Source: a bacterium (GTDB taxonomy: Bacteria; UBA8248). Taken from it: a stretch of DNA of 64,000 nt. The stretch lies in NCBI GenBank assembly GCA_965221655.1, contig OZ244906.1:99633-163632 (forward strand), written 5' to 3'. The position numbers and the translations under genes were made by a program. Shown in pieces: positions 1 through 64,000 of this stretch. Each line of letters starts with the position of its first letter. The stretch's first letter is position 1. The notes under the pieces were generated by a model. The model did no database searches and was not told the DNA's origin. It saw nothing but the letters and a program-made list of their open reading frames with translations.

Positions 1-1
1 C

Positions 2-124
2 GAGTGCCACCCTGCACCGGACGAAGCCCTCTCTGACGGCCCGAACATGCTCTGCCTCGAGGACCTCGCCCCCCTGCTCGCCTCGCTCGTGGCCATCGAC
101 GCCGCCCGCCTCGCCACGTCGTAA
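2..124 (+). CDS. 3' end of an unidentified protein-coding gene (partial, continues upstream of the window)
   Basis: Frame is open from the window edge to TAA 122-124 (...ECHPAPDEALSDGPNMLCLEDLAPLLASLVAIDAARLATS*). Third codon positions are G/C-rich like the neighbours. Family not recognisable from 40 aa. Confidence 0.4.
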   Translation, partial: ECHPAPDEALSDGPNMLCLEDLAPLLASLVAIDAARLATS

Positions 125-187
125 CGATTCGCCGGTGCGCGCTTTTCCCGCTTTCCCCGCATGGTTTGCCAGGAAGCGAAACGGGAA

Positions 188-215
188 TTGGCGCGTGTTT
201 TGTACATTCTATAAA
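188..215 (+). promoter_or_regulatory. candidate sigma70-type promoter for the bactofilin-TPR gene
   Basis: TTGGCG (188-193), 16 nt spacer, TATAAA (210-215), in the only AT-rich patch upstream of ATG 276. Confidence 0.3.
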
Positions 216-275
216 ATAGGCCGCATATTGCGCCTAAGGCTGTTCGTTCTCCGCCTCTTTCGGGGGAAACGCCGC

Positions 276-2018
276 ATGTTGCCCATGCGCCCCTTCGGTC
301 GTCCCCAGCCCGACTTTTCGTTTATCGGGTCCGGGGTGCGTCTCGCGGGCGTCCTGCGCTTCTCGGGTCGGGCACTCCTCGAGGGCGCGTTCCAAGGCGA
401 GATAGAGGGCGACGGCCATCTGCGCGTCTCCGCGGGGGGCGAGATAGAGGGCGACGTGCACGCGCGCGAATTCGTGAGCGCCGGGCGTACCAAAGGCTTC
501 GTGCACGTACAGGAGGTGGCGGAGTTGCATGCGGGCTGCCACCACCGGGGCGACGTTACCGCGCGCAAGGTGCGCATCAGCCCCCAGGCGCGGTTCGAGG
601 GCAAGCTGGCCATGCCCGAGGCCGTGCGCGTCGCGGCGCCAAGGCCCGGCCCCTTGCGCAGACGTGCCCCGGTTGCGGCGGGCGTGGCGCTGCTGCTGGC
701 CGCGGGCGTTGCCACCACGGCGCTCTCGCGCGAGTTTCCCGTCGATTTCCGCAAGGTATGGGAGCGCCTCGACGCCATCTGGGAGGCGCGGGTCGGCGAA
801 TGGCTCGTCTCAGGCGAGCGCGAGGACCCGGGTCTGGTGCCCGAGGAACTCCAGAATATGTATCTCTCAGAAGCCGCCCGCCACGAGAGCCGGGGCGAAC
901 TCGACAAGGCGGCGGCGAGGCTGCGCAAGGCCCTGGCCCTCGAGGGCAGCCGCAGGAGCGTCGTGCGCTACCGTCTGGCGAAGGTGCTCGCCCGGCAGAA
1001 CCGCTCTCCCGAGGCCATACGCGAAATACACGCCCTGCTCGAAGCCACGCCGGGCCACATCGAGGCCATGATTCTGCTCGGCGACATCTACGTGCGCGCC
1101 GGGCGGCTCTCCGAAGCACGGGGCGTCTACCGCGAGGCATTTTTGCGCGAACCCGAGGACATGGTGCTCAAAAGGCGGCTTCGCGCCGTGGAGGCGCGCA
1201 TCGATTCGGCGCGGCCCAAAGCCCCCGATGCCGCGAAGCCCGCCCCGCCGCCCGCCCGGGTGCTGATAGACGCGGAGAACCTGCTCTCGCGGAAGCGTCC
1301 GGCGCAGGCAGTCGAGTTGCTCGAGGGCGCCATCAAGCGCGCGCCCGAGAACGCGCGGCTTCATTTTTTGCTGGGCGCCGCCCTGGTGGCGATGGGCCGC
1401 ACGAACGCGGCGATTCGCGCCTACAAGAAAGTCGTTGCGCTCTCGCCCGACTGGCTGGACGGCTACGTGCGCCTCGGCGCGCTTTTGGAGTCGAGGCGCC
1501 GCGACCGAGAGGCCATAGCGCTCTACCGCAAGGCGAGCAAACTCGACGCGAACCCCATCGAAATGCGCATCCGCATCGCCAGGCTGCACAAGGCGCGGGG
1601 GCGCAGGAATAGCGCGCGCAAGATACTGAACGAACTGTTAACGCAGTATCCGCGTTCTTCGCTCGTGCTGGTCGAACTGGGCGTCCTCCTCTGGGAGAGC
1701 GGCAAGGCGGAGGAGTCGAAAAAAGTGTTTACGCAGGTGCTGGATATCGACAAGAATTCCGCGCCTGCGCTCAACCGCCTGGCGTGGTTCCACGCGACCG
1801 AGAAAAAAGAACTCGAACGGGGCATCCGCCTCTCGAAGCGCTCGCTGGAGGTCGCGCCCGACACGCCTGCGTACCTCGACACCCTGGCCGAGCTCTACCA
1901 CCGCAGCGGGCAATCGGTGAAGGCGATTCCCCTGATCCAAAGGGCCATTGAACTCGAACCCGGAAATCGTTATTTTCGTATACAATTGGGGAAATTCAAG
2001 AGGGCCAGTCGAAAATGA
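276..2018 (+). CDS. bactofilin-domain / transmembrane / TPR-repeat fusion protein
   Basis: ORF 135..2018; first ATG giving a sensible N-terminus is 276. The N-terminal ~100 aa carry bactofilin-type repeats (FIGSGVRLAGVLRFSGRALLEGAFQGEIEGDGHLRVSAGGEIEGDVHA...GDVTARKVRISPQARFEGKLAM). A hydrophobic helix follows (VAAGVALLLAAGVATTAL), then many TPR-like repeats (e.g. AIRAYKKVVALSPDWLDGYVRLGALLE, AIPLIQRAIELEPGN). Confidence 0.8.
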   Translation: MLPMRPFGRPQPDFSFIGSGVRLAGVLRFSGRALLEGAFQGEIEGDGHLRVSAGGEIEGDVHAREFVSAGRTKGFVHVQEVAELHAGCHHRGDVTARKVRISPQARFEGKLAMPEAVRVAAPRPGPLRRRAPVAAGVALLLAAGVATTALSREFPVDFRKVWERLDAIWEARVGEWLVSGEREDPGLVPEELQNMYLSEAARHESRGELDKAAARLRKALALEGSRRSVVRYRLAKVLARQNRSPEAIREIHALLEATPGHIEAMILLGDIYVRAGRLSEARGVYREAFLREPEDMVLKRRLRAVEARIDSARPKAPDAAKPAPPPARVLIDAENLLSRKRPAQAVELLEGAIKRAPENARLHFLLGAALVAMGRTNAAIRAYKKVVALSPDWLDGYVRLGALLESRRRDREAIALYRKASKLDANPIEMRIRIARLHKARGRRNSARKILNELLTQYPRSSLVLVELGVLLWESGKAEESKKVFTQVLDIDKNSAPALNRLAWFHATEKKELERGIRLSKRSLEVAPDTPAYLDTLAELYHRSGQSVKAIPLIQRAIELEPGNRYFRIQLGKFKRASRK

Positions 2019-2163
2019 CGACCCGAAGCGTTCTGCCCGGGGGAGGGGAGGTTTCGGCTGGTTCGTTTCGCTTCGGCGCAAGACTTCGGGGTGTGTGATG
2101 CCGGACGCTGCGGGGTGCGTCGTCCGGCTCGCGGCCGCCGCCCTTGGCCAGGAGGGCTGAACG

Positions 2164-2997
2164 ATGGGCATTCTTACGTTATCGAGAGAGCTGGGAAGCG
2201 GTGGCGACGCCATCGCCAAGGAAGTCGCCCGGGAACTCGGATGGTCCCTGCTGGACAACGAGGGCTTCGCCGCGGCGGCGGAGTCCTACGGCTACGTGCG
2301 CGCCGAACTCGAGCGCGTCGACGAAAGAAAGCCCGGCCTGGTGGACCGCTTCTTTCGCGACAGGCAGTTGGTGTACCTCGACATCATGCGCGCCATCGTT
2401 TACGAGTCGGCTCTTCAGGACAACTTCGTCATGCTGGGCCGCGGGTCGAACATCCTGCTGGCGGGAATCGAGGGCGTGTTTCGCGTGCGCATCGTGGCCC
2501 CGCTGGATTACCGCCGGCGCACGCTGATGCAGAACGAGGGCATCACCTCCTCGATGGCGGAGCAGTTTATTCGCCACAACGACGACGAACGCATGGCCTA
2601 CACGCGCCATTTCTTCGACGTGCGCTGGGGCGATCCCGCCTACTTCGACCTCGTGCTGAACACAGGGCTGTTCGACGAGGCGACGGCCGTGCGCCTGCTC
2701 GTGGGCGTGCTGCGCAACGAGGAGTTCTCGGGCATGCGGCCCGCCGAATCCCAAAAGCTCCGCAACCTCTCGTTTGCCCAGAAGATAAAAGCGAAGATCA
2801 TGACCGATGAGCGCATCGACGCGAGCGGCATCGTCGTGGACTGTGCCGAGCCGGGCAAGCTGCTTCTCCACGGGCGCGTCAACAGCGACGAGGAGAAAGA
2901 ACTCGCCGAGACGCTCGCCGGGGAGCACGAGGGAGTCGTCGAGTTGAGGAGCGAGCTGGTCGTCATGCCGCCCATCGAGGGGTGGTACCCTGTCTGA
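2164..2997 (+). CDS. cytidylate-kinase-like family protein with C-terminal BON-like domain
   Basis: N-terminus MGILTLSRELGSGGDAIAKEVARELGW is typical of the cytidylate-kinase-like family 2. The C-terminal ~70 aa (VVDCAEPGKLLLHGRVNSDEEKELAETLAGEHEGVVELRSELVV) look like a BON domain. AGGAGGG lies upstream of the ATG. Confidence 0.7.
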   Translation: MGILTLSRELGSGGDAIAKEVARELGWSLLDNEGFAAAAESYGYVRAELERVDERKPGLVDRFFRDRQLVYLDIMRAIVYESALQDNFVMLGRGSNILLAGIEGVFRVRIVAPLDYRRRTLMQNEGITSSMAEQFIRHNDDERMAYTRHFFDVRWGDPAYFDLVLNTGLFDEATAVRLLVGVLRNEEFSGMRPAESQKLRNLSFAQKIKAKIMTDERIDASGIVVDCAEPGKLLLHGRVNSDEEKELAETLAGEHEGVVELRSELVVMPPIEGWYPV

Positions 2998-3043
2998 AGC
3001 GGATGGGGGGAGGGCGGCGCGAGTCGCCGCGCAAGAAGCGCCG

Positions 3044-4189
3044 CTATAGTTTTTGGAGGCCTTGCGCGAGGTCCTCGCGCAGGACGTCGAAGTCTTCGAG
3101 TCCCACCGAATAGCGTATCAATCCCGCCGGAACCCCGCGCCGTGCTGCGCCCTCGTGGCCCAGATCGGCGTAGGCCATGTTGACGTGGTGCTCCGCCTGG
3201 CTCTCCGTGCCGCCGAAGCCGGGTGCGAACGCGGGCACCTCGAGTGCGTCCATGAGGGCGTCGGCCCGTGCGGGGGCGCCTTTCACCTCGAAGCTGAGCA
3301 ACCCGCCGAAGGCGTCCATGTAGCGGGCGGCGCGCGCGTGATCGGGGTGCGAATCGAGCCCCGGGTAGTGCACGCGCGACACCTCGGGGTGGCCCGAGAG
3401 AAATTCGGCGAGCCGCAGAGCCGTTTCGCTGGCGCGGCGCACGCGCAGGTCGAGCGTCTTGAGACCCCGCTCGACCAAAAACGCATCCTGCGGCCCGAGA
3501 ATCGTGCCGAGCAGGGCCTGTTGTTCGCGCAGGGCGTCGATTGTATCGCGCTTGCCCGATACCGCGCCCGCCACCACGTCGTTGTGCCCGCCGATGTACT
3601 TGGTTGCGCTGTGGATCACCAGGTCGGCTCCGTGCTCGATGGGGCGAAACAGGGCGGGGGAGGCGATGGTCGCGTCCACGACGAAGCGCGCGCGCATCTT
3701 TTGCGCCCACGCGGCCATTTGCTCCACGTCGGGTACGCGCAGGGTGGGGTTGGAGGGAATTTCCGCAAACAAAACGCGCGCGGGCGCATCGGGCAGGGAG
3801 TCTTCCGCGTTGTCCGCCAGCACGTCGACGCCCACTCCGTAGCGCGTCAGCAAACCCTCGGCCACGTCGCGCGTGTGCCTGTAGCACTCGGGCGGAACGA
3901 GAATGCGCGCCCCGGGGGCCGAGAGCGCCAGAAACACCGAGGATATCGCACCCATTCCGCTCGCGTAGAGAAGGGAGGCCTCTGCGCCTTCCATATGGGC
4001 GAGGCGGCGCTCGGCCGCGTCGTTCGTGGGGTTGGCGTAGCGCGAATAGAAAAAGGCGTTCTTCTCGCCGCCGTGGAAGGCCGCGAGGTCGGCCGCCGTG
4101 TCGAAGGTGAAGGTGGCGGTCTGGAAAATCGGCGGCGCGAGCGCGTTTTGCGCCTGGCGACGCTCGCTTCGCCTCATGTGGCCGGGCAA
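3044..4189 (-). CDS. Cys/Met-metabolism PLP-dependent enzyme (cystathionine gamma-synthase / beta-lyase / sulfhydrylase family)
   Basis: 381 aa. PLP-lysine motif SATKYIGGHNDVVAG. N-terminal PPIFQTATFTF and YSRYANPT are typical of the family. Confidence 0.85.
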   Translation of the reverse strand: MPGHMRRSERRQAQNALAPPIFQTATFTFDTAADLAAFHGGEKNAFFYSRYANPTNDAAERRLAHMEGAEASLLYASGMGAISSVFLALSAPGARILVPPECYRHTRDVAEGLLTRYGVGVDVLADNAEDSLPDAPARVLFAEIPSNPTLRVPDVEQMAAWAQKMRARFVVDATIASPALFRPIEHGADLVIHSATKYIGGHNDVVAGAVSGKRDTIDALREQQALLGTILGPQDAFLVERGLKTLDLRVRRASETALRLAEFLSGHPEVSRVHYPGLDSHPDHARAARYMDAFGGLLSFEVKGAPARADALMDALEVPAFAPGFGGTESQAEHHVNMAYADLGHEGAARRGVPAGLIRYSVGLEDFDVLREDLAQGLQKL

Positions 4190-4232
4190 CGTGGCGTCTC
4201 CTGTTTCACGGGAGATGAAAACCGAAAGAAAA

Positions 4233-5582
<1,350 letters not shown>

Positions 5583-5644
5583 GTCCTCACCAGAGACGGG
5601 GGCCGGACCCGGGCGGCGCCCCAGGGGAGCGGGGATTATCGCAA

Positions 5645-5679
5645 AGGCGCACCGGGGTGGCAAACCGGCGGGTGCGCCT
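5645..5679 (-). terminator. candidate stem-loop downstream of the MFS gene
   Basis: AGGCGCACC (5645-5653) pairs with GGTGCGCCT (5671-5679), a 9-bp GC-rich stem. Only a short T stretch follows on the minus strand, so it is weak as an intrinsic terminator. Confidence 0.3.
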
Positions 5680-5709
5680 CCCGGTGGGTGATTGCGCGCC
5701 CCGCGCGCG

Positions 5710-6963
5710 CTAGGCCGTGGCGGCCTGGGTGACGCGCACCTGCTTTTCGTCGATGAAGGCCACGATGACGGCCGCCTGGAGGCACAGGTAGGCGGCCAGG
5801 GCGAACGCGAGGTCGTAGCTGCCGAACACGTCGTAGATGTAGCCGCTCAGCCACGCGCTCAGACCCGCGCCGAGCTGGTGGCTGAACGTGATGAGCCCGA
5901 ACAGGATGGCCACGTTGCGCGAACCGAAAAAGTCGCCCGTCAGCGCCGAGGTGAGCGGGACGGTCGCTATCCAGGAGAGGCCGATGATCATCGGCGTCGC
6001 CCAGACGGTGAAGTCGTTCTTGAACAGGATGAAGAGGACGAAGCCCAACCCGCGGAAGGCGTAGATGAGGCTTAAGGGTACTTTTCTGCCGATTTTGTCC
6101 GACAGCGGCCCGACGGCCAGAACGCCCACGGTGTTCAGCCCTCCGCCCAGGGCGAAGGCGGTGGCGGCCAAGCCCGCGGAGAAGCCCACGTCGGTCGCGA
6201 ACGGCACCCAGTGCACGGAGACGACGGTGACCGTAAACCCGCAGGTGAAGAAGCTCGTCACCAAAAGGATGAAGGGCACCTTGTGGAGGCACTGCGCCCA
6301 GGGCAGATCGTAGGGAACGACCATCTTGATGTTCGAGGCGGAGGACGTCGTGTTTTGCAAAAACTCCTCCGAGGAGGGAGCGTTGCGGATGAGGAAGATG
6401 GAAATCGGCATGAGCGTGAAGACGAAGACGATGCCGATGATGAACGAGGTCGTTCTCCAGTCGAGAATGCCGATGAGATAGGCGAAGACGGGCAGCAGCA
6501 TGAGTTGCCCCATGCTCGGCCCCGCGCTCACGATGGACATGCCCATTCCCCGCCTGTCCGGAAACCAGTTCGAGACCAGCGGGGTGCAGGCCGTCACGCT
6601 GTTGCCGATTCCGCCCATTCCCAGCAGAATGCCGAAGAACAGGTAGACGCCCCACAGCGAGTCCACCTGGGTGATGCCCAGCATGGAGAGCGTCGTCAGC
6701 ACCGACCCCCAAATGATGACGTTCTTCGCGCCGTATCGGCGTATCATGAGCCCGCCGAGGGGCTGGGACGCGCCGTAGAGGATCAGGCACAGCGAAAAGG
6801 GCAGCGAGAGTGCGGCGCGGCTGATCTGAAAGTCCTCGAGCATGGGCTTGAGGAACAGGCCGAAGGAGTTGCGGGTGGCCATGCCGAGGAACATCATCGT
6901 GAAGCATCCGGCGAGAATGTACCAGCCGTAATACGTTTTTGAGGAGGAAGCGGTTCGGCTCAC
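5710..6963 (-). CDS. MFS transporter
   Basis: ORF 5710..7026 has 10-12 hydrophobic helices and an MFS-like loop ([11 protein letters not shown]). No SD precedes ATG 7026, whereas GTG 6963 follows CTGAGG by 5 nt, so I prefer 6963. ATG 7026 remains possible. Confidence 0.8.
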
Positions 6964-7142
6964 GGACACCTCAGGGTTCGTGGTTGGGCGGTTTCGGGGC
7001 GCACATGGTGCTTGATGGCGCCGCATTCTATATCATGGAAAGGTAAAATGGCACGCGCCCGGAGGTTTTTTCGCGTCGGGTGGCTCGCCTGCCTTTCGGC
7101 GATGCGAGAGAGCGGTCGCCGCACGAGGAGGAGGATTTCGAC

Positions 7143-8480
7143 ATGCAGGCGCCCAGGTTGGCGGCTTCCCACCCCGGCCCCGAAACGCAGCGCGAGCTCG
7201 AGCGGCTGCGCGCGGCCGAGGGACGCGCCGCACTCAGTTTCGGCATGAGCCCTGAGACCGTCGTCGTCGAACGCGCGCGGGGAGCAGTGGTCGAGGACGT
7301 GGACGGCAACGCATTTCTCGATTTCGTCGCGGGCTTCGGTTCGCTGAACGCCGGGCATTGCCACCCCAGGGTGGTGGCGGCGATGCAGGAGCAGGCCGGG
7401 CGGGTGCACCAGGCCATGTCGCTTGGCTCGAGCGTGCGCAACCGCTTTTTGGAAAAGGTGCTCTCGCTCCACTCCGGGGCCACGCCCAAGCGCCTGGTTC
7501 TCGCGACTTCGGGCAGCGAGGCCGCCGAAATCGCCCTCAAACTCGCACGCCGGGCGACGGGGCGCGACGAGATAGTCGGCTTCACGGGCGCGTTTCACGG
7601 CAGAACGCTGGGCGCTGTGGCCCTCATGGGCCGAAAGAACCAGCGCGCGGGGCTGGGGACGCTCGTTCCCGGAATTCACCACGTCCCCTATCCCTACCCC
7701 TACAGAAACCCCTTCGGCGAGGGGGCGGAGGAATGCGTGCGCGGAACCATTGGCTACATCCGCGAGTTTTTGGGCAACCCGGTGAGCGGCTGGGGGGAGG
7801 TGGCGGCGATCATCGTCGAGCCGGTGCAGGGCAACGGCGGCATGATTCCCGCACCCATCGGTTTTCTGAGGGCGCTCAGGCAAGTGTGCGACGAGCACGG
7901 CGTGCTGCTCATCGTGGACGAGGTGATGAGTGGCTTTTGCCGCACGGGCAAAACTTTCGCCTACCAGTACGAAGACGTGGAACCCGACCTGGTCGTAATG
8001 GGCAAGTCGATTGCGGGCGGACTGCCCCTCGCCGCGTGTCTGGCAAAAAAAGAGATTGCCGACGCTTCAGACCCCGGAACCGAGAGCAGCACCTATGCCG
8101 GAAACGTCATGGCCTGCGCGGCGGGGCTGGCCTCCATCGAGGTCTACGAGGAGGAGGGGCTCGCCGAGCGCGCACTGGAGACGGGCGCTTATTTCCTCCA
8201 GAGGCTGGAGGAACTCTCAGAGCGCCATTCCCTCGTCGGCGAGGTGCGCGGGCGCGGGCTGATGGTGGCGATGGAGTTGGTGACCGACCGGGCGACGCGC
8301 GAACCCCTGCCCGTCGCCAAACAGGCGAGCGCGGCCGCACTCGAGAGAGGCCTGCTCGTCTATCCGGGAGGACACCACGGCAACGTCGTGGCGTTCCTCC
8401 CGCCTCTGATCGTCGAGGAGAGCCAGGTCGACGCCGCCGTCGGGGTGCTGGACGAGGTGCTGCTCGAAATCGGCGCCTGA
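7143..8480 (+). CDS. class-III (omega) aminotransferase, GabT/ArgD-like
   Basis: ORF 7080..8480; ATG 7143 is preceded by GAGGAGGAGG. PLP-lysine context DEVMSGFCRTGKTFA. GSEAAEIALKLAR and EPVQGNGG motifs are present. Confidence 0.85.
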   Translation: MQAPRLAASHPGPETQRELERLRAAEGRAALSFGMSPETVVVERARGAVVEDVDGNAFLDFVAGFGSLNAGHCHPRVVAAMQEQAGRVHQAMSLGSSVRNRFLEKVLSLHSGATPKRLVLATSGSEAAEIALKLARRATGRDEIVGFTGAFHGRTLGAVALMGRKNQRAGLGTLVPGIHHVPYPYPYRNPFGEGAEECVRGTIGYIREFLGNPVSGWGEVAAIIVEPVQGNGGMIPAPIGFLRALRQVCDEHGVLLIVDEVMSGFCRTGKTFAYQYEDVEPDLVVMGKSIAGGLPLAACLAKKEIADASDPGTESSTYAGNVMACAAGLASIEVYEEEGLAERALETGAYFLQRLEELSERHSLVGEVRGRGLMVAMELVTDRATREPLPVAKQASAAALERGLLVYPGGHHGNVVAFLPPLIVEESQVDAAVGVLDEVLLEIGA

Positions 8481-8549
8481 GAGGAAGCCGACGGCGCCCT
8501 TTGTTTGTGGTAAGATGACGCTGTGGGCTTCGCTGTACGGAGAGACGAG

Positions 8550-9881
8550 ATGCCGCGAAAATTCCAAAAGATGCGTCTGGCGTTTTTAGGCTTCGTGACG
8601 GCGTTGGGCGCCGCGCTTACCTTGTTTCACGCAACCGCCGCGCAAAAGCCGACTCCTCCCGTGCTGGTGCTCGACGTGGCCGACGCCATATCGCCCGGCA
8701 CGGCGGAATACATCAGCTTCGGCATCGAGGAGGCGTCGCGCAAGGGCGCGCAACTGCTCGTCGTGCGCCTCGATACCCCGGGCGGGCTCGTCACCAGCAC
8801 GCGCGACATCGTGAAGGCGATTTTCGGCTCGGAGGTTCCCGTGGCCGTCTACGTCGCTCCGGGCGGTGCGCGGGCCGCCTCGGCGGGTACTTTCATCACC
8901 ATGTCGGCCCACGTCGCCGCCATGGCTCCGGGCACCAACATCGGCGCGGCCTCTCCCGTCTCGGGCGGAGGCAAGCAGATAGAAGGCGACATGCGCAATA
9001 AGGCGATGAACGACGTGGCCGCCTTCGCGCGGGCGGTGGCCTCGCGCACGGGGCGCAATCCCGAGTGGGCCGAGAGCGCGGTGCGCGAGGCGGTCTCCGT
9101 GGATGAGGCGGAAGCACTCAGGCAAAAGGTCATCGACCTGGTGGCCGCCGACGTAAAATCTCTCCTCCTTGCGGTGCACGGCAAGGAGATACGGCTGGCG
9201 AGCGGTACCACCGTAACGCTCTCGACGCGGGGGGCGGAGCAAATTGTCCTCGAGCGCAACTGGCGCCAGAGCGTGCTCACGCTCCTGAGCGACCCCAACA
9301 TCGCCTACGTCCTGATGCTGCTGGGCATGTACGGGCTGTTTTTCGAACTCTCGAACCCGGGGTCCATCCTCCCCGGCGTGGTGGGGGCCATCAGCCTTCT
9401 GCTGGCGCTCTACGCGCTGAAGGTCCTGCCCGTGAATTACGTGGGGTTGTTGTTGATGGGGCTGGCCGTCATCATGTTCTTACTGGAGATCAAGGTGGTG
9501 AGCTACGGGGGGCTGACCATCGGCGGCATCATCGCCATGACGCTCGGCTCGGTCATGCTCATCGATTCTCCCGACCCCTATCTGCAAATCAGCCTCAAGG
9601 TCATTCTGCCCGCCGTCGCGGGCACGGCCATGTTCTTCGTCTGGATCGTGGGTCTGGGGTTTCGCGCCCAGAAGGTGCGGCCCGTTTCGGGCTCGGAGGG
9701 AATGCTCGATCAAGCGGGCGTCGTCAGCGCGTTGTCCGGGGCGGGAGGCCGTGCCCAGGTGCTGGTGCACGGCGAGATATGGCTGGCAGACGCCGCCGAG
9801 CCGCTCGAGGTCGGCGACAGGGTGCGCGTGGTATCCGTGGAAGGTCTCAGGCTGCGCGTCGAAAAGGAGGAGGGTGCATAG
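8550..9881 (+). CDS. NfeD-family membrane-bound serine protease (ClpP-class domain + TM block + C-terminal OB-like domain)
   Basis: Signal/TM N-terminus MPRKFQKMRLAFLGFVTALGAALTLF. ClpP-like VRLDTPGGLV...GARAASAGTFI. A multi-TM central block. C-terminal GRAQVLVHGEIWLA...GDRVRVVSVEGLRLRV. The stop abuts the stomatin gene start. Confidence 0.85.
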   Translation: MPRKFQKMRLAFLGFVTALGAALTLFHATAAQKPTPPVLVLDVADAISPGTAEYISFGIEEASRKGAQLLVVRLDTPGGLVTSTRDIVKAIFGSEVPVAVYVAPGGARAASAGTFITMSAHVAAMAPGTNIGAASPVSGGGKQIEGDMRNKAMNDVAAFARAVASRTGRNPEWAESAVREAVSVDEAEALRQKVIDLVAADVKSLLLAVHGKEIRLASGTTVTLSTRGAEQIVLERNWRQSVLTLLSDPNIAYVLMLLGMYGLFFELSNPGSILPGVVGAISLLLALYALKVLPVNYVGLLLMGLAVIMFLLEIKVVSYGGLTIGGIIAMTLGSVMLIDSPDPYLQISLKVILPAVAGTAMFFVWIVGLGFRAQKVRPVSGSEGMLDQAGVVSALSGAGGRAQVLVHGEIWLADAAEPLEVGDRVRVVSVEGLRLRVEKEEGA

Positions 9882-10649
9882 ATGAACCTGAGTTTGATAG
9901 TCGCCGCCATTATCGTGATGCTGTTTTTCTTCTCCGCCATCCGCGTCCTGAATGAATACGAGCGCGGCGTCATCTTCAGGCTGGGGCGCTTCTACTCCAC
10001 CAAGGGGCCGGGCATCATCATCGTCTTGCCGCTGATCGACCGCATGATTCGCGTGGGACTGCGGCTGGTGACGATGGACGTGCCGCCCCAGGACATCGTG
10101 ACGCGCGACAACGTGTCGGTGAAGGTGAACGCCGTCGTCTACTTCCGCGTGCTGAACCCCGAGCGCGCCATCATCGAGGTGGAGGACTTCCTCTACGCCA
10201 CGGGTCAGTTGAGCCAGACGACGCTCCGGAGCGTGCTCGGCCAGATGGAGCTGGACGATTTGCTCTCCGAACGCGAGAAGATCAACAGCCAGCTGCAGGA
10301 ACTCCTCGACCTCGCTACCGATCCCTGGGGCATCAAGGTGACGAACGTCGAGCTCAAGCACGTCGACCTTCCCAGCGAGATGCAGCGCGCCATCGCCCGC
10401 CAGGCCGAGGCCGAGCGCGAGCGCCGCGCCAAGGTCATCCACGCCGAGGGCGAATATCAGGCGAGCGAGCGCCTCGCCTCCGCCGCCAACAACATTGCCA
10501 CGGCCCCCGGCGCGCTCCAGCTGCGCTTTTTGCAAACGCTCTCCGAGGTGGCGACCGAGAACAACTCGACCGTCATCTTCCCCCTGCCGCTCGACTTGGT
10601 GCGTCCCTTCCTCGAGGCGGGCGCGAACGAAGCGCCCCGGCAAGGATAG
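9882..10649 (+). CDS. SPFH/band-7 stomatin-like protein (slipin)
   Basis: N-terminal TM helix, then [16 protein letters not shown]...[15 protein letters not shown]...[14 protein letters not shown]...[20 protein letters not shown] follows directly after the NfeD stop (TAGATG). Confidence 0.9.
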
Positions 10650-10650
10650 C

Positions 10651-10670
10651 GGCGCGCGAACGCGCGCGCG
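10651..10670. terminator. candidate GC hairpin between convergent stomatin and nuclease genes
   Basis: GGCGCGCGAACGCGCGCGCG is an alternating self-complementary GC stem, followed by GATGTTTG. Confidence 0.3.
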
Positions 10671-10742
10671 GATGTTTGCGCACAAGCCCCTGTAGTGGCG
10701 ATGCCCCGCTGCGTCCTTGCGCCGGACCGTCTGCGTCCGCGC

Positions 10743-11240
10743 TCACCAGCGGTTGAAGGGGCGCTCCGGTTCCCGGGGCGGGTCGAACTCGCCCCAAACG
10801 CCGCGCCGATACGCCTTGGCGATGCTCTCCGCCTCTATCAACTGCCTGCGGTAGCGCACGTTGGGGTGCTTGACGAGGGCGCGGCCCAGCCCCCGCAGCA
10901 CCATGAGCACGTTCACGTGTGCGCCGTCTTTGAGAAAGACGTAGTAGAGGGGCTGTCCGTATTCGTCCACGGGTTTTTTGTCGATTTCAAGACCCACGAC
11001 GCGGTTTTCGAGCAAGCGCTTGAGCACCGCGCGCGCCTGCGCTGCGCCGGGTGCGCCGGGAGCGGGAGCGGCCACGCCGATCAGGGCGGCTCGCAGCCCC
11101 CCGCCGAGTTGGAAGCTGGCTCCGTCGTAGACTTTGGTGACGTGCGCGTTGAGGCGCTTTGCGCGCTCCTGGGCGAGGGCGGGCGTGCCGGGGAGGCCGA
11201 GGAGCATGAGCAGACAAAGGAGTCGGGCCGTTTTGCGCAT
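10743..11240 (-). CDS. secreted thermonuclease (staphylococcal-nuclease-like) family protein
   Basis: Signal peptide MRKTARLLCLLMLLGLPGTPALA. SNase-like core VTKVYDGASF...VVGLEIDKKPVDEYGQPLYYVF...NVLMVLRGLGRA...AESIAKAYRRGVWG. Confidence 0.8.
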   Translation of the reverse strand: MRKTARLLCLLMLLGLPGTPALAQERAKRLNAHVTKVYDGASFQLGGGLRAALIGVAAPAPGAPGAAQARAVLKRLLENRVVGLEIDKKPVDEYGQPLYYVFLKDGAHVNVLMVLRGLGRALVKHPNVRYRRQLIEAESIAKAYRRGVWGEFDPPREPERPFNRW

Positions 11241-11449
11241 CGCCGCCTCGCCGGGTTCGTGCGTTTCGCAGGCAGGTGCTCGCGTCTATAGAGCGCATGA
11301 TACCACAGCTGCGCGCGGGGAGGCCGGGGGAGAACCTGCGCGTGTCGATACGATAGCAACCCCTTTCGTTGCGGCGTGCGCCGCCTTGGCCCTACAATGG
11401 CGCATCGTTTCGGGCATGACGGCGGTTTGGCCTCTGGGCAGGGCGGAAA

Positions 11450-12439
11450 ATGGTGAGCGTGGCGACGTTGCAGGAAGGCGAGCGCTTCGATGCGTTTTTC
11501 AGAATCAAGGAGTACGGCGCGCGCGTGAGCCGGGCGGGCAGGGAGTATCTCGACCTATCGCTCGAGGACGCAACGGGCGAAGTGCCCGCCAAGGTCTGGG
11601 AGCCCGCCAACCAGGTGGTGGACGCGGTGGAGGCGGGCGACTTCGTCAAGGTGCGCGCCGTGGCGGAGAATTATCAGGATCGCCTGCAGCTGCGCGTGGA
11701 GCGCATCCGCCGCGTGAGCGATCAGGACCACGAGAGCGGCTTTCGCCGCGAGGACTGCGTGCCGTCCACCCCCTACGACGTCGACGTCATGTGGGAAGAA
11801 GCGAAGCGCATCGCCGCGGCGCGCCACCCGCTCGTGGCCGCCTTCCTCACCGCCATACTGAACGCGTATGAGGAGAAGTTCCGCGAGTGGCCCGCCTCCC
11901 AGCGGATTCACCATCCCTACCTGGGCGGGTTGCTCGAGCACACCCTCTCTGTGACGAAGACGTGCCTCTACCTCGCGGAGAAGTACGACGTGTCGAAGGA
12001 CCTCCTCGTCGCGGGCGCACTCCTGCACGACGTCGGCAAGTTCGAAGAGCTCTCCACCGAGGGCGCCACGCACTACACCGCCGCGGGCCGCCTGCTCGGC
12101 CACGTGGTGCTGGGGCGCGACGTCGTGCGCGACTGGGGGCGGCGCGCGGACGTTCTCCCCGAAGGGGAGGAGCTGCCCGCGGATTTTCTCCTCCACCTCG
12201 AGCACCTCATTCTCTCCCACCAGGGACAGCCCGAGTGGGGCACGGTGAAAGTGCCCATGTCCGCCGAAGCGTTACTGCTCCACTATGCCGACGACATGGA
12301 TGCGAAGGTCAACCTGCTCCAGCGCGCCGTGGCGGCCTCCCGGGGGGAGGGGGAGTTTACGGAGAGAAGCCACGTCATGGCGCGCGCGTTTTATAAGGGC
12401 GGCCCGCCCCTGCCGCCCGCGGAGCCGGGCGATGACTGA
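11450..12439 (+). CDS. yhaM: OB-fold + HD-domain 3'-5' exoribonuclease, YhaM-like
   Basis: N-terminal OB fold (DLSLEDATGEVPAKVWEP...GDFVKVRAVAENYQDRLQLRV), then an HD domain (HHPYLGGLLEHTL...ALLHDVGK...HLILSHQG). Confidence 0.8.
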   Translation: MVSVATLQEGERFDAFFRIKEYGARVSRAGREYLDLSLEDATGEVPAKVWEPANQVVDAVEAGDFVKVRAVAENYQDRLQLRVERIRRVSDQDHESGFRREDCVPSTPYDVDVMWEEAKRIAAARHPLVAAFLTAILNAYEEKFREWPASQRIHHPYLGGLLEHTLSVTKTCLYLAEKYDVSKDLLVAGALLHDVGKFEELSTEGATHYTAAGRLLGHVVLGRDVVRDWGRRADVLPEGEELPADFLLHLEHLILSHQGQPEWGTVKVPMSAEALLLHYADDMDAKVNLLQRAVAASRGEGEFTERSHVMARAFYKGGPPLPPAEPGDD

Positions 12440-13325
12440 GAACGCGCGCTCGATAATGAACGCGCAGACGAGGCGCATCGTCATGCTGGCGGTGGACCAC
12501 GGCTATTTCCAGGGGCCGACCTCAGGGCTGGAAGAACCCGCGAAGACTCTCACGCCTCTCTTGCCGCATTGCGACGCCATCAGCCCGACGAAGGGCGTCT
12601 TTTTGCACTGCGTGCCGCCGGAGAGTGCGACGCCCGTCGTCCTGCGGGCTTCGGGCGGCAACGCCATCGTCTATTCCGACCCGGTGGAGCTTGAGCGCGA
12701 GGTGCGCGCCCGCGGAGCGGGTATGGAGGATGAGGGCGCCCTCGCCGCCCTGCGTGCGCAGGTGGCCGAGGACATCGTGAACCGCGAGCTCTCGAACGAG
12801 GGCATCACCGTCTCGGCGGCAGAAGCCGCGCGCCTGGGCGTGGCGGGCGTGTCGGTGTCGATATACGTGGGCGCGCGCTACCAGAAGCAATCCATCCTGA
12901 ATCTCGCGCGCATGAGTGATGAGGGACGCGCGGCGGGCCTGCTCGTCCTGGGCATCACCGCGGTCGGCAAGGAGATGACGCGCGACGCGCGCTACCTCGG
13001 CCTCGCCGCGCGCATCGCGGCGGAGCACGGGGCCGACGTCGTCAAGACCTACTACTGCGAGGGGTTCGAGAAGGTGGTGCGCGGCTGCTTCGCGCCCATC
13101 GTCATCGCGGGCGGCAAGAAGGTGCCCGAACGCGAGGCGCTCGCGTTTTGCCGCCGCGCCATCGACGCGGGCGCGGCGGGTGTGGACATGGGCAGAAACA
13201 TATTCCAGAGCGAACGCCCCCTCGCCATGCTCCGCGCGGTGCGCGGCGTGGTGCACGACGACCTCACTCCCGACGCCGCCTACGAGATGTTCCGCGACCT
13301 GGGCGCGGCCTCCCCGCGCACCTGA
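12432..13325 (+). CDS. class-I aldolase of the DhnA/FbaB/LsrF family
   Basis: ORF 12285..13325; ATG 12432 overlaps the yhaM-like stop (ATGACTGA). Motifs VDHGYFQGP, GADVVKTYY (Schiff-base Lys context), VIAGGKK, GRNIFQ. Confidence 0.75.
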   Translation: MTENARSIMNAQTRRIVMLAVDHGYFQGPTSGLEEPAKTLTPLLPHCDAISPTKGVFLHCVPPESATPVVLRASGGNAIVYSDPVELEREVRARGAGMEDEGALAALRAQVAEDIVNRELSNEGITVSAAEAARLGVAGVSVSIYVGARYQKQSILNLARMSDEGRAAGLLVLGITAVGKEMTRDARYLGLAARIAAEHGADVVKTYYCEGFEKVVRGCFAPIVIAGGKKVPEREALAFCRRAIDAGAAGVDMGRNIFQSERPLAMLRAVRGVVHDDLTPDAAYEMFRDLGAASPRT

Positions 13326-13342
13326 ACGCAGGCGAGCCGTAC

Positions 13343-14380
13343 ATGCCCGAAACGCGCGCCGCCATGCGGGCGGCAGTCTACTACCGAAACGACGACGTGC
13401 GCGTGGAGGAGGTTCCCAGGCCGCGCGCGGGTACGGGCGAGCTGCTCATACGCACGCGCGCCTCTGGCATCTGCGGCAGCGACGTGATGGAGTGGTACCG
13501 CGTCAAGACCGCACCCCGCGTGCTGGGCCACGAGGTGGCGGGCGTCGTGGTCGAGGCGGGTGCGGGGGTGGAGGCGTTTCGCACGGGCGATCGCGTCTGC
13601 GTTACCCACCACGTGCCCTGCAACTGCTGCGACTATTGCCTGCGCGGGCACCACACCGCCTGCGCCACGCTCAAGCGCACCCATTTCGACCCCGGCGGCT
13701 TCGCCGAGTTCATCCGCATACCGGCCATCAACGTGGCGAGCGGGACGTTCCGCCTCCCCGATGAAGTTTCCGACGAGGCGGCCGTGTTCGTCGAACCGCT
13801 CGGCTGCGTCCTGCGCGGCTGGCGCGGCTTCCGGATGACGCCGGGGCTGAGCGTCCTGGTGGTGGGAAGCGGCATGTCCGGGCTGTTGCACGTACAACTC
13901 GCCCGCGCTTTGGGGGCGGGGCGCATATTCGCGGCGGATATAGAACCGTATCGTCTCGAGGCCGCGGCGCGCTTCGGTGCGCATCCCCTCTCCGCGCGAG
14001 AGGACGTGGCCGCGGCTTTGCGCGCGGCGAACGAGGGGCGCCTTGCGGACCGCGTCGTGCTGTGCGCGGGCGCACCCGCCGCTCTCGATACGGCACTGGC
14101 CTGCGCGGCACCCTGCGGCGTCGTGCAGTTGTTCGCCCCCACGCCGCCCGACCACCGCCCACAGATGGACTTGCACCGCATCTGGAGCGAGCAAATCGCC
14201 CTCACCACCACCTACGGCGCAGCCCCGCTCGATTTGCAAGAAGCCCTGGCGATGATTCGCCACCGCCGCGTCGAGGTTGAGGAGATGATTACCCACACAC
14301 TCCCCCTCGCCGACGCCCAGGAGGGTTTTCGCCTCGTCGCCCGCGCGGGCGCATCCCTCAAGGTGGTGCTTCGGCCGTGA
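13343..14380 (+). CDS. zinc-dependent medium-chain alcohol dehydrogenase (threonine/sorbitol dehydrogenase-like)
   Basis: ORF 13148..14380; ATG 13343. Motifs GICGSDV, GHEVAGVV, structural-zinc cysteines CNCCDYCLRGHHTAC, Rossmann VVGSGMSG. Confidence 0.85.
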   Translation: MPETRAAMRAAVYYRNDDVRVEEVPRPRAGTGELLIRTRASGICGSDVMEWYRVKTAPRVLGHEVAGVVVEAGAGVEAFRTGDRVCVTHHVPCNCCDYCLRGHHTACATLKRTHFDPGGFAEFIRIPAINVASGTFRLPDEVSDEAAVFVEPLGCVLRGWRGFRMTPGLSVLVVGSGMSGLLHVQLARALGAGRIFAADIEPYRLEAAARFGAHPLSAREDVAAALRAANEGRLADRVVLCAGAPAALDTALACAAPCGVVQLFAPTPPDHRPQMDLHRIWSEQIALTTTYGAAPLDLQEALAMIRHRRVEVEEMITHTLPLADAQEGFRLVARAGASLKVVLRP

Positions 14381-14414
14381 GGGGGAAATTTGCGCAACTC
14401 CATGGAGGCTGAAC

Positions 14415-15020
14415 ATGGCTCTTTTTCTCGGATACGATCCCGGCGGTAAGGATAAAAATGGTGTCGTTGCGGTTGAAATCGATGAGGATGGAAGCCTCGC
14501 GGGAGAGCCTGAGCATAAAGTTTTGTGTGATGCCGACGAGGTGCGAGACTGGCTGGATGGTTACCTTTCGGCCAAGGCGATAGGGATTGATACGCTACTT
14601 GCCTGGTCTTTCCGAGGCCGTCGCGATTGCGATGATGCACTCCGCGAGCGTTATAAAAAACACGGGCAAACCGTTGTCCAGCAGAATTCTCTTTATAGTG
14701 CAATGACGCTCAACGGCGCCCTCGTTGCCCTGGCTGCCCGGGATCGTGGGCTTCCACTCATCGAAAGCCACCCGAAACTTCTCCTCAAGGCAAACCTGCT
14801 TCCCGGCGACCTGGTTGCTCGCCACAAAAAGTTGAAGAGGGAATACGCTCAAAGAGACCACGTGGCCGATGCGCTTGTCGCCGCATGGTGCGCCTCCCGG
14901 TGGCATTTCAAACGTTGGCGAGTGAACCTTTACGAGGCGTTTGGCGACTCCAAGGCGTTGCACTTTCCGGCGGGAGACGCCTGCTATCCATGGCCGGAGG
15001 CGGTGCCCTGCCCGGACTGA
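14415..15020 (+). CDS. RNase-H-fold predicted nuclease (DUF429-like / RuvC-like), function unknown
   Basis: 201 aa, with GGAGG 6 nt before the ATG. The acidic/His motifs occur in RNase-H-fold order: LGYDPGG, IGIDTLLAW, ESHPK, HVADALVAAWCA. The family call comes from motif pattern only. Confidence 0.6.
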   Translation: MALFLGYDPGGKDKNGVVAVEIDEDGSLAGEPEHKVLCDADEVRDWLDGYLSAKAIGIDTLLAWSFRGRRDCDDALRERYKKHGQTVVQQNSLYSAMTLNGALVALAARDRGLPLIESHPKLLLKANLLPGDLVARHKKLKREYAQRDHVADALVAAWCASRWHFKRWRVNLYEAFGDSKALHFPAGDACYPWPEAVPCPD

Positions 15021-15089
15021 CTTCGTCTTGTCCGTAGGAGGGGTGAATCTTGCGCGGACATACGGGAAGGAATAAAATTTCGTCGAAGC

Positions 15090-15118
15090 TTGAGGTACGT
15101 GGGCAGCAACCCTATTTT
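15090..15118 (+). promoter_or_regulatory. candidate sigma70-type promoter for the 87-aa ORF
   Basis: TTGAGG (15090-15095), 17 nt spacer, TATTTT (15113-15118), within the AT-rich 150-nt spacer. Confidence 0.4.
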
Positions 15119-15171
15119 ATATGAGCGCTTTCATTCATATTTCATAATGATAACGCAAGGGAGAGAAGGTC

Positions 15172-15435
15172 ATGACGGAGTTTGAAGCGGCGTCGCTGTT
15201 GTTCTACGCAATACAGTGCCTGCTCATCTGGACGGGCATCAGGCAGATGGGGCGCGCCTCGGAAAGGCGCGAGAAGGCGGAGACGCAGCGCCACGAGGAG
15301 CTGATGAGTTCCATGGCGCGCGCTTACGAAGCGAATGAAAGAGAGGGAGCACGCCGCCACGAGGAGACGATGGTCTCTCTTAAGGCGATGATCGCATCCT
15401 TAACGGCCATGACCGAGAAGATGGCGCGATCGTAG
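15172..15435 (+). CDS. small membrane-anchored coiled-coil protein with a 22-residue internal repeat, function unknown
   Basis: 87 aa, with GGGAGAGAAGG before the ATG. One N-terminal hydrophobic helix (AASLLFYAIQCLLIWTGI), then a charged helical tail. The 12-mer CGCCACGAGGAG recurs at 15289-15300 and 15355-15366 (66 nt apart), encoding RHEE(L/T)M twice. A strong terminator follows. Confidence 0.6.
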   Translation: MTEFEAASLLFYAIQCLLIWTGIRQMGRASERREKAETQRHEELMSSMARAYEANEREGARRHEETMVSLKAMIASLTAMTEKMARS

Positions 15436-15460
15436 CCTCCACTCCCGCCGGCGCATCGCG

Positions 15461-15493
15461 GCCTCCGTCCTTTGAGGGACGGGGGCTTTTTTT
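15461..15493 (+). terminator. rho-independent terminator ending the islet
   Basis: 10-bp stem: GCCTCCGTCC (15461-15470) pairs with GGACGGGGGC (15477-15486), including one G-U pair. The loop is TTTGAG, followed by T7 (15487-15493). It lies 5 nt before the convergent recD2 stop. Confidence 0.8.
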
Positions 15494-15497
15494 GCTT

Positions 15498-18020
15498 CTA
15501 CTCCTCCACCGGGTGGTAGGTGAGTTCGTCCGCGTCGGGGAAGTCGTCCCCGCTGAGGGGATCGTCCGCATCCGCCGAAAAATCCTCCCCGCCCCCGATC
15601 GCTTCTTCCTCATACACGGAATCGGGCGGTTCGCCCCCTGCGTAGTGGGCGTCGTCGCCCATCGTGTCTTCTTCTGTGGCCGGGGCGGGGGCCGGCGCGG
15701 GGAGGGGCGGGCGGTTCGCCTCGCGGCGGATGCGCTCGGGCAGGCCGCTCCACCGCTGGCGCACGCGTGCGTTGCCCACCGCGATGCCGAGTGCCTTCTT
15801 CGTCCCGACGAGCACGACGAGCCGCTGCGCGCGCGTGAGGGCAGTGTAGACCAGGTTGCGCTGCAGCATCGGGTAGTGCTGGGTGTGAAGCGGTATGACG
15901 ACGGCGGGGTATTCGCTCCCCTGGCTCTTGTGGACGGTGATGGCGTAGGCGTGCACCACCTCATCGAGGGCGGAGCGCGTGTAATCGACGAGGCGCGCGT
16001 CGAAGGCCACGCGAATGCCGCCCTCCTCGGTCGAGACGCTGCGCACGACGCCGATGTCGCCGTTGAACACGTCCTTCTCGTAGTTGTTGCGCACCTGGAT
16101 GACCTTATCCCCGGTGCGGAACGCCCGCCCTCCGCTCTGAAGAGCAGTGCCGCCCGCGGGGTTGAGCGTCTCCTGGAGGCGTCCGTTGAGGCTTTGTACG
16201 CCGAGTACGCCGCGCTGCATGGGGGAGATGACCTGTACGTCCTTTATCGGGTCGAGGCCGAAGCGTTCGGGAATGCGCTCGCGGCACAGTTCGACGAGTA
16301 AGTCCGCGCAGCGCTCCGCCTCGCTCTCCTCGATGAAGTAATAGTCGAGCGGCGCGCCGTCTGCCCCCGGCTTGCCGCCGCGGGGCATCTCGCCGCGGTT
16401 GACGCGGTGGGCGTTCTCGACGATGAGGCTCTCACTCGATTGGCGAAACACTTCCTTAAGCCGCACCACTTTGGGGGTTTCGGAGGCGATGACGTCGCCC
16501 AGCACGTTGCCGGGACCCACCGAGGGGAGCTGATCCACGTCGCCCACCATCACGAGCGTCGCCGCGTCGGGCACCGCGCGGAGCAGATGCGCCGTCAGGT
16601 GCACGTCGAGCATCGAGGCTTCATCCACGATCATGACGTCGGCGGTCAGGGGATTTTCCGCGTCGCGCGTGAAGCCGCCCGCGTGCCAGCTGAACTCGAG
16701 CAGCCTGTGTATGGTGCCTGCCTCGTGTCCCGTCACCTCAGAGAGCCGCTTGGCCGCCCGGCCCGTGGGCGCGCCGAGCACGACCTCGAGGCCGAGTTTC
16801 GCGTAGAGGCTCGTTACGGCGCTCACGATGGTCGTTTTGCCCGTACCGGGGCCGCCCGTTACGACGAGCACCTTATCGGTGAGCGCGCCCTCTATCGCGG
16901 CTCCCTGCGCCTCGTTGGCCACGCCGCCCTCGAGTGCGCGCCGGGCGAGGGCGCGCAGACGCTCGGTGGTGTTGGCCCCCGGTGCGCCCTCACCCCGCAG
17001 GGCGGTTTGCAGGCGCGCCTCATCCCGCGGGCTCTGGATGAGCGTCGCCAGGCGGCGGGCGACCTCGCACTCGGCCGCGTAGAGCGGGCGCGCGTAGACG
17101 CGCTTGTTCGCGGAGGAGGAGAGGTTTTCGCTCAGGTGGGCCGATTCGATGACCAGCGAGCCGCCCTTGCCCAGACCGTCCAGGGTCGCGGCCAAGGCGT
17201 CCTCTTCCGTCTCGAGCATCTCGGCGGCGGCCTCGACCAAATCGGCGTAGGGCAGGAAGGAGTGCCCCTCCTGCTCGGCGAGTTGGTTCAGCACGTAGAA
17301 GGCGCCGGCCTCGAGCCGCGCGGGGGCGTCGGCGGGAATTCCCAGACGGCGGGCGATGCGGTCCGCACTCTTGAAGCCCACGCCGTGAATCTCCGCCGCC
17401 AGTCGATAGGGGTCGCCGCGCACCACCTGAATGGCGTTCGCGCCGTAGGTTCTCAGAATCTTCTCCGACAAATGGAGCGGAACGTCGTATTGCCGCAGGA
17501 AGAGCATGATCTCCTTGACCTCGCTCTGGCTCTTCCAGCTCTCCACGATGCTCTCGAGCTTCTTCGCCCCCAGGCCGTTCACCTCCTGCAAGCGTTCGGG
17601 TTGGTTGTCGAGCACGTCGAGTGATTTCTCGCCGAAATGCTCGACGATGCGCCGGGCCAGGGCGGGGCCGATGTTCTTGATGATGCCCGAGGCGAGGTAT
17701 TTCTCGATGCCCTCAAGCGTGGTGGGCGGCAGGGGGTTTGCGCTTTGTGCGTGAAACTGGCGGCCGAAGCGGGGATGCTCCTTCCAGTCTCCCGCGAAGC
17801 GCACGCGCTCGCCCTCGCGGATGGAGGAGAGGTGGCCCACCACGGCCACGCGCGCGAAATCCGCGTTGTCGGGCTGTACGAGCAGCACGCTGTAGCCCGT
17901 GTCCTCGGCGCGAAAGCGAATCCGCTCCACCGTGCCGACGAGCTCGCCGCCATCTGCCGGAAACAGTCGCCCCTGGGGGGGCTGTGCTGCGGGGCGGCGT
18001 GTTGCGGGCTTGCGCGTCAT
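15498..18020 (-). CDS. recD2: RecD2-type SF1B ATP-dependent DNA helicase
   Basis: 840 aa. Walker A VTGGPGTGKTT, DEASMLD, VGDVDQLPSVGPG, TVHKSQGSEYP. N-terminal OB/HhH region. C-terminal PAPAPAPA linker plus an acidic tail. Confidence 0.9.
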   Translation of the reverse strand: MTRKPATRRPAAQPPQGRLFPADGGELVGTVERIRFRAEDTGYSVLLVQPDNADFARVAVVGHLSSIREGERVRFAGDWKEHPRFGRQFHAQSANPLPPTTLEGIEKYLASGIIKNIGPALARRIVEHFGEKSLDVLDNQPERLQEVNGLGAKKLESIVESWKSQSEVKEIMLFLRQYDVPLHLSEKILRTYGANAIQVVRGDPYRLAAEIHGVGFKSADRIARRLGIPADAPARLEAGAFYVLNQLAEQEGHSFLPYADLVEAAAEMLETEEDALAATLDGLGKGGSLVIESAHLSENLSSSANKRVYARPLYAAECEVARRLATLIQSPRDEARLQTALRGEGAPGANTTERLRALARRALEGGVANEAQGAAIEGALTDKVLVVTGGPGTGKTTIVSAVTSLYAKLGLEVVLGAPTGRAAKRLSEVTGHEAGTIHRLLEFSWHAGGFTRDAENPLTADVMIVDEASMLDVHLTAHLLRAVPDAATLVMVGDVDQLPSVGPGNVLGDVIASETPKVVRLKEVFRQSSESLIVENAHRVNRGEMPRGGKPGADGAPLDYYFIEESEAERCADLLVELCRERIPERFGLDPIKDVQVISPMQRGVLGVQSLNGRLQETLNPAGGTALQSGGRAFRTGDKVIQVRNNYEKDVFNGDIGVVRSVSTEEGGIRVAFDARLVDYTRSALDEVVHAYAITVHKSQGSEYPAVVIPLHTQHYPMLQRNLVYTALTRAQRLVVLVGTKKALGIAVGNARVRQRWSGLPERIRREANRPPLPAPAPAPATEEDTMGDDAHYAGGEPPDSVYEEEAIGGGEDFSADADDPLSGDDFPDADELTYHPVEE

Positions 18021-18069
18021 GGGTCGTTCCTGCTCGTTTCGGGGCGGGCGGTGTTGCGGCTGCTTAGGA

Positions 18070-18903
18070 TTAGGCGCCTCTCTCGTGCGCCTTCGCTTCG
18101 TTCCAAAGGGCTTCGAGCTCCTCGGGCGATACCTCCTCGGGCGAGAGCCCCCTGGTGCGCAGGGCGTCTTCTATGTGGTGAAAGCGCGCGGTGAAGCGCG
18201 CGACGGCGGCGCGGGCCGCACCCTCTGCATTCACGCCGAGTTTGCGGGCGAGGTTCACGGCGGCGAAGAGAAAATCGCCCATCTCCTCCTCGAGTGCCTG
18301 CGCGTCGCCCGTGCGCATCGCCGCTCCGAGTTCCGCCCATTCCTCCTCCACCTTGTCTGCCGCCCCCGCGGCGTCGGGCCAGTCGAACCCCACGCGCGAG
18401 GCCTTTCCCTGAAGCCTCTGGGCGCGCTGTAAGGCGGGCATGGCGGCCGGCACGCCGTCGAGAATGGAGGCGGCCTCGTTCTTCGCCCCGGAGCGGACCT
18501 TCCTCTTGTTGATCTCCCAGTTCCTGAGCACCTCGCCGCTGGTGTCGGCCGGGGTGTCCCCGAACACGTGGGGGTGGCGGTCGACCATCTTCTGGGCGAG
18601 GGCGCGGGCCGTTTCGTCGGCGTCGAAAAGCCCTTGTTCCTCGGCGAGGCGGCAGTGAAAGAGCACCTGGAGGAGCAGGTCGCCCAACTCCTCTTTCAGC
18701 ATGTCGGGGTCGCCCGCCTCGACGGCCTCCATCACCTCGTAGGCTTCTTCGACGAGGTAGGGCTTGAGGGTGTGGTGGTCCTGTTCCCTGTCCCAGGGAC
18801 AGCCGTCGGGCGCCCGGAGGCGGGCCATCACCTCCACGGCGCGCTCGAAACCGCTTTTCTTCTCGCTCAAGGCGCACCTCACGTGCGGGGAATTCCGGCG
18901 CAC
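18070..18903 (-). CDS. mazG: nucleoside triphosphate pyrophosphohydrolase MazG
   Basis: RLRAPDGCPWDREQDHHTLKPYLVEEAYEV...ELGDLLLQV, and a second MazG repeat EEWAELG...EEEMGDFLFAAVNLAR. GTG start at 18903. Confidence 0.9.
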   Translation of the reverse strand: MRRNSPHVRCALSEKKSGFERAVEVMARLRAPDGCPWDREQDHHTLKPYLVEEAYEVMEAVEAGDPDMLKEELGDLLLQVLFHCRLAEEQGLFDADETARALAQKMVDRHPHVFGDTPADTSGEVLRNWEINKRKVRSGAKNEAASILDGVPAAMPALQRAQRLQGKASRVGFDWPDAAGAADKVEEEWAELGAAMRTGDAQALEEEMGDFLFAAVNLARKLGVNAEGAARAAVARFTARFHHIEDALRTRGLSPEEVSPEELEALWNEAKAHERGA

Positions 18904-19054
18904 CGAAGTATACGCGCAACCCCCGGTGCGGGCAACGAGGCGGGTTGCGGCGGGGCGGCCGGCCCCGCCCGAGGCGCTCGGTTCCTACAAAGGGGTTTTA
19001 GCCCATGATATAGGATGATTTGCACGTGCAGACACAAAATATTGTGGTTTGCGC

Positions 19055-19083
19055 TTGACATATCGCGCCAAATGATGGAAATT
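19055..19083 (+). promoter_or_regulatory. candidate promoter for mutL
   Basis: TTGACA (19055-19060), 17 nt spacer, GAAATT (19078-19083), in an AT-rich divergent intergenic region. The -10 element is weak. Confidence 0.3.
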
Positions 19084-19113
19084 GCACTTTTGACGGCCCA
19101 TGAGGAATTTCCC

Positions 19114-20943
19114 ATGCAACGAACCTCACGCATACGCGTCTTGCCCGAGGCGCTCGCCAACCAGATAGCCGCGGGCGAGGTGGTGCAGCGCCCCGCATCG
19201 GTTTTGAAGGAACTCCTCGAGAACAGCATCGACGCAGACGCCGCGCGGGTGGAGATCGATCTCGAATCCGGCGGGGCGTCGCGCGTGCAGGTGGTGGACG
19301 ACGGCTGCGGCATGGGCGCTGACGACGCGCTGTTGTGCCTGGAGCGCCACGCGACGAGCAAGATAGCGACGGATGCGGACTTGGGCAGCGTCACCACCCT
19401 GGGCTTTCGGGGCGAGGCGCTGCCGAGCGTCGCGGCGGTCTCGAAGATGACCATCACTACCAGAAGGCCGGAGGATGCCCTCGGCGTGGAGGTGCGCGTG
19501 GAGGGCGGAAGGGTAAAGCGCGTAACCGAGATGGGGGCACCCGCGGGCACCCGGATGGAGGTGCGCTCCCTGTTCTACAACGTGCCCGCGCGGCGCAAGT
19601 TTCTCAAGAGAAGGGAAACGGAGCTGGCCCGCTGCCTGGAGGTGGCCCACCAGGCGGCGATGGCGAACCCCGGAGTCGCCTTCGTCCTGCGCCACGGCAA
19701 GCGAGTGCTGCTCGACGTGGACGCCTCGGCAGACGCCCGCAGCCGCGCGGCGGAGCTCGTGGGTGCGGCTGCCGCGGAGCATTTGCTGGAAATTCCGCGC
19801 GCAGCATCCGGCGAGATGACGTTCGGCGGCTGGGCGGGTGCGCCGAGTCTGCACCGCTCCACGCGCGACGCGCAGTATCTGTTCGTGAACGGGCGCCCCA
19901 TTCGGGATCGCCTCTTCGTCCACGCGGCGTATGCGGCCTACAGAAGCTTTATGCCGGTGAAGCGGCATCCCGTCTTCATCCTGTTTCTCGACATGCCGCC
20001 CGGGGACGTGGACGTGAACGTCCACCCCGCCAAGCAGGAGGTGCGCTTTCGCTTCGCCCCGGGCGTCTACGAACTGGTGCGCGAGAGCGTGGCCGCCGTC
20101 CTGGGGGCGCGGCCCGAGCCGAGGAGGAGTTTTGCCCCGCCGGGCCGCGTGGCGCCCGACTACGCACGCGCGGGCGGCGCGCAGACGGCGGATGCTCCCC
20201 GCTCGCCCGCACTGGTGAGCGGCGGGGGATACTTCGGCGGGCAGACGCCTGCCCCCGCCGGGCCGCCCCCGGTCGCGCCTCCCCCCGTGGATGCGCAGCA
20301 GCAAGAGGCGCCCGCACCTTTTGCGCGCATGCTGGAGCCACCCCATCCCGCCGACCCCGTGGTGCTCTCCGAGTGCCGCTACCTCGGCCAGTGGGAGCAA
20401 TGTTTCCTGCTGTTCGCCTCTCCGCAGGGGCTCGTGCTCGTCGACCAGCACGCCGCCCACGAGCGGGTGCTCTACAACCGGTTTCGCGATCAGTTCCGCG
20501 AAGGCCGCGTGGAGAGCCAGGCTTGTCTAGTGCCCGAGGAGGTTCGCCTCAGACCCGAGGAGGCGCTGGTCATCGAGGCGCACCACGACGATTTGCTGCG
20601 CTCGGGCTTCGAGCTCGAAAGCGCGGGGCCGGGCGCATACCACGTGCGCGCCGTACCCGCCCTCCTGGCGGACAGGGACCCCGCGGGGGCGGTGCGCCGC
20701 ATCGTCGAGAGTCTGGCGGAGGTCGAAGGCCCGGTGAGTTTTGCCGATCTGATAGACGGCATCATTGCGCGGATGAGCTGCCGCGGCGCGGTGAAGGCGG
20801 CCCGGGCCATGCGCTCCGAGGAGGTGGCCGCTCTGGTCGCCGAGCTGGAGAAGACGCCGGGCCGGTGGACTTGCCCGCACGGGCGGCCCATCATGCTGGT
20901 CATGGGCGCGGAGCCCGTGCGGAGACGCTTTTTGCGCACCTGA
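19114..20943 (+). CDS. mutL: DNA mismatch repair protein MutL
   Basis: ORF 19015..20943; ATG 19114 gives MQRTSRIRVLPEALANQIAAGEVVQRPASVLKELLENSIDA (GHKL ATPase motif I). C-terminal dimerisation domain has ...QHAAHERVLY. Confidence 0.9.
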   Translation: MQRTSRIRVLPEALANQIAAGEVVQRPASVLKELLENSIDADAARVEIDLESGGASRVQVVDDGCGMGADDALLCLERHATSKIATDADLGSVTTLGFRGEALPSVAAVSKMTITTRRPEDALGVEVRVEGGRVKRVTEMGAPAGTRMEVRSLFYNVPARRKFLKRRETELARCLEVAHQAAMANPGVAFVLRHGKRVLLDVDASADARSRAAELVGAAAAEHLLEIPRAASGEMTFGGWAGAPSLHRSTRDAQYLFVNGRPIRDRLFVHAAYAAYRSFMPVKRHPVFILFLDMPPGDVDVNVHPAKQEVRFRFAPGVYELVRESVAAVLGARPEPRRSFAPPGRVAPDYARAGGAQTADAPRSPALVSGGGYFGGQTPAPAGPPPVAPPPVDAQQQEAPAPFARMLEPPHPADPVVLSECRYLGQWEQCFLLFASPQGLVLVDQHAAHERVLYNRFRDQFREGRVESQACLVPEEVRLRPEEALVIEAHHDDLLRSGFELESAGPGAYHVRAVPALLADRDPAGAVRRIVESLAEVEGPVSFADLIDGIIARMSCRGAVKAARAMRSEEVAALVAELEKTPGRWTCPHGRPIMLVMGAEPVRRRFLRT

Positions 20944-20974
20944 GCAGGCTGCGCGGCGGCGGGGAGTGCGCTGC

Positions 20975-21003
20975 TTGACACCACTGCGTGCGCGCAACAA
21001 AAT
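20975..21003 (+). promoter_or_regulatory. candidate promoter upstream of guaBA leader
   Basis: TTGACA (20975-20980), 17 nt spacer, CAAAAT (20998-21003). Confidence 0.35.
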
Positions 21004-21046
21004 GGGGGGCAGGAAAACGCGGAGCCGTCGGGGAGGGTTTTTGATG

Positions 21047-21084
21047 GCGCATCCTCTGGAGGAAGCCTCCCATTCGCGCTTTTT
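21047..21084 (+). terminator. terminator-like hairpin + T5 in the guaB leader (mutL terminator or attenuator)
   Basis: GCGC (21047-21050) pairs with GCGC (21076-21079). These enclose GGAGG (21058-21062), AAG, CCTCC (21066-21070). TTTTT follows at 21080-21084. Confidence 0.4.
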
Positions 21085-21093
21085 GGCCCGCGT

Positions 21094-21127
21094 CGCCGCC
21101 TGCAGGCGGCGGTCGGTTCGTTTGTTG
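21094..21127 (+). terminator. second GC hairpin with T-rich tail in the guaB leader
   Basis: CGCCGCC (21094-21100), loop TGCA, GGCGGCG (21105-21111), followed by GTCGGTTCGTTTGTTG. Confidence 0.3.
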
Positions 21128-21199
21128 CGCCCGCGCACCCATCGTCTTTCGGGCGAGAGGGTGGCGGGCGTTTTCCGTATGCATCGCCGCACACGATAG

Positions 21200-22747
<1,548 letters not shown>

Positions 22748-22815
22748 CGCCCCGTGCGGCCGCGGCCGCGCGGATTCCGGCGATGGAGGAAGAAGGGCGG
22801 TTCGCCCGCTTCACG

Positions 22816-24351
22816 ATGATGCGCGATCACATACTCATCCTCGACTTCGGCTCCCAGTACACGCAGCTCATCGCCCGGCGCGTGCGCGAGCTGAACGTGT
22901 ATTGCGAAATTCACCCCTGCACCCGCGACTGGCGCACACTGGCGGGGGAGCAGACGCGCGGGGTCATCCTCTCGGGCGGGCCGATGAGCGTGTATGAGGC
23001 CGACGCCCCCACCCTCGACCCCGCCCTGCTCGCGGGCGACCTGCCCGTGCTGGGCATCTGCTACGGCATGCAGCTCATGACGCACCTGCTCGGCGGCAGC
23101 GTCGGTGCGCAGCGCAAGCGCGAGTACGGGCGCGCGGAGCTGGTGGTGGACGAATCGACGGGCATCTTCGAGGGCTCTCCGGGCGTGGAGACCGTCTGGA
23201 TGAGCCACGGCGACGCGATAGACGCACCGCCTCCCGGCTACAGGCCGCTCGCGCACTCGAACGGCTCGCCCGTGGCGGCGATGATGTCCGACGACGGGCG
23301 CCGCTACGGCATACAGTTTCACCCCGAGGTGGTCCACACTCCGCGCGGCAAGGAGATTCTGCGCAACTTCGTGCTAGGGGTATGCGGATGCGCGGGCGAT
23401 TGGACGATGCGCTCTTTCGTCGATGAGGCGACAGACCGCATCCGTGAGCAGGTGGGCAGGGAGCGGGTGATATGCGGCCTCTCGGGCGGCGTGGATTCCG
23501 CCGTGACGGCGATGATCGTGAAAAAGGCGGTGGGGGATCGCCTCACCTGCATTTTCGTGGACAACGGCTTGCTCAGAAAGAACGAGGCCGAGGAGGTGGT
23601 GGCCACCTACGGCCCGCGCCTCTCGCTGGTGCACGTGGACGCGGGCCAGGAGTTTCTGGGCGCGCTGCGCGGGGTAACGCACCCTGAATCGAAGCGCAAG
23701 AAAATCGGCGAGCTCTTCATCCGCGTGTTCGAGCGCGAGGCGCGCAAGTTCGGCGACGCCAAATTCCTCGCCCAGGGGACGCTCTATCCCGACGTGATCG
23801 AGAGCGTCTCGTTCACGGGCGGCCCCTCGGTCACCATCAAGAGCCACCACAACGTGGGCGGGCTGCCCTCCTACATGCGGCTCGCACTCGTCGAGCCCTT
23901 GCGCGAACTCTTCAAGGACGAGGTGCGCGAAGCCGGCGTGGAGCTCGGCCTGCCGCGCGAGATGCTCTGGCGCCACCCGTTTCCCGGCCCCGGCCTCGCC
24001 GTGCGCGTCCTGGGCGAGGTGACCCCCCGCCGCGTGGAAACCCTCCAGGAGGCGGACGCTATTTTCATCGAGACGCTGCGCGCCCACGGCTTCTACGACG
24101 AGGTGTGGCAGGCGTTCGCCGTGCTCCTGCCCATCCAGACCGTGGGCGTCATGGGCGACGCGCGCACCTACGAGAACGCCCTGGCGCTTCGGGCCGTCAC
24201 CAGCGTGGACGGGATGACGGCGGACTGGGCGCGCCTGCCGCCCGATTTGCTCGCCGAAGCCTCCTCGCGCATCATCAACGAAGTGCACGGCGTCAACCGC
24301 GTAACCTACGACATCTCCTCCAAACCCCCCGGCACGATTGAGTGGGAGTGA
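22816..24351 (+). CDS. guaA: GMP synthase (glutamine-hydrolysing)
   Basis: ORF 22744..24351; ATG 22816 gives [25 protein letters not shown]. GATase motif [10 protein letters not shown]-loop SGGVDS, and C-terminal ...[10 protein letters not shown]. Confidence 0.95.
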
Positions 24352-24387
24352 GGGAAAAGGTGGCGAAGCCGCTCGTGCGCAAACGTC

Positions 24388-25095
24388 TCACCGCCCCACC
24401 TCCACCAGCCTGATTTCGTCCACGTCGAGTACCGAGGTGCGCGCGGTGCCCGGCGTTTTGCGGCCCGGCCTGTAGATGCCGATCTTGAGATGGGGTGCGC
24501 CGCACGGAACGGAAGAGCGGATGAGGAGGCCGCCGCCGGTGATTCTCCTGCCGTCCACGTGCAGGGCGTAGCGGGCCTGCTCGACGTTGAAGGCGAGGCG
24601 CACCTCCACCCAGCGGCCGCGGATGTCGCGCACGTCGAGGGCGTCGCCGAGTTTTCCCCTGTGGAGGCGGAACATGGCCGCAGGCCCCACCCGGCAGCCC
24701 GCGGCGCTTTGGTGGATTTGCAAAAAACTCTCGCGTTCGTGAATGAAACCGCGGGCGAAGCGCGCACGAAACGCGAGGCGGTAGTTTGCGTTCGCGCGCA
24801 GGCTGTGTGTTTGCTTTATCTCCGCGCGCTCCCACCAGGGTGCGCCGTGGCGGGCGTAGGCGTCGGAGCGGCAGCCGCCGACCCGGCCGTCTTTGAGCGT
24901 GAAGCGCAAAAATCTGCGGTCTGCCTCCCGCACCCAACGGATGGCGGCGGGGGCGACGGCGCAGTTTTCGTAGAAGGCGAGGTTCCAGTCCGCGTCGCGG
25001 TAGAGAGGGCGCGCACCCGTCTCGAAGAACACGGGGGAGGAAGTTTTACAACCCGCCAAAAAGATCATAAGAATCAGGAGGAAAACCTTGCGCAT
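24388..25095 (-). CDS. lipoprotein with polysaccharide-lyase-like (concanavalin/heparin-lyase-fold) domain
   Basis: This is the 3' 235 codons of track ORF 24388..26400, starting at ATG 25095. Lipobox MRKVFLLILMIFLAGC. Motifs FLQIHQ, WVEVRLAFN, YALHVDG and LKIGIYR resemble the Polysacc_lyase-type fold. Confidence 0.65.
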   Translation of the reverse strand: MRKVFLLILMIFLAGCKTSSPVFFETGARPLYRDADWNLAFYENCAVAPAAIRWVREADRRFLRFTLKDGRVGGCRSDAYARHGAPWWERAEIKQTHSLRANANYRLAFRARFARGFIHERESFLQIHQSAAGCRVGPAAMFRLHRGKLGDALDVRDIRGRWVEVRLAFNVEQARYALHVDGRRITGGGLLIRSSVPCGAPHLKIGIYRPGRKTPGTARTSVLDVDEIRLVEVGR

Positions 25096-25293
25096 TTCGG
25101 GCGACTCTCCTACGATGCGGATCGGGAAGGCGGTGTTCGATTGTAGACCGGGGAGCCGCCCCAGGACAGAGCGAAAACGCGGTTGCGCGCGCTCGCCCCG
25201 GCGACCTTTTACGAACCATGCCTCGTGCGCGTTTGCTTGCGTTTTTGCGGGTTTTGCGATTCGCCGCCGCGATTTCCAGGAGGGTCGGACGAA

Positions 25294-26013
25294 ATGAACC
25301 GAAAATGGAAAATGCCCGTCTTGGTGGTTGCCGGGCTCGTGCTCGTAGGCGCGACTTTTCTCGTCTACGGCTACAACCTGGGTCTGCGGCACAGCCACGA
25401 GCACCACGCCCACCACGAGGAAGAGCAGACAGGCGAGGAGCAGGGAGCAAAGGCCGACAAGAAAGTCAGCGCATACAAGCACCACGGCCACGACGCCAAA
25501 GACCGCGGGGCGCAGGCGGCCCGAAGCCACGATATGCACCATATGAAGAAAGACGATGGCTATCAGATGCAGACGGGTCGAGCGGACGAAACACAGAAAT
25601 CCCGGGGCTACGACACGAAGTCGGGCTACGCGGGGATGAAGCACGGCCACGGCATGGCCGCGAAGGTGATTCCGGCCGATTACGAGAAAGTGCCCGGCGT
25701 TGAGGTTCGCGTCGCGCGCGACACCCACGGCACAGGCGCGCTCAATCTGTATCTCGACCTCACGCACTTTCGCTTCACGCCCGAGAACGTGAACGCGGAT
25801 TCGAAGATCAACGAGGGCCACGCGCACCTCTACGTGAACGGCAAGAAGGTTGCCCGGCTCTACGGCGCCGCGTATCACCTCGACAAGTTGCCGAAGGCGG
25901 AGAAGTTGAAGATTCGCGTCACGCTCAACACGAACATGCACGAAGATTTGGTCCACGACGGCAAGATGATCGAGGACGTCGTGGAGTTCGCCTTCGACCC
26001 GAACCGTACTTAA
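25294..26013 (+). CDS. histidine-rich membrane-anchored protein, function unknown
   Basis: ORF 25183..26013; ATG 25294 is preceded by CCAGGAGGG. One TM helix (PVLVVAGLVLVGATFLVYGY), a His/acid-rich low-complexity segment (HSHEHHAHHEEE...HHGHD...HDMHHM...KHGHGM), and a C-terminal beta-rich domain with EGHAHLYVNGKK. Confidence 0.7.
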   Translation: MNRKWKMPVLVVAGLVLVGATFLVYGYNLGLRHSHEHHAHHEEEQTGEEQGAKADKKVSAYKHHGHDAKDRGAQAARSHDMHHMKKDDGYQMQTGRADETQKSRGYDTKSGYAGMKHGHGMAAKVIPADYEKVPGVEVRVARDTHGTGALNLYLDLTHFRFTPENVNADSKINEGHAHLYVNGKKVARLYGAAYHLDKLPKAEKLKIRVTLNTNMHEDLVHDGKMIEDVVEFAFDPNRT

Positions 26014-26062
26014 GCGTGTACGCGCCTGGCCGCCCGGGGAAGCCGCCGCCGGAGACGCAGCC

Positions 26063-26428
26063 TTGCTGATATGGACGCACCTGGTCCTGGCCGTGCTGGC
26101 GGTTGGTCTGGGACTGATCAACCTGGCTTCTGCCAAGGGAACGCGCAGACACCGCGTTCTCGGCTGGTGCTGGATCGTGGTGATGACGTTCGTTACGGTG
26201 CCCTCGTTCTGGATTCGCGAACTCAACGACGGCGCTTTCAGCTGGATACACCTGCTGACGGCGTGGACGATATTCTGCATGGTGGCCGCCGTCGTCTCGA
26301 TACGGCGCGGACGCGTGCGTGCGCATGCGGCCTTCATGACGGGAACGATGGTCGGCGCCCTCATCGCGGGCGGGTTCGCCATGCTGCCCGGCAGGTTCAT
26401 CAGCGAGATTCTGGGCTACGCCGGCTGA
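26063..26428 (+). CDS. small integral membrane protein (about 4 TM helices; possibly DUF2306-like)
   Basis: TTG start at 26063, 8 nt after GGAG. Strongly hydrophobic: LIWTHLVLAVLAVGLGLINL, WCWIVVMTFVTVPSFWI, WIHLLTAWTIFCMVAAVV, MVGALIAGGFAML. Confidence 0.65.
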   Translation: MLIWTHLVLAVLAVGLGLINLASAKGTRRHRVLGWCWIVVMTFVTVPSFWIRELNDGAFSWIHLLTAWTIFCMVAAVVSIRRGRVRAHAAFMTGTMVGALIAGGFAMLPGRFISEILGYAG

Positions 26429-26525
26429 CGTAAGAGACCGCGCCGCAACGCGGCGAAAGATGCCAAGCCCCGAGACGAGGGGTCTGCAAGAGCGACGACC
26501 GCCCCCACCGCCCCCGGGAGCAGCC

Positions 26526-29957
<3,432 letters not shown>

Positions 29958-29988
29958 TCGCACCATACGCGCGGCCTTTCTGGGCCGC

Positions 29989-30645
29989 ATGTCGTTCGAC
30001 GCAGCCTGGGACCTGCAAAAGCGCCTGTGGGCGGCGCGCGCGGAGGGCCGCCTGCGCGAGGACGTGTTTTTGTTTCTGGAGCACGACCCCGTGATGACGC
30101 TGGGCAAGGGCGGAGCCGAGGGAAACGTGCTCAGCCGCCGCTCGCCCGTGGACGGGGCGGAAGTTCCCCTCGTGCGGGTGAACCGGGGCGGCGAGGTTAC
30201 CTTTCACGGCCCCGGCCAGTTGATGCTCTACGCCATTTGTGACCTGCGCGAGCGCGAGCGCGACGTGCACGTACACTGCCGGAGGCTGGAGGAGGTCTTT
30301 CGGCTCTATCTGGAAGAATGCGGACTGCGCGCCGAGCGAAGGCCGGGAAGCCCGGGCCTTTGGGTGGGGGAAGAGAAGATTCTCTCCCTGGGCGTGGGTG
30401 CGAGACGCTGGGTGACGATGCACGGGGTTTCGTTCAACGCGGCTCCCGATTTGCGCTTTTTCGGAATGATGCACCCCTGCGGCGAGGTGGGCGGACGCGC
30501 GACCTCGCTCGAGCAACTCCTCGGCGCAGCACCGCCTCTGGACGCACTCGTCCGGGAGTTGCTCCCCTTGTGTGCCGAGACGTTCGGCGCGCGCCTCACA
30601 CTCGAGGCGGCGGACCTTGCAGGAGCCTTGCCCGGTGTTTCGTGA
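29989..30645 (+). CDS. lipB: octanoyltransferase LipB
   Basis: Motifs RGGEVTFHGPGQLMLY and KILSLGV. An in-frame TTG at 29950 is an alternative start that would add TIRAAFLGR. Confidence 0.85.
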   Translation: MSFDAAWDLQKRLWAARAEGRLREDVFLFLEHDPVMTLGKGGAEGNVLSRRSPVDGAEVPLVRVNRGGEVTFHGPGQLMLYAICDLRERERDVHVHCRRLEEVFRLYLEECGLRAERRPGSPGLWVGEEKILSLGVGARRWVTMHGVSFNAAPDLRFFGMMHPCGEVGGRATSLEQLLGAAPPLDALVRELLPLCAETFGARLTLEAADLAGALPGVS

Positions 30646-30658
30646 GATCTCGCACCGC

Positions 30659-31405
30659 ATGAGCGGCAGAACGGCCCTCGTACTCGCAGGCGTCTTGTTG
30701 CTGCTCGTCTGGGCCGCGGCCGTGCAGGCGGCCTGGTGGGGAGGCTTTACGCCCCGGGCGTGGGAGCTGGTGAAAAAGGGCGGCTACACCATGATTCCCC
30801 TGGGGGTCTGCTCGGTGGTCGCCCTCATGGTGGTCATGGAGCGTCTGCTCGCTCTGCGGCGCGAGAAAATCCTGCCTGAGGATCTGATAGTCGCTTCCCG
30901 AGACCACTGGCTGCGCGGCGACTACGAGGCGGCGGCGCGCCTGTGCGCGCGGTTCGACGCTCCGCTCGCGCGCGTGTTGCAGGCCGGGCTGGCGCGGCGG
31001 CGTATGGGACTCGGCGAGATGGAGCGCGCCATGATCGGCGCGGGCCAACACGAGTCCACCGTCTTGTCGCGCAACCTGCGGGCTTTGGGCGTCATCGCCA
31101 ACCTGGCGCCCATGCTCGGCCTGTTCGGCACCGTGGTGGGCATGATTCGCGCCTTCGACGTCATCAGCCGCGTGGGGACGGGGAACCCGAACCTGGTGGC
31201 CGAAGGAATCTCCGAGGCGCTCTTCACCACGGCGGCCGGCCTTCTGATCGGCATCCCCGCGCTGGCGGCGTATCACTTCTTCCGCTCGCGCGGGGGCCGC
31301 TTTTTGTTCGAAATAGAAGAGGTGGCACTCTCGCTTCTGCAGCACCTGGCCGAGAGGGCGGATGACGCGTCCGACGCGCAAAAGCCCGCGAGCGAGGATG
31401 CCTGA
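30659..31405 (+). CDS. MotA/TolQ/ExbB-family proton channel protein
   Basis: ORF 30572..31405; ATG 30659. Three TM helices. Motifs LGLFGTVVGMIRAF and ALFTTAAGLLIGIPA. Confidence 0.85.
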   Translation: MSGRTALVLAGVLLLLVWAAAVQAAWWGGFTPRAWELVKKGGYTMIPLGVCSVVALMVVMERLLALRREKILPEDLIVASRDHWLRGDYEAAARLCARFDAPLARVLQAGLARRRMGLGEMERAMIGAGQHESTVLSRNLRALGVIANLAPMLGLFGTVVGMIRAFDVISRVGTGNPNLVAEGISEALFTTAAGLLIGIPALAAYHFFRSRGGRFLFEIEEVALSLLQHLAERADDASDAQKPASEDA

Positions 31406-31807
31406 ATGCGTTTTTTCAAGGACGAGGAAGAAGACTACAACCTCCAGCTCACCTCGCTCATCGACGTCGTTTTCCTGCTCCTCATCTTCTTTATGGTCTC
31501 CACCTCGTTCGTGGACTTCACCCGCAGGATAGACATCCAGCTGCCCGAGTCGGAATCGGGCATCGCCGTCGAGGAGAAAAAGCCCTTTCTGGTGGAGGTC
31601 GGCGTGGAGAAGCGCATCGCCTTGAACGGCGAGACCATAGCGCTCGACGCCCTGCGCGGCGCGCTGGAGGCGGGCGTTCGGAGCGGGAAGTTCAAGCCCT
31701 CCCTGACCATCAAGGCGGACAAACGGCTCGATTACGGCTACGTGGTGCGGGTGATGGGCGTCATCTCCCAGGCGGGGGTGCGCGATCTCTCCCTCGCCAT
31801 GAAATAG
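31406..31807 (+). CDS. ExbD/TolR-family biopolymer transport protein
   Basis: ATG follows directly after the ExbB-like stop. N-terminal LTSLIDVVFLLLIFFMV helix and a periplasmic ExbD fold (LTIKADKRLDYGYVVRVMGVISQAGV). Confidence 0.85.
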   Translation: MRFFKDEEEDYNLQLTSLIDVVFLLLIFFMVSTSFVDFTRRIDIQLPESESGIAVEEKKPFLVEVGVEKRIALNGETIALDALRGALEAGVRSGKFKPSLTIKADKRLDYGYVVRVMGVISQAGVRDLSLAMK

Positions 31808-31828
31808 GCTTTGCCCGGAGCCGCGCGC

Positions 31829-32491
31829 ATGAACCGCAGACGAGCCGACTCCGTTGTCTCCATGCCCGGCGAGGGCGGGGCGAGGACACGCGTCCTCTTG
31901 CTTCGCCACGGAGCGGCGGAGGGGTCCCAAGAGGGGTTTTTCTACGGCAGCACCGACGTGGCGCTCCTGCCCGAGGGGAAAGAACAGGTGCGCGAGGCGG
32001 CGGGGCGCGTGCGCGAGTGGCTGCTTGCGGGCGAAACCACGCTTCTTGCCAGCCCGCTGGCGCGCGCCCTGGGGACGGCGGAGATTCTCGCGGACGCGCT
32101 GGGTCTCGCCGCACAGCCCGGCGTCGTACCCGGCCTTGCCGAACTCCACCTGGGCGAGTGGGAGGGGGAGAGCCACGCGAGCCTCATGCGCAAGGACCCC
32201 GAGGGGTTGCGGGCGCATTACGCGAATTTTGCGCACTCCCGCCCGCCCGGCGGCGGGGAATCGCTCGAGGACCTGGCGGCGCGGGTGTTGCCCGCGTTTC
32301 GAGAAGCCTGTGCCGGGGCGGGGGGTGCGAACCTCCTCATCGCCGCCCACGCGGCGGTGAACCGAGTAATTCTGTGCGACGCCCTGGGTGCGCCGCTGGG
32401 GAGCTTCTTTCGGCTGGAGCAGGATTTTGCGGCGCTGAACGTCATCGACCTGGGCGGGAGCGCGCCCCTGGTGCGCGCGATGAACCTGTGA
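31829..32491 (+). CDS. histidine phosphatase (phosphoglycerate-mutase-like) family protein
   Basis: RHG motif VLLLRHGAAEG and a second catalytic His context LLIAAHAAVNRVIL. ATG 31862 is an alternative start. Confidence 0.75.
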   Translation: MNRRRADSVVSMPGEGGARTRVLLLRHGAAEGSQEGFFYGSTDVALLPEGKEQVREAAGRVREWLLAGETTLLASPLARALGTAEILADALGLAAQPGVVPGLAELHLGEWEGESHASLMRKDPEGLRAHYANFAHSRPPGGGESLEDLAARVLPAFREACAGAGGANLLIAAHAAVNRVILCDALGAPLGSFFRLEQDFAALNVIDLGGSAPLVRAMNL

Positions 32492-32623
32492 GGGTGCTTT
32501 ACGTCCCCGAAAATTTTGCGGGAACCGGTTGACATCTCCCTGCCGGATGGGGTTTATATACCACTTCGTTTTTCGTCGGGGAGGCGTTCCCCGGCACCAG
32601 GAAAGAAAAGAGAGCCGATGAGA

Positions 32624-33067
32624 ATGTACCAAAAGACGCCTTCCCTCTCGAAGGAGAAGGCGAACGCGCAGCGCGGCTGGGTGCTGGTCGACGCGAAGGA
32701 TCAGACGCTGGGGCGTCTTTCCACGCGCGTGGCGACGCTTTTGCGCGGCAAGCACAAGCCCGACTGGACGCCCCACGTCGACAACGGCGAGTACGTCGTC
32801 GTCATCAACGCCGAGCGCGTCCTGCTCACGGGCCGCAAGCTGACCGAGAAGAAGTATTACCGCCACTCCGGCTACCCGGGCCACCTCAAGGAGGTGAGTG
32901 CGGGGCGTTTGCTGGAGACGCACCCCGAGCGGGTGGTAGAGCACGCCGTGCGCGGCATGTTGCCCAAGAACAAGCTGGGCCGCGCCCTGCTGCAAAAGCT
33001 CAAGGTCTACGCAGGCGACAAACATCCGCACGAGGCGCAGCGCCCCGAAGCGGTTCGGTTCGACTGA
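32624..33067 (+). CDS. rplM: 50S ribosomal protein L13
   Basis: [46 protein letters not shown]... ATG 32618 (two codons upstream) is also possible. Confidence 0.9.
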
Positions 33068-33096
33068 ATACTGCTCAAGAGGCTCACGACAACCCA

Positions 33097-33492
33097 ATGG
33101 CTACGATACCCAAGCACTACGCCACGGGAAAACGAAAGACTTCCGTCGCGCGCGTCTGGATAGAGCCCGGCGACGGCAGGATTTTGGTGAACAACACCCC
33201 CGCGGACGAGTATTTTCTGCGCGACACCTCGCTCATGATCATCAAACAACCCTTCGAGCTTACCGAAACCTGGGGCAGCTACGACGTGCGCGCCACCGTG
33301 AAGGGCGGCGGCCTCACCGGTCAGGCGGGCGCGGTTCGCCACGGCATCTCGAAGGCCCTGCTGGAGGTGGACCCCGCCTTCAGGCGGATTCTCAAGAAAG
33401 CGGGCCTCATCACGCGCGATTCCCGCGTCAAGGAACGCAAGAAATACGGACTCAAGGGCGCGCGCAAGAGCTTCCAGTTCTCCAAGCGTTGA
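33097..33492 (+). CDS. rpsI: 30S ribosomal protein S9
   Basis: 131 aa, [14 protein letters not shown]...[19 protein letters not shown]...[18 protein letters not shown]. Confidence 0.95.
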
Positions 33493-33617
33493 CCGCCGCG
33501 GCGGTCGGGCACGGGGGCCGGTGTTCGCCGGCCCTCTTTTTTTGCGCGAAAAACGGATTTTGGTGTACCTTGTGCAGGTGAGGGCCGCGGGCGCTCCGCT
33601 GCCGTGGAGGAGGGAAG

Positions 33618-34655
33618 ATGCAGAAGATCGCCGTGGTCGGCGCCACGGGATATACGGGTTTCGAGCTGTTGCGGCTTTTGGGGTCGCACGGCGGGGTGGA
33701 GGTCGCGGCGTTGACCTCCGAGACCTACGCGGGCAAGCGGGTGGGCGAGGTGTTCCCCGCTCTGGCCTCGGCGTTCGAGACGGTGCTCGAGAAGTTCGAG
33801 GTTTCCGCCTGCGCGGGTGCGGACCTGGTGTTCTGCTGCCTGCCCCACCGCGTGGCGATGAACACCGTCCCCGCCCTGCTCGACGCAGGCCACCGGGTGG
33901 TGGATTTTTCCGCGGATTATCGCCTGCGCGACGCCGCCGTCTACGAGGCGTGGTACGAAACGGAGCACACCTCGCCTGCGCGCATAGCCGAGGCCGTTTA
34001 CGGAATGCCCGAGCTGCATCGCGAGCGCATCGCCGGCGCGCAACTCGTCGCCAACCCGGGCTGCTACCCCACGGGCACGATTCTGGCCCTCGCCCCGCTG
34101 CTTCGGGCAGGGCTCCTTGTGCCCGGCTCGGTCATCGTGGATGCGAAGTCGGGCGTTTCCGGGGCGGGCCGCAAGGCGGCGCTCAACCTCCAGTTCTGCG
34201 AGGTGAACGAGAGGTTCGCGGCCTACGGAGTGGGCAACCACCGCCACACGCCCGAGATCGAACAAGAGCTCTCCGCCGTCCTGGGCGAGGCGGTGCGGGT
34301 GTCCTTCACCCCGCATCTCGTGCCCATGACGCGGGGCATTCTCTCGACCATCTACGCCGAGGCCGCGGGCGGAGCCGACGCTGCTTCGGCGCGCGCCGCG
34401 CTGCGCGACGCCTACGCACAGGAGCCCTTCGTGCGCGTCATGCCCGAGGGCGCACTGCCCAACGTTTCGCAGGTGGCGGGGTCGAACTACGTGGACGTAG
34501 GCCTCGTCCACGACGCGCGCACGGGGCGCTTCGTCGTTGTGGCGGCGATAGACAATCTGGTAAAAGGCGCATCGGGTGCGGCGGTGCAGAACATGAACCT
34601 CATGCTGGGGCTGCCAGAAACGCAGGGCCTTCTTCACGCGGGGTGGTGGATGTGA
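33618..34655 (+). CDS. argC: N-acetyl-gamma-glutamyl-phosphate reductase
   Basis: MQKIAVVGATGYTGFELLRLL. Catalytic Cys in NPGCYPTG. SGAGRKA. Confidence 0.95.
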   Translation: MQKIAVVGATGYTGFELLRLLGSHGGVEVAALTSETYAGKRVGEVFPALASAFETVLEKFEVSACAGADLVFCCLPHRVAMNTVPALLDAGHRVVDFSADYRLRDAAVYEAWYETEHTSPARIAEAVYGMPELHRERIAGAQLVANPGCYPTGTILALAPLLRAGLLVPGSVIVDAKSGVSGAGRKAALNLQFCEVNERFAAYGVGNHRHTPEIEQELSAVLGEAVRVSFTPHLVPMTRGILSTIYAEAAGGADAASARAALRDAYAQEPFVRVMPEGALPNVSQVAGSNYVDVGLVHDARTGRFVVVAAIDNLVKGASGAAVQNMNLMLGLPETQGLLHAGWWM

Positions 34656-34669
34656 GCGAACACGAATTC

Positions 34670-35866
34670 ATGCAGGCGATAGAGGGCGGCGTCTGCGCCG
34701 CTGCCGGCGTGCGCGCGGCTGCGGCGACGGCGGGCATCAAGGCCTCGGGCAAGCCCGACATGGTATTGATAGCCTTCGACCCCCCTGCCGCCGCGGCGGG
34801 TGTTTATACGCGCAACAAAATGTGCGCCGCTCCGGTGACGCTTTGCAGAGAGCGGGTGGGCAAGGCGCCCCTGCGGGCGTTTTTGGTCAACAGCGGCAAC
34901 GCGAATGCGTGCACGGGCAGCCAGGGCTACGCGGACGCCGTGCATCTGTGCGCCCAGGTGGCGGACGCCCTCGACTGCCCCGAAGCCCAGGTTGCCATGT
35001 CCTCCACCGGAGTCATCGGCGCACCACTGCCCGTGGACGTCATGCGCGCGCAGATTGCGCATCTGGTTGCGGACCTCTCGGCGGAGGGCGGCCACGGGGC
35101 GGCGGTGGGCATCATGACGACCGACACGCGGCCCAAGGAGTTCGCCGTCGAGGTGCGCGCCGCGGGCGGCGTATTCCGCGTCGGCGGCATCGCCAAGGGT
35201 GCGGGGATGATAGCCCCCGACATGGCCACCATGCTCGCCTACGTCGCCACGGACGCCGCCCTCGCCCAGGACGACCTGCAAACGCTGCTGGGTGCGGTGG
35301 TGCGCAGGACGTTCAACTGCGTGACGATAGACGGCGACACCTCGACGAACGACACCGTCGTCCTCGCCGCCACGGGTGCATCGGGCGTGGCGGTGGCATC
35401 GGGCGAGGACCTCGCGCGCTTTGAAGCCGCTCTTCACCGCGTGTGCAAGGAACTCGCACTGGCCATCGTGCGCGACGGCGAGGGGGTGAACAAGGTGGTG
35501 GAGGTCAGGATTGCCGGCGCCGCCGACGAGGCGCAGGCGCGCATGGCGGCCAAGTCGGTCTCGGAGAGCCTGTTGGTCAAGACGGCGATTCACGGCGAGA
35601 TGCCCAACTGGGGCCGCGTGTTCGCGGCGGCGGGCTACAGCGGTGCGGAGGTGGCGCCCGAGAAGATGTCGCTCCGCATCGAGGAGGTGGAGGTGATGCG
35701 CGCGGGCGCGCCCGTGCCGGGCTGGGCCGAGACGCTTGCTCCGGTGCTCGAACGCCCCGAGTACGCTCTCGAACTCGGGCTGGGCGTCGGCGAGGCGGAG
35801 GCCGTCTTCTGGACGACGGACCTGAGTGCGGAATACGTGCGCTTCAACGCCGACTACAAGACCTGA
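34670..35866 (+). CDS. argJ: bifunctional glutamate N-acetyltransferase / amino-acid acetyltransferase ArgJ
   Basis: This is the 3' part of track ORF 33521..35866. MQAIEGGVCAAAGVRAAAATAGIK. Autoprocessing site context PDMATMLAYVATDA. C-terminal YVRFNADYKT. GTG 34652, overlapping the argC stop, is an alternative start. Confidence 0.9.
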   Translation: MQAIEGGVCAAAGVRAAAATAGIKASGKPDMVLIAFDPPAAAAGVYTRNKMCAAPVTLCRERVGKAPLRAFLVNSGNANACTGSQGYADAVHLCAQVADALDCPEAQVAMSSTGVIGAPLPVDVMRAQIAHLVADLSAEGGHGAAVGIMTTDTRPKEFAVEVRAAGGVFRVGGIAKGAGMIAPDMATMLAYVATDAALAQDDLQTLLGAVVRRTFNCVTIDGDTSTNDTVVLAATGASGVAVASGEDLARFEAALHRVCKELALAIVRDGEGVNKVVEVRIAGAADEAQARMAAKSVSESLLVKTAIHGEMPNWGRVFAAAGYSGAEVAPEKMSLRIEEVEVMRAGAPVPGWAETLAPVLERPEYALELGLGVGEAEAVFWTTDLSAEYVRFNADYKT

Positions 35867-35867
35867 G

Positions 35868-35900
35868 CGCGCGGGATGGCGGCGACTTGAACCATCCGCG
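35868..35900 (+). terminator. stem-loop just downstream of argJ
   Basis: GCGCGGGATGG (35868-35878) pairs with CCATCCGCGC (35891-35900), a 10 bp stem with one bulged G. No T-tract follows. Confidence 0.3.
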
Positions 35901-36067
35901 CCGTTGTGAGACATTCCCGACGATGCGCGAGCGGTGGCGGACGCCGCGTCGGCGTAGTTGCTCTGCGCATTAGTCAAACAAAATCAAATATTTGAAAATT
36001 CGGCCCCATCCGCCTGGCGGTCGGCAGGGCCCCCCTCGACGAAAGGCGGGGCAAGAGGAGCACAGCC

Positions 36068-36853
<786 letters not shown>

Positions 36854-36916
36854 CCGTCGCCCCCGGCGGCGGGCGAACCCTACGAAGGCCTGATTTCACG
36901 AGGAGAGGTGCAGGGC

Positions 36917-37786
36917 ATGGAAGTTACTGCGCAAATGGTCAAGGAACTCAGGACCCGCACGGGTGCGGGCATCATGGATTGCAAGGACGCCCTGAAAGAA
37001 AACGGGGGGGACTTCGAGGAAGCGGTGCGCTACCTGCGCGAGAAGGGGCTTTCGAGTGCCGCGAAAAAGGCGGGGCGCGAGGCGAGCGAGGGCCAGGTCT
37101 ACGCCTCCGTGTCCGCCGACGCCCGCACGGGCGCCATCGTCGAGGTGAATTGCGAGACGGACTTCGTCGCCCGCACCGAGGATTTTCAGGCCCTGCTCGA
37201 GGCGGTCGCGGGCCACGTGGCGCAAAACGGCGGAGAAGGCCTTGCGGACGCATTGCGCGAGGTGACGACCGAGGCCATCGCCAAACTGGGTGAGAACATC
37301 GTCGTCGCGCGCGGAGAGCGCCTCGCCCTGGCCGATGGCGAGGCGGGCGAGGTGGCCTCCTACATCCACCCGGGCGGGCGCATCGGCGTGATGCTCGATT
37401 TGCGCTGCGATACGCCGGAGAAGGCGAGCGACGCCGCATTCGCCGAGACCGCGCGCGATCTGGCCATGCACGTCGCGGCGAGCAGCCCCCAGTTCCTCTC
37501 CGAAGACGCCATCCCCGAGGTGGTTCTTCAGAGCGAGCGCGAGATTCTTCTCGCCCAGCAGAAAGATTCGGGAAAGCCCGAGCATATTCTCGAGAAAATC
37601 GTCGAGGGACGCATCGCCAAGTTCAAGAAGGAAATTTGTTTGCTCGATCAGCCGTTCGTCAAAGACACGGACAAGACGGTCCGGGCGTACATCGAGGACA
37701 GGGGCAAGGAGCTGGGCGAGGAAATTCAGGTATCTTCCTGGGTGCGCTATCAACTCGGCGGAGGCTCCGCGCCGGACGAAGCGTAG
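36917..37786 (+). CDS. tsf: translation elongation factor Ts
   Basis: [44 protein letters not shown] (UBA-like N-terminus). Confidence 0.95.
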
Positions 37787-37839
37787 GGAAATCCTCGGCA
37801 CCGCCCATCGTCATCGGCGTGAAACGCAAAGGGGTGTCC

Positions 37840-38568
37840 ATGCGCGGCAACCTGCGATTCAAGCGCATTCTGCTCAAGCTCTCGGGCGAAGCCCTGGGGG
37901 GCGACGCCAGGTACGGCATCGACCACAACGTCGTTGACGACATAGCGCAGGAAATCCACGAAATCCACCGGATGGGGGTGGAGGTCGCCATCGTCGTCGG
38001 CGGGGGAAACATCTTCCGGGGCGCGGCGGCCGCCGCCGCGGGCATGGAGCGCACCAACGCCGACTACATGGGCATGCTCGCCACGGTCATCAATGCCCTG
38101 GCACTCCAGCACGCTCTGGAGAAGGTGCACCTCGCCACCCGCGTCCAGAGTGCGATCCACATGGCCGAGTTGTGCGAGCCCTACATCAGAAGGCGCGCGG
38201 TGCGCCACCTGGAGAAGAATCGCGTCGTCATCTTCGCGGGCGGCACGGGCAATCCCTACTTCACGACGGACACGACGGCGAGCCTGCGCGCCATCGAGGT
38301 GGGGGCGGAGTGCATTCTCAAGGCGACGAACGTCGAGGGCGTCTTCTCCGCCGACCCCAACGAGGATGAGACGGCCGAGTTCATCGACGAGCTCACCTAC
38401 ATCGACGTGCTCAACCGCCAGCTCGCCGTCATGGACACCACCGCCGTCAGCTTGTGCATGGACAACAATTTGCCCATCATCGTCTTCAACCTGCTCGAGC
38501 CCGGCAACATTCGCCGCGTGGTCGAAGGCGCGCAGGTGGGCACCCTGGTGAAGGCCGGCCGGGATTGA
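37840..38568 (+). CDS. pyrH: UMP kinase
   Basis: ORF 37636..38568; ATG 37840 gives [19 protein letters not shown]. Also [10 protein letters not shown] and NPYFTTDT. Confidence 0.95.
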
Positions 38569-38608
38569 GGCGAGGCAATGTCGGAGCACGAAGGGGAGGG
38601 AAAGCGCG

Positions 38609-39163
38609 ATGAATGACGTGTTGGCCGCGCTCGAGAAGAAAATGCGCTCCACGGTGGAATCCTACAAATCCGAGGCCGCCCGCGTCCGCACCGGGCGTGC
38701 CTCGCCGAGCCTGGTGAGCGGCGTGCTGGTCGACTACTACGGAACGTCCACGCCCCTCAACCAGCTCGCCACGCTCAGCGTGCCCGAGCCGCAGCTCATC
38801 GTCGTGCAGCCCTTTGACATGAACTCGCTGGGCGACATCGAGAAGGCGATTCAGGCGGCGGGGCTGGGGCTGAACCCCGCGAACGACGGCAAGATCATCC
38901 GCGTGCCCGTGCCGGCCCTCACGGAGGAGCGTCGCAAGGAGATGGTAAAACTCCTCCGCCAGATGACCGAGGACCACAAGGTCGCGCTCCGCAACATCAG
39001 GCGCGAGGGCAACGACGGCATCAAGGACCTCGAGAAGAAAAAAGAGATTACCGAGGACGAACTCCGAAAGGGGCAGGGAGACGTGCAAAAGCTCACCGAT
39101 CGGTTCGTCTCCGAACTCGACGACTTGCTTGCGGCGAAAGAGAAAGAGATTCTGGAAGTCTAG
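38609..39163 (+). CDS. frr: ribosome recycling factor
   Basis: 184 aa, ...RTGRASPSLVSGVLVDYYG...LGLNPANDGKIIRVPVPALTEERRKE... Confidence 0.95.
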   Translation: MNDVLAALEKKMRSTVESYKSEAARVRTGRASPSLVSGVLVDYYGTSTPLNQLATLSVPEPQLIVVQPFDMNSLGDIEKAIQAAGLGLNPANDGKIIRVPVPALTEERRKEMVKLLRQMTEDHKVALRNIRREGNDGIKDLEKKKEITEDELRKGQGDVQKLTDRFVSELDDLLAAKEKEILEV

Positions 39164-39184
39164 CTCGCCTGCGCTGGAGCGCAT

Positions 39185-39943
39185 ATGGAGTTTCGCATCG
39201 ACCCACGCATCGACCTGGACAGGCTTCCCCGCCACGTCGGCATCATCATGGACGGAAACGGCCGCTGGGCGCAAAAGCGGCGCCTCCCGCGGGTTGCGGG
39301 CCACAGGGAGGGTGTGAAGTCCGTCGACAGGGTGGTCGCCCATGCGCGCCGCATGGGGGTCGAGGCGCTGACCCTCTACAGTTTTTCTCTCGAAAACTGG
39401 AATCGCCCGAAAGACGAGGTAGACGCCTTGATGGACATTCTGGCCGATTACCTCGACCGCGAACTCCCCAGAATGATGCGCGAGGGCATTCGCTTCAACA
39501 CCATCGGCCACGAGGAGGACCTCCCCCTGTTCGCGCGCAAGGTCGTGCAGTACGTCAAGCACGAGACGGCCGGGCAGGAGGGGATGATTCTTACCCTCGC
39601 CCTCAGCTACGGTGCGCGCCGCGAGATTGCCGACGCGGCGCGGGCCATCTCCGAGGAGGTGCGCAAGGGGGTTCTCCAGCCTGAGGAGATCGACGAGAGC
39701 GACGTGGAACGCCACCTCTCCACGGCGGACCTGCCGACGCTCGACCTGTTGATTCGCACGAGCGGAGAACTCCGCCTCTCGAACTACCTCCTCTGGCAGG
39801 CGGCGTACGCCGAGCTTTACTTCACCGACATCAAATGGCCCGAATTCGGGGAGCGCGAACTCGAAGACGCCATTCTCGCCTACCAGTCTCGGGTGCGGAA
39901 GTTCGGCTTGACCGAGGAGCAGTTCACGACGCGGAGAAACTAG
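39185..39943 (+). CDS. uppS: undecaprenyl (isoprenyl) diphosphate synthase
   Basis: HVGIIMDGNGRWA, LTLYSFSLENWNRP, RTSGELRLSNYLLWQAAYAELYF. Confidence 0.95.
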   Translation: MEFRIDPRIDLDRLPRHVGIIMDGNGRWAQKRRLPRVAGHREGVKSVDRVVAHARRMGVEALTLYSFSLENWNRPKDEVDALMDILADYLDRELPRMMREGIRFNTIGHEEDLPLFARKVVQYVKHETAGQEGMILTLALSYGARREIADAARAISEEVRKGVLQPEEIDESDVERHLSTADLPTLDLLIRTSGELRLSNYLLWQAAYAELYFTDIKWPEFGERELEDAILAYQSRVRKFGLTEEQFTTRRN

Positions 39944-39946
39944 CTC

Positions 39947-40732
39947 TTGACCCGCCTCCTCAGCGCCCTCGTGCTTGCGGCGCCCGTTCTCGCCATCGTG
40001 TTCTTCGCCCCCTCCGTAGTGTTTCTCTGCCTGACGCTCGTGCTCGTGTTTCGCGCGGGCTGGGAGTTTCAGGGTCTCATCGGCCTGTGCGGATGGCGCG
40101 TCGGCGTCTGGGAGGGAGCCCTGGACGCCTGCGCGTTCGCCCTCGCGGTGTGGGTGGGCGGCGTGTTCCCCGCCCTGGTGTTCGGCGTCGTGATACTGCG
40201 CGTCCTGGCCAAAACGCTTCTGGGCGAATCGGGGCTGTTCCCGGCGGGGTTGTGGCTGCTCGGCGTGGCATGGGTGGGCGGCGCGGGGGGACTGCTCGCC
40301 CTGGTGCGCGATTTTCCGGGCGGGCGGGAGGCCGTTTTCTTCCTCTTCGCCGTCGTATGGGCGAACGACGTCGCGGCGATGTACGTCGGCAAGGCGTGGG
40401 GGAGAAGAAAACTCGCCCCGCGCATCAGCCCGGGCAAGACGATGGAGGGTGCGGTCGGCGGCGTTCTCGCGGGGGTTATCGCGGGGGTTCTCACGGTGAA
40501 CTGGGCGGGCGTGCCCGGCGTCGACGCGGACCTCGCGGCTCCGCTCGCGCTTGCGCTCGGCCTGTGTGCGCTGGCGGGCGATTTGGGCGAGTCGGTTCTC
40601 AAGCGCGCCGCGGGTGCGAAAGACGCATCCGCCATCATCCCCGGCCACGGGGGGGTGCTCGACAGAATCGACGGCTTGCTGGTGGCGGGTCCTGCGTTCT
40701 ATGGTTACCTGTATCTGACGGGAACCCTTTGA
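39947..40732 (+). CDS. cdsA: phosphatidate cytidylyltransferase
   Basis: TTG start. Multi-TM. Motifs GKRKLAPRISPGKTMEG and SVLKRAAGAKDASAIIPGHGGVLDRIDG. Confidence 0.9.
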   Translation: MTRLLSALVLAAPVLAIVFFAPSVVFLCLTLVLVFRAGWEFQGLIGLCGWRVGVWEGALDACAFALAVWVGGVFPALVFGVVILRVLAKTLLGESGLFPAGLWLLGVAWVGGAGGLLALVRDFPGGREAVFFLFAVVWANDVAAMYVGKAWGRRKLAPRISPGKTMEGAVGGVLAGVIAGVLTVNWAGVPGVDADLAAPLALALGLCALAGDLGESVLKRAAGAKDASAIIPGHGGVLDRIDGLLVAGPAFYGYLYLTGTL

Positions 40733-40760
40733 GGCCCGCACCGAGCGGCGGGGGGAGCAC

Positions 40761-41930
40761 ATGGAGCGTCGCGAGATCGCCATACTCGGCTCCACGGGCA
40801 GCATCGGGGAAAATGCGCTCGACGTCGTCTCGCGCTTTCCCGAGCGCATCGACGTGGTGGCGCTCGCCGCGGGCAGAAGCTGGGAGCGGCTGGTGGAGCA
40901 GGCCGAACGATTCGGCCCCCGCCTCGTCTCCGTGGCTGAGGCTGCGGACGCCGCGCGCGTGCGCGACGCCCTCCCGCCCGGCATCGCCGTGCTTTCGGGG
41001 GAGGAGGGGCTCCTGGAGGTCGCCGCGGGGGCAGGTGCGGGCATTGTCGTCTCCGCTCTGGTGGGGGCCGCCGGTCTCGAGCCGACGCTGGCCGCCATCG
41101 ACGCGGGCGCCTCTATCGCGCTTGCGAACAAGGAGGTGCTCGTCATGGCGGGCGAGCTCGTCACCTCGCGCGTCTCGGCACAGGGGGTGGAGCTGCTCCC
41201 CGTGGACAGCGAGCACGCAGGCGTGGCGCAGGCACTGGCCGACAGACCTCACGCCCACGTGGAGCGCATCGTGCTCACGGCCTCGGGTGGGCCCTTTCGC
41301 AACCATACGCTCGAGCAGATGCGCGGCGTCTCGCGCGAGGAAGCGCTCGACCACCCCAACTGGCAGATGGGCCCCAAGATCACCATCGATTCCGCCTCGA
41401 TGATGAACAAGGGTCTCGAAATCATAGAGGCGCGCTGGCTCTTCGGACTGCGGCCCGAACAGGTGGACGTGCTGGTGCACCCCCAGAGCATCGTCCACGC
41501 CATGGTGGAGTTCGTCGACGGCAGCTTCGTCGCGCAGATGAGCGTGCCCGACATGCGGATTCCCATCGCCCAGGCCGTCTTCTCGCCCGAGAAGCTGCCC
41601 ATCGAGGCGCCGAGGCTCGACCTCGCCGAGGTCGGTTCTCTCACCTTTGAAGAACCCGCCCCGGAGCGCTTCCCCTGTCTCGTCCACGCGAAGAACGCGC
41701 TGCGCGAGGGGGGCACGGCCCCCGCTGTTTTGAACGCGGCGAACGAGGTGGCCGTGGCGTCGTTTCTGGCCGGGGAGTCGGGGTTTATGGACATCCCCGA
41801 GGTGGTGGGGGCGACGCTCGACGCGCACGCGGGCGCGGGGGCGGACGCACTCGACACGATTCTGGAGGCGGATGGCTGGGCGCGCGCATACGCCGCCGCC
41901 CGGCTGAACGGAAACGCTTCGGGCGCATAG
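40761..41930 (+). CDS. dxr: 1-deoxy-D-xylulose-5-phosphate reductoisomerase
   Basis: IAILGSTGSIGENAL, LANKEVLVMAG, LPVDSEH, NKGLEIIEA. Confidence 0.95.
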   Translation: MERREIAILGSTGSIGENALDVVSRFPERIDVVALAAGRSWERLVEQAERFGPRLVSVAEAADAARVRDALPPGIAVLSGEEGLLEVAAGAGAGIVVSALVGAAGLEPTLAAIDAGASIALANKEVLVMAGELVTSRVSAQGVELLPVDSEHAGVAQALADRPHAHVERIVLTASGGPFRNHTLEQMRGVSREEALDHPNWQMGPKITIDSASMMNKGLEIIEARWLFGLRPEQVDVLVHPQSIVHAMVEFVDGSFVAQMSVPDMRIPIAQAVFSPEKLPIEAPRLDLAEVGSLTFEEPAPERFPCLVHAKNALREGGTAPAVLNAANEVAVASFLAGESGFMDIPEVVGATLDAHAGAGADALDTILEADGWARAYAAARLNGNASGA

Positions 41931-41935
41931 GGACG

Positions 41936-42406
41936 ATGGGGGGTCGGGACGCATACCGCACTCTGCCCTGGTTCGTCGCGACGCTGGGCGGGTTGGGACG
42001 ATTCCCCCGCGCACCGGGAACGGCGGCCTCTCTGGCGGCCGTCTTGCTGTATGGGCTCTTGTACGGGGCGGACCCCCGCCTGCCGCTCGTGTTTCTCCTC
42101 GTTCTGGTTCCGCTCGCGGTGTGGGGGGCGGGGCGCTGCGAGACGCTCGCGGGGCGGCGCGACCCCCCTGAGGTCGTCGTCGACGAATGGGTGGGCCAGT
42201 TTGTCTGCCTCCTCGGGGTGGAACCGACGCCGGGCGGGCTGGTGGCGGGCTTTATTGCTTTTCGCGTTTTTGACGTCGTGAAGCCGCCGCCCGTCGGGCG
42301 CGCCGAGAGGCTGCCGGGCGGGCTGGGCATAGTGGCGGACGACGTGGTGGCGGGCGTCATGGGCCGGATGGTTTTGTTCGTTCTGGCCTACGCGGGATTC
42401 CTCTGA
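41936..42406 (+). CDS. pgpA: phosphatidylglycerophosphatase A
   Basis: VATLGGLGRFPRAPGTAASL, DPPEVVVDEWVGQ, FRVFDVVKPPP, G(L)GIVADDVVAGV. Confidence 0.85.
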   Translation: MGGRDAYRTLPWFVATLGGLGRFPRAPGTAASLAAVLLYGLLYGADPRLPLVFLLVLVPLAVWGAGRCETLAGRRDPPEVVVDEWVGQFVCLLGVEPTPGGLVAGFIAFRVFDVVKPPPVGRAERLPGGLGIVADDVVAGVMGRMVLFVLAYAGFL

Positions 42407-42424
42407 TCGGGCGGGAGGAAGGGC

Positions 42425-42916
42425 ATGGCGGAGTCGGTGGAGGCGTGGCTCGGCGTGCGGCTGGGCGAGAAGGGCTGGCGCATCGCCACGGCGGAGAGTT
42501 GCACGGGCGGGCTGATAGCGAGCCGCATTACCGACGTTTCGGGCAGTTCGGCGTATTTCGAGCGCGGCTTCGTGACCTACAGCAACGAGGCGAAAATGGA
42601 GCTTCTCAGCGTGGCGAAGGAGATTGTGGCGGCCGAGGGCGGCCCCGGGGCGGTGAGCGAGGCTTGTGCGCGCGCGATGGCCGAGGGTGTCCGCGCGGCG
42701 GCCGGCAGCGAGGTGGGGCTGTCGGTTACGGGCATTGCCGGCCCTGGGGGCGGAAGCGCAGAAAAACCCGTCGGCACGGTCTACATGGCCGTCGCCCTGC
42801 CTTCGGGCACGACCTGTAAGCATTGCCTGTTCGCGGGCTCGCGCCTCGAGGTCAAGGCGCAGACGGCCCAGGCCGCTCTCGAGATGGTGCGCGACGCCCT
42901 GCAAACCGCCGGCTGA
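42425..42916 (+). CDS. pncC: CinA C-terminal-domain protein (nicotinamide-nucleotide amidase PncC-like)
   Basis: IATAESCTGGLIASRITDVSGSSAYFERGFVTYSNEAK...GLSVTGIAGPGGGSAEKPVGTVY. Confidence 0.85.
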   Translation: MAESVEAWLGVRLGEKGWRIATAESCTGGLIASRITDVSGSSAYFERGFVTYSNEAKMELLSVAKEIVAAEGGPGAVSEACARAMAEGVRAAAGSEVGLSVTGIAGPGGGSAEKPVGTVYMAVALPSGTTCKHCLFAGSRLEVKAQTAQAALEMVRDALQTAG

Positions 42917-42926
42917 GGAGTGCGGG

Positions 42927-43502
42927 GTGCGCGTTTTTTTCGCGATTCCGTGGAGCGAGGAGGAGCGCGGGCGCATCGCCTCCCTCCAGGAAGCGCTCGC
43001 CACCATGCCCGCGCTGGATGATTTTCGCTGGGCGCGGGCTGAGAACGTTCACCTCACCCTGCGCTTTTTGGGCGAGACGCCGAATGAGCGCGTCGATGCC
43101 GCAGCGGGCGCCCTGCGCCGCGCGTGCGCGGGGGTTTGCGCCTTCGGGGTCTCGATGGATCGTTTCGGCGTCTTTCCGAACCTCAAGCACCCCGGCGTCG
43201 TTTGGCTCGGCCCCGCCGAAACGCCCCCGCCCCTGGCGGATCTCGAAGCACGGCTCGCACACCATCTGGGCGAGGCGGGTTTCCCGGCGCATGAGCGGCC
43301 CTTCCGCCCCCACGTGACGCTGGCGCGCCGCCGCTCGCGCGCGGGTTCCCCCGCTGGCCTCGAGGGCGAACTCGCAACTGCGGAGCGGCGCTGGCTCACG
43401 CCCCCTCTGGTGTGCCGCGCGCGTGAGGCGGTTTTGTTCCGCAGCGAACTCAACCCCTCGGGCGCCATCCACACGACGGTGGAAAAAGTGGCGCTGGGCT
43501 AG
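42927..43502 (+). CDS. thpR: RNA 2',3'-cyclic phosphodiesterase (2H family, ThpR/LigT)
   Basis: This is the 3' part of track ORF 42666..43502, with a GTG start at 42927 (VRVFFAIP...). Two HxTx motifs, HLTLRF and HVTLAR. Confidence 0.85.
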   Translation: MRVFFAIPWSEEERGRIASLQEALATMPALDDFRWARAENVHLTLRFLGETPNERVDAAAGALRRACAGVCAFGVSMDRFGVFPNLKHPGVVWLGPAETPPPLADLEARLAHHLGEAGFPAHERPFRPHVTLARRRSRAGSPAGLEGELATAERRWLTPPLVCRAREAVLFRSELNPSGAIHTTVEKVALG

Positions 43503-43634
43503 CCCGCGCAGGCTGTAGCGGGAAAAGATGCGGCCTGGGTCGCGCAGCACCTCCCCAGGCGGGGAGAAGCAATGCATGCCGCCATGCGCAGGGCTGCAAA
43601 CGCCTCGTATCCGCTCCCATGCGGAGCGCGGTCG

Positions 43635-43653
43635 TTTTTCCGAAAAATTTTCG
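43635..43653. promoter_or_regulatory. overlapping A/T palindromes abutting the recA -35 element (candidate operator or UP-like element)
   Basis: TTTTTC-C-GAAAAA (43635-47) overlaps CGAAAA-A-TTTTCG (43641-53). Sequence this A/T-rich is unusual in this DNA. Confidence 0.35.
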
Positions 43654-43662
43654 CTTTTTTGC

Positions 43663-43691
43663 TTGATTCGCCCGTTCTTTTTACGTATATT
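43663..43691 (+). promoter_or_regulatory. candidate sigma70 promoter of recA
   Basis: TTGATT (43663-68), 17 nt spacer, TATATT (43686-91). Implies a ~175-nt leader before ATG 43873. Confidence 0.5.
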
Positions 43692-43872
43692 TAGCGAAAG
43701 TCAGCCATCCGCCGATCAGGGAAGCCCGAATGAATACGAGGACGAGGCCCGCCCCGCGCGCGTTCGCAATGCCGCGTCGCGTCTTGCGCGAAGGGACCCA
43801 ATCCCTTACATTCGACCTGTATCCTTCGTCGCCCGAATCGGCAAGCCTTCTTTCGTCCAAGGGAGTTTTCCG

Positions 43873-44976
43873 ATGAACCTCAAAAACGGGTCCCCCTCCG
43901 CCAATCCCCAGGATCGCGAGCGTCGCGACAAGGCCCTCGACATGGCCTTCAACCAGATCAACCGCCAGTTCGGCAAGGGCTCCATCATGCGTCTGGGCGA
44001 AGGCCCGGGCGTGGAGGCGATTCCGACCATCTCGACGGGCTCGGTGTCGCTCGACGCGGCACTGGGCTGCGGCGGCGTGCCGCGCGGGCGCATCGTGGAA
44101 ATATACGGCCCCGAGTCCTCGGGCAAGACGACCATCGCGCTCCAGATTATCGCCGAGGTGCAGCGCCGCGGTGGCATGGCCGCCTTCGTGGACGCCGAAC
44201 ACGCCCTGGACCCCGTCTACGCCAAGGCCCTCGGCGTACAGACGGACAACCTCATCGTCTCCCAGCCCGACACGGGAGAACAGGCCCTCGAAATCGCAGA
44301 AATTCTCACCAGCAGCGCCTCGCTGGACGTGGTCGTCATCGACTCCGTGGCCGCCCTCGTGCCCAAGGCGGAACTCGAAGGGGAGATGGGCGATCAGCAC
44401 GTGGGCCTTCAGGCGCGGCTCATGAGCCAGGCGCTTCGCAAGCTCACCGGCGTGGTGCACCGCAGCAACACGTGCTTCATCTTCATCAACCAGATTCGCA
44501 TGAAGATAGGCGTGATGTTCGGCAACCCCGAGACCACCTCGGGTGGGAACGCGCTCAAGTTCTACTCCTCCGTGCGCCTGGACGTGCGGCGCATCGCCGC
44601 CATCAAGGAGGGCGAGAACAACGTGGGCAACCGGACGCGGGTGCGCGTGGTGAAAAACAAGCTCGCTCCTCCGTTTCGCACGGCGGAGTTCGACATCATG
44701 TTCGGGCGCGGCGTCTCGAAAGAAGGAGACGTGCTCGACCTGGGCGTGGACAAGGGCATCGTCTCGAAGACGGGGGCGTGGTATTCCTTTGGCGAGGAGC
44801 GCATCGGCCAGGGGCGCGAGAACGTGAAGCGCTTCCTCAAGGAAAATCCCGATCTGTTCGGCGAAATCGACCGGCAGGTGCGCGTCGCCGTCGGCATCGG
44901 CGCACCAAAAGAGATCGAACGCTCCGAAGAATCGCCCGCGGCCCAGACGCCGCCGCAGGCCGCTGCTCCAAAATAA
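43873..44976 (+). CDS. recA: recombinase RecA
   Basis: ORF 43528..44976; ATG 43873 follows [16 protein letters not shown], Walker [48 protein letters not shown]. Confidence 0.95.
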
Positions 44977-45086
44977 GGCAGGGCGGGCGGACGTCCCGCG
45001 CCAGCAGGGAGGTTCCTTTTCCGGCCTGTGCCCATCGTTCGCCTGTGGGAGCATGATGCCCGCGTGCCACCGGTTCGGGAAATCTC

Positions 45087-45596
45087 ATGGACTTGCTGGA
45101 AATTCTCAAGTATCCGGCTCCCGCCCTGCGGCGAAAATGCGCCCCCCTCGAGCGCGTCACCGAGGAAATCGAACAGCTCGCCCGCGCGATGCTCGCCACC
45201 CTGCACGCCGCTCCGGGCGTGGGTCTCGCCGCCCCCCAGGTGGGGCGGAACCTCCGCCTCATCGTGGTGGATCTTTCGCTCGGCAAGAACCCGGCCCAGG
45301 CGCACGTTCTCGCAAACCCCGAAGTCGTGAGCGCCGAGGGCGAGCGCGTGGTGGAGGAGGGTTGCCTCTCGCTACCCGGCGTGAGCGAGAAGATACGCCG
45401 CCACGAAGCGGTGCGCGTGCGGGGGCGCAACTTGCAGGATGAGGAGGTGGTTCTCGACGCGCGCGGGGTACTCGCCTTCGTCTTGCAGCACGAAATCGAC
45501 CACCTCGACGGCAGGCTTATCCTGGATCATCTCAACAAGACCAAGCGCGACCTCCTGAAGCGTCGGCTGAAAAAACTTGCCCGCGCCGCTTCTTAG
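45087..45596 (+). CDS. def: peptide deformylase
   Basis: GVGLAAPQVG, EGCLSLPG, HEIDHLDG. Confidence 0.95.
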   Translation: MDLLEILKYPAPALRRKCAPLERVTEEIEQLARAMLATLHAAPGVGLAAPQVGRNLRLIVVDLSLGKNPAQAHVLANPEVVSAEGERVVEEGCLSLPGVSEKIRRHEAVRVRGRNLQDEEVVLDARGVLAFVLQHEIDHLDGRLILDHLNKTKRDLLKRRLKKLARAAS

Positions 45597-45662
45597 GAAT
45601 TTCCGCGTCCGCCGTGCTATATTCCGGCGTGCGGTGCGCGCCTTTTTTCGCGGGAGGAATGC

Positions 45663-46610
45663 ATGCGGGCGGTCTTTTTCGGCACCTCGCAATTCGCCCT
45701 GCCCGCCCTGGACGCTCTCGTGGCCTCTCCCGTAGAGGTGGCGGCGGTCTTCACCCAGCCGGACAGGCCCGCGGGCAGGGGCCGCAGGCACACGCCGCCT
45801 CCCGTCAAGACGCGCGCGCAGGAGGCGGGTTTGCCCGTCTTTCAGCCAGAGCGCATCCGTGCGGCGGACGTGGCCGCCCACGGCCCCGACGTGGGCGTCG
45901 CCGCTGCCTACGGCCAGATTCTGAGCCGCAAACTCCTCGACGCACCCCGCCACGGCGTATTGAACCTCCACCCCTCGCTTCTGCCCCGCTGGCGGGGGGC
46001 CGCTCCCATCCAGCGCGCTCTGCTGGCGGGCGACGCCGAGACGGGGGTGTGCGTGATGCGGCTGGTGCCCGCACTCGACGCCGGTCCCGTGCTGGGCAGG
46101 CGCGTGGTGCCCATCGGGCCGCGGGAGACCGCCGGCGCCCTGCACGACAAACTGGCCGCTCTGGGGGCGGAGCAGATGCTCGAGACGCTTTCGGCACTCG
46201 AGGCGGGTGCGGTGCGCGAAGAGGCGCAGGACGCATCGCTGGCGACCTATGCGGAAAAACTCGAAAAACAAGAGGCCGCGCTCGACTGGCGCCTGAGTGC
46301 ACCGCGCCTTGATTTGCTGGTTCGCGGCCTCGACCCCTGGCCCGTGGCCCGAACCCGCTGGCCGGGGATGTCGAACGGCCCCGTGCGCATCTGGCGCGCC
46401 TGGCCGGTGGAGGGAGCCTCGGGCGGGAAGCCGGGCGAGATTCTCGGTCTGGACGAGTCGCCCGAGGGGGGCGGCATCCGCGTCGCCACCGGCGCGGGCG
46501 ACCTGGTGGTTCTCGAGGTGCAGCCGCCGGGGGGGAAGAGGATGGATGCCGTCGTCTTCGCCCGGGGATATCCGTGCGCACCCGGTCTCGTTCTCGGGGA
46601 GGGCGCATGA
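45663..46610 (+). CDS. fmt: methionyl-tRNA formyltransferase
   Basis: MRAVFFGTSQFALPALDAL, NLHPSLLPRWRGAAPIQRA, and a C-terminal domain. Confidence 0.95.
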   Translation: MRAVFFGTSQFALPALDALVASPVEVAAVFTQPDRPAGRGRRHTPPPVKTRAQEAGLPVFQPERIRAADVAAHGPDVGVAAAYGQILSRKLLDAPRHGVLNLHPSLLPRWRGAAPIQRALLAGDAETGVCVMRLVPALDAGPVLGRRVVPIGPRETAGALHDKLAALGAEQMLETLSALEAGAVREEAQDASLATYAEKLEKQEAALDWRLSAPRLDLLVRGLDPWPVARTRWPGMSNGPVRIWRAWPVEGASGGKPGEILGLDESPEGGGIRVATGAGDLVVLEVQPPGGKRMDAVVFARGYPCAPGLVLGEGA

Positions 46611-47935
46611 GCAAGGCGGCGGCCGCCGCGCACCCTCCCGTGCGCCGGGCGGCGCACGCGGCCCTGGTTTCTTTCGGCAAAAAACCCGCGGCGGCGGACG
46701 TCCTGGTCGAGCGCTTCACGCCCCAAGGCGCAGACCCGCGCGACCGAGCGTTCTTGCGCGAGCTCGTCTACGGCGTTTTGCGCTGGAGGAACCGGCTGGA
46801 TTTCGTCTACGGGCGCTTCTTGCAAAAACCCGGCCTCGCGCCTCCCGTGCGCGAGGCCTTGCGGCTGGGAACCTACCAGCTCCTGTTCATGGACCGCGTC
46901 CCCGCCCACGGGGCGGTGGACGGTTGCGTCTCCTTGCTGGATCGTCCGCATCTCGCCTGGGCGCGGGGGCTGGTGAACGCCGTGCTGCGCAAGGTGGCGC
47001 AGTGCGAGGCAGCCCCGCCCGAGGGTGCGGAAGATTACCTCACGACGTGGGAGTCGCATCCGCGGTGGCTCGTGCGGCGGTGGATGCGGCGGCTGGGGGC
47101 GGAGGGTGCGCGCAGGCGCTGCCGGGCGAACAACGAGAGAGCGCGGGTGGTCTTTCGCGCCCGCGGGCGTCGCGACGCGCTGGCGGCGGAGTTGCGAAAC
47201 GAGGGTCTGGCCACGCGGGCGGGATGCGTCGATCCGGATTGTCTGGTATTTCTGCCCGAGGAGAGCGTGCCCGATGCGCGCTTGAGCGAAACCCGGGCGT
47301 ATCGCGCGGGCGGGTTCGTCGTGGTGGACGAGGCGGCGAGCCTGGTGGCGCGCTTCGCCGCGCCCCGCGCGGGGGAGCGGATTCTCGACGCCTGTGCCGC
47401 CCCCGGCGGCAAGACGGCCTGCCTCGCCTGGGCGACGGGCGAGAGCGTGGCGGCGGGCGATAAGTCGCGTCGCCGCCTGGCGCGTTTGCGCGAGAATTGT
47501 GCGCGCGTCCGCGTGGACGCGAAAACGGTGCGCATGGATGCCGCGCGCTCGCCCTTTCGTGAGGCGTTCGACCTCGTGCTCGTGGATGCGCCTTGCAGCG
47601 GGCTGGGGGTGCTCAGACGCCATCCCGACGCGCGGTGGCGCGTGGGAGAAGAAGACCTCGCTGCCCAGGCGCACCGGCAGGGCGAGATTCTGCGGGGTGC
47701 GGCCGGTGCCGTGCGGCCGGGGGGCAGGCTGGTGTACGCGGTGTGCACGAACGAGCCCGAGGAGACCGAAGACGTCGCGGCCTCGTTTCGCGCGCCCGGG
47801 TTCGTCCCGATGCGGGGGGGAGGCGCGCTGCCCGATAACGCCCGCGCTTTTCTGGGTGTGGACGGGGCGCTCCGGATTCCGCCCGAAGCGGGGATGGACG
47901 GTTTTTTCGCCGTGGGTTGGCGCAAAGAGGGATAG
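46607..47935 (+). CDS. rsmB: 16S rRNA (cytosine967-C5)-methyltransferase RsmB/Sun
   Basis: ATG 46607 overlaps the fmt stop (ATGA). NusB-like N-terminus. DACAAPGGKT, DAPCSGLGVLRRHPD, YAVCTNEPEE. Confidence 0.9.
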   Translation: MSKAAAAAHPPVRRAAHAALVSFGKKPAAADVLVERFTPQGADPRDRAFLRELVYGVLRWRNRLDFVYGRFLQKPGLAPPVREALRLGTYQLLFMDRVPAHGAVDGCVSLLDRPHLAWARGLVNAVLRKVAQCEAAPPEGAEDYLTTWESHPRWLVRRWMRRLGAEGARRRCRANNERARVVFRARGRRDALAAELRNEGLATRAGCVDPDCLVFLPEESVPDARLSETRAYRAGGFVVVDEAASLVARFAAPRAGERILDACAAPGGKTACLAWATGESVAAGDKSRRRLARLRENCARVRVDAKTVRMDAARSPFREAFDLVLVDAPCSGLGVLRRHPDARWRVGEEDLAAQAHRQGEILRGAAGAVRPGGRLVYAVCTNEPEETEDVAASFRAPGFVPMRGGGALPDNARAFLGVDGALRIPPEAGMDGFFAVGWRKEG

Positions 47936-47938
47936 CAA

Positions 47939-48877
47939 GTGTTGCGCAAGATGCTGAATGGGTTTTTCTGGGCGGTGGTGCTCGTTGCCGTGGGCGGTGC
48001 GGCAGGCGCTGCGGGACTCTACCTCTTTCGGGGGGGAGAGGGCGTCTTCCTGCCCCAGGTGGCCGGGCTGAACGTGGTGCGCGCGGTGGAGTTGCTGGGA
48101 GAGAGAGGAATTCCCATGCAGGTGGACGCGCACGTGTTCAGCGACGCCGTTCCCGTGAACCACGTCGTACGGCAAACGCCCCCCGGCGGACGGAGAATCC
48201 GCAAGGGGAGAATCGTGCTGCTCGCCCTGAGCCGCGGCCCGCGCGACGTGGCGGTGCCCAGAGTGCTCGGCCAGCACTTAAACCGCGCAGATACGCTCAT
48301 CCGCCTCAAGGGCTTGCGCGTGCGCCTGGTGGAGCGGCTCTACGACACCAGGCGGCCTATCGACGAGGTGGTGGGCGTGTGGCCCGGGGAGGGCGAGAAC
48401 ATCCGGCGCGGGGAGGGCGTGGTGCTCGTCGTCAGCCAGGGCGCGCGGGATCGCGCCTACGTCATGCCTTCGCTCATCGGCGAACCCGTCAACCGCGCAC
48501 TCGATCGGGTGCGCGCCCTGGGGCTTGCGGTCGGGCGCGTGCGCTACGTGGATCGCCCCGGCTCGCTGCGAGGCTCCATCGTCTCGCAGATACCTCCGCT
48601 CGGGCAGCGTGTTCTGGCGGGCCAGCGCGTGCACGTGGACGTGGCGCGCGGGGCGGACCAGATGGAGGGCAACTTTATCGTCCTGCGCTACCGCGTACCG
48701 CCCGGAAAACCGAGCCGCACCTTGCGCGTCGAGGTGGAATCGGGTGGCGAGACACGCGAGGAGCTCGCGCGCGAGGCGCGCGCGGGCGAGGAGATTCACC
48801 TGCTCGTGCGGGTGCAGGGCGCGGCGCGCGCGCGCATATTTCTGGACGGCCTTCTGGTCGAGGAACGCATGCATTAG
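47939..48877 (+). CDS. membrane-anchored protein with three PASTA domains, no kinase domain
   Basis: GTG 47939 (ATG 47951 is an alternative). TM helix FFWAVVLVAVGGAAGAAGLYLF. Three ~65-aa PASTA-like repeats beginning LPQVAGLNVVRAVELL, VAVPRVLGQHLNRADTLI and YVMPSLIGEPVNRALDRV. An extra ~75-aa C-terminal domain. Confidence 0.8.
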   Translation: MLRKMLNGFFWAVVLVAVGGAAGAAGLYLFRGGEGVFLPQVAGLNVVRAVELLGERGIPMQVDAHVFSDAVPVNHVVRQTPPGGRRIRKGRIVLLALSRGPRDVAVPRVLGQHLNRADTLIRLKGLRVRLVERLYDTRRPIDEVVGVWPGEGENIRRGEGVVLVVSQGARDRAYVMPSLIGEPVNRALDRVRALGLAVGRVRYVDRPGSLRGSIVSQIPPLGQRVLAGQRVHVDVARGADQMEGNFIVLRYRVPPGKPSRTLRVEVESGGETREELAREARAGEEIHLLVRVQGAARARIFLDGLLVEERMH

Positions 48878-48889
48878 GGAGAAACACGA

Positions 48890-49576
48890 ATGCCCAGGCC
48901 CGACATGACGCGCGGGAGGATTCGCGTGGCGCCCTCGCTGCTCTCCTGCGCTTTCGAAAGGATGGCGGAGGAGATAGCGGCGGTGCGCGCGGCGGGGGCG
49001 GACTGGCTGCACGTCGACGTGATGGACGGCCACTTCGTGCCGAACATCTCCGTGGGGCCGCTGGCCGTGGAAGCCGCGAGAAGAGCCGCACCCGACGCCG
49101 TGCTCGACGTGCACCTGATGATTGCGGACCCGGATCGCTACGTCGATGCCTTTGCGGAGGCGGGGGCGGACGTGCTGACCGTCCACGTGGAAGCCCCGCG
49201 CCACGTCCACCGCACGCTCGACAGCATACGCACGCACGGCATGGGAGTGGGGTTGACGCTCAACCCGGGTACGCCGCTCTCCCACGTCGAGGACTTGCTC
49301 GCGGAAGTGGACATGGTGCTCGTCATGAGCGTGAACCCGGGTTTCGGCGGCCAGGCGTTCATTCCCTCCGCACTTGAGCGCATCCGGCGGCTTCGGACGG
49401 CGATCGACGCCCGGGGGCTTTCCGTCCTCATCGAGGTGGACGGGGGCGTGAACGCCGAAAACGCGGGCGAAGTGCGCGCGGCGGGTGCGGAAGTACTCGT
49501 CGCGGGCTCTGCTGTGTTCGGCTCTCCGGACTACGCGGAGGCGATACGCGCCATCCGGGGCGGGGGGTGCGGTTGA
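48890..49576 (+). CDS. rpe: ribulose-phosphate 3-epimerase
   Basis: APSLLSCAF, LHVDVMDGHFVPN, MSVNPGFGGQAF, VDGGV. Confidence 0.95.
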   Translation: MPRPDMTRGRIRVAPSLLSCAFERMAEEIAAVRAAGADWLHVDVMDGHFVPNISVGPLAVEAARRAAPDAVLDVHLMIADPDRYVDAFAEAGADVLTVHVEAPRHVHRTLDSIRTHGMGVGLTLNPGTPLSHVEDLLAEVDMVLVMSVNPGFGGQAFIPSALERIRRLRTAIDARGLSVLIEVDGGVNAENAGEVRAAGAEVLVAGSAVFGSPDYAEAIRAIRGGGCG

Positions 49577-49671
49577 CCCCTCCGCACAAAATCCTTATAA
49601 GTTGACTCTCCCGCGCGGAGTTTCGAGGGGAACGTCTAAAAGTATTGAATATCAATTAGTTGGGACACGCG

Positions 49672-51006
49672 ATGTTCGACGGCTTGAAAGAGCGGCTGAG
49701 CGGCATCTTCAAGGAATTGAGAAGCCGCGGCGTTTTGGGCGAAAAACAGGTCGACGCCGCACTGCGCGAGATTCGCCTCGCCTTGCTCGAAGCCGACGTG
49801 AACTTTCGCGTCGTGAAGGACCTGGTGGCGAAGATTCGCGCCGACCTGGTGGGGGCGGAGAGCCTCGCCCACCTCGATCCCTCCCAGCAGGTCGTCAAGG
49901 CGGTGCAGGCGCGCCTCACCGAACTCATGGGGGGCAAGGGTGCGCCGCTCGCGCGCGCGGCAAGCGGCCTCACCACCGTGATGCTGGTCGGCCTTCAGGG
50001 GTCGGGCAAGACGACAACGGCGGGCAAGCTCGCTCTCAGGCTCAAGGGCAGGGGGCTGCGTGTTTTGCTCGTGCCCGCCGACGTGGCGCGCCCCGCGGCC
50101 ATCACCCAGCTCGAACGCCTCGCCGAGCAGACGGGTGCGGACGCCTTCGACACCCACGGGGTTTCGAATCCGGTGGAGATCGTCCGTCTTGCGGTGGAAA
50201 GGGCGCGCCGCGAACACTACGACTACTGCGTGGTGGACAGTGCGGGCAGGCTGCACGTCGACGACGCGTTGATGGACGAACTCGCGCGGATGAAAGAAGC
50301 GGCCCGGCCCGATGAGGCCCTTTTGGTCGCGGACGCCATGACGGGCCAGGAGGCCGTGAACCTCGGGAGGGCATTCGCCGAGCGCATCGGCATCACGGGC
50401 GTTGTGCTCACGAAGCTCGACGGTGACGCGCGGGGCGGCGGCGCCCTCTCGTTGCGTGCGGTGACGGGCGTGCCCGTCAAGATGGTCGGCGTGGGCGAGA
50501 AGCTCGACGCACTCGAGGAGTTTCATCCCGAGCGCATGGCCTCGCGCATTCTGGGGATGGGCGACGTCCTCTCCCTGATCGAGAAGGCCGAGGCCGCCGT
50601 CTCTGCCGCCGACGCGCAGGCGATGGCGGAATCCCTCGGCAAGGGGGCGTTCACGCTGGCGACGATGCGCGAGCAGATTCTCCAGATGCGCAAGATGGGT
50701 TCGATGAGCGACGTGCTCTCCATGGTTCCGGGCTTGGGCAACAAAATGGCCGACGTGGACCTGGACGAGCGCGAGCTTGGCCGCACGGTCGCCATCATCG
50801 ATTCGATGACGCCCGCCGAGCGGGTGAAGCCCGACATCATCAAGGGCAGCCGCCGCAGGCGCATCGCCGCGGGCAGCGGCACCCGGGTGCAGGACGTAAA
50901 CAGGCTGCTCAAGCAATTCACGCAGACGCAGAAGCTGATGAAGCAGTTTTCCAAAGGTGGCAAGAAAAAGCAGATGCAGAGAATGCGTCAGATGCTCAAC
51001 TTTTAG
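49672..51006 (+). CDS. ffh: signal recognition particle protein Ffh
   Basis: MFDGLKERLSGIFKELR, GLQGSGKTTTAGKLA, DSAGRLHVD, TKLDGDARGG, and a Met-rich M domain. Confidence 0.95.
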   Translation: MFDGLKERLSGIFKELRSRGVLGEKQVDAALREIRLALLEADVNFRVVKDLVAKIRADLVGAESLAHLDPSQQVVKAVQARLTELMGGKGAPLARAASGLTTVMLVGLQGSGKTTTAGKLALRLKGRGLRVLLVPADVARPAAITQLERLAEQTGADAFDTHGVSNPVEIVRLAVERARREHYDYCVVDSAGRLHVDDALMDELARMKEAARPDEALLVADAMTGQEAVNLGRAFAERIGITGVVLTKLDGDARGGGALSLRAVTGVPVKMVGVGEKLDALEEFHPERMASRILGMGDVLSLIEKAEAAVSAADAQAMAESLGKGAFTLATMREQILQMRKMGSMSDVLSMVPGLGNKMADVDLDERELGRTVAIIDSMTPAERVKPDIIKGSRRRRIAAGSGTRVQDVNRLLKQFTQTQKLMKQFSKGGKKKQMQRMRQMLNF

Positions 51007-51017
51007 GGAGAGAGACA

Positions 51018-51263
51018 TTGAGCGTAAAGATCAGACTTGCCCGGGGCGGCATGAAGAAGGCGCCGCGCTACCGCGTCGTCGTGCAGGACGAGCGGATGCC
51101 GCGCGACGGCCGCTTCATCGAGAGCATCGGCCGCTACGATCCCTCGCAGGACCCCGCTTTTGTCGCCATCGACCTGGACAAGGCCCGGGCGTGGATCGGC
51201 AAGGGCGCGATTCCGACCCGCACGGTCCGCAACCTGCTCGATAGGGCGGGCATCAACGATTAG
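51018..51263 (+). CDS. rpsP: 30S ribosomal protein S16
   Basis: TTG start. SVKIRLARGGMKKAPRYRVVVQDERMPRDGRFIE. Confidence 0.9.
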   Translation: MSVKIRLARGGMKKAPRYRVVVQDERMPRDGRFIESIGRYDPSQDPAFVAIDLDKARAWIGKGAIPTRTVRNLLDRAGIND

Positions 51264-51272
51264 GAACCCCCC

Positions 51273-51779
51273 GTGAGCGCAAAGGTGGCCGTGGGCGTCG
51301 CGCTGAGACCCCACGGCCTCAAAGGCGCCGTTCGGGTGGAGCCCTGGCTCGAGGACGCGCAGGCGTACGGGCGCATCGCCGAGGTCGTCTCCCGCGAGGA
51401 GCCAGCCAAACGCTTCGAGGTCGAATCCTTCCGCCTGGGCGGCAAGGGTGTCGTCGTCTGGAAGTTCAAGGGAATCGGAACCCCCGAGGGTGCTGAGGCG
51501 TTGCGGGGGACGGTGTTCCTGGCGGACAGAAAGTTTCTCGACGGCTCCCGAGAGGGGGTGCTCTACTTCGAGGACTTCGAGGGCTGCGACGTGCTGGACG
51601 AAGAAGGCCGCCTCCTCGGCCGGGTGGTGGACATGTTCGGCGCAGGCGGCAACGACGTCATCTCCATCCGCACGCCCGAGGGCGGGGAGTTGCTCGTGCC
51701 CGCCACGCGCGAGGCGGTGCTGCGGCGCGAGGGGGGGTGCTGGATTTTTCGACCCCCTGCGTTTTATGACGAGGATTGA
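51273..51779 (+). CDS. rimM: 16S rRNA processing protein RimM
   Basis: GTG start. VAVGVALRPHGLKGAVRVEPW... with a PRC-barrel C-terminus (GRVVDMFGAGGNDVISI). Confidence 0.9.
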   Translation: MSAKVAVGVALRPHGLKGAVRVEPWLEDAQAYGRIAEVVSREEPAKRFEVESFRLGGKGVVVWKFKGIGTPEGAEALRGTVFLADRKFLDGSREGVLYFEDFEGCDVLDEEGRLLGRVVDMFGAGGNDVISIRTPEGGELLVPATREAVLRREGGCWIFRPPAFYDED

Positions 51780-51793
51780 GGAGTTCGCCGCCC

Positions 51794-52537
51794 ATGCGCT
51801 TTGACGTGCTTTCCGTGCTCCCCCGCATGGTGGACGAAGCGTTTCGTGAGGGCGTCGTGGGCCGCGCGGCGCAAAGGGGGCTTATCGAGCTTAAGGTCTG
51901 GAATCTGCGCGATTTCGCCGAGGGCAAATATCGCCAGACCGACGACGCTCCCTTCGGCGGCGGGGCGGGGATGGTGATGAAGCCCGAACCCATCGTCCGC
52001 GCCGTTCGGGCGATTGCACAAGAGAGCGACGCCGTCCCGCTGCGGGTGCTGCTCACCCCCCAGGGGCGGCTGTTCGACCAGAACACGGCGCGGCGGTTCG
52101 CGCGCTCCCCGCGGCTCCTGCTCATCTGCGGGCGCTACGAGGGGGTGGACGAACGGGTGAGCGAACTCTGCGTGGATGAGGAGATATCCGTCGGCGACTA
52201 CGTGCTCTCGGGAGGGGAAGTTCCGGCCATGTTGGTGATGGACGCGGTCGGCAGGCTCGTACCCGGCGTCCTGGGCAACGAGGTTTCTGCGGAGGAGGAC
52301 AGCTTCGCGGGTGGTTTGCTCGATCATCCCCACTACACGCGCCCCGCGGAGTTTGAGGGAATCCACGCGCCCGAGGTGCTGCTCTCGGGGGACCACGAGG
52401 CGATTCGGCTCTGGCGCAGGCGCGCGGCACTCGAGAGAACGCGCGCGCGGCGGGCGGACTTGTTCGATCGCGCCCGGTTGAGCGAGGAGGACGCGCGGCT
52501 GCTCGAATCCGTTCGGGCGCAGGAAAACCCCGGGTAG
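51794..52537 (+). CDS. trmD: tRNA (guanine37-N1)-methyltransferase
   Basis: MRFDVLSVLPRMV, DDAPFGGGAGMVMKPEP, CGRYEGVDERV, SVGDYVLSGGE. Confidence 0.95.
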   Translation: MRFDVLSVLPRMVDEAFREGVVGRAAQRGLIELKVWNLRDFAEGKYRQTDDAPFGGGAGMVMKPEPIVRAVRAIAQESDAVPLRVLLTPQGRLFDQNTARRFARSPRLLLICGRYEGVDERVSELCVDEEISVGDYVLSGGEVPAMLVMDAVGRLVPGVLGNEVSAEEDSFAGGLLDHPHYTRPAEFEGIHAPEVLLSGDHEAIRLWRRRAALERTRARRADLFDRARLSEEDARLLESVRAQENPG

Positions 52538-53109
52538 TGGGCAGCGTCTACCTCGCACTGGTGCACCACCCCGTGCTGAATCGCGCGGGCGGCGTCGTGA
52601 CCTCTTCGGTCACGAGCCTCGATTTGCACGATCTCGCCCGCGTGGGCCGCACCTATGGAATCGCGGGCGTATTTGTGGTACACCCTTCTCCTGCCCAGCG
52701 GGCCTTCGTCGCGCGGGTGGTAGGGCATTTCGTCGAGGGTCCGGGGCGCAGGCTCCACCCCCAGCGAGGCGAGACGCTGGAGTTTCTCGAAGTTCTGCCC
52801 TCGCTCGACGCCCTGGTGGAGGAGGTGGAGCGCACAGAGGGGAAAAGACCGCGCCTCGTGGCCACGACGGCCAGACCCACCCCGGACGCCGTGGGCTACG
52901 AGGAGGCGCGCCGCGCACTCGGGCAGGGTGCGGAGCCTTTCGTCGTGCTGTTCGGCACGAGTTGGGGGCTGGCACAGGAGGTGCTCGCGCGGTGCGAGAT
53001 GGTGCTCGCACCCGTGCGGGCGCAAGCCGATACGGGGTTTAACCACCTTTCGGTGCGCGGCGCGGCGGCAATTGTGGTGGATCGCATTCTCGGTGAGAGG
53101 CGCGCTTGA
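52537..53109 (+). CDS. predicted SPOUT-like RNA methyltransferase (Methyltrn_RNA_4-like) between trmD and rplS
   Basis: GTG 52537 overlaps the trmD stop (TAGTG). [40 protein letters not shown]..., ending in [16 protein letters not shown]. The family call is from memory of this conserved trmD-neighbour family. Confidence 0.6.
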
Positions 53110-53152
53110 GCGCGCGCCGGACGATATTTTGCAGAGGAAAAGGAGTGGGCAG

Positions 53153-53500
53153 GTGAACATCATCGACAGAATTGAGCGCGAGGGCATGCGCAAGGACGTC
53201 CCCGATTTTGACCCGGGCGACACGGTGCGCGTCCACGTGAAGATAGTCGAGGGCGACAAGGAGCGCATCCAGGTCTTTGAGGGCGTCGTCATCGGCAGGC
53301 AGGGCGGGGGACTCAGGGAGCGCTTCCGCGTGCGCAAGCTCTCCTACGGCATCGGGGTGGAGCGCATTTTCCCGGTGCACTCTCCGCGTATCGACCGGAT
53401 AGAGGTCACCCGCAAGGGCCGCGTGCGCCGCGCGAAGCTCTACTACCTGCGCGACCGCAAGGGCAAGGCGGCCCAGGTCAAGGAGCGCCGCTGGCGGTAG
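53153..53500 (+). CDS. rplS: 50S ribosomal protein L19
   Basis: GTG 53153, 7 nt after [54 protein letters not shown]. Confidence 0.9.
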
Positions 53501-53514
53501 GTGCGTATTTTTCG

Positions 53515-53550
53515 AAAAAGAGGCCCGGGCGCTTGCCCCGGGTCTTTTTT
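53515..53550. terminator. bidirectional rho-independent terminator (rplS / convergent hydrolase)
   Basis: A-tract (53515-19), a stem in which AGGCCCGGG (53521-29) pairs with CCCGGGTCT (53537-45), then a T-tract to 53550. Confidence 0.75.
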
Positions 53551-53661
53551 GTTTGCGCAGCGGATCCCTCGCATTGTGAGATCGTTTACGACGGGCGCGA
53601 AAGGTTGCTCCGGCGTTTGTTGCTGGATTGCGTTCGGAGTGTGCACCCCGTTGCGGTTTGA

Positions 53662-54684
53662 CTACCCCTCCAGAAAGTTTTGCACCTCGGTGTAGAGGGC
53701 TTCGCGGCACCACTCGTATTGAGCGAAGTGGGTGGCGTCGCCCAGTACGACCGAACGCTTCCCCCGGCTGTTGACCAGGGCGCGGCAGACGGCGGAGAAA
53801 ACCGGATCGGTCGAACTCGTGTCGTGATCCCCGCGAATGGCGAGCACCGGACAGGTGATTTTGCGCGCGTCGTAGAGGGGTTTGTTGCGCGCGCGGTCGT
53901 AGGCGTCGGCCATCGCGCCGTTGGGCACGCGCACGGCGGGCGTGCGCCTGCGCGCACCCGCGGGGTCGAACTTGAGTTGTTCCGCCCAAAACCGCGCAAT
54001 CGCCTTCTCGGTTCTCCACTTCGCGTGGCGGCCGGGGGGGATGCTGCCGTCCCAGCGCGCGCGCTGGTATTTTTCCGTGACCCAGCGCCACGCCCCCTTG
54101 CGCGGGTCCCAGCGGCCGGGCCGCTCCGGGTCCTCCCACAGGGCGGCGGCGCGCGGGTCGTCGTATGCGTAAAAAGGCGCGTAGAGGGCGAGACGCCGCA
54201 CGCGCGCCTGTTTGCCCGCGGTGAAGGCCGCCGTGGTCGTCGTGCCCCACGACCAGCCGAGGAGGTTCAACTTGCTGATGGCGTTTTGCGCGCAGATGAA
54301 GCGCACGGCGGCGTCGATGTCGCGCACGGCCGTGATTCCGCGCACCGCGGGGGGTTGGTTGACCGGGCTTTGCAACATCTCGGGGGGGCGCGTCGAGGGG
54401 CCGTAGCCCCGGATGCACAGGGCGTAGACGTGAAAGCCGCGCGCGGCGGCGAAGTTCATCCACGAGTAGCCGGGCAGGGGGAGGTCGAAGGCGACGGGGG
54501 CGGGCGTGCTCTGCCCGTGCACCATGAGCAGGGTGGCGGCGGCTTCGGATTTTTCCATGCCGCGCGGTTTCTTCTCCCGCAGGTGGAGTTTTACGCCTTC
54601 GTCGTGTGCATCGATAAAGTGGTCTTTGCGAATAATTCCCGTCTTGGCCAAGGTGTTCTCTCCACACAGGGGCGCACGCTCCAT
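53662..54684 (-). CDS. alpha/beta-fold hydrolase
   Basis: 340 aa. LLMVHGQS oxyanion region, nucleophile elbow LLGWSWGT, and a late GDHD / THF(A) acid/His region. Confidence 0.75.
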   Translation of the reverse strand: MERAPLCGENTLAKTGIIRKDHFIDAHDEGVKLHLREKKPRGMEKSEAAATLLMVHGQSTPAPVAFDLPLPGYSWMNFAAARGFHVYALCIRGYGPSTRPPEMLQSPVNQPPAVRGITAVRDIDAAVRFICAQNAISKLNLLGWSWGTTTTAAFTAGKQARVRRLALYAPFYAYDDPRAAALWEDPERPGRWDPRKGAWRWVTEKYQRARWDGSIPPGRHAKWRTEKAIARFWAEQLKFDPAGARRRTPAVRVPNGAMADAYDRARNKPLYDARKITCPVLAIRGDHDTSSTDPVFSAVCRALVNSRGKRSVVLGDATHFAQYEWCREALYTEVQNFLEG

Positions 54685-54770
54685 TTCGCAGGCTGCCTGA
54701 GGCGGCGGTGCGCTTGAGCGCGCGCGTGATCGTCGATATAGTGGCGCAATTCACCGCCCCAGAGTCTCTC

Positions 54771-55373
54771 ATGTATTCCATCGAACGCGATCTCGCAAGC
54801 GAGGGCGTCTCGTGCGTCGCAGGCGTGGACGAGGCCGGACGCGGCCCCCTGGCGGGGCCGGTGGTGGCCGCCGCCGTGGTGCTCGACCCCGAAAGGCCTA
54901 TCCACGGGCTCGACGACAGCAAAAAACTCACCCCCGGGCGGCGCGAGGCGCTGCTCGGCGAGATTCTCGCCAGTGCGCGCGCCGTCGGCCTGGCGGCGGT
55001 GGGTCCGCGCGAGATAGAGCGCGTCAACATTCTGCAAGCCTCGCTGTGCGCTATGGCGACCGCCGTGACGCGCCTCGCCGTGGCGCCCGCCCACGTGCTC
55101 GTCGACGGCAACAGGCGCATTCCCTCGCGCTTGCCGCAGACCCCGCTGGTGAAGGGCGACGCGCGCTGCGCCTGCATCGCCGCGGCGAGCGTGGTAGCCA
55201 AGGTGTATCGGGACCGGGTGATGGCGCGGATGGACGCGCGCTTTCCGGTCTACGGGTTCGGCAGACACAAGGGCTACCCCACGCGGGATCATCTGGCGGC
55301 TCTCGCACGCCACGGCCCCTGCCGCATTCACAGGCGCACGTTTCGGGGGGTGGCGGAGGCGGGTGCGTCGTGA
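54771..55373 (+). CDS. rnhB: ribonuclease HII
   Basis: ORF 54708..55373; ATG 54771. VAGVDEAGRGPLAGPVVAAAV, DSKKL, and SIIAK-like ASVVAKV. Confidence 0.9.
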   Translation: MYSIERDLASEGVSCVAGVDEAGRGPLAGPVVAAAVVLDPERPIHGLDDSKKLTPGRREALLGEILASARAVGLAAVGPREIERVNILQASLCAMATAVTRLAVAPAHVLVDGNRRIPSRLPQTPLVKGDARCACIAAASVVAKVYRDRVMARMDARFPVYGFGRHKGYPTRDHLAALARHGPCRIHRRTFRGVAEAGAS

Positions 55374-55729
55374 GCCGGGAGAGAGGCAGAATCGGCGAGG
55401 ACGCAGCCGTAGGCTTCCTGCGCCGCAGCGGGTACAGGATTATCGAGCGCAACTACCGGGGTGCGCGCTACGAGGTGGACGTCATCGCGCGCGAGGGGGA
55501 GGTTCTCGCCTTCATCGAGGTGAAGATGCGCGCGCCGGGCCGCGCGCCCGAGGGCGCTCTGGCCGTCGGCCGCGAGAAGCAGCGCAGAATCGTTCGGGCC
55601 GCGGAGCACTACCTGATGACCCACCCGGGCGAGCAGGCGCGCCTCTGCCGATTCGACGTGGTGTTGCTCGAAGCCGAGGCGGGCAAGAGACCAAAAGCAA
55701 GGGAATTACTGCGCGATGCGTTTCGCTAG
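55370..55729 (+). CDS. yraN: YraN-family (UPF0102) endonuclease-like protein
   Basis: GTG 55370 overlaps the rnhB stop (GTGA). GEDAAVGFLRRSGYRIIERNYR...EVDVIAREGEVLAFIEVK...CRFDVV. Confidence 0.85.
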   Translation: MSRERGRIGEDAAVGFLRRSGYRIIERNYRGARYEVDVIAREGEVLAFIEVKMRAPGRAPEGALAVGREKQRRIVRAAEHYLMTHPGEQARLCRFDVVLLEAEAGKRPKARELLRDAFR

Positions 55730-55776
55730 CGCCGCGCGGCTGCGGGAATTTCGTTTGTCTGCCCGGCGCGCCAGCC

Positions 55777-56556
55777 TTAAGGGTTGCGCTCGGCGATGAG
55801 GCGAAGGCCCAGCAGCGTGAGGTCCGGGTGCACGAAGTCGAAAGCCTCCATCTGCCTGCCGAGGGTGGGGCTCGGCCCGCCGGTGGCGACGACCTTCGCC
55901 TCCTGGCCGAGTTCGTTCTTCATGCGCCCGACGATTTCTCCGACCAACCCCCGGTAACCGTAGGCGATGCCCGACTGGATGCTGTGCACCGTGTTCTTGC
56001 CGATGACGGAGGGGGGCAGGGCGGTTTCGACGCGGGGGAGGCGCGCCGTTTTGTCGATGAGCGCCTCCAGGGCGATGCCCACGCCCGGTGCGATGGCCCC
56101 GCCCAGATATTCGCCGCGCGCGGAGATGGCGTCGAAGGTGGTGGCGGTTCCGAAGTCGACGATGATCAAGGGGCCGCCGTAGAGGTGGTGGCCGGCGACG
56201 GCGTTCACGATTCTGTCGGCCCCCACCTCGTGGGGGTTGTCGTATTTGATGACCATGCCCGTGCGGGTGCCGGGGCCGACCACCAGCGGCTCGACGCCGA
56301 AGTAGCGGTTCGACATCTCTTCGAGAACCGGCCCCAGGGGGGGGACCACGCTCGCGATGACGACGCGCCCCACGTCCGCCATGCGGTGCTCCCCGAGGCG
56401 GAAGAGGCCTTCCACCAGAATGGCCAGCTCATCCGTGGTGCGGCGGCTTACCGAACCGAGCCGCCAGCTCGCAATGGGCTCCTCGCCCTCGAAAAGCCCC
56501 ACGACCGTCTGCGTGTTGCCCACGTCGATGGCCAAAAGGCGCTTGCCCGTGCTCAT
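55777..56556 (-). CDS. coaX: type III pantothenate kinase
   Basis: LLAIDVGNTQTVVGLF, GADRIVNAVA, IVDFGTATTFD. The start overlaps the birA stop (ATGA). Confidence 0.9.
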   Translation of the reverse strand: MSTGKRLLAIDVGNTQTVVGLFEGEEPIASWRLGSVSRRTTDELAILVEGLFRLGEHRMADVGRVVIASVVPPLGPVLEEMSNRYFGVEPLVVGPGTRTGMVIKYDNPHEVGADRIVNAVAGHHLYGGPLIIVDFGTATTFDAISARGEYLGGAIAPGVGIALEALIDKTARLPRVETALPPSVIGKNTVHSIQSGIAYGYRGLVGEIVGRMKNELGQEAKVVATGGPSPTLGRQMEAFDFVHPDLTLLGLRLIAERNP

Positions 56557-57293
56557 GCGCTTCCCACCTCGCCGGAATCTATCCGCAGAACGGAGCCATC
56601 GGGAACCCCGAGCAGCAGGCGGCCCGCCTCGTCCACCCCTTCGTTCGTTCCTCGCACCGTCTCGTTACCGACGCGAACGGAGACTCCCTCGCCCAGATTG
56701 TCGCACAGCCGCAGCCAGTCGCTCCGCACCGCGGCGAAGCCGTCTGATTCGTATGCGGACAGCCGGGCGGCGATGCGCTCGAGAATTGCGTGGAGCAGGC
56801 TCTCTGCGGTCGGGACGCGCCCGCCCTCTAAGAGAATCGAGGAGGCCGACGCGCGAAGTGCGGGGGGAAAATGCTCCGCGCGCACCCGGAGGTTCAGACC
56901 CAGACCCGCGACCACGGCCGGCTGGGGGCGGGCTAAGTATTCGCACAGGATGCCGCCGATTTTTCGCCCGCGCACCCGCAAGTCGTTCGGCCACTTGAGG
57001 CCGACGGTGAGGCCGGTTGCCTCCCGGGTCGCCTCCGCCGCGGCGACGCCCAGGGCGAGCGTGAGGGAGGTGGGCGTCTGCGCCTCGGGCCGAAGGAGGG
57101 CGGAGAAGTAAAGGCCCCCGGGCGGTGAGAACCACGCGCGGCCTTGCCTTCCCCTGCCGCCGCTCTGGCATTCGGCGCGCACGACGAGGCCTTCCGCCTC
57201 GCCGCGTCGCGCCCTCTCGGCCACCAGTTCGTTGGTGGAGGCGGTCTCCTCCACCGTTTCGACGCGCCAGGCGATGGCGCGGGCGGTGCGCAT
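56553..57293 (-). CDS. birA: biotin--[acetyl-CoA-carboxylase] ligase (group I, no HTH domain)
   Basis: QSGGRGRQGRAWFSPPGGLYFS, KWPNDL, and a C-terminal SH3-like domain. 246 aa, so no N-terminal repressor domain. Confidence 0.9.
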   Translation of the reverse strand: MRTARAIAWRVETVEETASTNELVAERARRGEAEGLVVRAECQSGGRGRQGRAWFSPPGGLYFSALLRPEAQTPTSLTLALGVAAAEATREATGLTVGLKWPNDLRVRGRKIGGILCEYLARPQPAVVAGLGLNLRVRAEHFPPALRASASSILLEGGRVPTAESLLHAILERIAARLSAYESDGFAAVRSDWLRLCDNLGEGVSVRVGNETVRGTNEGVDEAGRLLLGVPDGSVLRIDSGEVGSA

Positions 57294-59915
57294 CTAGTCC
57301 TGAAGCTCCGCGATGCGCGCCGCGCTTTCGCGGAGTTTTTCCGCGCGTGCTTGTGTCTCGTGCAGGCGAAGCCTGTCCTTTTCCACGATTTCGGCCGGTG
57401 CGCGCTCGACGAACGCAGGATTGGCGAGCTTCTTCTCGAGGCCCGCCGCGGTTTCCTCCGCCTCGGCGATTTGCTTTTCGAGGCGCTTGAGCTCCTCCTC
57501 GACGTCGATGAGCCCCCCGATGGGCACGAACGCCTGGCCGCAGCCGAAAACGGCGTTTGCCGACGCCTTGGGACGCTCCACGTCGGAGGCGACCTGCCAG
57601 TCCGGTGCGATGCGCGCGAGACGCCGAATCCACTCCGCCTCGCGCAGTATGAGAGCGCGGTTCGCAGGGTCGGGAACCTGGAGGTGGGCGGGCATCTCCT
57701 TGTTGGGGGAGATGTTGAGCTCCCCGCGAATGTTGCGGATGCCGCCGACTAACTCCATCAGAGCGCTGAACTCCGCCTCGGCCTGGGGGTCGTCCCAGTC
57801 CTCTCGGGGCGTGGGCCATGCGGCCACCATGATGCTCTCGCCCGTGCGATGGGGCAGCTTTTGCCAGATTTCTTCGGTGATGAAGGGAATGACGGGGTGG
57901 AGCAGGCGCAAGGTTTGCTCGAGTGCCGAGGCGAGCACCGCGCGGCTGGCGTCGCCGCCCTCCTTTGAGGTGAGGGCGGGCTTGATGACCTCGAGATACC
58001 AGTCGCACAACTCATGCCACGTGAAGTGGTAAAGAGCGAGAGCCGCGTCGTTGAAGCGGTATTCGGCGAGGGCTTGCTCCACCTGGCGCGTCACGCCGTT
58101 CAGGCGGCTGAGTATCCATCTATCGCCCAGGGAGAGGGCCTCTCGCGGCGGCATGGGCGGAACCTTCTCGCCCAGATTCATCAGGGTGAAGCGGGCGGCG
58201 TTCCAGATTTTGTTGCAGAAGTTGCGGTAGCCCGCGATGCGCTCGGTCGAGAGGCGTATGTCGCGCCCCTGGGCGGCCATGGCGGTGAGCGTGAACCGCA
58301 GCGCGTCGGTGCCGAACTCCTCGATAATCTCGAGCGGATCGATGATGTTGCCCCGCGTCTTGCTCATCTTCTGGCCGTGCTCGTCACGCACCAGAGCGTG
58401 GATGTAAACGTCGCGGAAGGGGACGTCGCCCATGAACTCGAGGCCCGTCATGATCATCCGCGCCACCCAGAAGAAGATGATGTCGAAGCCCGTCACGAGC
58501 ACGGAGGTGGGGTAGAAGTAGTTGAGGTCGGCGTTTTTCTCCGGCCAGCCAAAGGTCGAGAAGGGCCACAGGGCGGAGCTGAACCAGGTGTCGAGCACGT
58601 CGGTCTCGCGGCGAAGCTTCGGGTCGTCGGGGTCTTCGCGCGAGACGACCACCTCGCCGGTCTCATCGTTGTACCAGGCCGGTATCTGGTGGCCCCACCA
58701 AATCTGGCGGCTGATGCACCAGTCCCGAATGTTGTGCATCCATTCGAAATAGGTGGCTTCCCACTGCTTGGGGATGATCTTGATGCGCCCCTCCTCCACC
58801 GCGCGGATGGACTCTTCCGCCAGCGGCTTCGCACGCACGAACCACTGCTTGGAGAGGTAGGGTTCCACCACCGTGGCGCAGCGGTAGCACGTGCCCACGG
58901 CGTGGCGATGGGCCTCGACCCCCCGCGTGAGGCCGCGCTCCTCCATGTCCGCGACTATGCGCTTGCGCGCCGCGAACCTGTCGAGCCCCGCGTAGGGGCC
59001 GCCGTTTTCGTTGATCTTCGCATCCGGCGTGAGGATGTTGATTTGCTCCAGGTCGTTTCTCAGACCCGCCTCAAAGTCGTTCGGGTCGTGCGCGGGCGTT
59101 ACCTTTACCGCCCCGGAGCCGAAGGCGGGGTCCACGAAAGAATCGGCGATGAGGGGAATCTGCCTGTCCAGAAGCGGCAGGCGCAAACTTTGCCCCACGA
59201 GGTGCGCGTAGCGTTCGTCCTCGGGGTGGACGGCCACGGCGGTGTCGCCGAGCATGGTCTCGGGGCGCGTGGTGGCGATGGTGACGCCCTCGCCGCCCTC
59301 CCAGAGGGGGTAGTGGAAGCTCCACAGGTGGCCGTCGTGGTCTTCGTGCTCGACTTCGAGGTCGGAGACGGCTGTCTCACACCGCGGACACCAGTTGACC
59401 AGATAGTCGTCGCGGTAGATGAGTCCTTTTTCATACAGCAGCACGAAGGCTTCGCGCACGGCGCGCGAGAGGCCCTCGTCCATGGTGAAGCGCTCGCGCT
59501 CCCAGTCGCACGACGCTCCCAGACGATGCAGTTGGCGGATGATGGTGCCGCCGCTCTCTGCCTTCCACTTCCAGACGCGCTCTATGAACTTCTCGCGCCC
59601 CAGCGCCTCGCGCGAGAGGTTCTCCTCGGCGAGCTGGCGCTCGACCACGTTCTGGGTGGCGATGCCCGCGTGGTCGGTGCCCGGCATCCAGCAGACGCGC
59701 AGGCCGCTCATCCGCTTCCAGCGCACGAGGACGTCCTGCAAGGTGTTGTTCAGGGCGTGGCCCATGTGGAGAGAGCCCGTCACGTTCGGCGGCGGGATGA
59801 CGATGGAGTAGGGCGTGTGCTCCTCGCTGGGTGCGCCGTGAAAATAGCCGCGTGCGAGCCATTCGGCATACCAGTGAGCCTCGGCCCCTTTCGGGTCGTA
59901 GCGGGGTTCGAGCAA
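57294..59915 (-). CDS. valS: valine--tRNA ligase
   Basis: 873 aa. PPPNVTGSLHMGHAL (HIGH), KMSKTRGN (KMSKS), and a C-terminal coiled coil. Confidence 0.95.
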   Translation of the reverse strand: MLEPRYDPKGAEAHWYAEWLARGYFHGAPSEEHTPYSIVIPPPNVTGSLHMGHALNNTLQDVLVRWKRMSGLRVCWMPGTDHAGIATQNVVERQLAEENLSREALGREKFIERVWKWKAESGGTIIRQLHRLGASCDWERERFTMDEGLSRAVREAFVLLYEKGLIYRDDYLVNWCPRCETAVSDLEVEHEDHDGHLWSFHYPLWEGGEGVTIATTRPETMLGDTAVAVHPEDERYAHLVGQSLRLPLLDRQIPLIADSFVDPAFGSGAVKVTPAHDPNDFEAGLRNDLEQINILTPDAKINENGGPYAGLDRFAARKRIVADMEERGLTRGVEAHRHAVGTCYRCATVVEPYLSKQWFVRAKPLAEESIRAVEEGRIKIIPKQWEATYFEWMHNIRDWCISRQIWWGHQIPAWYNDETGEVVVSREDPDDPKLRRETDVLDTWFSSALWPFSTFGWPEKNADLNYFYPTSVLVTGFDIIFFWVARMIMTGLEFMGDVPFRDVYIHALVRDEHGQKMSKTRGNIIDPLEIIEEFGTDALRFTLTAMAAQGRDIRLSTERIAGYRNFCNKIWNAARFTLMNLGEKVPPMPPREALSLGDRWILSRLNGVTRQVEQALAEYRFNDAALALYHFTWHELCDWYLEVIKPALTSKEGGDASRAVLASALEQTLRLLHPVIPFITEEIWQKLPHRTGESIMVAAWPTPREDWDDPQAEAEFSALMELVGGIRNIRGELNISPNKEMPAHLQVPDPANRALILREAEWIRRLARIAPDWQVASDVERPKASANAVFGCGQAFVPIGGLIDVEEELKRLEKQIAEAEETAAGLEKKLANPAFVERAPAEIVEKDRLRLHETQARAEKLRESAARIAELQD

Positions 59916-59918
59916 AGG

Positions 59919-60581
59919 TTATTCTCCGTGTTTGATTTTTTCGATTTCTCGAAGAACTATCTTCTCTACCAGGTCGGGAAGACGCTCCACGACGATGGCC
60001 TCGACGCGGTGCGAGAGCGCGGGGAGTATGCGCTCGACGGTGCGCTCCACGGATTGGTGAATGACGGCCTCCGTCTCCTCATCCTCCAGTGTAAAGAACT
60101 CCTCGGCGCTTTCTGAGGGGCGGTCTTGCACGTTGCCGGCCACTGCCTCCCCCGCCGCGGTTTCCTCTGCAGGCGCGTCTTCGGGGGGGTGCTCCTGTCT
60201 GCCCGCGTCCGCGGCGGCTGCGAGAACGCGGTCGACTTCCGTGGTGAGCGTGAGCGGCTTGAAGGGCTTTTCGATGCTGCCCGCAACGCTGAGCTCCGTG
60301 ATTTCCGCTTCGCCTATTTCGCCCCGCGTGCTCGTCAGGACGATGAGGGCAGCCCCGCCGCATCCCGGCGCCTGGCGGAGGCTGCGGCAGAAATCCAGCC
60401 CGTCCGCATTCTCCATGTCCAGCCCGACGAGGACGACGTCGGGCGAGGCGTCGTGCGCGGTGGCGAGGGCTTCATCTGCGCTTTGCGCGATGTGGACCTC
60501 GAAATCTCCGTCCCGGAAGGCCAGTTCCACGACCCGTTGGACCAGCAGGCTTTCTTCGAGGAGGAGCAGGTTGGTCGCCAT
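59919..60581 (-). CDS. response-regulator receiver protein with acidic/Pro-rich linker and conserved helical C-terminal tail (RomR-like architecture)
   Basis: ORF 59919..60629; ATG 60581 (MATNLLLLEESLL). Receiver signatures VVLVGLDMENADG, LTS and EKPF. Linker is EHPPEDAPAEETAAGE. Tail is VERTVERILPALSHRVEAIVVERLPDLVEKIVLREIEKIK. Confidence 0.8.
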   Translation of the reverse strand: MATNLLLLEESLLVQRVVELAFRDGDFEVHIAQSADEALATAHDASPDVVLVGLDMENADGLDFCRSLRQAPGCGGAALIVLTSTRGEIGEAEITELSVAGSIEKPFKPLTLTTEVDRVLAAAADAGRQEHPPEDAPAEETAAGEAVAGNVQDRPSESAEEFFTLEDEETEAVIHQSVERTVERILPALSHRVEAIVVERLPDLVEKIVLREIEKIKHGE

Positions 60582-60730
60582 GTAGTCGGGTCCTCGTCCG
60601 GGTGGGCGCTGGACGGCGGGATGGGCCATGGAAACGCCAGGTGCACCTTGCGCCCCCCTCCCGGAGGCGTCGTGCGTTTCCAGCCGGCCGTCCGCGGGGA
60701 ATCATGCCATTATCGCAATTTCGGGGTCAA

Positions 60731-61783
60731 CTATCTGCGCCGGTAGCGGTTCACGGCGCGGCGATGCTCGCGGTAGGTGCGCGAGAATTGGTGGCCGCCC
60801 TCCTTTTTGGCCACGAAGTAGAGATACTTCACCCGCGCGGGGCGCACCGCCGCCGCGATGGATGCGAGCCCCGGGCTGGCGATGGGGCCGGGGGGGAGCC
60901 CCCGGCGGCGGTAGGTGTTGTAGGGAGAGTCGTGGCGCAGGTGCTTCCTGGTGAGGTTCCCGTCGAAGCGCGGCAGCCCGTAGATGACGGTCGGGTCGCT
61001 TTGCAGGCGCATTCCGCGCCTGAGCCGGTTGACGAACACGGCGGCGACGAGCGGGCGTTCGGCGTCGATGGCGGTTTCTTTCTCGACGATGGAAGCCAGC
61101 GTGAGCGCCTGGTGGAGGGTAAAGCCCATCTCGCGCGCCTGCTCCCTGAGCGCGGGCGAGAATTTTCGGTGCATCGTGCGCACCATGAACGCGAGGATTT
61201 TTCTGGCGGAAACCCCCTCGGGGAAGTGATATGTGTCGGGGAAGGCGTATCCCTCGAGCGAGTCCGCGGGCACGCCCAGCTCCCGAAGGAAGGAGGCGTC
61301 CCGCGCGAGTGCGAGAATCTCTTGTTCTCCCGCCAGTTCCGCGCGCTCGATCGTTCGTGCGATTTCGCGCAGGCTCGAGCCTTCGGGAACGGTGAAGGTG
61401 CGCTGAACGACCCTGCCCTCGGACAGGCGGCGGTATATCTCGCGCGGCGACATGGAGGCTTTAAGAGCGTAGACGCCCGCCTGCATCCTCCTGGCTCCGC
61501 CCCTGAGCCTGGCCTGGAGGTCAAACAGCCTCGGGTTGCGGATGAGGCGCTTGCGCGCGAGCAGTGCGCGCACCTCGGCAAAGGACATGCCCGGGCGCAC
61601 GTGGACGCGCGTCGCTTCTGTCGCGTTCGGGTCGGCGGGGCGGGAGAATTCCGCCTCGAGCCCGCGGTGGACGAGGAAGGCGCAGAGAACGAGGAGGGAG
61701 AGGAGCGCCACCGCGAGCCTTGCGCGCGCGCGACCGCGCGGCGGGGTGTTTTTTCCGGATGCGGAATGCGCGTCTTCAGCCAT
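60731..61783 (-). CDS. mltG: endolytic murein transglycosylase MltG (YceG-like)
   Basis: N-terminal TM helix (LAVALLSLLVLCAFLV) and a YceG domain (TFTVPEGSSLREIA, EGYAFPDTY, ASIVEKE, NTYRRRGLPPGPIASPG). Confidence 0.9.
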   Translation of the reverse strand: MAEDAHSASGKNTPPRGRARARLAVALLSLLVLCAFLVHRGLEAEFSRPADPNATEATRVHVRPGMSFAEVRALLARKRLIRNPRLFDLQARLRGGARRMQAGVYALKASMSPREIYRRLSEGRVVQRTFTVPEGSSLREIARTIERAELAGEQEILALARDASFLRELGVPADSLEGYAFPDTYHFPEGVSARKILAFMVRTMHRKFSPALREQAREMGFTLHQALTLASIVEKETAIDAERPLVAAVFVNRLRRGMRLQSDPTVIYGLPRFDGNLTRKHLRHDSPYNTYRRRGLPPGPIASPGLASIAAAVRPARVKYLYFVAKKEGGHQFSRTYREHRRAVNRYRRR

Positions 61784-62204
61784 GGAGGGCGGCGTGATCC
61801 AGATACGCCTGGAGAATCAGTTGCGCCGCGAGGACGTCGCGCTTCTCCGCCTTGCGGGCGGGTTTGGTGTGCGTTTCGTTCAGCACCCGCTCGGCCTGCG
61901 TGGTGCTGAGGCGCTCGTCCCATTTCGTCACCGAGACGTCGAGACGCTCGCGCAGAAACTTGATGAACCTCCTCGTGCGCTTTGCCCGCGCGGTGTCTTT
62001 GCCCGAGAGGCCGAGGGGGTGTCCCACGACCAGCAGGCGCACGCCGCGCTCGCGGATGATGTCGCGCATCTCCTCCGCCACCTGCTCGTCGGAGCGCCTC
62101 TCGATCAGGCCGAGGGGCTGGGAGGTCAGCCCCAGTGCGTCGCTGATGGCGAGCCCCACCCGCCTCTCGCCGAAGTCCATGCCCAAAACGCGGGGTCGGC
62201 TCAT
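61776..62204 (-). CDS. ruvX: putative pre-16S rRNA nuclease / Holliday-junction-resolvase-like YqgF
   Basis: This is the 3' 142 codons of track ORF 61776..63143, starting at ATG 62204. VLGMDFGERRVGLAISD, LLVVGHPLGLSG, WDERLST. Confidence 0.9.
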   Translation of the reverse strand: MSRPRVLGMDFGERRVGLAISDALGLTSQPLGLIERRSDEQVAEEMRDIIRERGVRLLVVGHPLGLSGKDTARAKRTRRFIKFLRERLDVSVTKWDERLSTTQAERVLNETHTKPARKAEKRDVLAAQLILQAYLDHAALHG

Positions 62205-63799
62205 TTTTGCGCAGGCTTCTCCCCGTCGGGGTGGGACATCTCGATTCCGAAGCGCTCGAGCGTGGAGTGCGTCGCCCTGTCCAGGGAGGCGAGGGATTTG
62301 TTGTAGTCGATGAGGGCGCGGGTCTCTTTCGTCAGGGCGTCGGCGAGTTTCTCCTGGTCTTCGAGAATCTCCCTGCTCGTCGAAAGCCCGACCTTGAACT
62401 TCTTCTCCTGGGCGTCGAGGCGCTCCTCGGCCAGCTTTCTCGCGACGCGCGTGGCCGCGATTCTCTTCACGTCGAGCTCGATGCGCCGCACGCTGCGGTG
62501 TACCGCCTCCATGATGGACTGGCGCTTCTGGTGGTAGGAAGCCACGATTTGCGCGTGGCGCATTTGCGCCTGGCGATACTCCGCCTTCGCTTTTCTGTTG
62601 CCGAGCGGGAAGTGGAACGAGATGCCGCCCGAGACGGTGTAGCCGTCGTTCTCGAATTGCTTCTCCAGTACCCTTCCCGAGTCCGTCGAAAAAGAGTTGT
62701 TCGAGGCCGAAGCGTTCAAGTCCACCTCGGGCAAAAGGTTGCGCTTCGCCACCTCGACCTCGATTTTCTTCTTGTCGATTTCGATGCGGGCGTTCTCGAT
62801 GTCGGCGTGCCTGCGCAGGGTGGCGAGGATGAGCCGTATCTCGTTGAGCTCCACTTTCTGGAACGCGGGCTTGTCGGTCGGCTGTATTTTGAGTGCCCAG
62901 GAGCCGGGCGTATCCGTTACGTTCATGAGCCGCTTGAGGTCGTCCTCGCGGTCTCGAATCTCCCGCTCGGCGATGAACAGAGCCTCCTCGCGGGAGGCAA
63001 CGGTGCTTTCGGCTTCGGTGATCTCTATCGGTGCGAGGGTGCCGACCTCGACCTGAATCCTGTTCCTGCGCAGCAGGTCCTTGGCGAGGTCGAGGGACTT
63101 GCGCCGGAACGCGAGATTCTCGAGGGCGAAGACGAGCTCCCAATAGGTCTGCTCCACGGCGTCGACGGTCTCGATGACCCTGCTTCGGTAGGCGTAAATC
63201 GTCTGGTCTTTCGTCGCCATGGCCACCTTGATTCTCGCCTGGTTGAAATCGACGCCGTAGTTCTTGAGCAGGGGTTGTCTGATGGTGAAGGTGAGGCCTG
63301 CCTCAAAGTTCGGGTCCAGCGAGCCGGGCAGGGAACTCAGCGATTCGCGGGCCGTCTCGAACATCAGTGAATACTCCGCCCCCGAGACGAGCCTTTGGCG
63401 AACGCCGCCCGATATGGACACGGCGTCCGCCTTGCGCTGCCGCACGCTCGCCGTGTTGGTGTTGATTCCCTCGAGGCTGGAGCGGTTCGCCGAAGCACCC
63501 GCCACGGCGGAAAGATCAAAAGCGGCGCGCTCCCTGATGACGTCGTCTTCCGCCAGTGCGGGCGTGAACGCGGCGATGGCAATGTCGAAGTTGCGCGCGA
63601 GGGCCAGGCTCACCGCTTCGCGGATGGACACTACGAGGCGGGGTCCCGCGACCGGCGGCGGGGCCACGTTGCTGCGCGGGCGCGCGGGCGAGATGGGGGA
63701 ATCCGCGGCGGGGGCCGCTCCCAAGGGGAGGGGAGTGGACAGGCAAGCGACAATCGAAGCCGCAGCGAGGACGAGTGAAAACGACCTGGGCGGATGCAT
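62201..63799 (-). CDS. TolC-family outer-membrane efflux protein
   Basis: ORF 62201..63868; ATG 63799 is preceded by GGAGTGGAGGAG. Signal peptide MHPPRSFSLVLAAASIVACLSTPLPLGA. Two OEP-type repeats (SIREAVSLALARNFDIAIAA...; IENARIEIDKKKIEVEVAKRNLLPEVDL...). The stop overlaps the ruvX start (ATGA). Confidence 0.85.
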   Translation of the reverse strand: MHPPRSFSLVLAAASIVACLSTPLPLGAAPAADSPISPARPRSNVAPPPVAGPRLVVSIREAVSLALARNFDIAIAAFTPALAEDDVIRERAAFDLSAVAGASANRSSLEGINTNTASVRQRKADAVSISGGVRQRLVSGAEYSLMFETARESLSSLPGSLDPNFEAGLTFTIRQPLLKNYGVDFNQARIKVAMATKDQTIYAYRSRVIETVDAVEQTYWELVFALENLAFRRKSLDLAKDLLRRNRIQVEVGTLAPIEITEAESTVASREEALFIAEREIRDREDDLKRLMNVTDTPGSWALKIQPTDKPAFQKVELNEIRLILATLRRHADIENARIEIDKKKIEVEVAKRNLLPEVDLNASASNNSFSTDSGRVLEKQFENDGYTVSGGISFHFPLGNRKAKAEYRQAQMRHAQIVASYHQKRQSIMEAVHRSVRRIELDVKRIAATRVARKLAEERLDAQEKKFKVGLSTSREILEDQEKLADALTKETRALIDYNKSLASLDRATHSTLERFGIEMSHPDGEKPAQK

Positions 63800-64000
63800 G
63801 GGGAGACTCCTCCACTCCGGCAAGAACCTCTCTTGCCTTGCGGCGCGATACGGACGGCGCGGGCGCACGCCGACTTTCGGACATCAAGGGCCGTATTATG
63901 GCCCACGGGTACTCAAATGAAAATCCCCCCGCCCGCCAACGCGGGGGTGCGCCCGACGCGTTCTTTTCTTGCGCAAGTGTGCGGTGCTCTGCTAGAAAGA

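Follow-up and report, generated by a model that had tools for sequence, protein, structure and literature searches.

Between the genes for a zinc-type alcohol dehydrogenase (ADH) and the helicase RecD2, in a 64,000-nucleotide stretch of bacterial DNA (the window), lies a low-GC patch (positions 14381-15497) with two small genes. Do these genes form an undescribed two-gene defence system? The preliminary description of the patch had paired a predicted nuclease (gene 1) with a tiny membrane protein (gene 2) as a toxin-antitoxin (TA), abortive-infection or other anti-phage module. Comparison of the same junction in related genomes led us to another view. We are moderately confident that the patch consists of two independent, adjoining cassettes in an intergenic slot of variable content, and that gene 1 encodes a stand-alone accessory RuvC-like nuclease, plausibly conflict-related.

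Base composition and borders of the patch

The sharp drop in base composition is real. The patch has 56.6% G+C against 66.7% for the whole window. In a sliding profile of the window, segments of the same length averaged 66.7±2.5% G+C, and 14381-15497 was the sole minimum. The hand counts by which the drop had been noticed (29/60, 26/60, 25/60 and 43/60) were all exact on recount.

On the left the patch follows the ADH gene (13343-14380, + strand; Pfam ADH_N and ADH_zinc_N), which is the final conserved gene of an HD/OB - DeoC - ADH operon and shares 78-81% identity with the syntenic gene of relatives. On the right, outside the feature, lies the convergent recD2 gene (15498-18020, - strand; Pfam HHH_RecD2, OB_YrrC, AAA_30, SH3_13 and UvrD_C_2), 77-78% identical to its syntenic counterparts, with its stop codon at 15498-15500. 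Pfam identified all four genes that had been named as flanking genes: ADH, recD2, mazG and mutL. As had been stated, no integrase or tRNA gene flanks the patch: the window holds no tRNA, and the neighbours are ADH and RecD2. Terminal inverted repeats around the patch were not found either. On these grounds a classical genomic island or mobile element was rejected.

Both predicted reading frames are present on the + strand. Gene 1 (14415-15020, 201 aa) is preceded by a 34-nt leader (14381-14414) with a Shine-Dalgarno site, GGAGG, at 14404-14408, 6 nt before the ATG. Gene 2 (15172-15435, 87 aa) has its own site, GGGAGAGAAGG, at 15159-15169. Downstream of gene 2 the strong terminator (15460-15494) was also confirmed; it consists of a 12-pair stem (15460-15487) followed by T7, with a folding energy of -26.3 kcal/mol. 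Rfam 15 covariance models run over 13000-19500 gave 0 matches at E<=1.

The GC drop has three distinct causes. One is the codon usage of gene 1, whose GC3 is 0.589 compared with 0.852±0.041 in 19 true-frame ORFs (z about -6.4); the anomaly is confined to third codon positions. These reference ORFs were filtered by hand, and the set of longest ORFs was set aside because it contained wrong-frame ORFs. Another cause is the spacer between the two genes (15021-15171, + strand), an AT-rich promoter and leader region of 45.7% GC. The third is the amino-acid composition of the gene-2 product, which alone accounts for the low GC of that gene; its GC3 (0.795) is host-like.

Genes 1 and 2 vary independently at a syntenic junction

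We compared eleven genomes, the window being counted in the occupancy list, that share the HD-DeoC-ADH / recD2-mazG-mutL synteny. The clade is made up of MAGs, one of them labelled Nitrospinae. MAG and isolate names suggest that the source bacteria may be sponge-associated.

Both genes were found at the junction in the window, L113 and L118. Gene 1 was present without gene 2 in L115 and L119, and gene 2 without gene 1, in 1-4 tandem copies, in L001, L003, L004, L005, L080 and L125. Gene 1 is present in 5/11 syntenic genomes, at the same position each time, and is missing from 6/11, complete chromosomes among them. Gene-2 homologues fill the same ADH-recD2 slot in 9 relatives with 1-4 copies each. 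When occupied and empty sites were compared, gene 1 appeared as a clean segment of ~660-700 nt between the ADH stop codon and the gene-2 promoter motif.

The proposed two-gene module did not withstand this comparison. The two genes vary independently across the 11 syntenic genomes, six relatives having gene 2 by itself and two having only gene 1, and thus there is no support for a new two-gene defence or TA system. The preliminary description had let its proposal depend on a conserved partner for gene 2, and no such relationship was found. Nor did the patch arrive recently in one piece: gene 2 is native, and the junction copies of gene 1 form one clade-specific lineage. The earlier interpretation survives in part. 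Gene 1 is indeed accessory, with atypical composition and a nuclease fold, but its pairing with gene 2 is not supported.

Gene 2 as a self-contained cassette

Gene 2 had been described as encoding a tiny membrane protein, and its product is indeed small, with one N-terminal hydrophobic helix followed by a charged helical tail that carries RRHEE-type repeats. The gene is predicted to encode a small membrane-anchored helical protein. Its syntenic homologues form a lineage-specific family of 64-97 aa with 0-4 copies per junction and 0-5 internal heptads; copy number and heptad number vary independently of gene 1. A profile search retrieved 758 unnamed proteins, none with a Pfam domain.

The preliminary description had pointed to TTGAGG-N17-TATTTT (15090-15118) as a promoter. 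A strict sigma-70 scan returned 0 sites against 0.4 expected, so this element is no better than chance. Farther upstream a conserved motif, GAATCTTGCGC, lies at 15045-15055. In relatives every gene-2 copy is preceded by CCGAATCTTGCGG-N17-TAGTGTTTTA, and the window sequence that aligns with this conserved motif is TTGCGC (15050-15055)-N17-TAAAAT (15073-15078). It also fails the strict sigma-70 scan; judged by its conservation, it is a better-supported candidate promoter than the TTGAGG element. Downstream of every gene-2 copy in relatives stands CCGCCYCCGTCCTYCGGGACGGGGG-T-run, as in the window terminator. The terminator, previously taken as the border of an islet, is instead part of the conserved gene-2 cassette. 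By sequence comparison gene 2 is a native, self-contained cassette, each copy with its putative promoter motif, leader, ORF and terminator. The type-A leader contains a conserved hairpin in which only one-sided changes and no compensatory ones occur, and we therefore claim no structured RNA.

Gene 1 encodes a predicted metal-dependent nuclease

The product of gene 1 matched the Pfam family DUF429 (PF04250) with 32.1 bits, above the gathering cut-off of 23 (E 1.2e-7). The match aligns residues 8-93 with positions 3-79 of a profile 214 positions long, its N-terminal 40%, which places gene 1 in a divergent subfamily. Precomputed PF04250 matches exist for most of its homologues. Gene 1 is a new member of a known, functionally uncharacterised family.

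The AlphaFold2 model of gene 1 has a pLDDT of 95.5 and a strand order beginning E2-8, E15-22, E33-37, helix, E55-58. The top PDB match in Foldseek was RuvC of D. radiodurans (7w8d; E 7e-4, probability 1.0, TM 0.44/0.56), followed by integrase cores, MOC1 and poxvirus resolvases. The best viral structural matches were also RuvC-like resolvases. The nuclease fold assigned earlier is thus borne out by both the DUF429 match and the RuvC-like model.

In 91 homologues D8, D59, D73 and E117 are invariant; H119 and D152 are conserved in 99% and D148 in 89%. D8 lies in strand 1, E117 after strand 5, and D148 and D152 in the C-terminal helix, where they form part of a DHxADAL motif. Judged by the modelled fold and by the placing of carboxylates in strand 1 and the C-terminal helix, the protein belongs to the RuvC-like clade of the RNase H-like superfamily. 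Because the RuvC/RNase H-like fold is combined with a complete set of conserved acidic residues, gene 1 is predicted, and very probably so, to encode an active Mg/Mn-dependent nuclease.

Sequence searches with gene 1 were far less informative. Against the PDB, phmmer with the single protein and a search with the 91-sequence profile gave chance-level matches only, and NCBIfam contained no RuvC match. Gene 1 as a RuvC orthologue was rejected, since homology to RuvC at the sequence level was found neither in the PDB nor in NCBIfam. NCBIfam and PHROGs yielded nothing meaningful for either gene, the gene-2 matches being sub-threshold and of low complexity only. Screening of longer family members revealed no informative domain fusions, apart from one C-terminal Unstab_antitox segment.

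Transcription and evolution of gene 1

The scans for sigma-70 promoters and terminators found neither a terminator nor a promoter-like site in 14381-14414, between ADH and gene 1, so co-transcription with ADH is likely. In all five carriers the leader is 32-41 nt long and ends with a Shine-Dalgarno site. From this arrangement gene 1 is probably read through from the ADH operon.

Gene 1 evolves ~3x faster than its flanks. Junction copies are 57-71% identical to each other, compared with 73-97% for ADH and recD2. They form a monophyletic group with members in each of the clade's three deep lineages. At four-fold sites L113 and L118 have an identity of 0.37 in gene 1 and 0.70 in ADH, and L115 and L119 have 0.72 in gene 1 and 0.78 and 0.82 in the flanks. 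The GC3 deficit of gene 1 is kept in every carrier, its GC3 tracking that of the host at a constant deficit. As judged by these identities, the alleles of gene 1 in one part of the clade (the core clade) long predate the genes beside them, which suggests turnover of alleles at a fixed slot. By the same measure, gene 1 and its flanks have been inherited together in the L115/L119 lineage at least. We rejected independent recent insertion in every carrier as a general model, because synonymous identity between L115 and L119 is like that of the flanks and all junction copies belong to one monophyletic group.

In the window, gene 1 lies between the two copies of an imperfect direct repeat of ~20 bp (14375-14395 and 15032-15055, 19/24 matches). 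The repeat is gapped and was missed by the repeat finder; local alignment and shuffling were needed to reveal it. Its score was reached by 7/2000 and by 20/5000 shuffles. The left copy (14375-14395) sits at the position of the gene-2 promoter motif of empty sites. A marginal repeat in L119 (67/2000 shuffles) matches the empty-site sequence of that genome, and no repeat flanks gene 1 in L113, L115 or L118.

Distribution and context of gene-1 homologues

The family is rare, with 699 clusters at 50% identity among 1.84 billion proteins, and sporadic, with members in Rhodobacterales, Arenicellales, Acidobacteria and others. The best match outside the clade is below 60% identity, and homologues are often lower in GC than their own flanks. 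One genome (L123) carries a gene-1 homologue together with a canonical DUF429 paralogue. No homologue was found in 50,697 phage records or in IMG/VR viral contigs, and a search of 72,556 plasmids gave one match, on the megaplasmid of Ruegeria TM1040. With a single copy on a plasmid and none in phages or on viral contigs, a phage- or plasmid-borne gene was rejected.

In ~30 contexts of gene-1 homologues in other genomes and phyla there was no conserved neighbour, and adjacency to recD2 was found only in the clade. Downstream of the homologues in these ~30 genomes we saw only spurious-looking small hydrophobic or membrane ORFs. As a raw fraction, roughly a quarter of the contexts have defence neighbours; most of the others consist of ordinary metabolic genes. 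Strong defence neighbours occur in L088, L095, L104 and L109, and also in L116 and L124. The direct neighbours of homologues include PDC-M23B/HamB-like (E=0), HerA (2e-145), LmuB (2e-38) and Ppl (1e-31) proteins. Others are DUF4365-TPR with AAA_21; AAA_15/21, BrnA and T5orf172/Mrr_N; a TA pair with a transposase; and an integrase with IS3. Within the clade no defence genes were found near gene 1, its context being a housekeeping operon. This fixed setting, together with co-inheritance in L115/L119, would also suit a non-essential housekeeping nuclease.

PADLOC model PDC-S44 was weakly matched by 51/91 family members (best E 4e-8). The window protein matched it with an E of 2e-4, in its N-terminal half only. 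Among the PADLOC-DB v2 models of experimentally validated systems there was no match to gene 1, and gene 2 had no match at all.

A defence-type role for gene 1 alone is plausible. In the role that we favour, gene 1 would act as a solitary conflict-type nuclease, related to the computational candidate PDC-S44, cutting structured nucleic acid of invading elements, possibly branched DNA or RNA:DNA hybrids. The gene is dispensable, some members of the clade having it at exactly this chromosomal position and others not. As a more tentative proposal, which we hold possible but would not yet call probable, the gene-1 subfamily may represent an unrecognised class of single-gene RuvC-like anti-phage/anti-plasmid nucleases. 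In this clade, such a gene would persist as a long-lived polymorphism, in presence/absence as well as in alleles, at one fixed slot, possibly having entered by a target duplication of ~20 bp. The gene-2 arrays may be a separate, new and rapidly expanding locus of small membrane proteins.

Alternative explanations

Two readings treat the patch as one unit, and we regard both as very unlikely. According to one, a single horizontally acquired TA, abortive-infection or defence module is formed by a nuclease effector or toxin (gene 1) and its small membrane partner (gene 2). The genes do lie adjacent on the same strand, with a single terminator, inside the low-GC patch, and the same pair is adjacent in L113 and L118. 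Such an arrangement is hard to reconcile with the six relatives that have gene 2 alone and the two that have gene 1 alone, or with the conserved promoter motif, terminator and host-like GC3 that gene 2 has for itself. In addition, the ~30 other gene-1 homologues have neither a gene-2-like ORF downstream nor a conserved neighbour, and gene 2 has no PADLOC match. The other reading, which we give equally little credence, sees the whole 1.1-kb patch as a single recent horizontal acquisition, an islet whose composition is still unameliorated. It would fit the window's lowest-GC stretch, which ends sharply at the ADH stop on one side and at the terminator on the other, but across the clade gene 2 is conserved in synteny together with its promoter motif and its terminator, and its GC3 is host-like. 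The junction copies of gene 1 are monophyletic and present in all three deep lineages, and their GC3 follows that of the host at a constant deficit; these observations also speak against a recent arrival.

The remaining alternatives concern gene 1 itself. We think it rather unlikely, though by a good deal the least so of the alternatives, that gene 1 is a non-essential housekeeping nuclease in host replication or repair. This could be an RNase H-type enzyme removing R-loops or RNA:DNA hybrids, or a branched-DNA resolvase, and it may cooperate with recD2-mazG-mutL. The RuvC-like fold, the fixed position downstream of a housekeeping operon and beside DNA-repair genes in five genomes, the co-inheritance with the flanks in L115/L119, and the near absence of mobile copies (none in phages or viral contigs, one on a plasmid) all agree with such a role. 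So does the RNase HII-type activity of the sole DUF429 domain with a reported activity, as cited in PMC4429107. However, with Pfam the alignment to DUF429 extends over just the N-terminal 40% of the model, which makes transfer of function from that protein (MSMEG_5849) weak, and gene 1 cannot share a transcript with recD2, to which it is convergent. Absence of the gene from 6/11 syntenic genomes, complete chromosomes included, lack of recD2 adjacency outside the clade, evolution ~3x faster than that of the flanks with core-clade alleles older than the flanks, and a sporadic distribution across phyla with frequent GC mismatch are likewise at odds with housekeeping. Less probable still, in our opinion improbable, is that gene 1 is a selfish or site-specific cassette, either a free-standing homing-type nuclease gene or a site-specific recombination insert, that repeatedly invaded the same intergenic target. 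Repeated invasion would account for the composition of gene 1, its GC3 being unameliorated in all carriers, and for its deep allelic divergence, which between L113 and L118 far exceeds that of the adjacent ADH. The insert is hardly larger than the gene, with flanks of only ~35 nt and ~20 nt, the ~20 bp imperfect direct repeat surrounds it in the window, and the marginal repeat of L119 matches that genome's empty site. But L113, L115 and L118 lack a flanking repeat, there are no terminal inverted repeats and no nearby recombinase, each locus has a single copy, and the L115/L119 copies were vertically inherited. Homologues of other phyla lie in unrelated sites, so there is no common target, and DUF429 was judged unlikely to be mobile by Majorek et al. 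(PMC3985635). Our preferred reading remains that of two independent cassettes in one variable slot, with gene 1 as a stand-alone accessory nuclease.

The practical value of the locus is negative knowledge. A GC dip, two adjacent small genes and one terminator mimicked a module, and presence/absence at a syntenic junction was a cheap comparative test that exposed it as false. If true, allele turnover at a fixed slot would neatly illustrate the persistence of genes of this kind in uncultured bacteria. Two lesser oddities, perhaps worth a note, are the arrays of gene 2 and the lasting GC3 deficit of gene 1.

Comparison with known systems

Type I toxin genes are small hydrophobic-protein loci that can be tandemly duplicated. 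By analogy, gene 2 may resemble them: it is small, has one hydrophobic helix, and forms tandem intergenic copies of variable number, each with its own putative promoter, a long leader and a terminator. Gene 2 differs from them in that its product, at 64-97 aa and with a long charged helical tail, exceeds the typical size. No antisense RNA or Rfam family was found at the gene-2 locus (Rfam 15, 13000-19500).

For gene 1, the closest model among defence candidates is PDC-S44. Gene 1 is solitary like PDC-S44, and the family members that match it match no other PADLOC model. The matches are weak, however, and restricted to the N-terminal part of the model (6-91 vs 11-99 of 259), and PDC-S44 is itself a computational candidate.

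In structure the nearest relative is RuvC of D. radiodurans (PDB 7w8d/7xhj), the best structural match, whose carboxylate layout gene 1 shares. Unlike a close relative, gene 1 has no detectable sequence similarity to RuvC, and the superposition has low TM-scores and an rmsd of 6.6-7.9 Å. Gene 1 is also ~45 residues longer and has additional invariant or near-invariant residues (D59, D73, R70, H119, W46 and W168).

By family, gene 1 belongs with DUF429 (COG2410/COG4328/COG4923), which Majorek et al. 2014 (PMC3985635) assigned to the RuvC/YqgF clade of RNase H-like endonucleases. Like that family (PMC3985635), gene 1 is a single-domain protein of ~200 aa whose first strand and C-terminal helix both carry conserved acidic residues, and like most of its members it is functionally uncharacterised. 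The genomic context of the family is conserved according to Majorek et al. (PMC3985635), whereas the gene-1 subfamily shows presence/absence variation and varied contexts. The one DUF429 activity reported in the literature searched is RNase HII activity of the DUF429 domain of M. smegmatis MSMEG_5849 (MS_RHII-RSD), as cited in PMC4429107. This domain belongs to the same Pfam family as gene 1, and the likeness is one of family membership alone; it is fused to a RelA/SpoT synthetase domain, whereas gene 1 stands alone. Should gene 1 turn out to encode a solitary defence nuclease of RuvC-like type, it would provide the first function for this divergent DUF429 branch, and a very compact effector of ~200 aa would join the defence repertoire.

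Composition of the GC-poor patch

The segment 14381-15497 has a G+C content of 56.6%, compared with 66.7% for the whole window, and of all equally long windows (mean 66.7%, sd 2.5%) it is the poorest in GC. The dip is clearly visible in a 200-nt GC profile. The GC drop reported in the preliminary description was borne out by this computation, and the four hand counts behind it were all exact. The patch lies in a row of genes encoding an HD/OB protein, a DeoC-family aldolase, a zinc ADH, RecD2, MazG and MutL. The two ORFs that had been predicted, each with a Shine-Dalgarno site, were found at 14415-15020 (gene 1, 201 aa) and 15172-15435 (gene 2, 87 aa). The predicted strong terminator beside recD2 is a 12-pair stem (15460-15487) followed by T7 (-26.3 kcal/mol), ending 3 bases short of the recD2 stop codon (15498-15500). 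No tRNA gene flanks the patch, as had been stated, nor is there one anywhere in the window. The TTGAGG-N17-TATTTT element proposed as promoter-like scored no better than chance in a promoter scan.

The dip is composite: gene 1, the spacer and gene 2 are each GC-poor for a cause of their own. In gene 1 codon positions 1 and 2 are normal, and GC3 is 0.589, compared with 0.852±0.041 in 19 true-frame ORFs of the window. The 150-nt spacer has 45.7% GC. The GC3 of gene 2 (0.795) is host-like, and its low GC content is due solely to amino acid composition.

The two genes occur independently at the ADH-recD2 junction

Host relatives were gathered with the ADH protein as probe (ADH 78-81%, RecD2 77-78%, MazG 82-85% identical). 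The relatives of the window are uncultured MAGs; L004, L005 and L113 are complete chromosomes labelled 'MAG: bacterium', and L125 (GCA_026706735.1) is labelled Nitrospinae bacterium. The isolate or contig names of several relatives resemble those of what we take to be sponge-microbiome MAG sets.

A first search for gene 2 yielded four database relatives, and where the context was checked the slot read DeoC, ADH, small gene and then recD2 and mazG in reverse orientation, without a DUF429 gene (the family of gene 1). The closest relatives of gene 1 occupy the same ADH-recD2 slot in other members of the host clade. All three combinations were seen at the junction. Gene 1 is followed by gene 2 in L113 and L118, and directly by the recD2 stop, without gene 2, in L115 and L119. 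Gene 1 is absent from the junctions that carry gene 2 alone, in one copy (L003), two copies (L001, L002, L080, L125) or four tandem copies (L004, L005). A cleanly delimited, gene-sized segment distinguishes sites with gene 1 from those without: in the empty genomes the motif CCGAATCTTGCGG, which precedes gene 2, begins 3-14 nt past the ADH stop, whereas in the occupied ones a leader of 32-41 nt that contains a Shine-Dalgarno site comes first, then the ORF of gene 1, and the motif follows 15-30 nt later.

Some 30 more gene-1 homologues, from Rhodobacterales, Arenicellales, Acidobacteria, Rhizobiaceae and other groups, had neither a conserved neighbour nor a plausible small hydrophobic ORF downstream, so that no conserved partner relationship was found. 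Since each gene also occurs without the other at the junction, the two-gene module put forward earlier is not supported. We regard it as highly probable that the patch consists of two independent cassettes, gene 1 encoding a RuvC-like nuclease of the DUF429 family and gene 2 being native. The conserved genes enclose a variable slot, not a new defence system.

Gene 2 and its cassette

In an alignment of 15 gene-2 copies the N-terminal hydrophobic segment MTxF...QC.LI..G..QM is invariant. It is followed by a charged, RE-rich linker, RRHEE, zero to five heptads of the type (V/T)M(K/N)NH(A/E)E(T/S), and a conserved SMTALKTLIERTAK end. The positive-inside pattern suggests that the product may be a membrane-anchored, cytoplasm-facing helical protein. 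A profile search found 758 unnamed proteins of 48-161 aa without a Pfam domain; one of them bears the label Nitrospinae bacterium and comes from L125, which shares synteny. One distant member is found at another place, following a MarR gene.

Each gene-2 copy comes with a leader of ~95 nt, a terminator of its own and, upstream, the motif CCGAATCTTGCGG-N17-TAGTGTTTTA, which is very strongly conserved (e.g. L003:5947-6066). In the window copy, which has an AT-rich leader unlike the others, motif (GAATCTTGCGC at 15045) and terminator are retained. No Rfam family matched window positions 13000-19500 (E<=1). The ~95 nt leader occurs as two sequence types. Type A contains a CCAUGG...CCAUGG hairpin, in which the changes among relatives are wobble or one-sided only. 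Type A also carries a short upstream ORF with the N terminus M(E/G)RE(A/V)MEFRR, which in some copies runs into the gene-2 start or shares its reading frame.

In relatives one to four cassettes stand in tandem between ADH and recD2 (L004:7027-8802, L005:7027-8931, L080:7015-7984, L001:5859-6841, L002:1-992, L125:5521-6195); the window counterpart is 15021-15497. Because cassettes number one to four and heptads zero to five, change at the locus is rapid both in gene copy number and in internal repeats. The second cassette of L001 (6452-6800) retains motif and terminator, its ORF is frameshifted or degenerate, and it appears to be a decaying duplicate.

Fold and predicted catalytic residues of gene 1

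Gene 1 matches Pfam DUF429 with 32.1 bits (cut-off 23), the model alignment covering only the N-terminal 40%. No PDB chain was detectably similar by sequence. A very confident AlphaFold2 model built with a 91-sequence alignment of homologues (pLDDT 95.5, pTM 0.92) had D. radiodurans RuvC as its top solved-structure match (E 7e-4), followed by retroviral integrase cores, MOC1 and poxvirus resolvases, the UvrC RNase H domain and terminase nucleases. RuvC-like resolvases were also top in a viral structure library. D8 (strand 1), D59, D73 and E117 are invariant in the 91 homologues; H119 and D152 are conserved at 99% and D148 at 89%. This RuvC-like layout argues for a predicted active metal-dependent nuclease. 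The nuclease fold suggested earlier was upheld by the DUF429 match, the RuvC-like model and the conserved acidic residues.

Locus L123 contains a canonical DUF429 gene (3716-4477, 253 aa) and a gene-1-type homologue (7001-7633) 2.5 kb apart, so two DUF429 branches coexist there as paralogues. A DDE transposase and a DUF3368/UPF0175 toxin-antitoxin pair lie close by. Protein P0327 (313 aa) has a gene-1-type domain followed by a C-terminal Unstab_antitox (PF09720) segment, and is either a true fusion or a gene call merged with an adjacent antitoxin.

History of gene 1 at the slot

Host-gene trees contain three deep lineages: the window, L115 with L119, and a core clade (L113, L118, L001, L003, L004, L005, L080). 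Gene 1 is present in all three, and the junction copies form, with three short-contig relatives, one clade in the family tree. Gene 1 is here a clade-specific lineage tied to the slot rather than a one-off recent import.

Gene 1 evolves ~3 times faster than its flanks; between L115 and L119 identity is 90% for RecD2, 85% for ADH and 71% for gene 1. The four-fold-site identities of this pair are similar (gene 1 0.72, ADH 0.78, recD2 0.82), which indicates co-inheritance of gene 1 with the flanks. Between L113 and L118 the value is 0.37 for gene 1 versus 0.70 for ADH, so these alleles are far older than their flanks. The comparison indicates turnover or replacement of alleles at a fixed slot in the core clade, and at least two losses.

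In all five carriers (window 14415-15020, L113:6001-6621, L115:5001-5609, L118:3952-4542, L119:2994-3611) the GC3 of gene 1 is 0.44-0.65, compared with 0.79-0.92 in the flanks. It lies 0.25-0.37 below the flanks in each, also in L115 and L119, where the gene was co-inherited with them, and roughly tracks host GC3. Because it is seen in all carriers and follows host GC3, the deficit is persistent and not just a lack of amelioration.

An imperfect direct repeat of ~20 bp surrounds gene 1 in the window (14375-14395 and 15032-15055, 19/24 matches; 7 of 2000 shuffles scored at least as high). The left-hand copy overlaps the ADH stop, at the position of the gene-2 promoter motif in empty sites. L119 has a marginal counterpart (67 of 2000 shuffles), and no flanking repeat was found around gene 1 in L113, L115 or L118. 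The window repeat could be a target duplication or a deletion substrate.

Possible role of gene 1

With 699 clusters at 50% identity (E<=1e-3, 1.84 billion proteins), the gene-1 family is small; it is sporadic across taxa, and its GC is often below that of the surroundings. Homologues were absent from phage and viral collections, and only one was found among 72,556 plasmids. This copy (L120, Ruegeria sp. TM1040 megaplasmid NC_008043.1, 92141-92704, annotated as a DUF429 domain protein) comes right after a short gene for a tyrosine recombinase, with DUF3800 and an IS3 transposase close by. Many homologues come from MAGs with sponge-type names (e.g. STY2, RHO bins), which hints that gene 1 circulates within this habitat.

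Defence or mobile-element genes adjoin gene-1 homologues in roughly a quarter of the unrelated contexts examined (raw fraction). Such neighbours include a PDC-M23B/HamB-like helicase (E=0), HerA (2e-145), LmuB (2e-38) and Ppl (1e-31); DUF4365-TPR with an AAA_21 ATPase; an AAA_15/21 ATPase, BrnA and T5orf172/Mrr_N; a toxin-antitoxin pair with a transposase; and a tyrosine recombinase with DUF3800 and IS3. In PADLOC 51 of 91 family members weakly matched the single-gene candidate PDC-S44, and no other model. We tentatively predict that gene 1 encodes a solitary nuclease of conflict type whose substrate would be structured nucleic acid, a reading to which we give somewhat less than an even chance. 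Against it, many other contexts consist of ordinary metabolic genes, and the neighbours at the window locus are housekeeping genes. The main rival is an accessory housekeeping enzyme of RNase H/resolvase type, which we consider rather unlikely.

The patch had been ranked as the window's best candidate for an undescribed system. Gene 1 proved to be a further member of the known, functionally uncharacterised DUF429 family and gene 2 a lineage-specific small protein. The novelty left is the possible defence role of this DUF429 branch, the allele turnover at a fixed slot, the GC3 deficit and the expanding gene-2 arrays. Majorek et al. (PMC3985635) placed DUF429 among the RNase H-like endonucleases, in the RuvC/YqgF clade, and described its members as mostly single-domain and uncharacterised. 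Another paper (PMC4429107) states RNase HII activity for the DUF429 domain of M. smegmatis MSMEG_5849, which, unlike gene 1, is fused to a RelA/SpoT domain.
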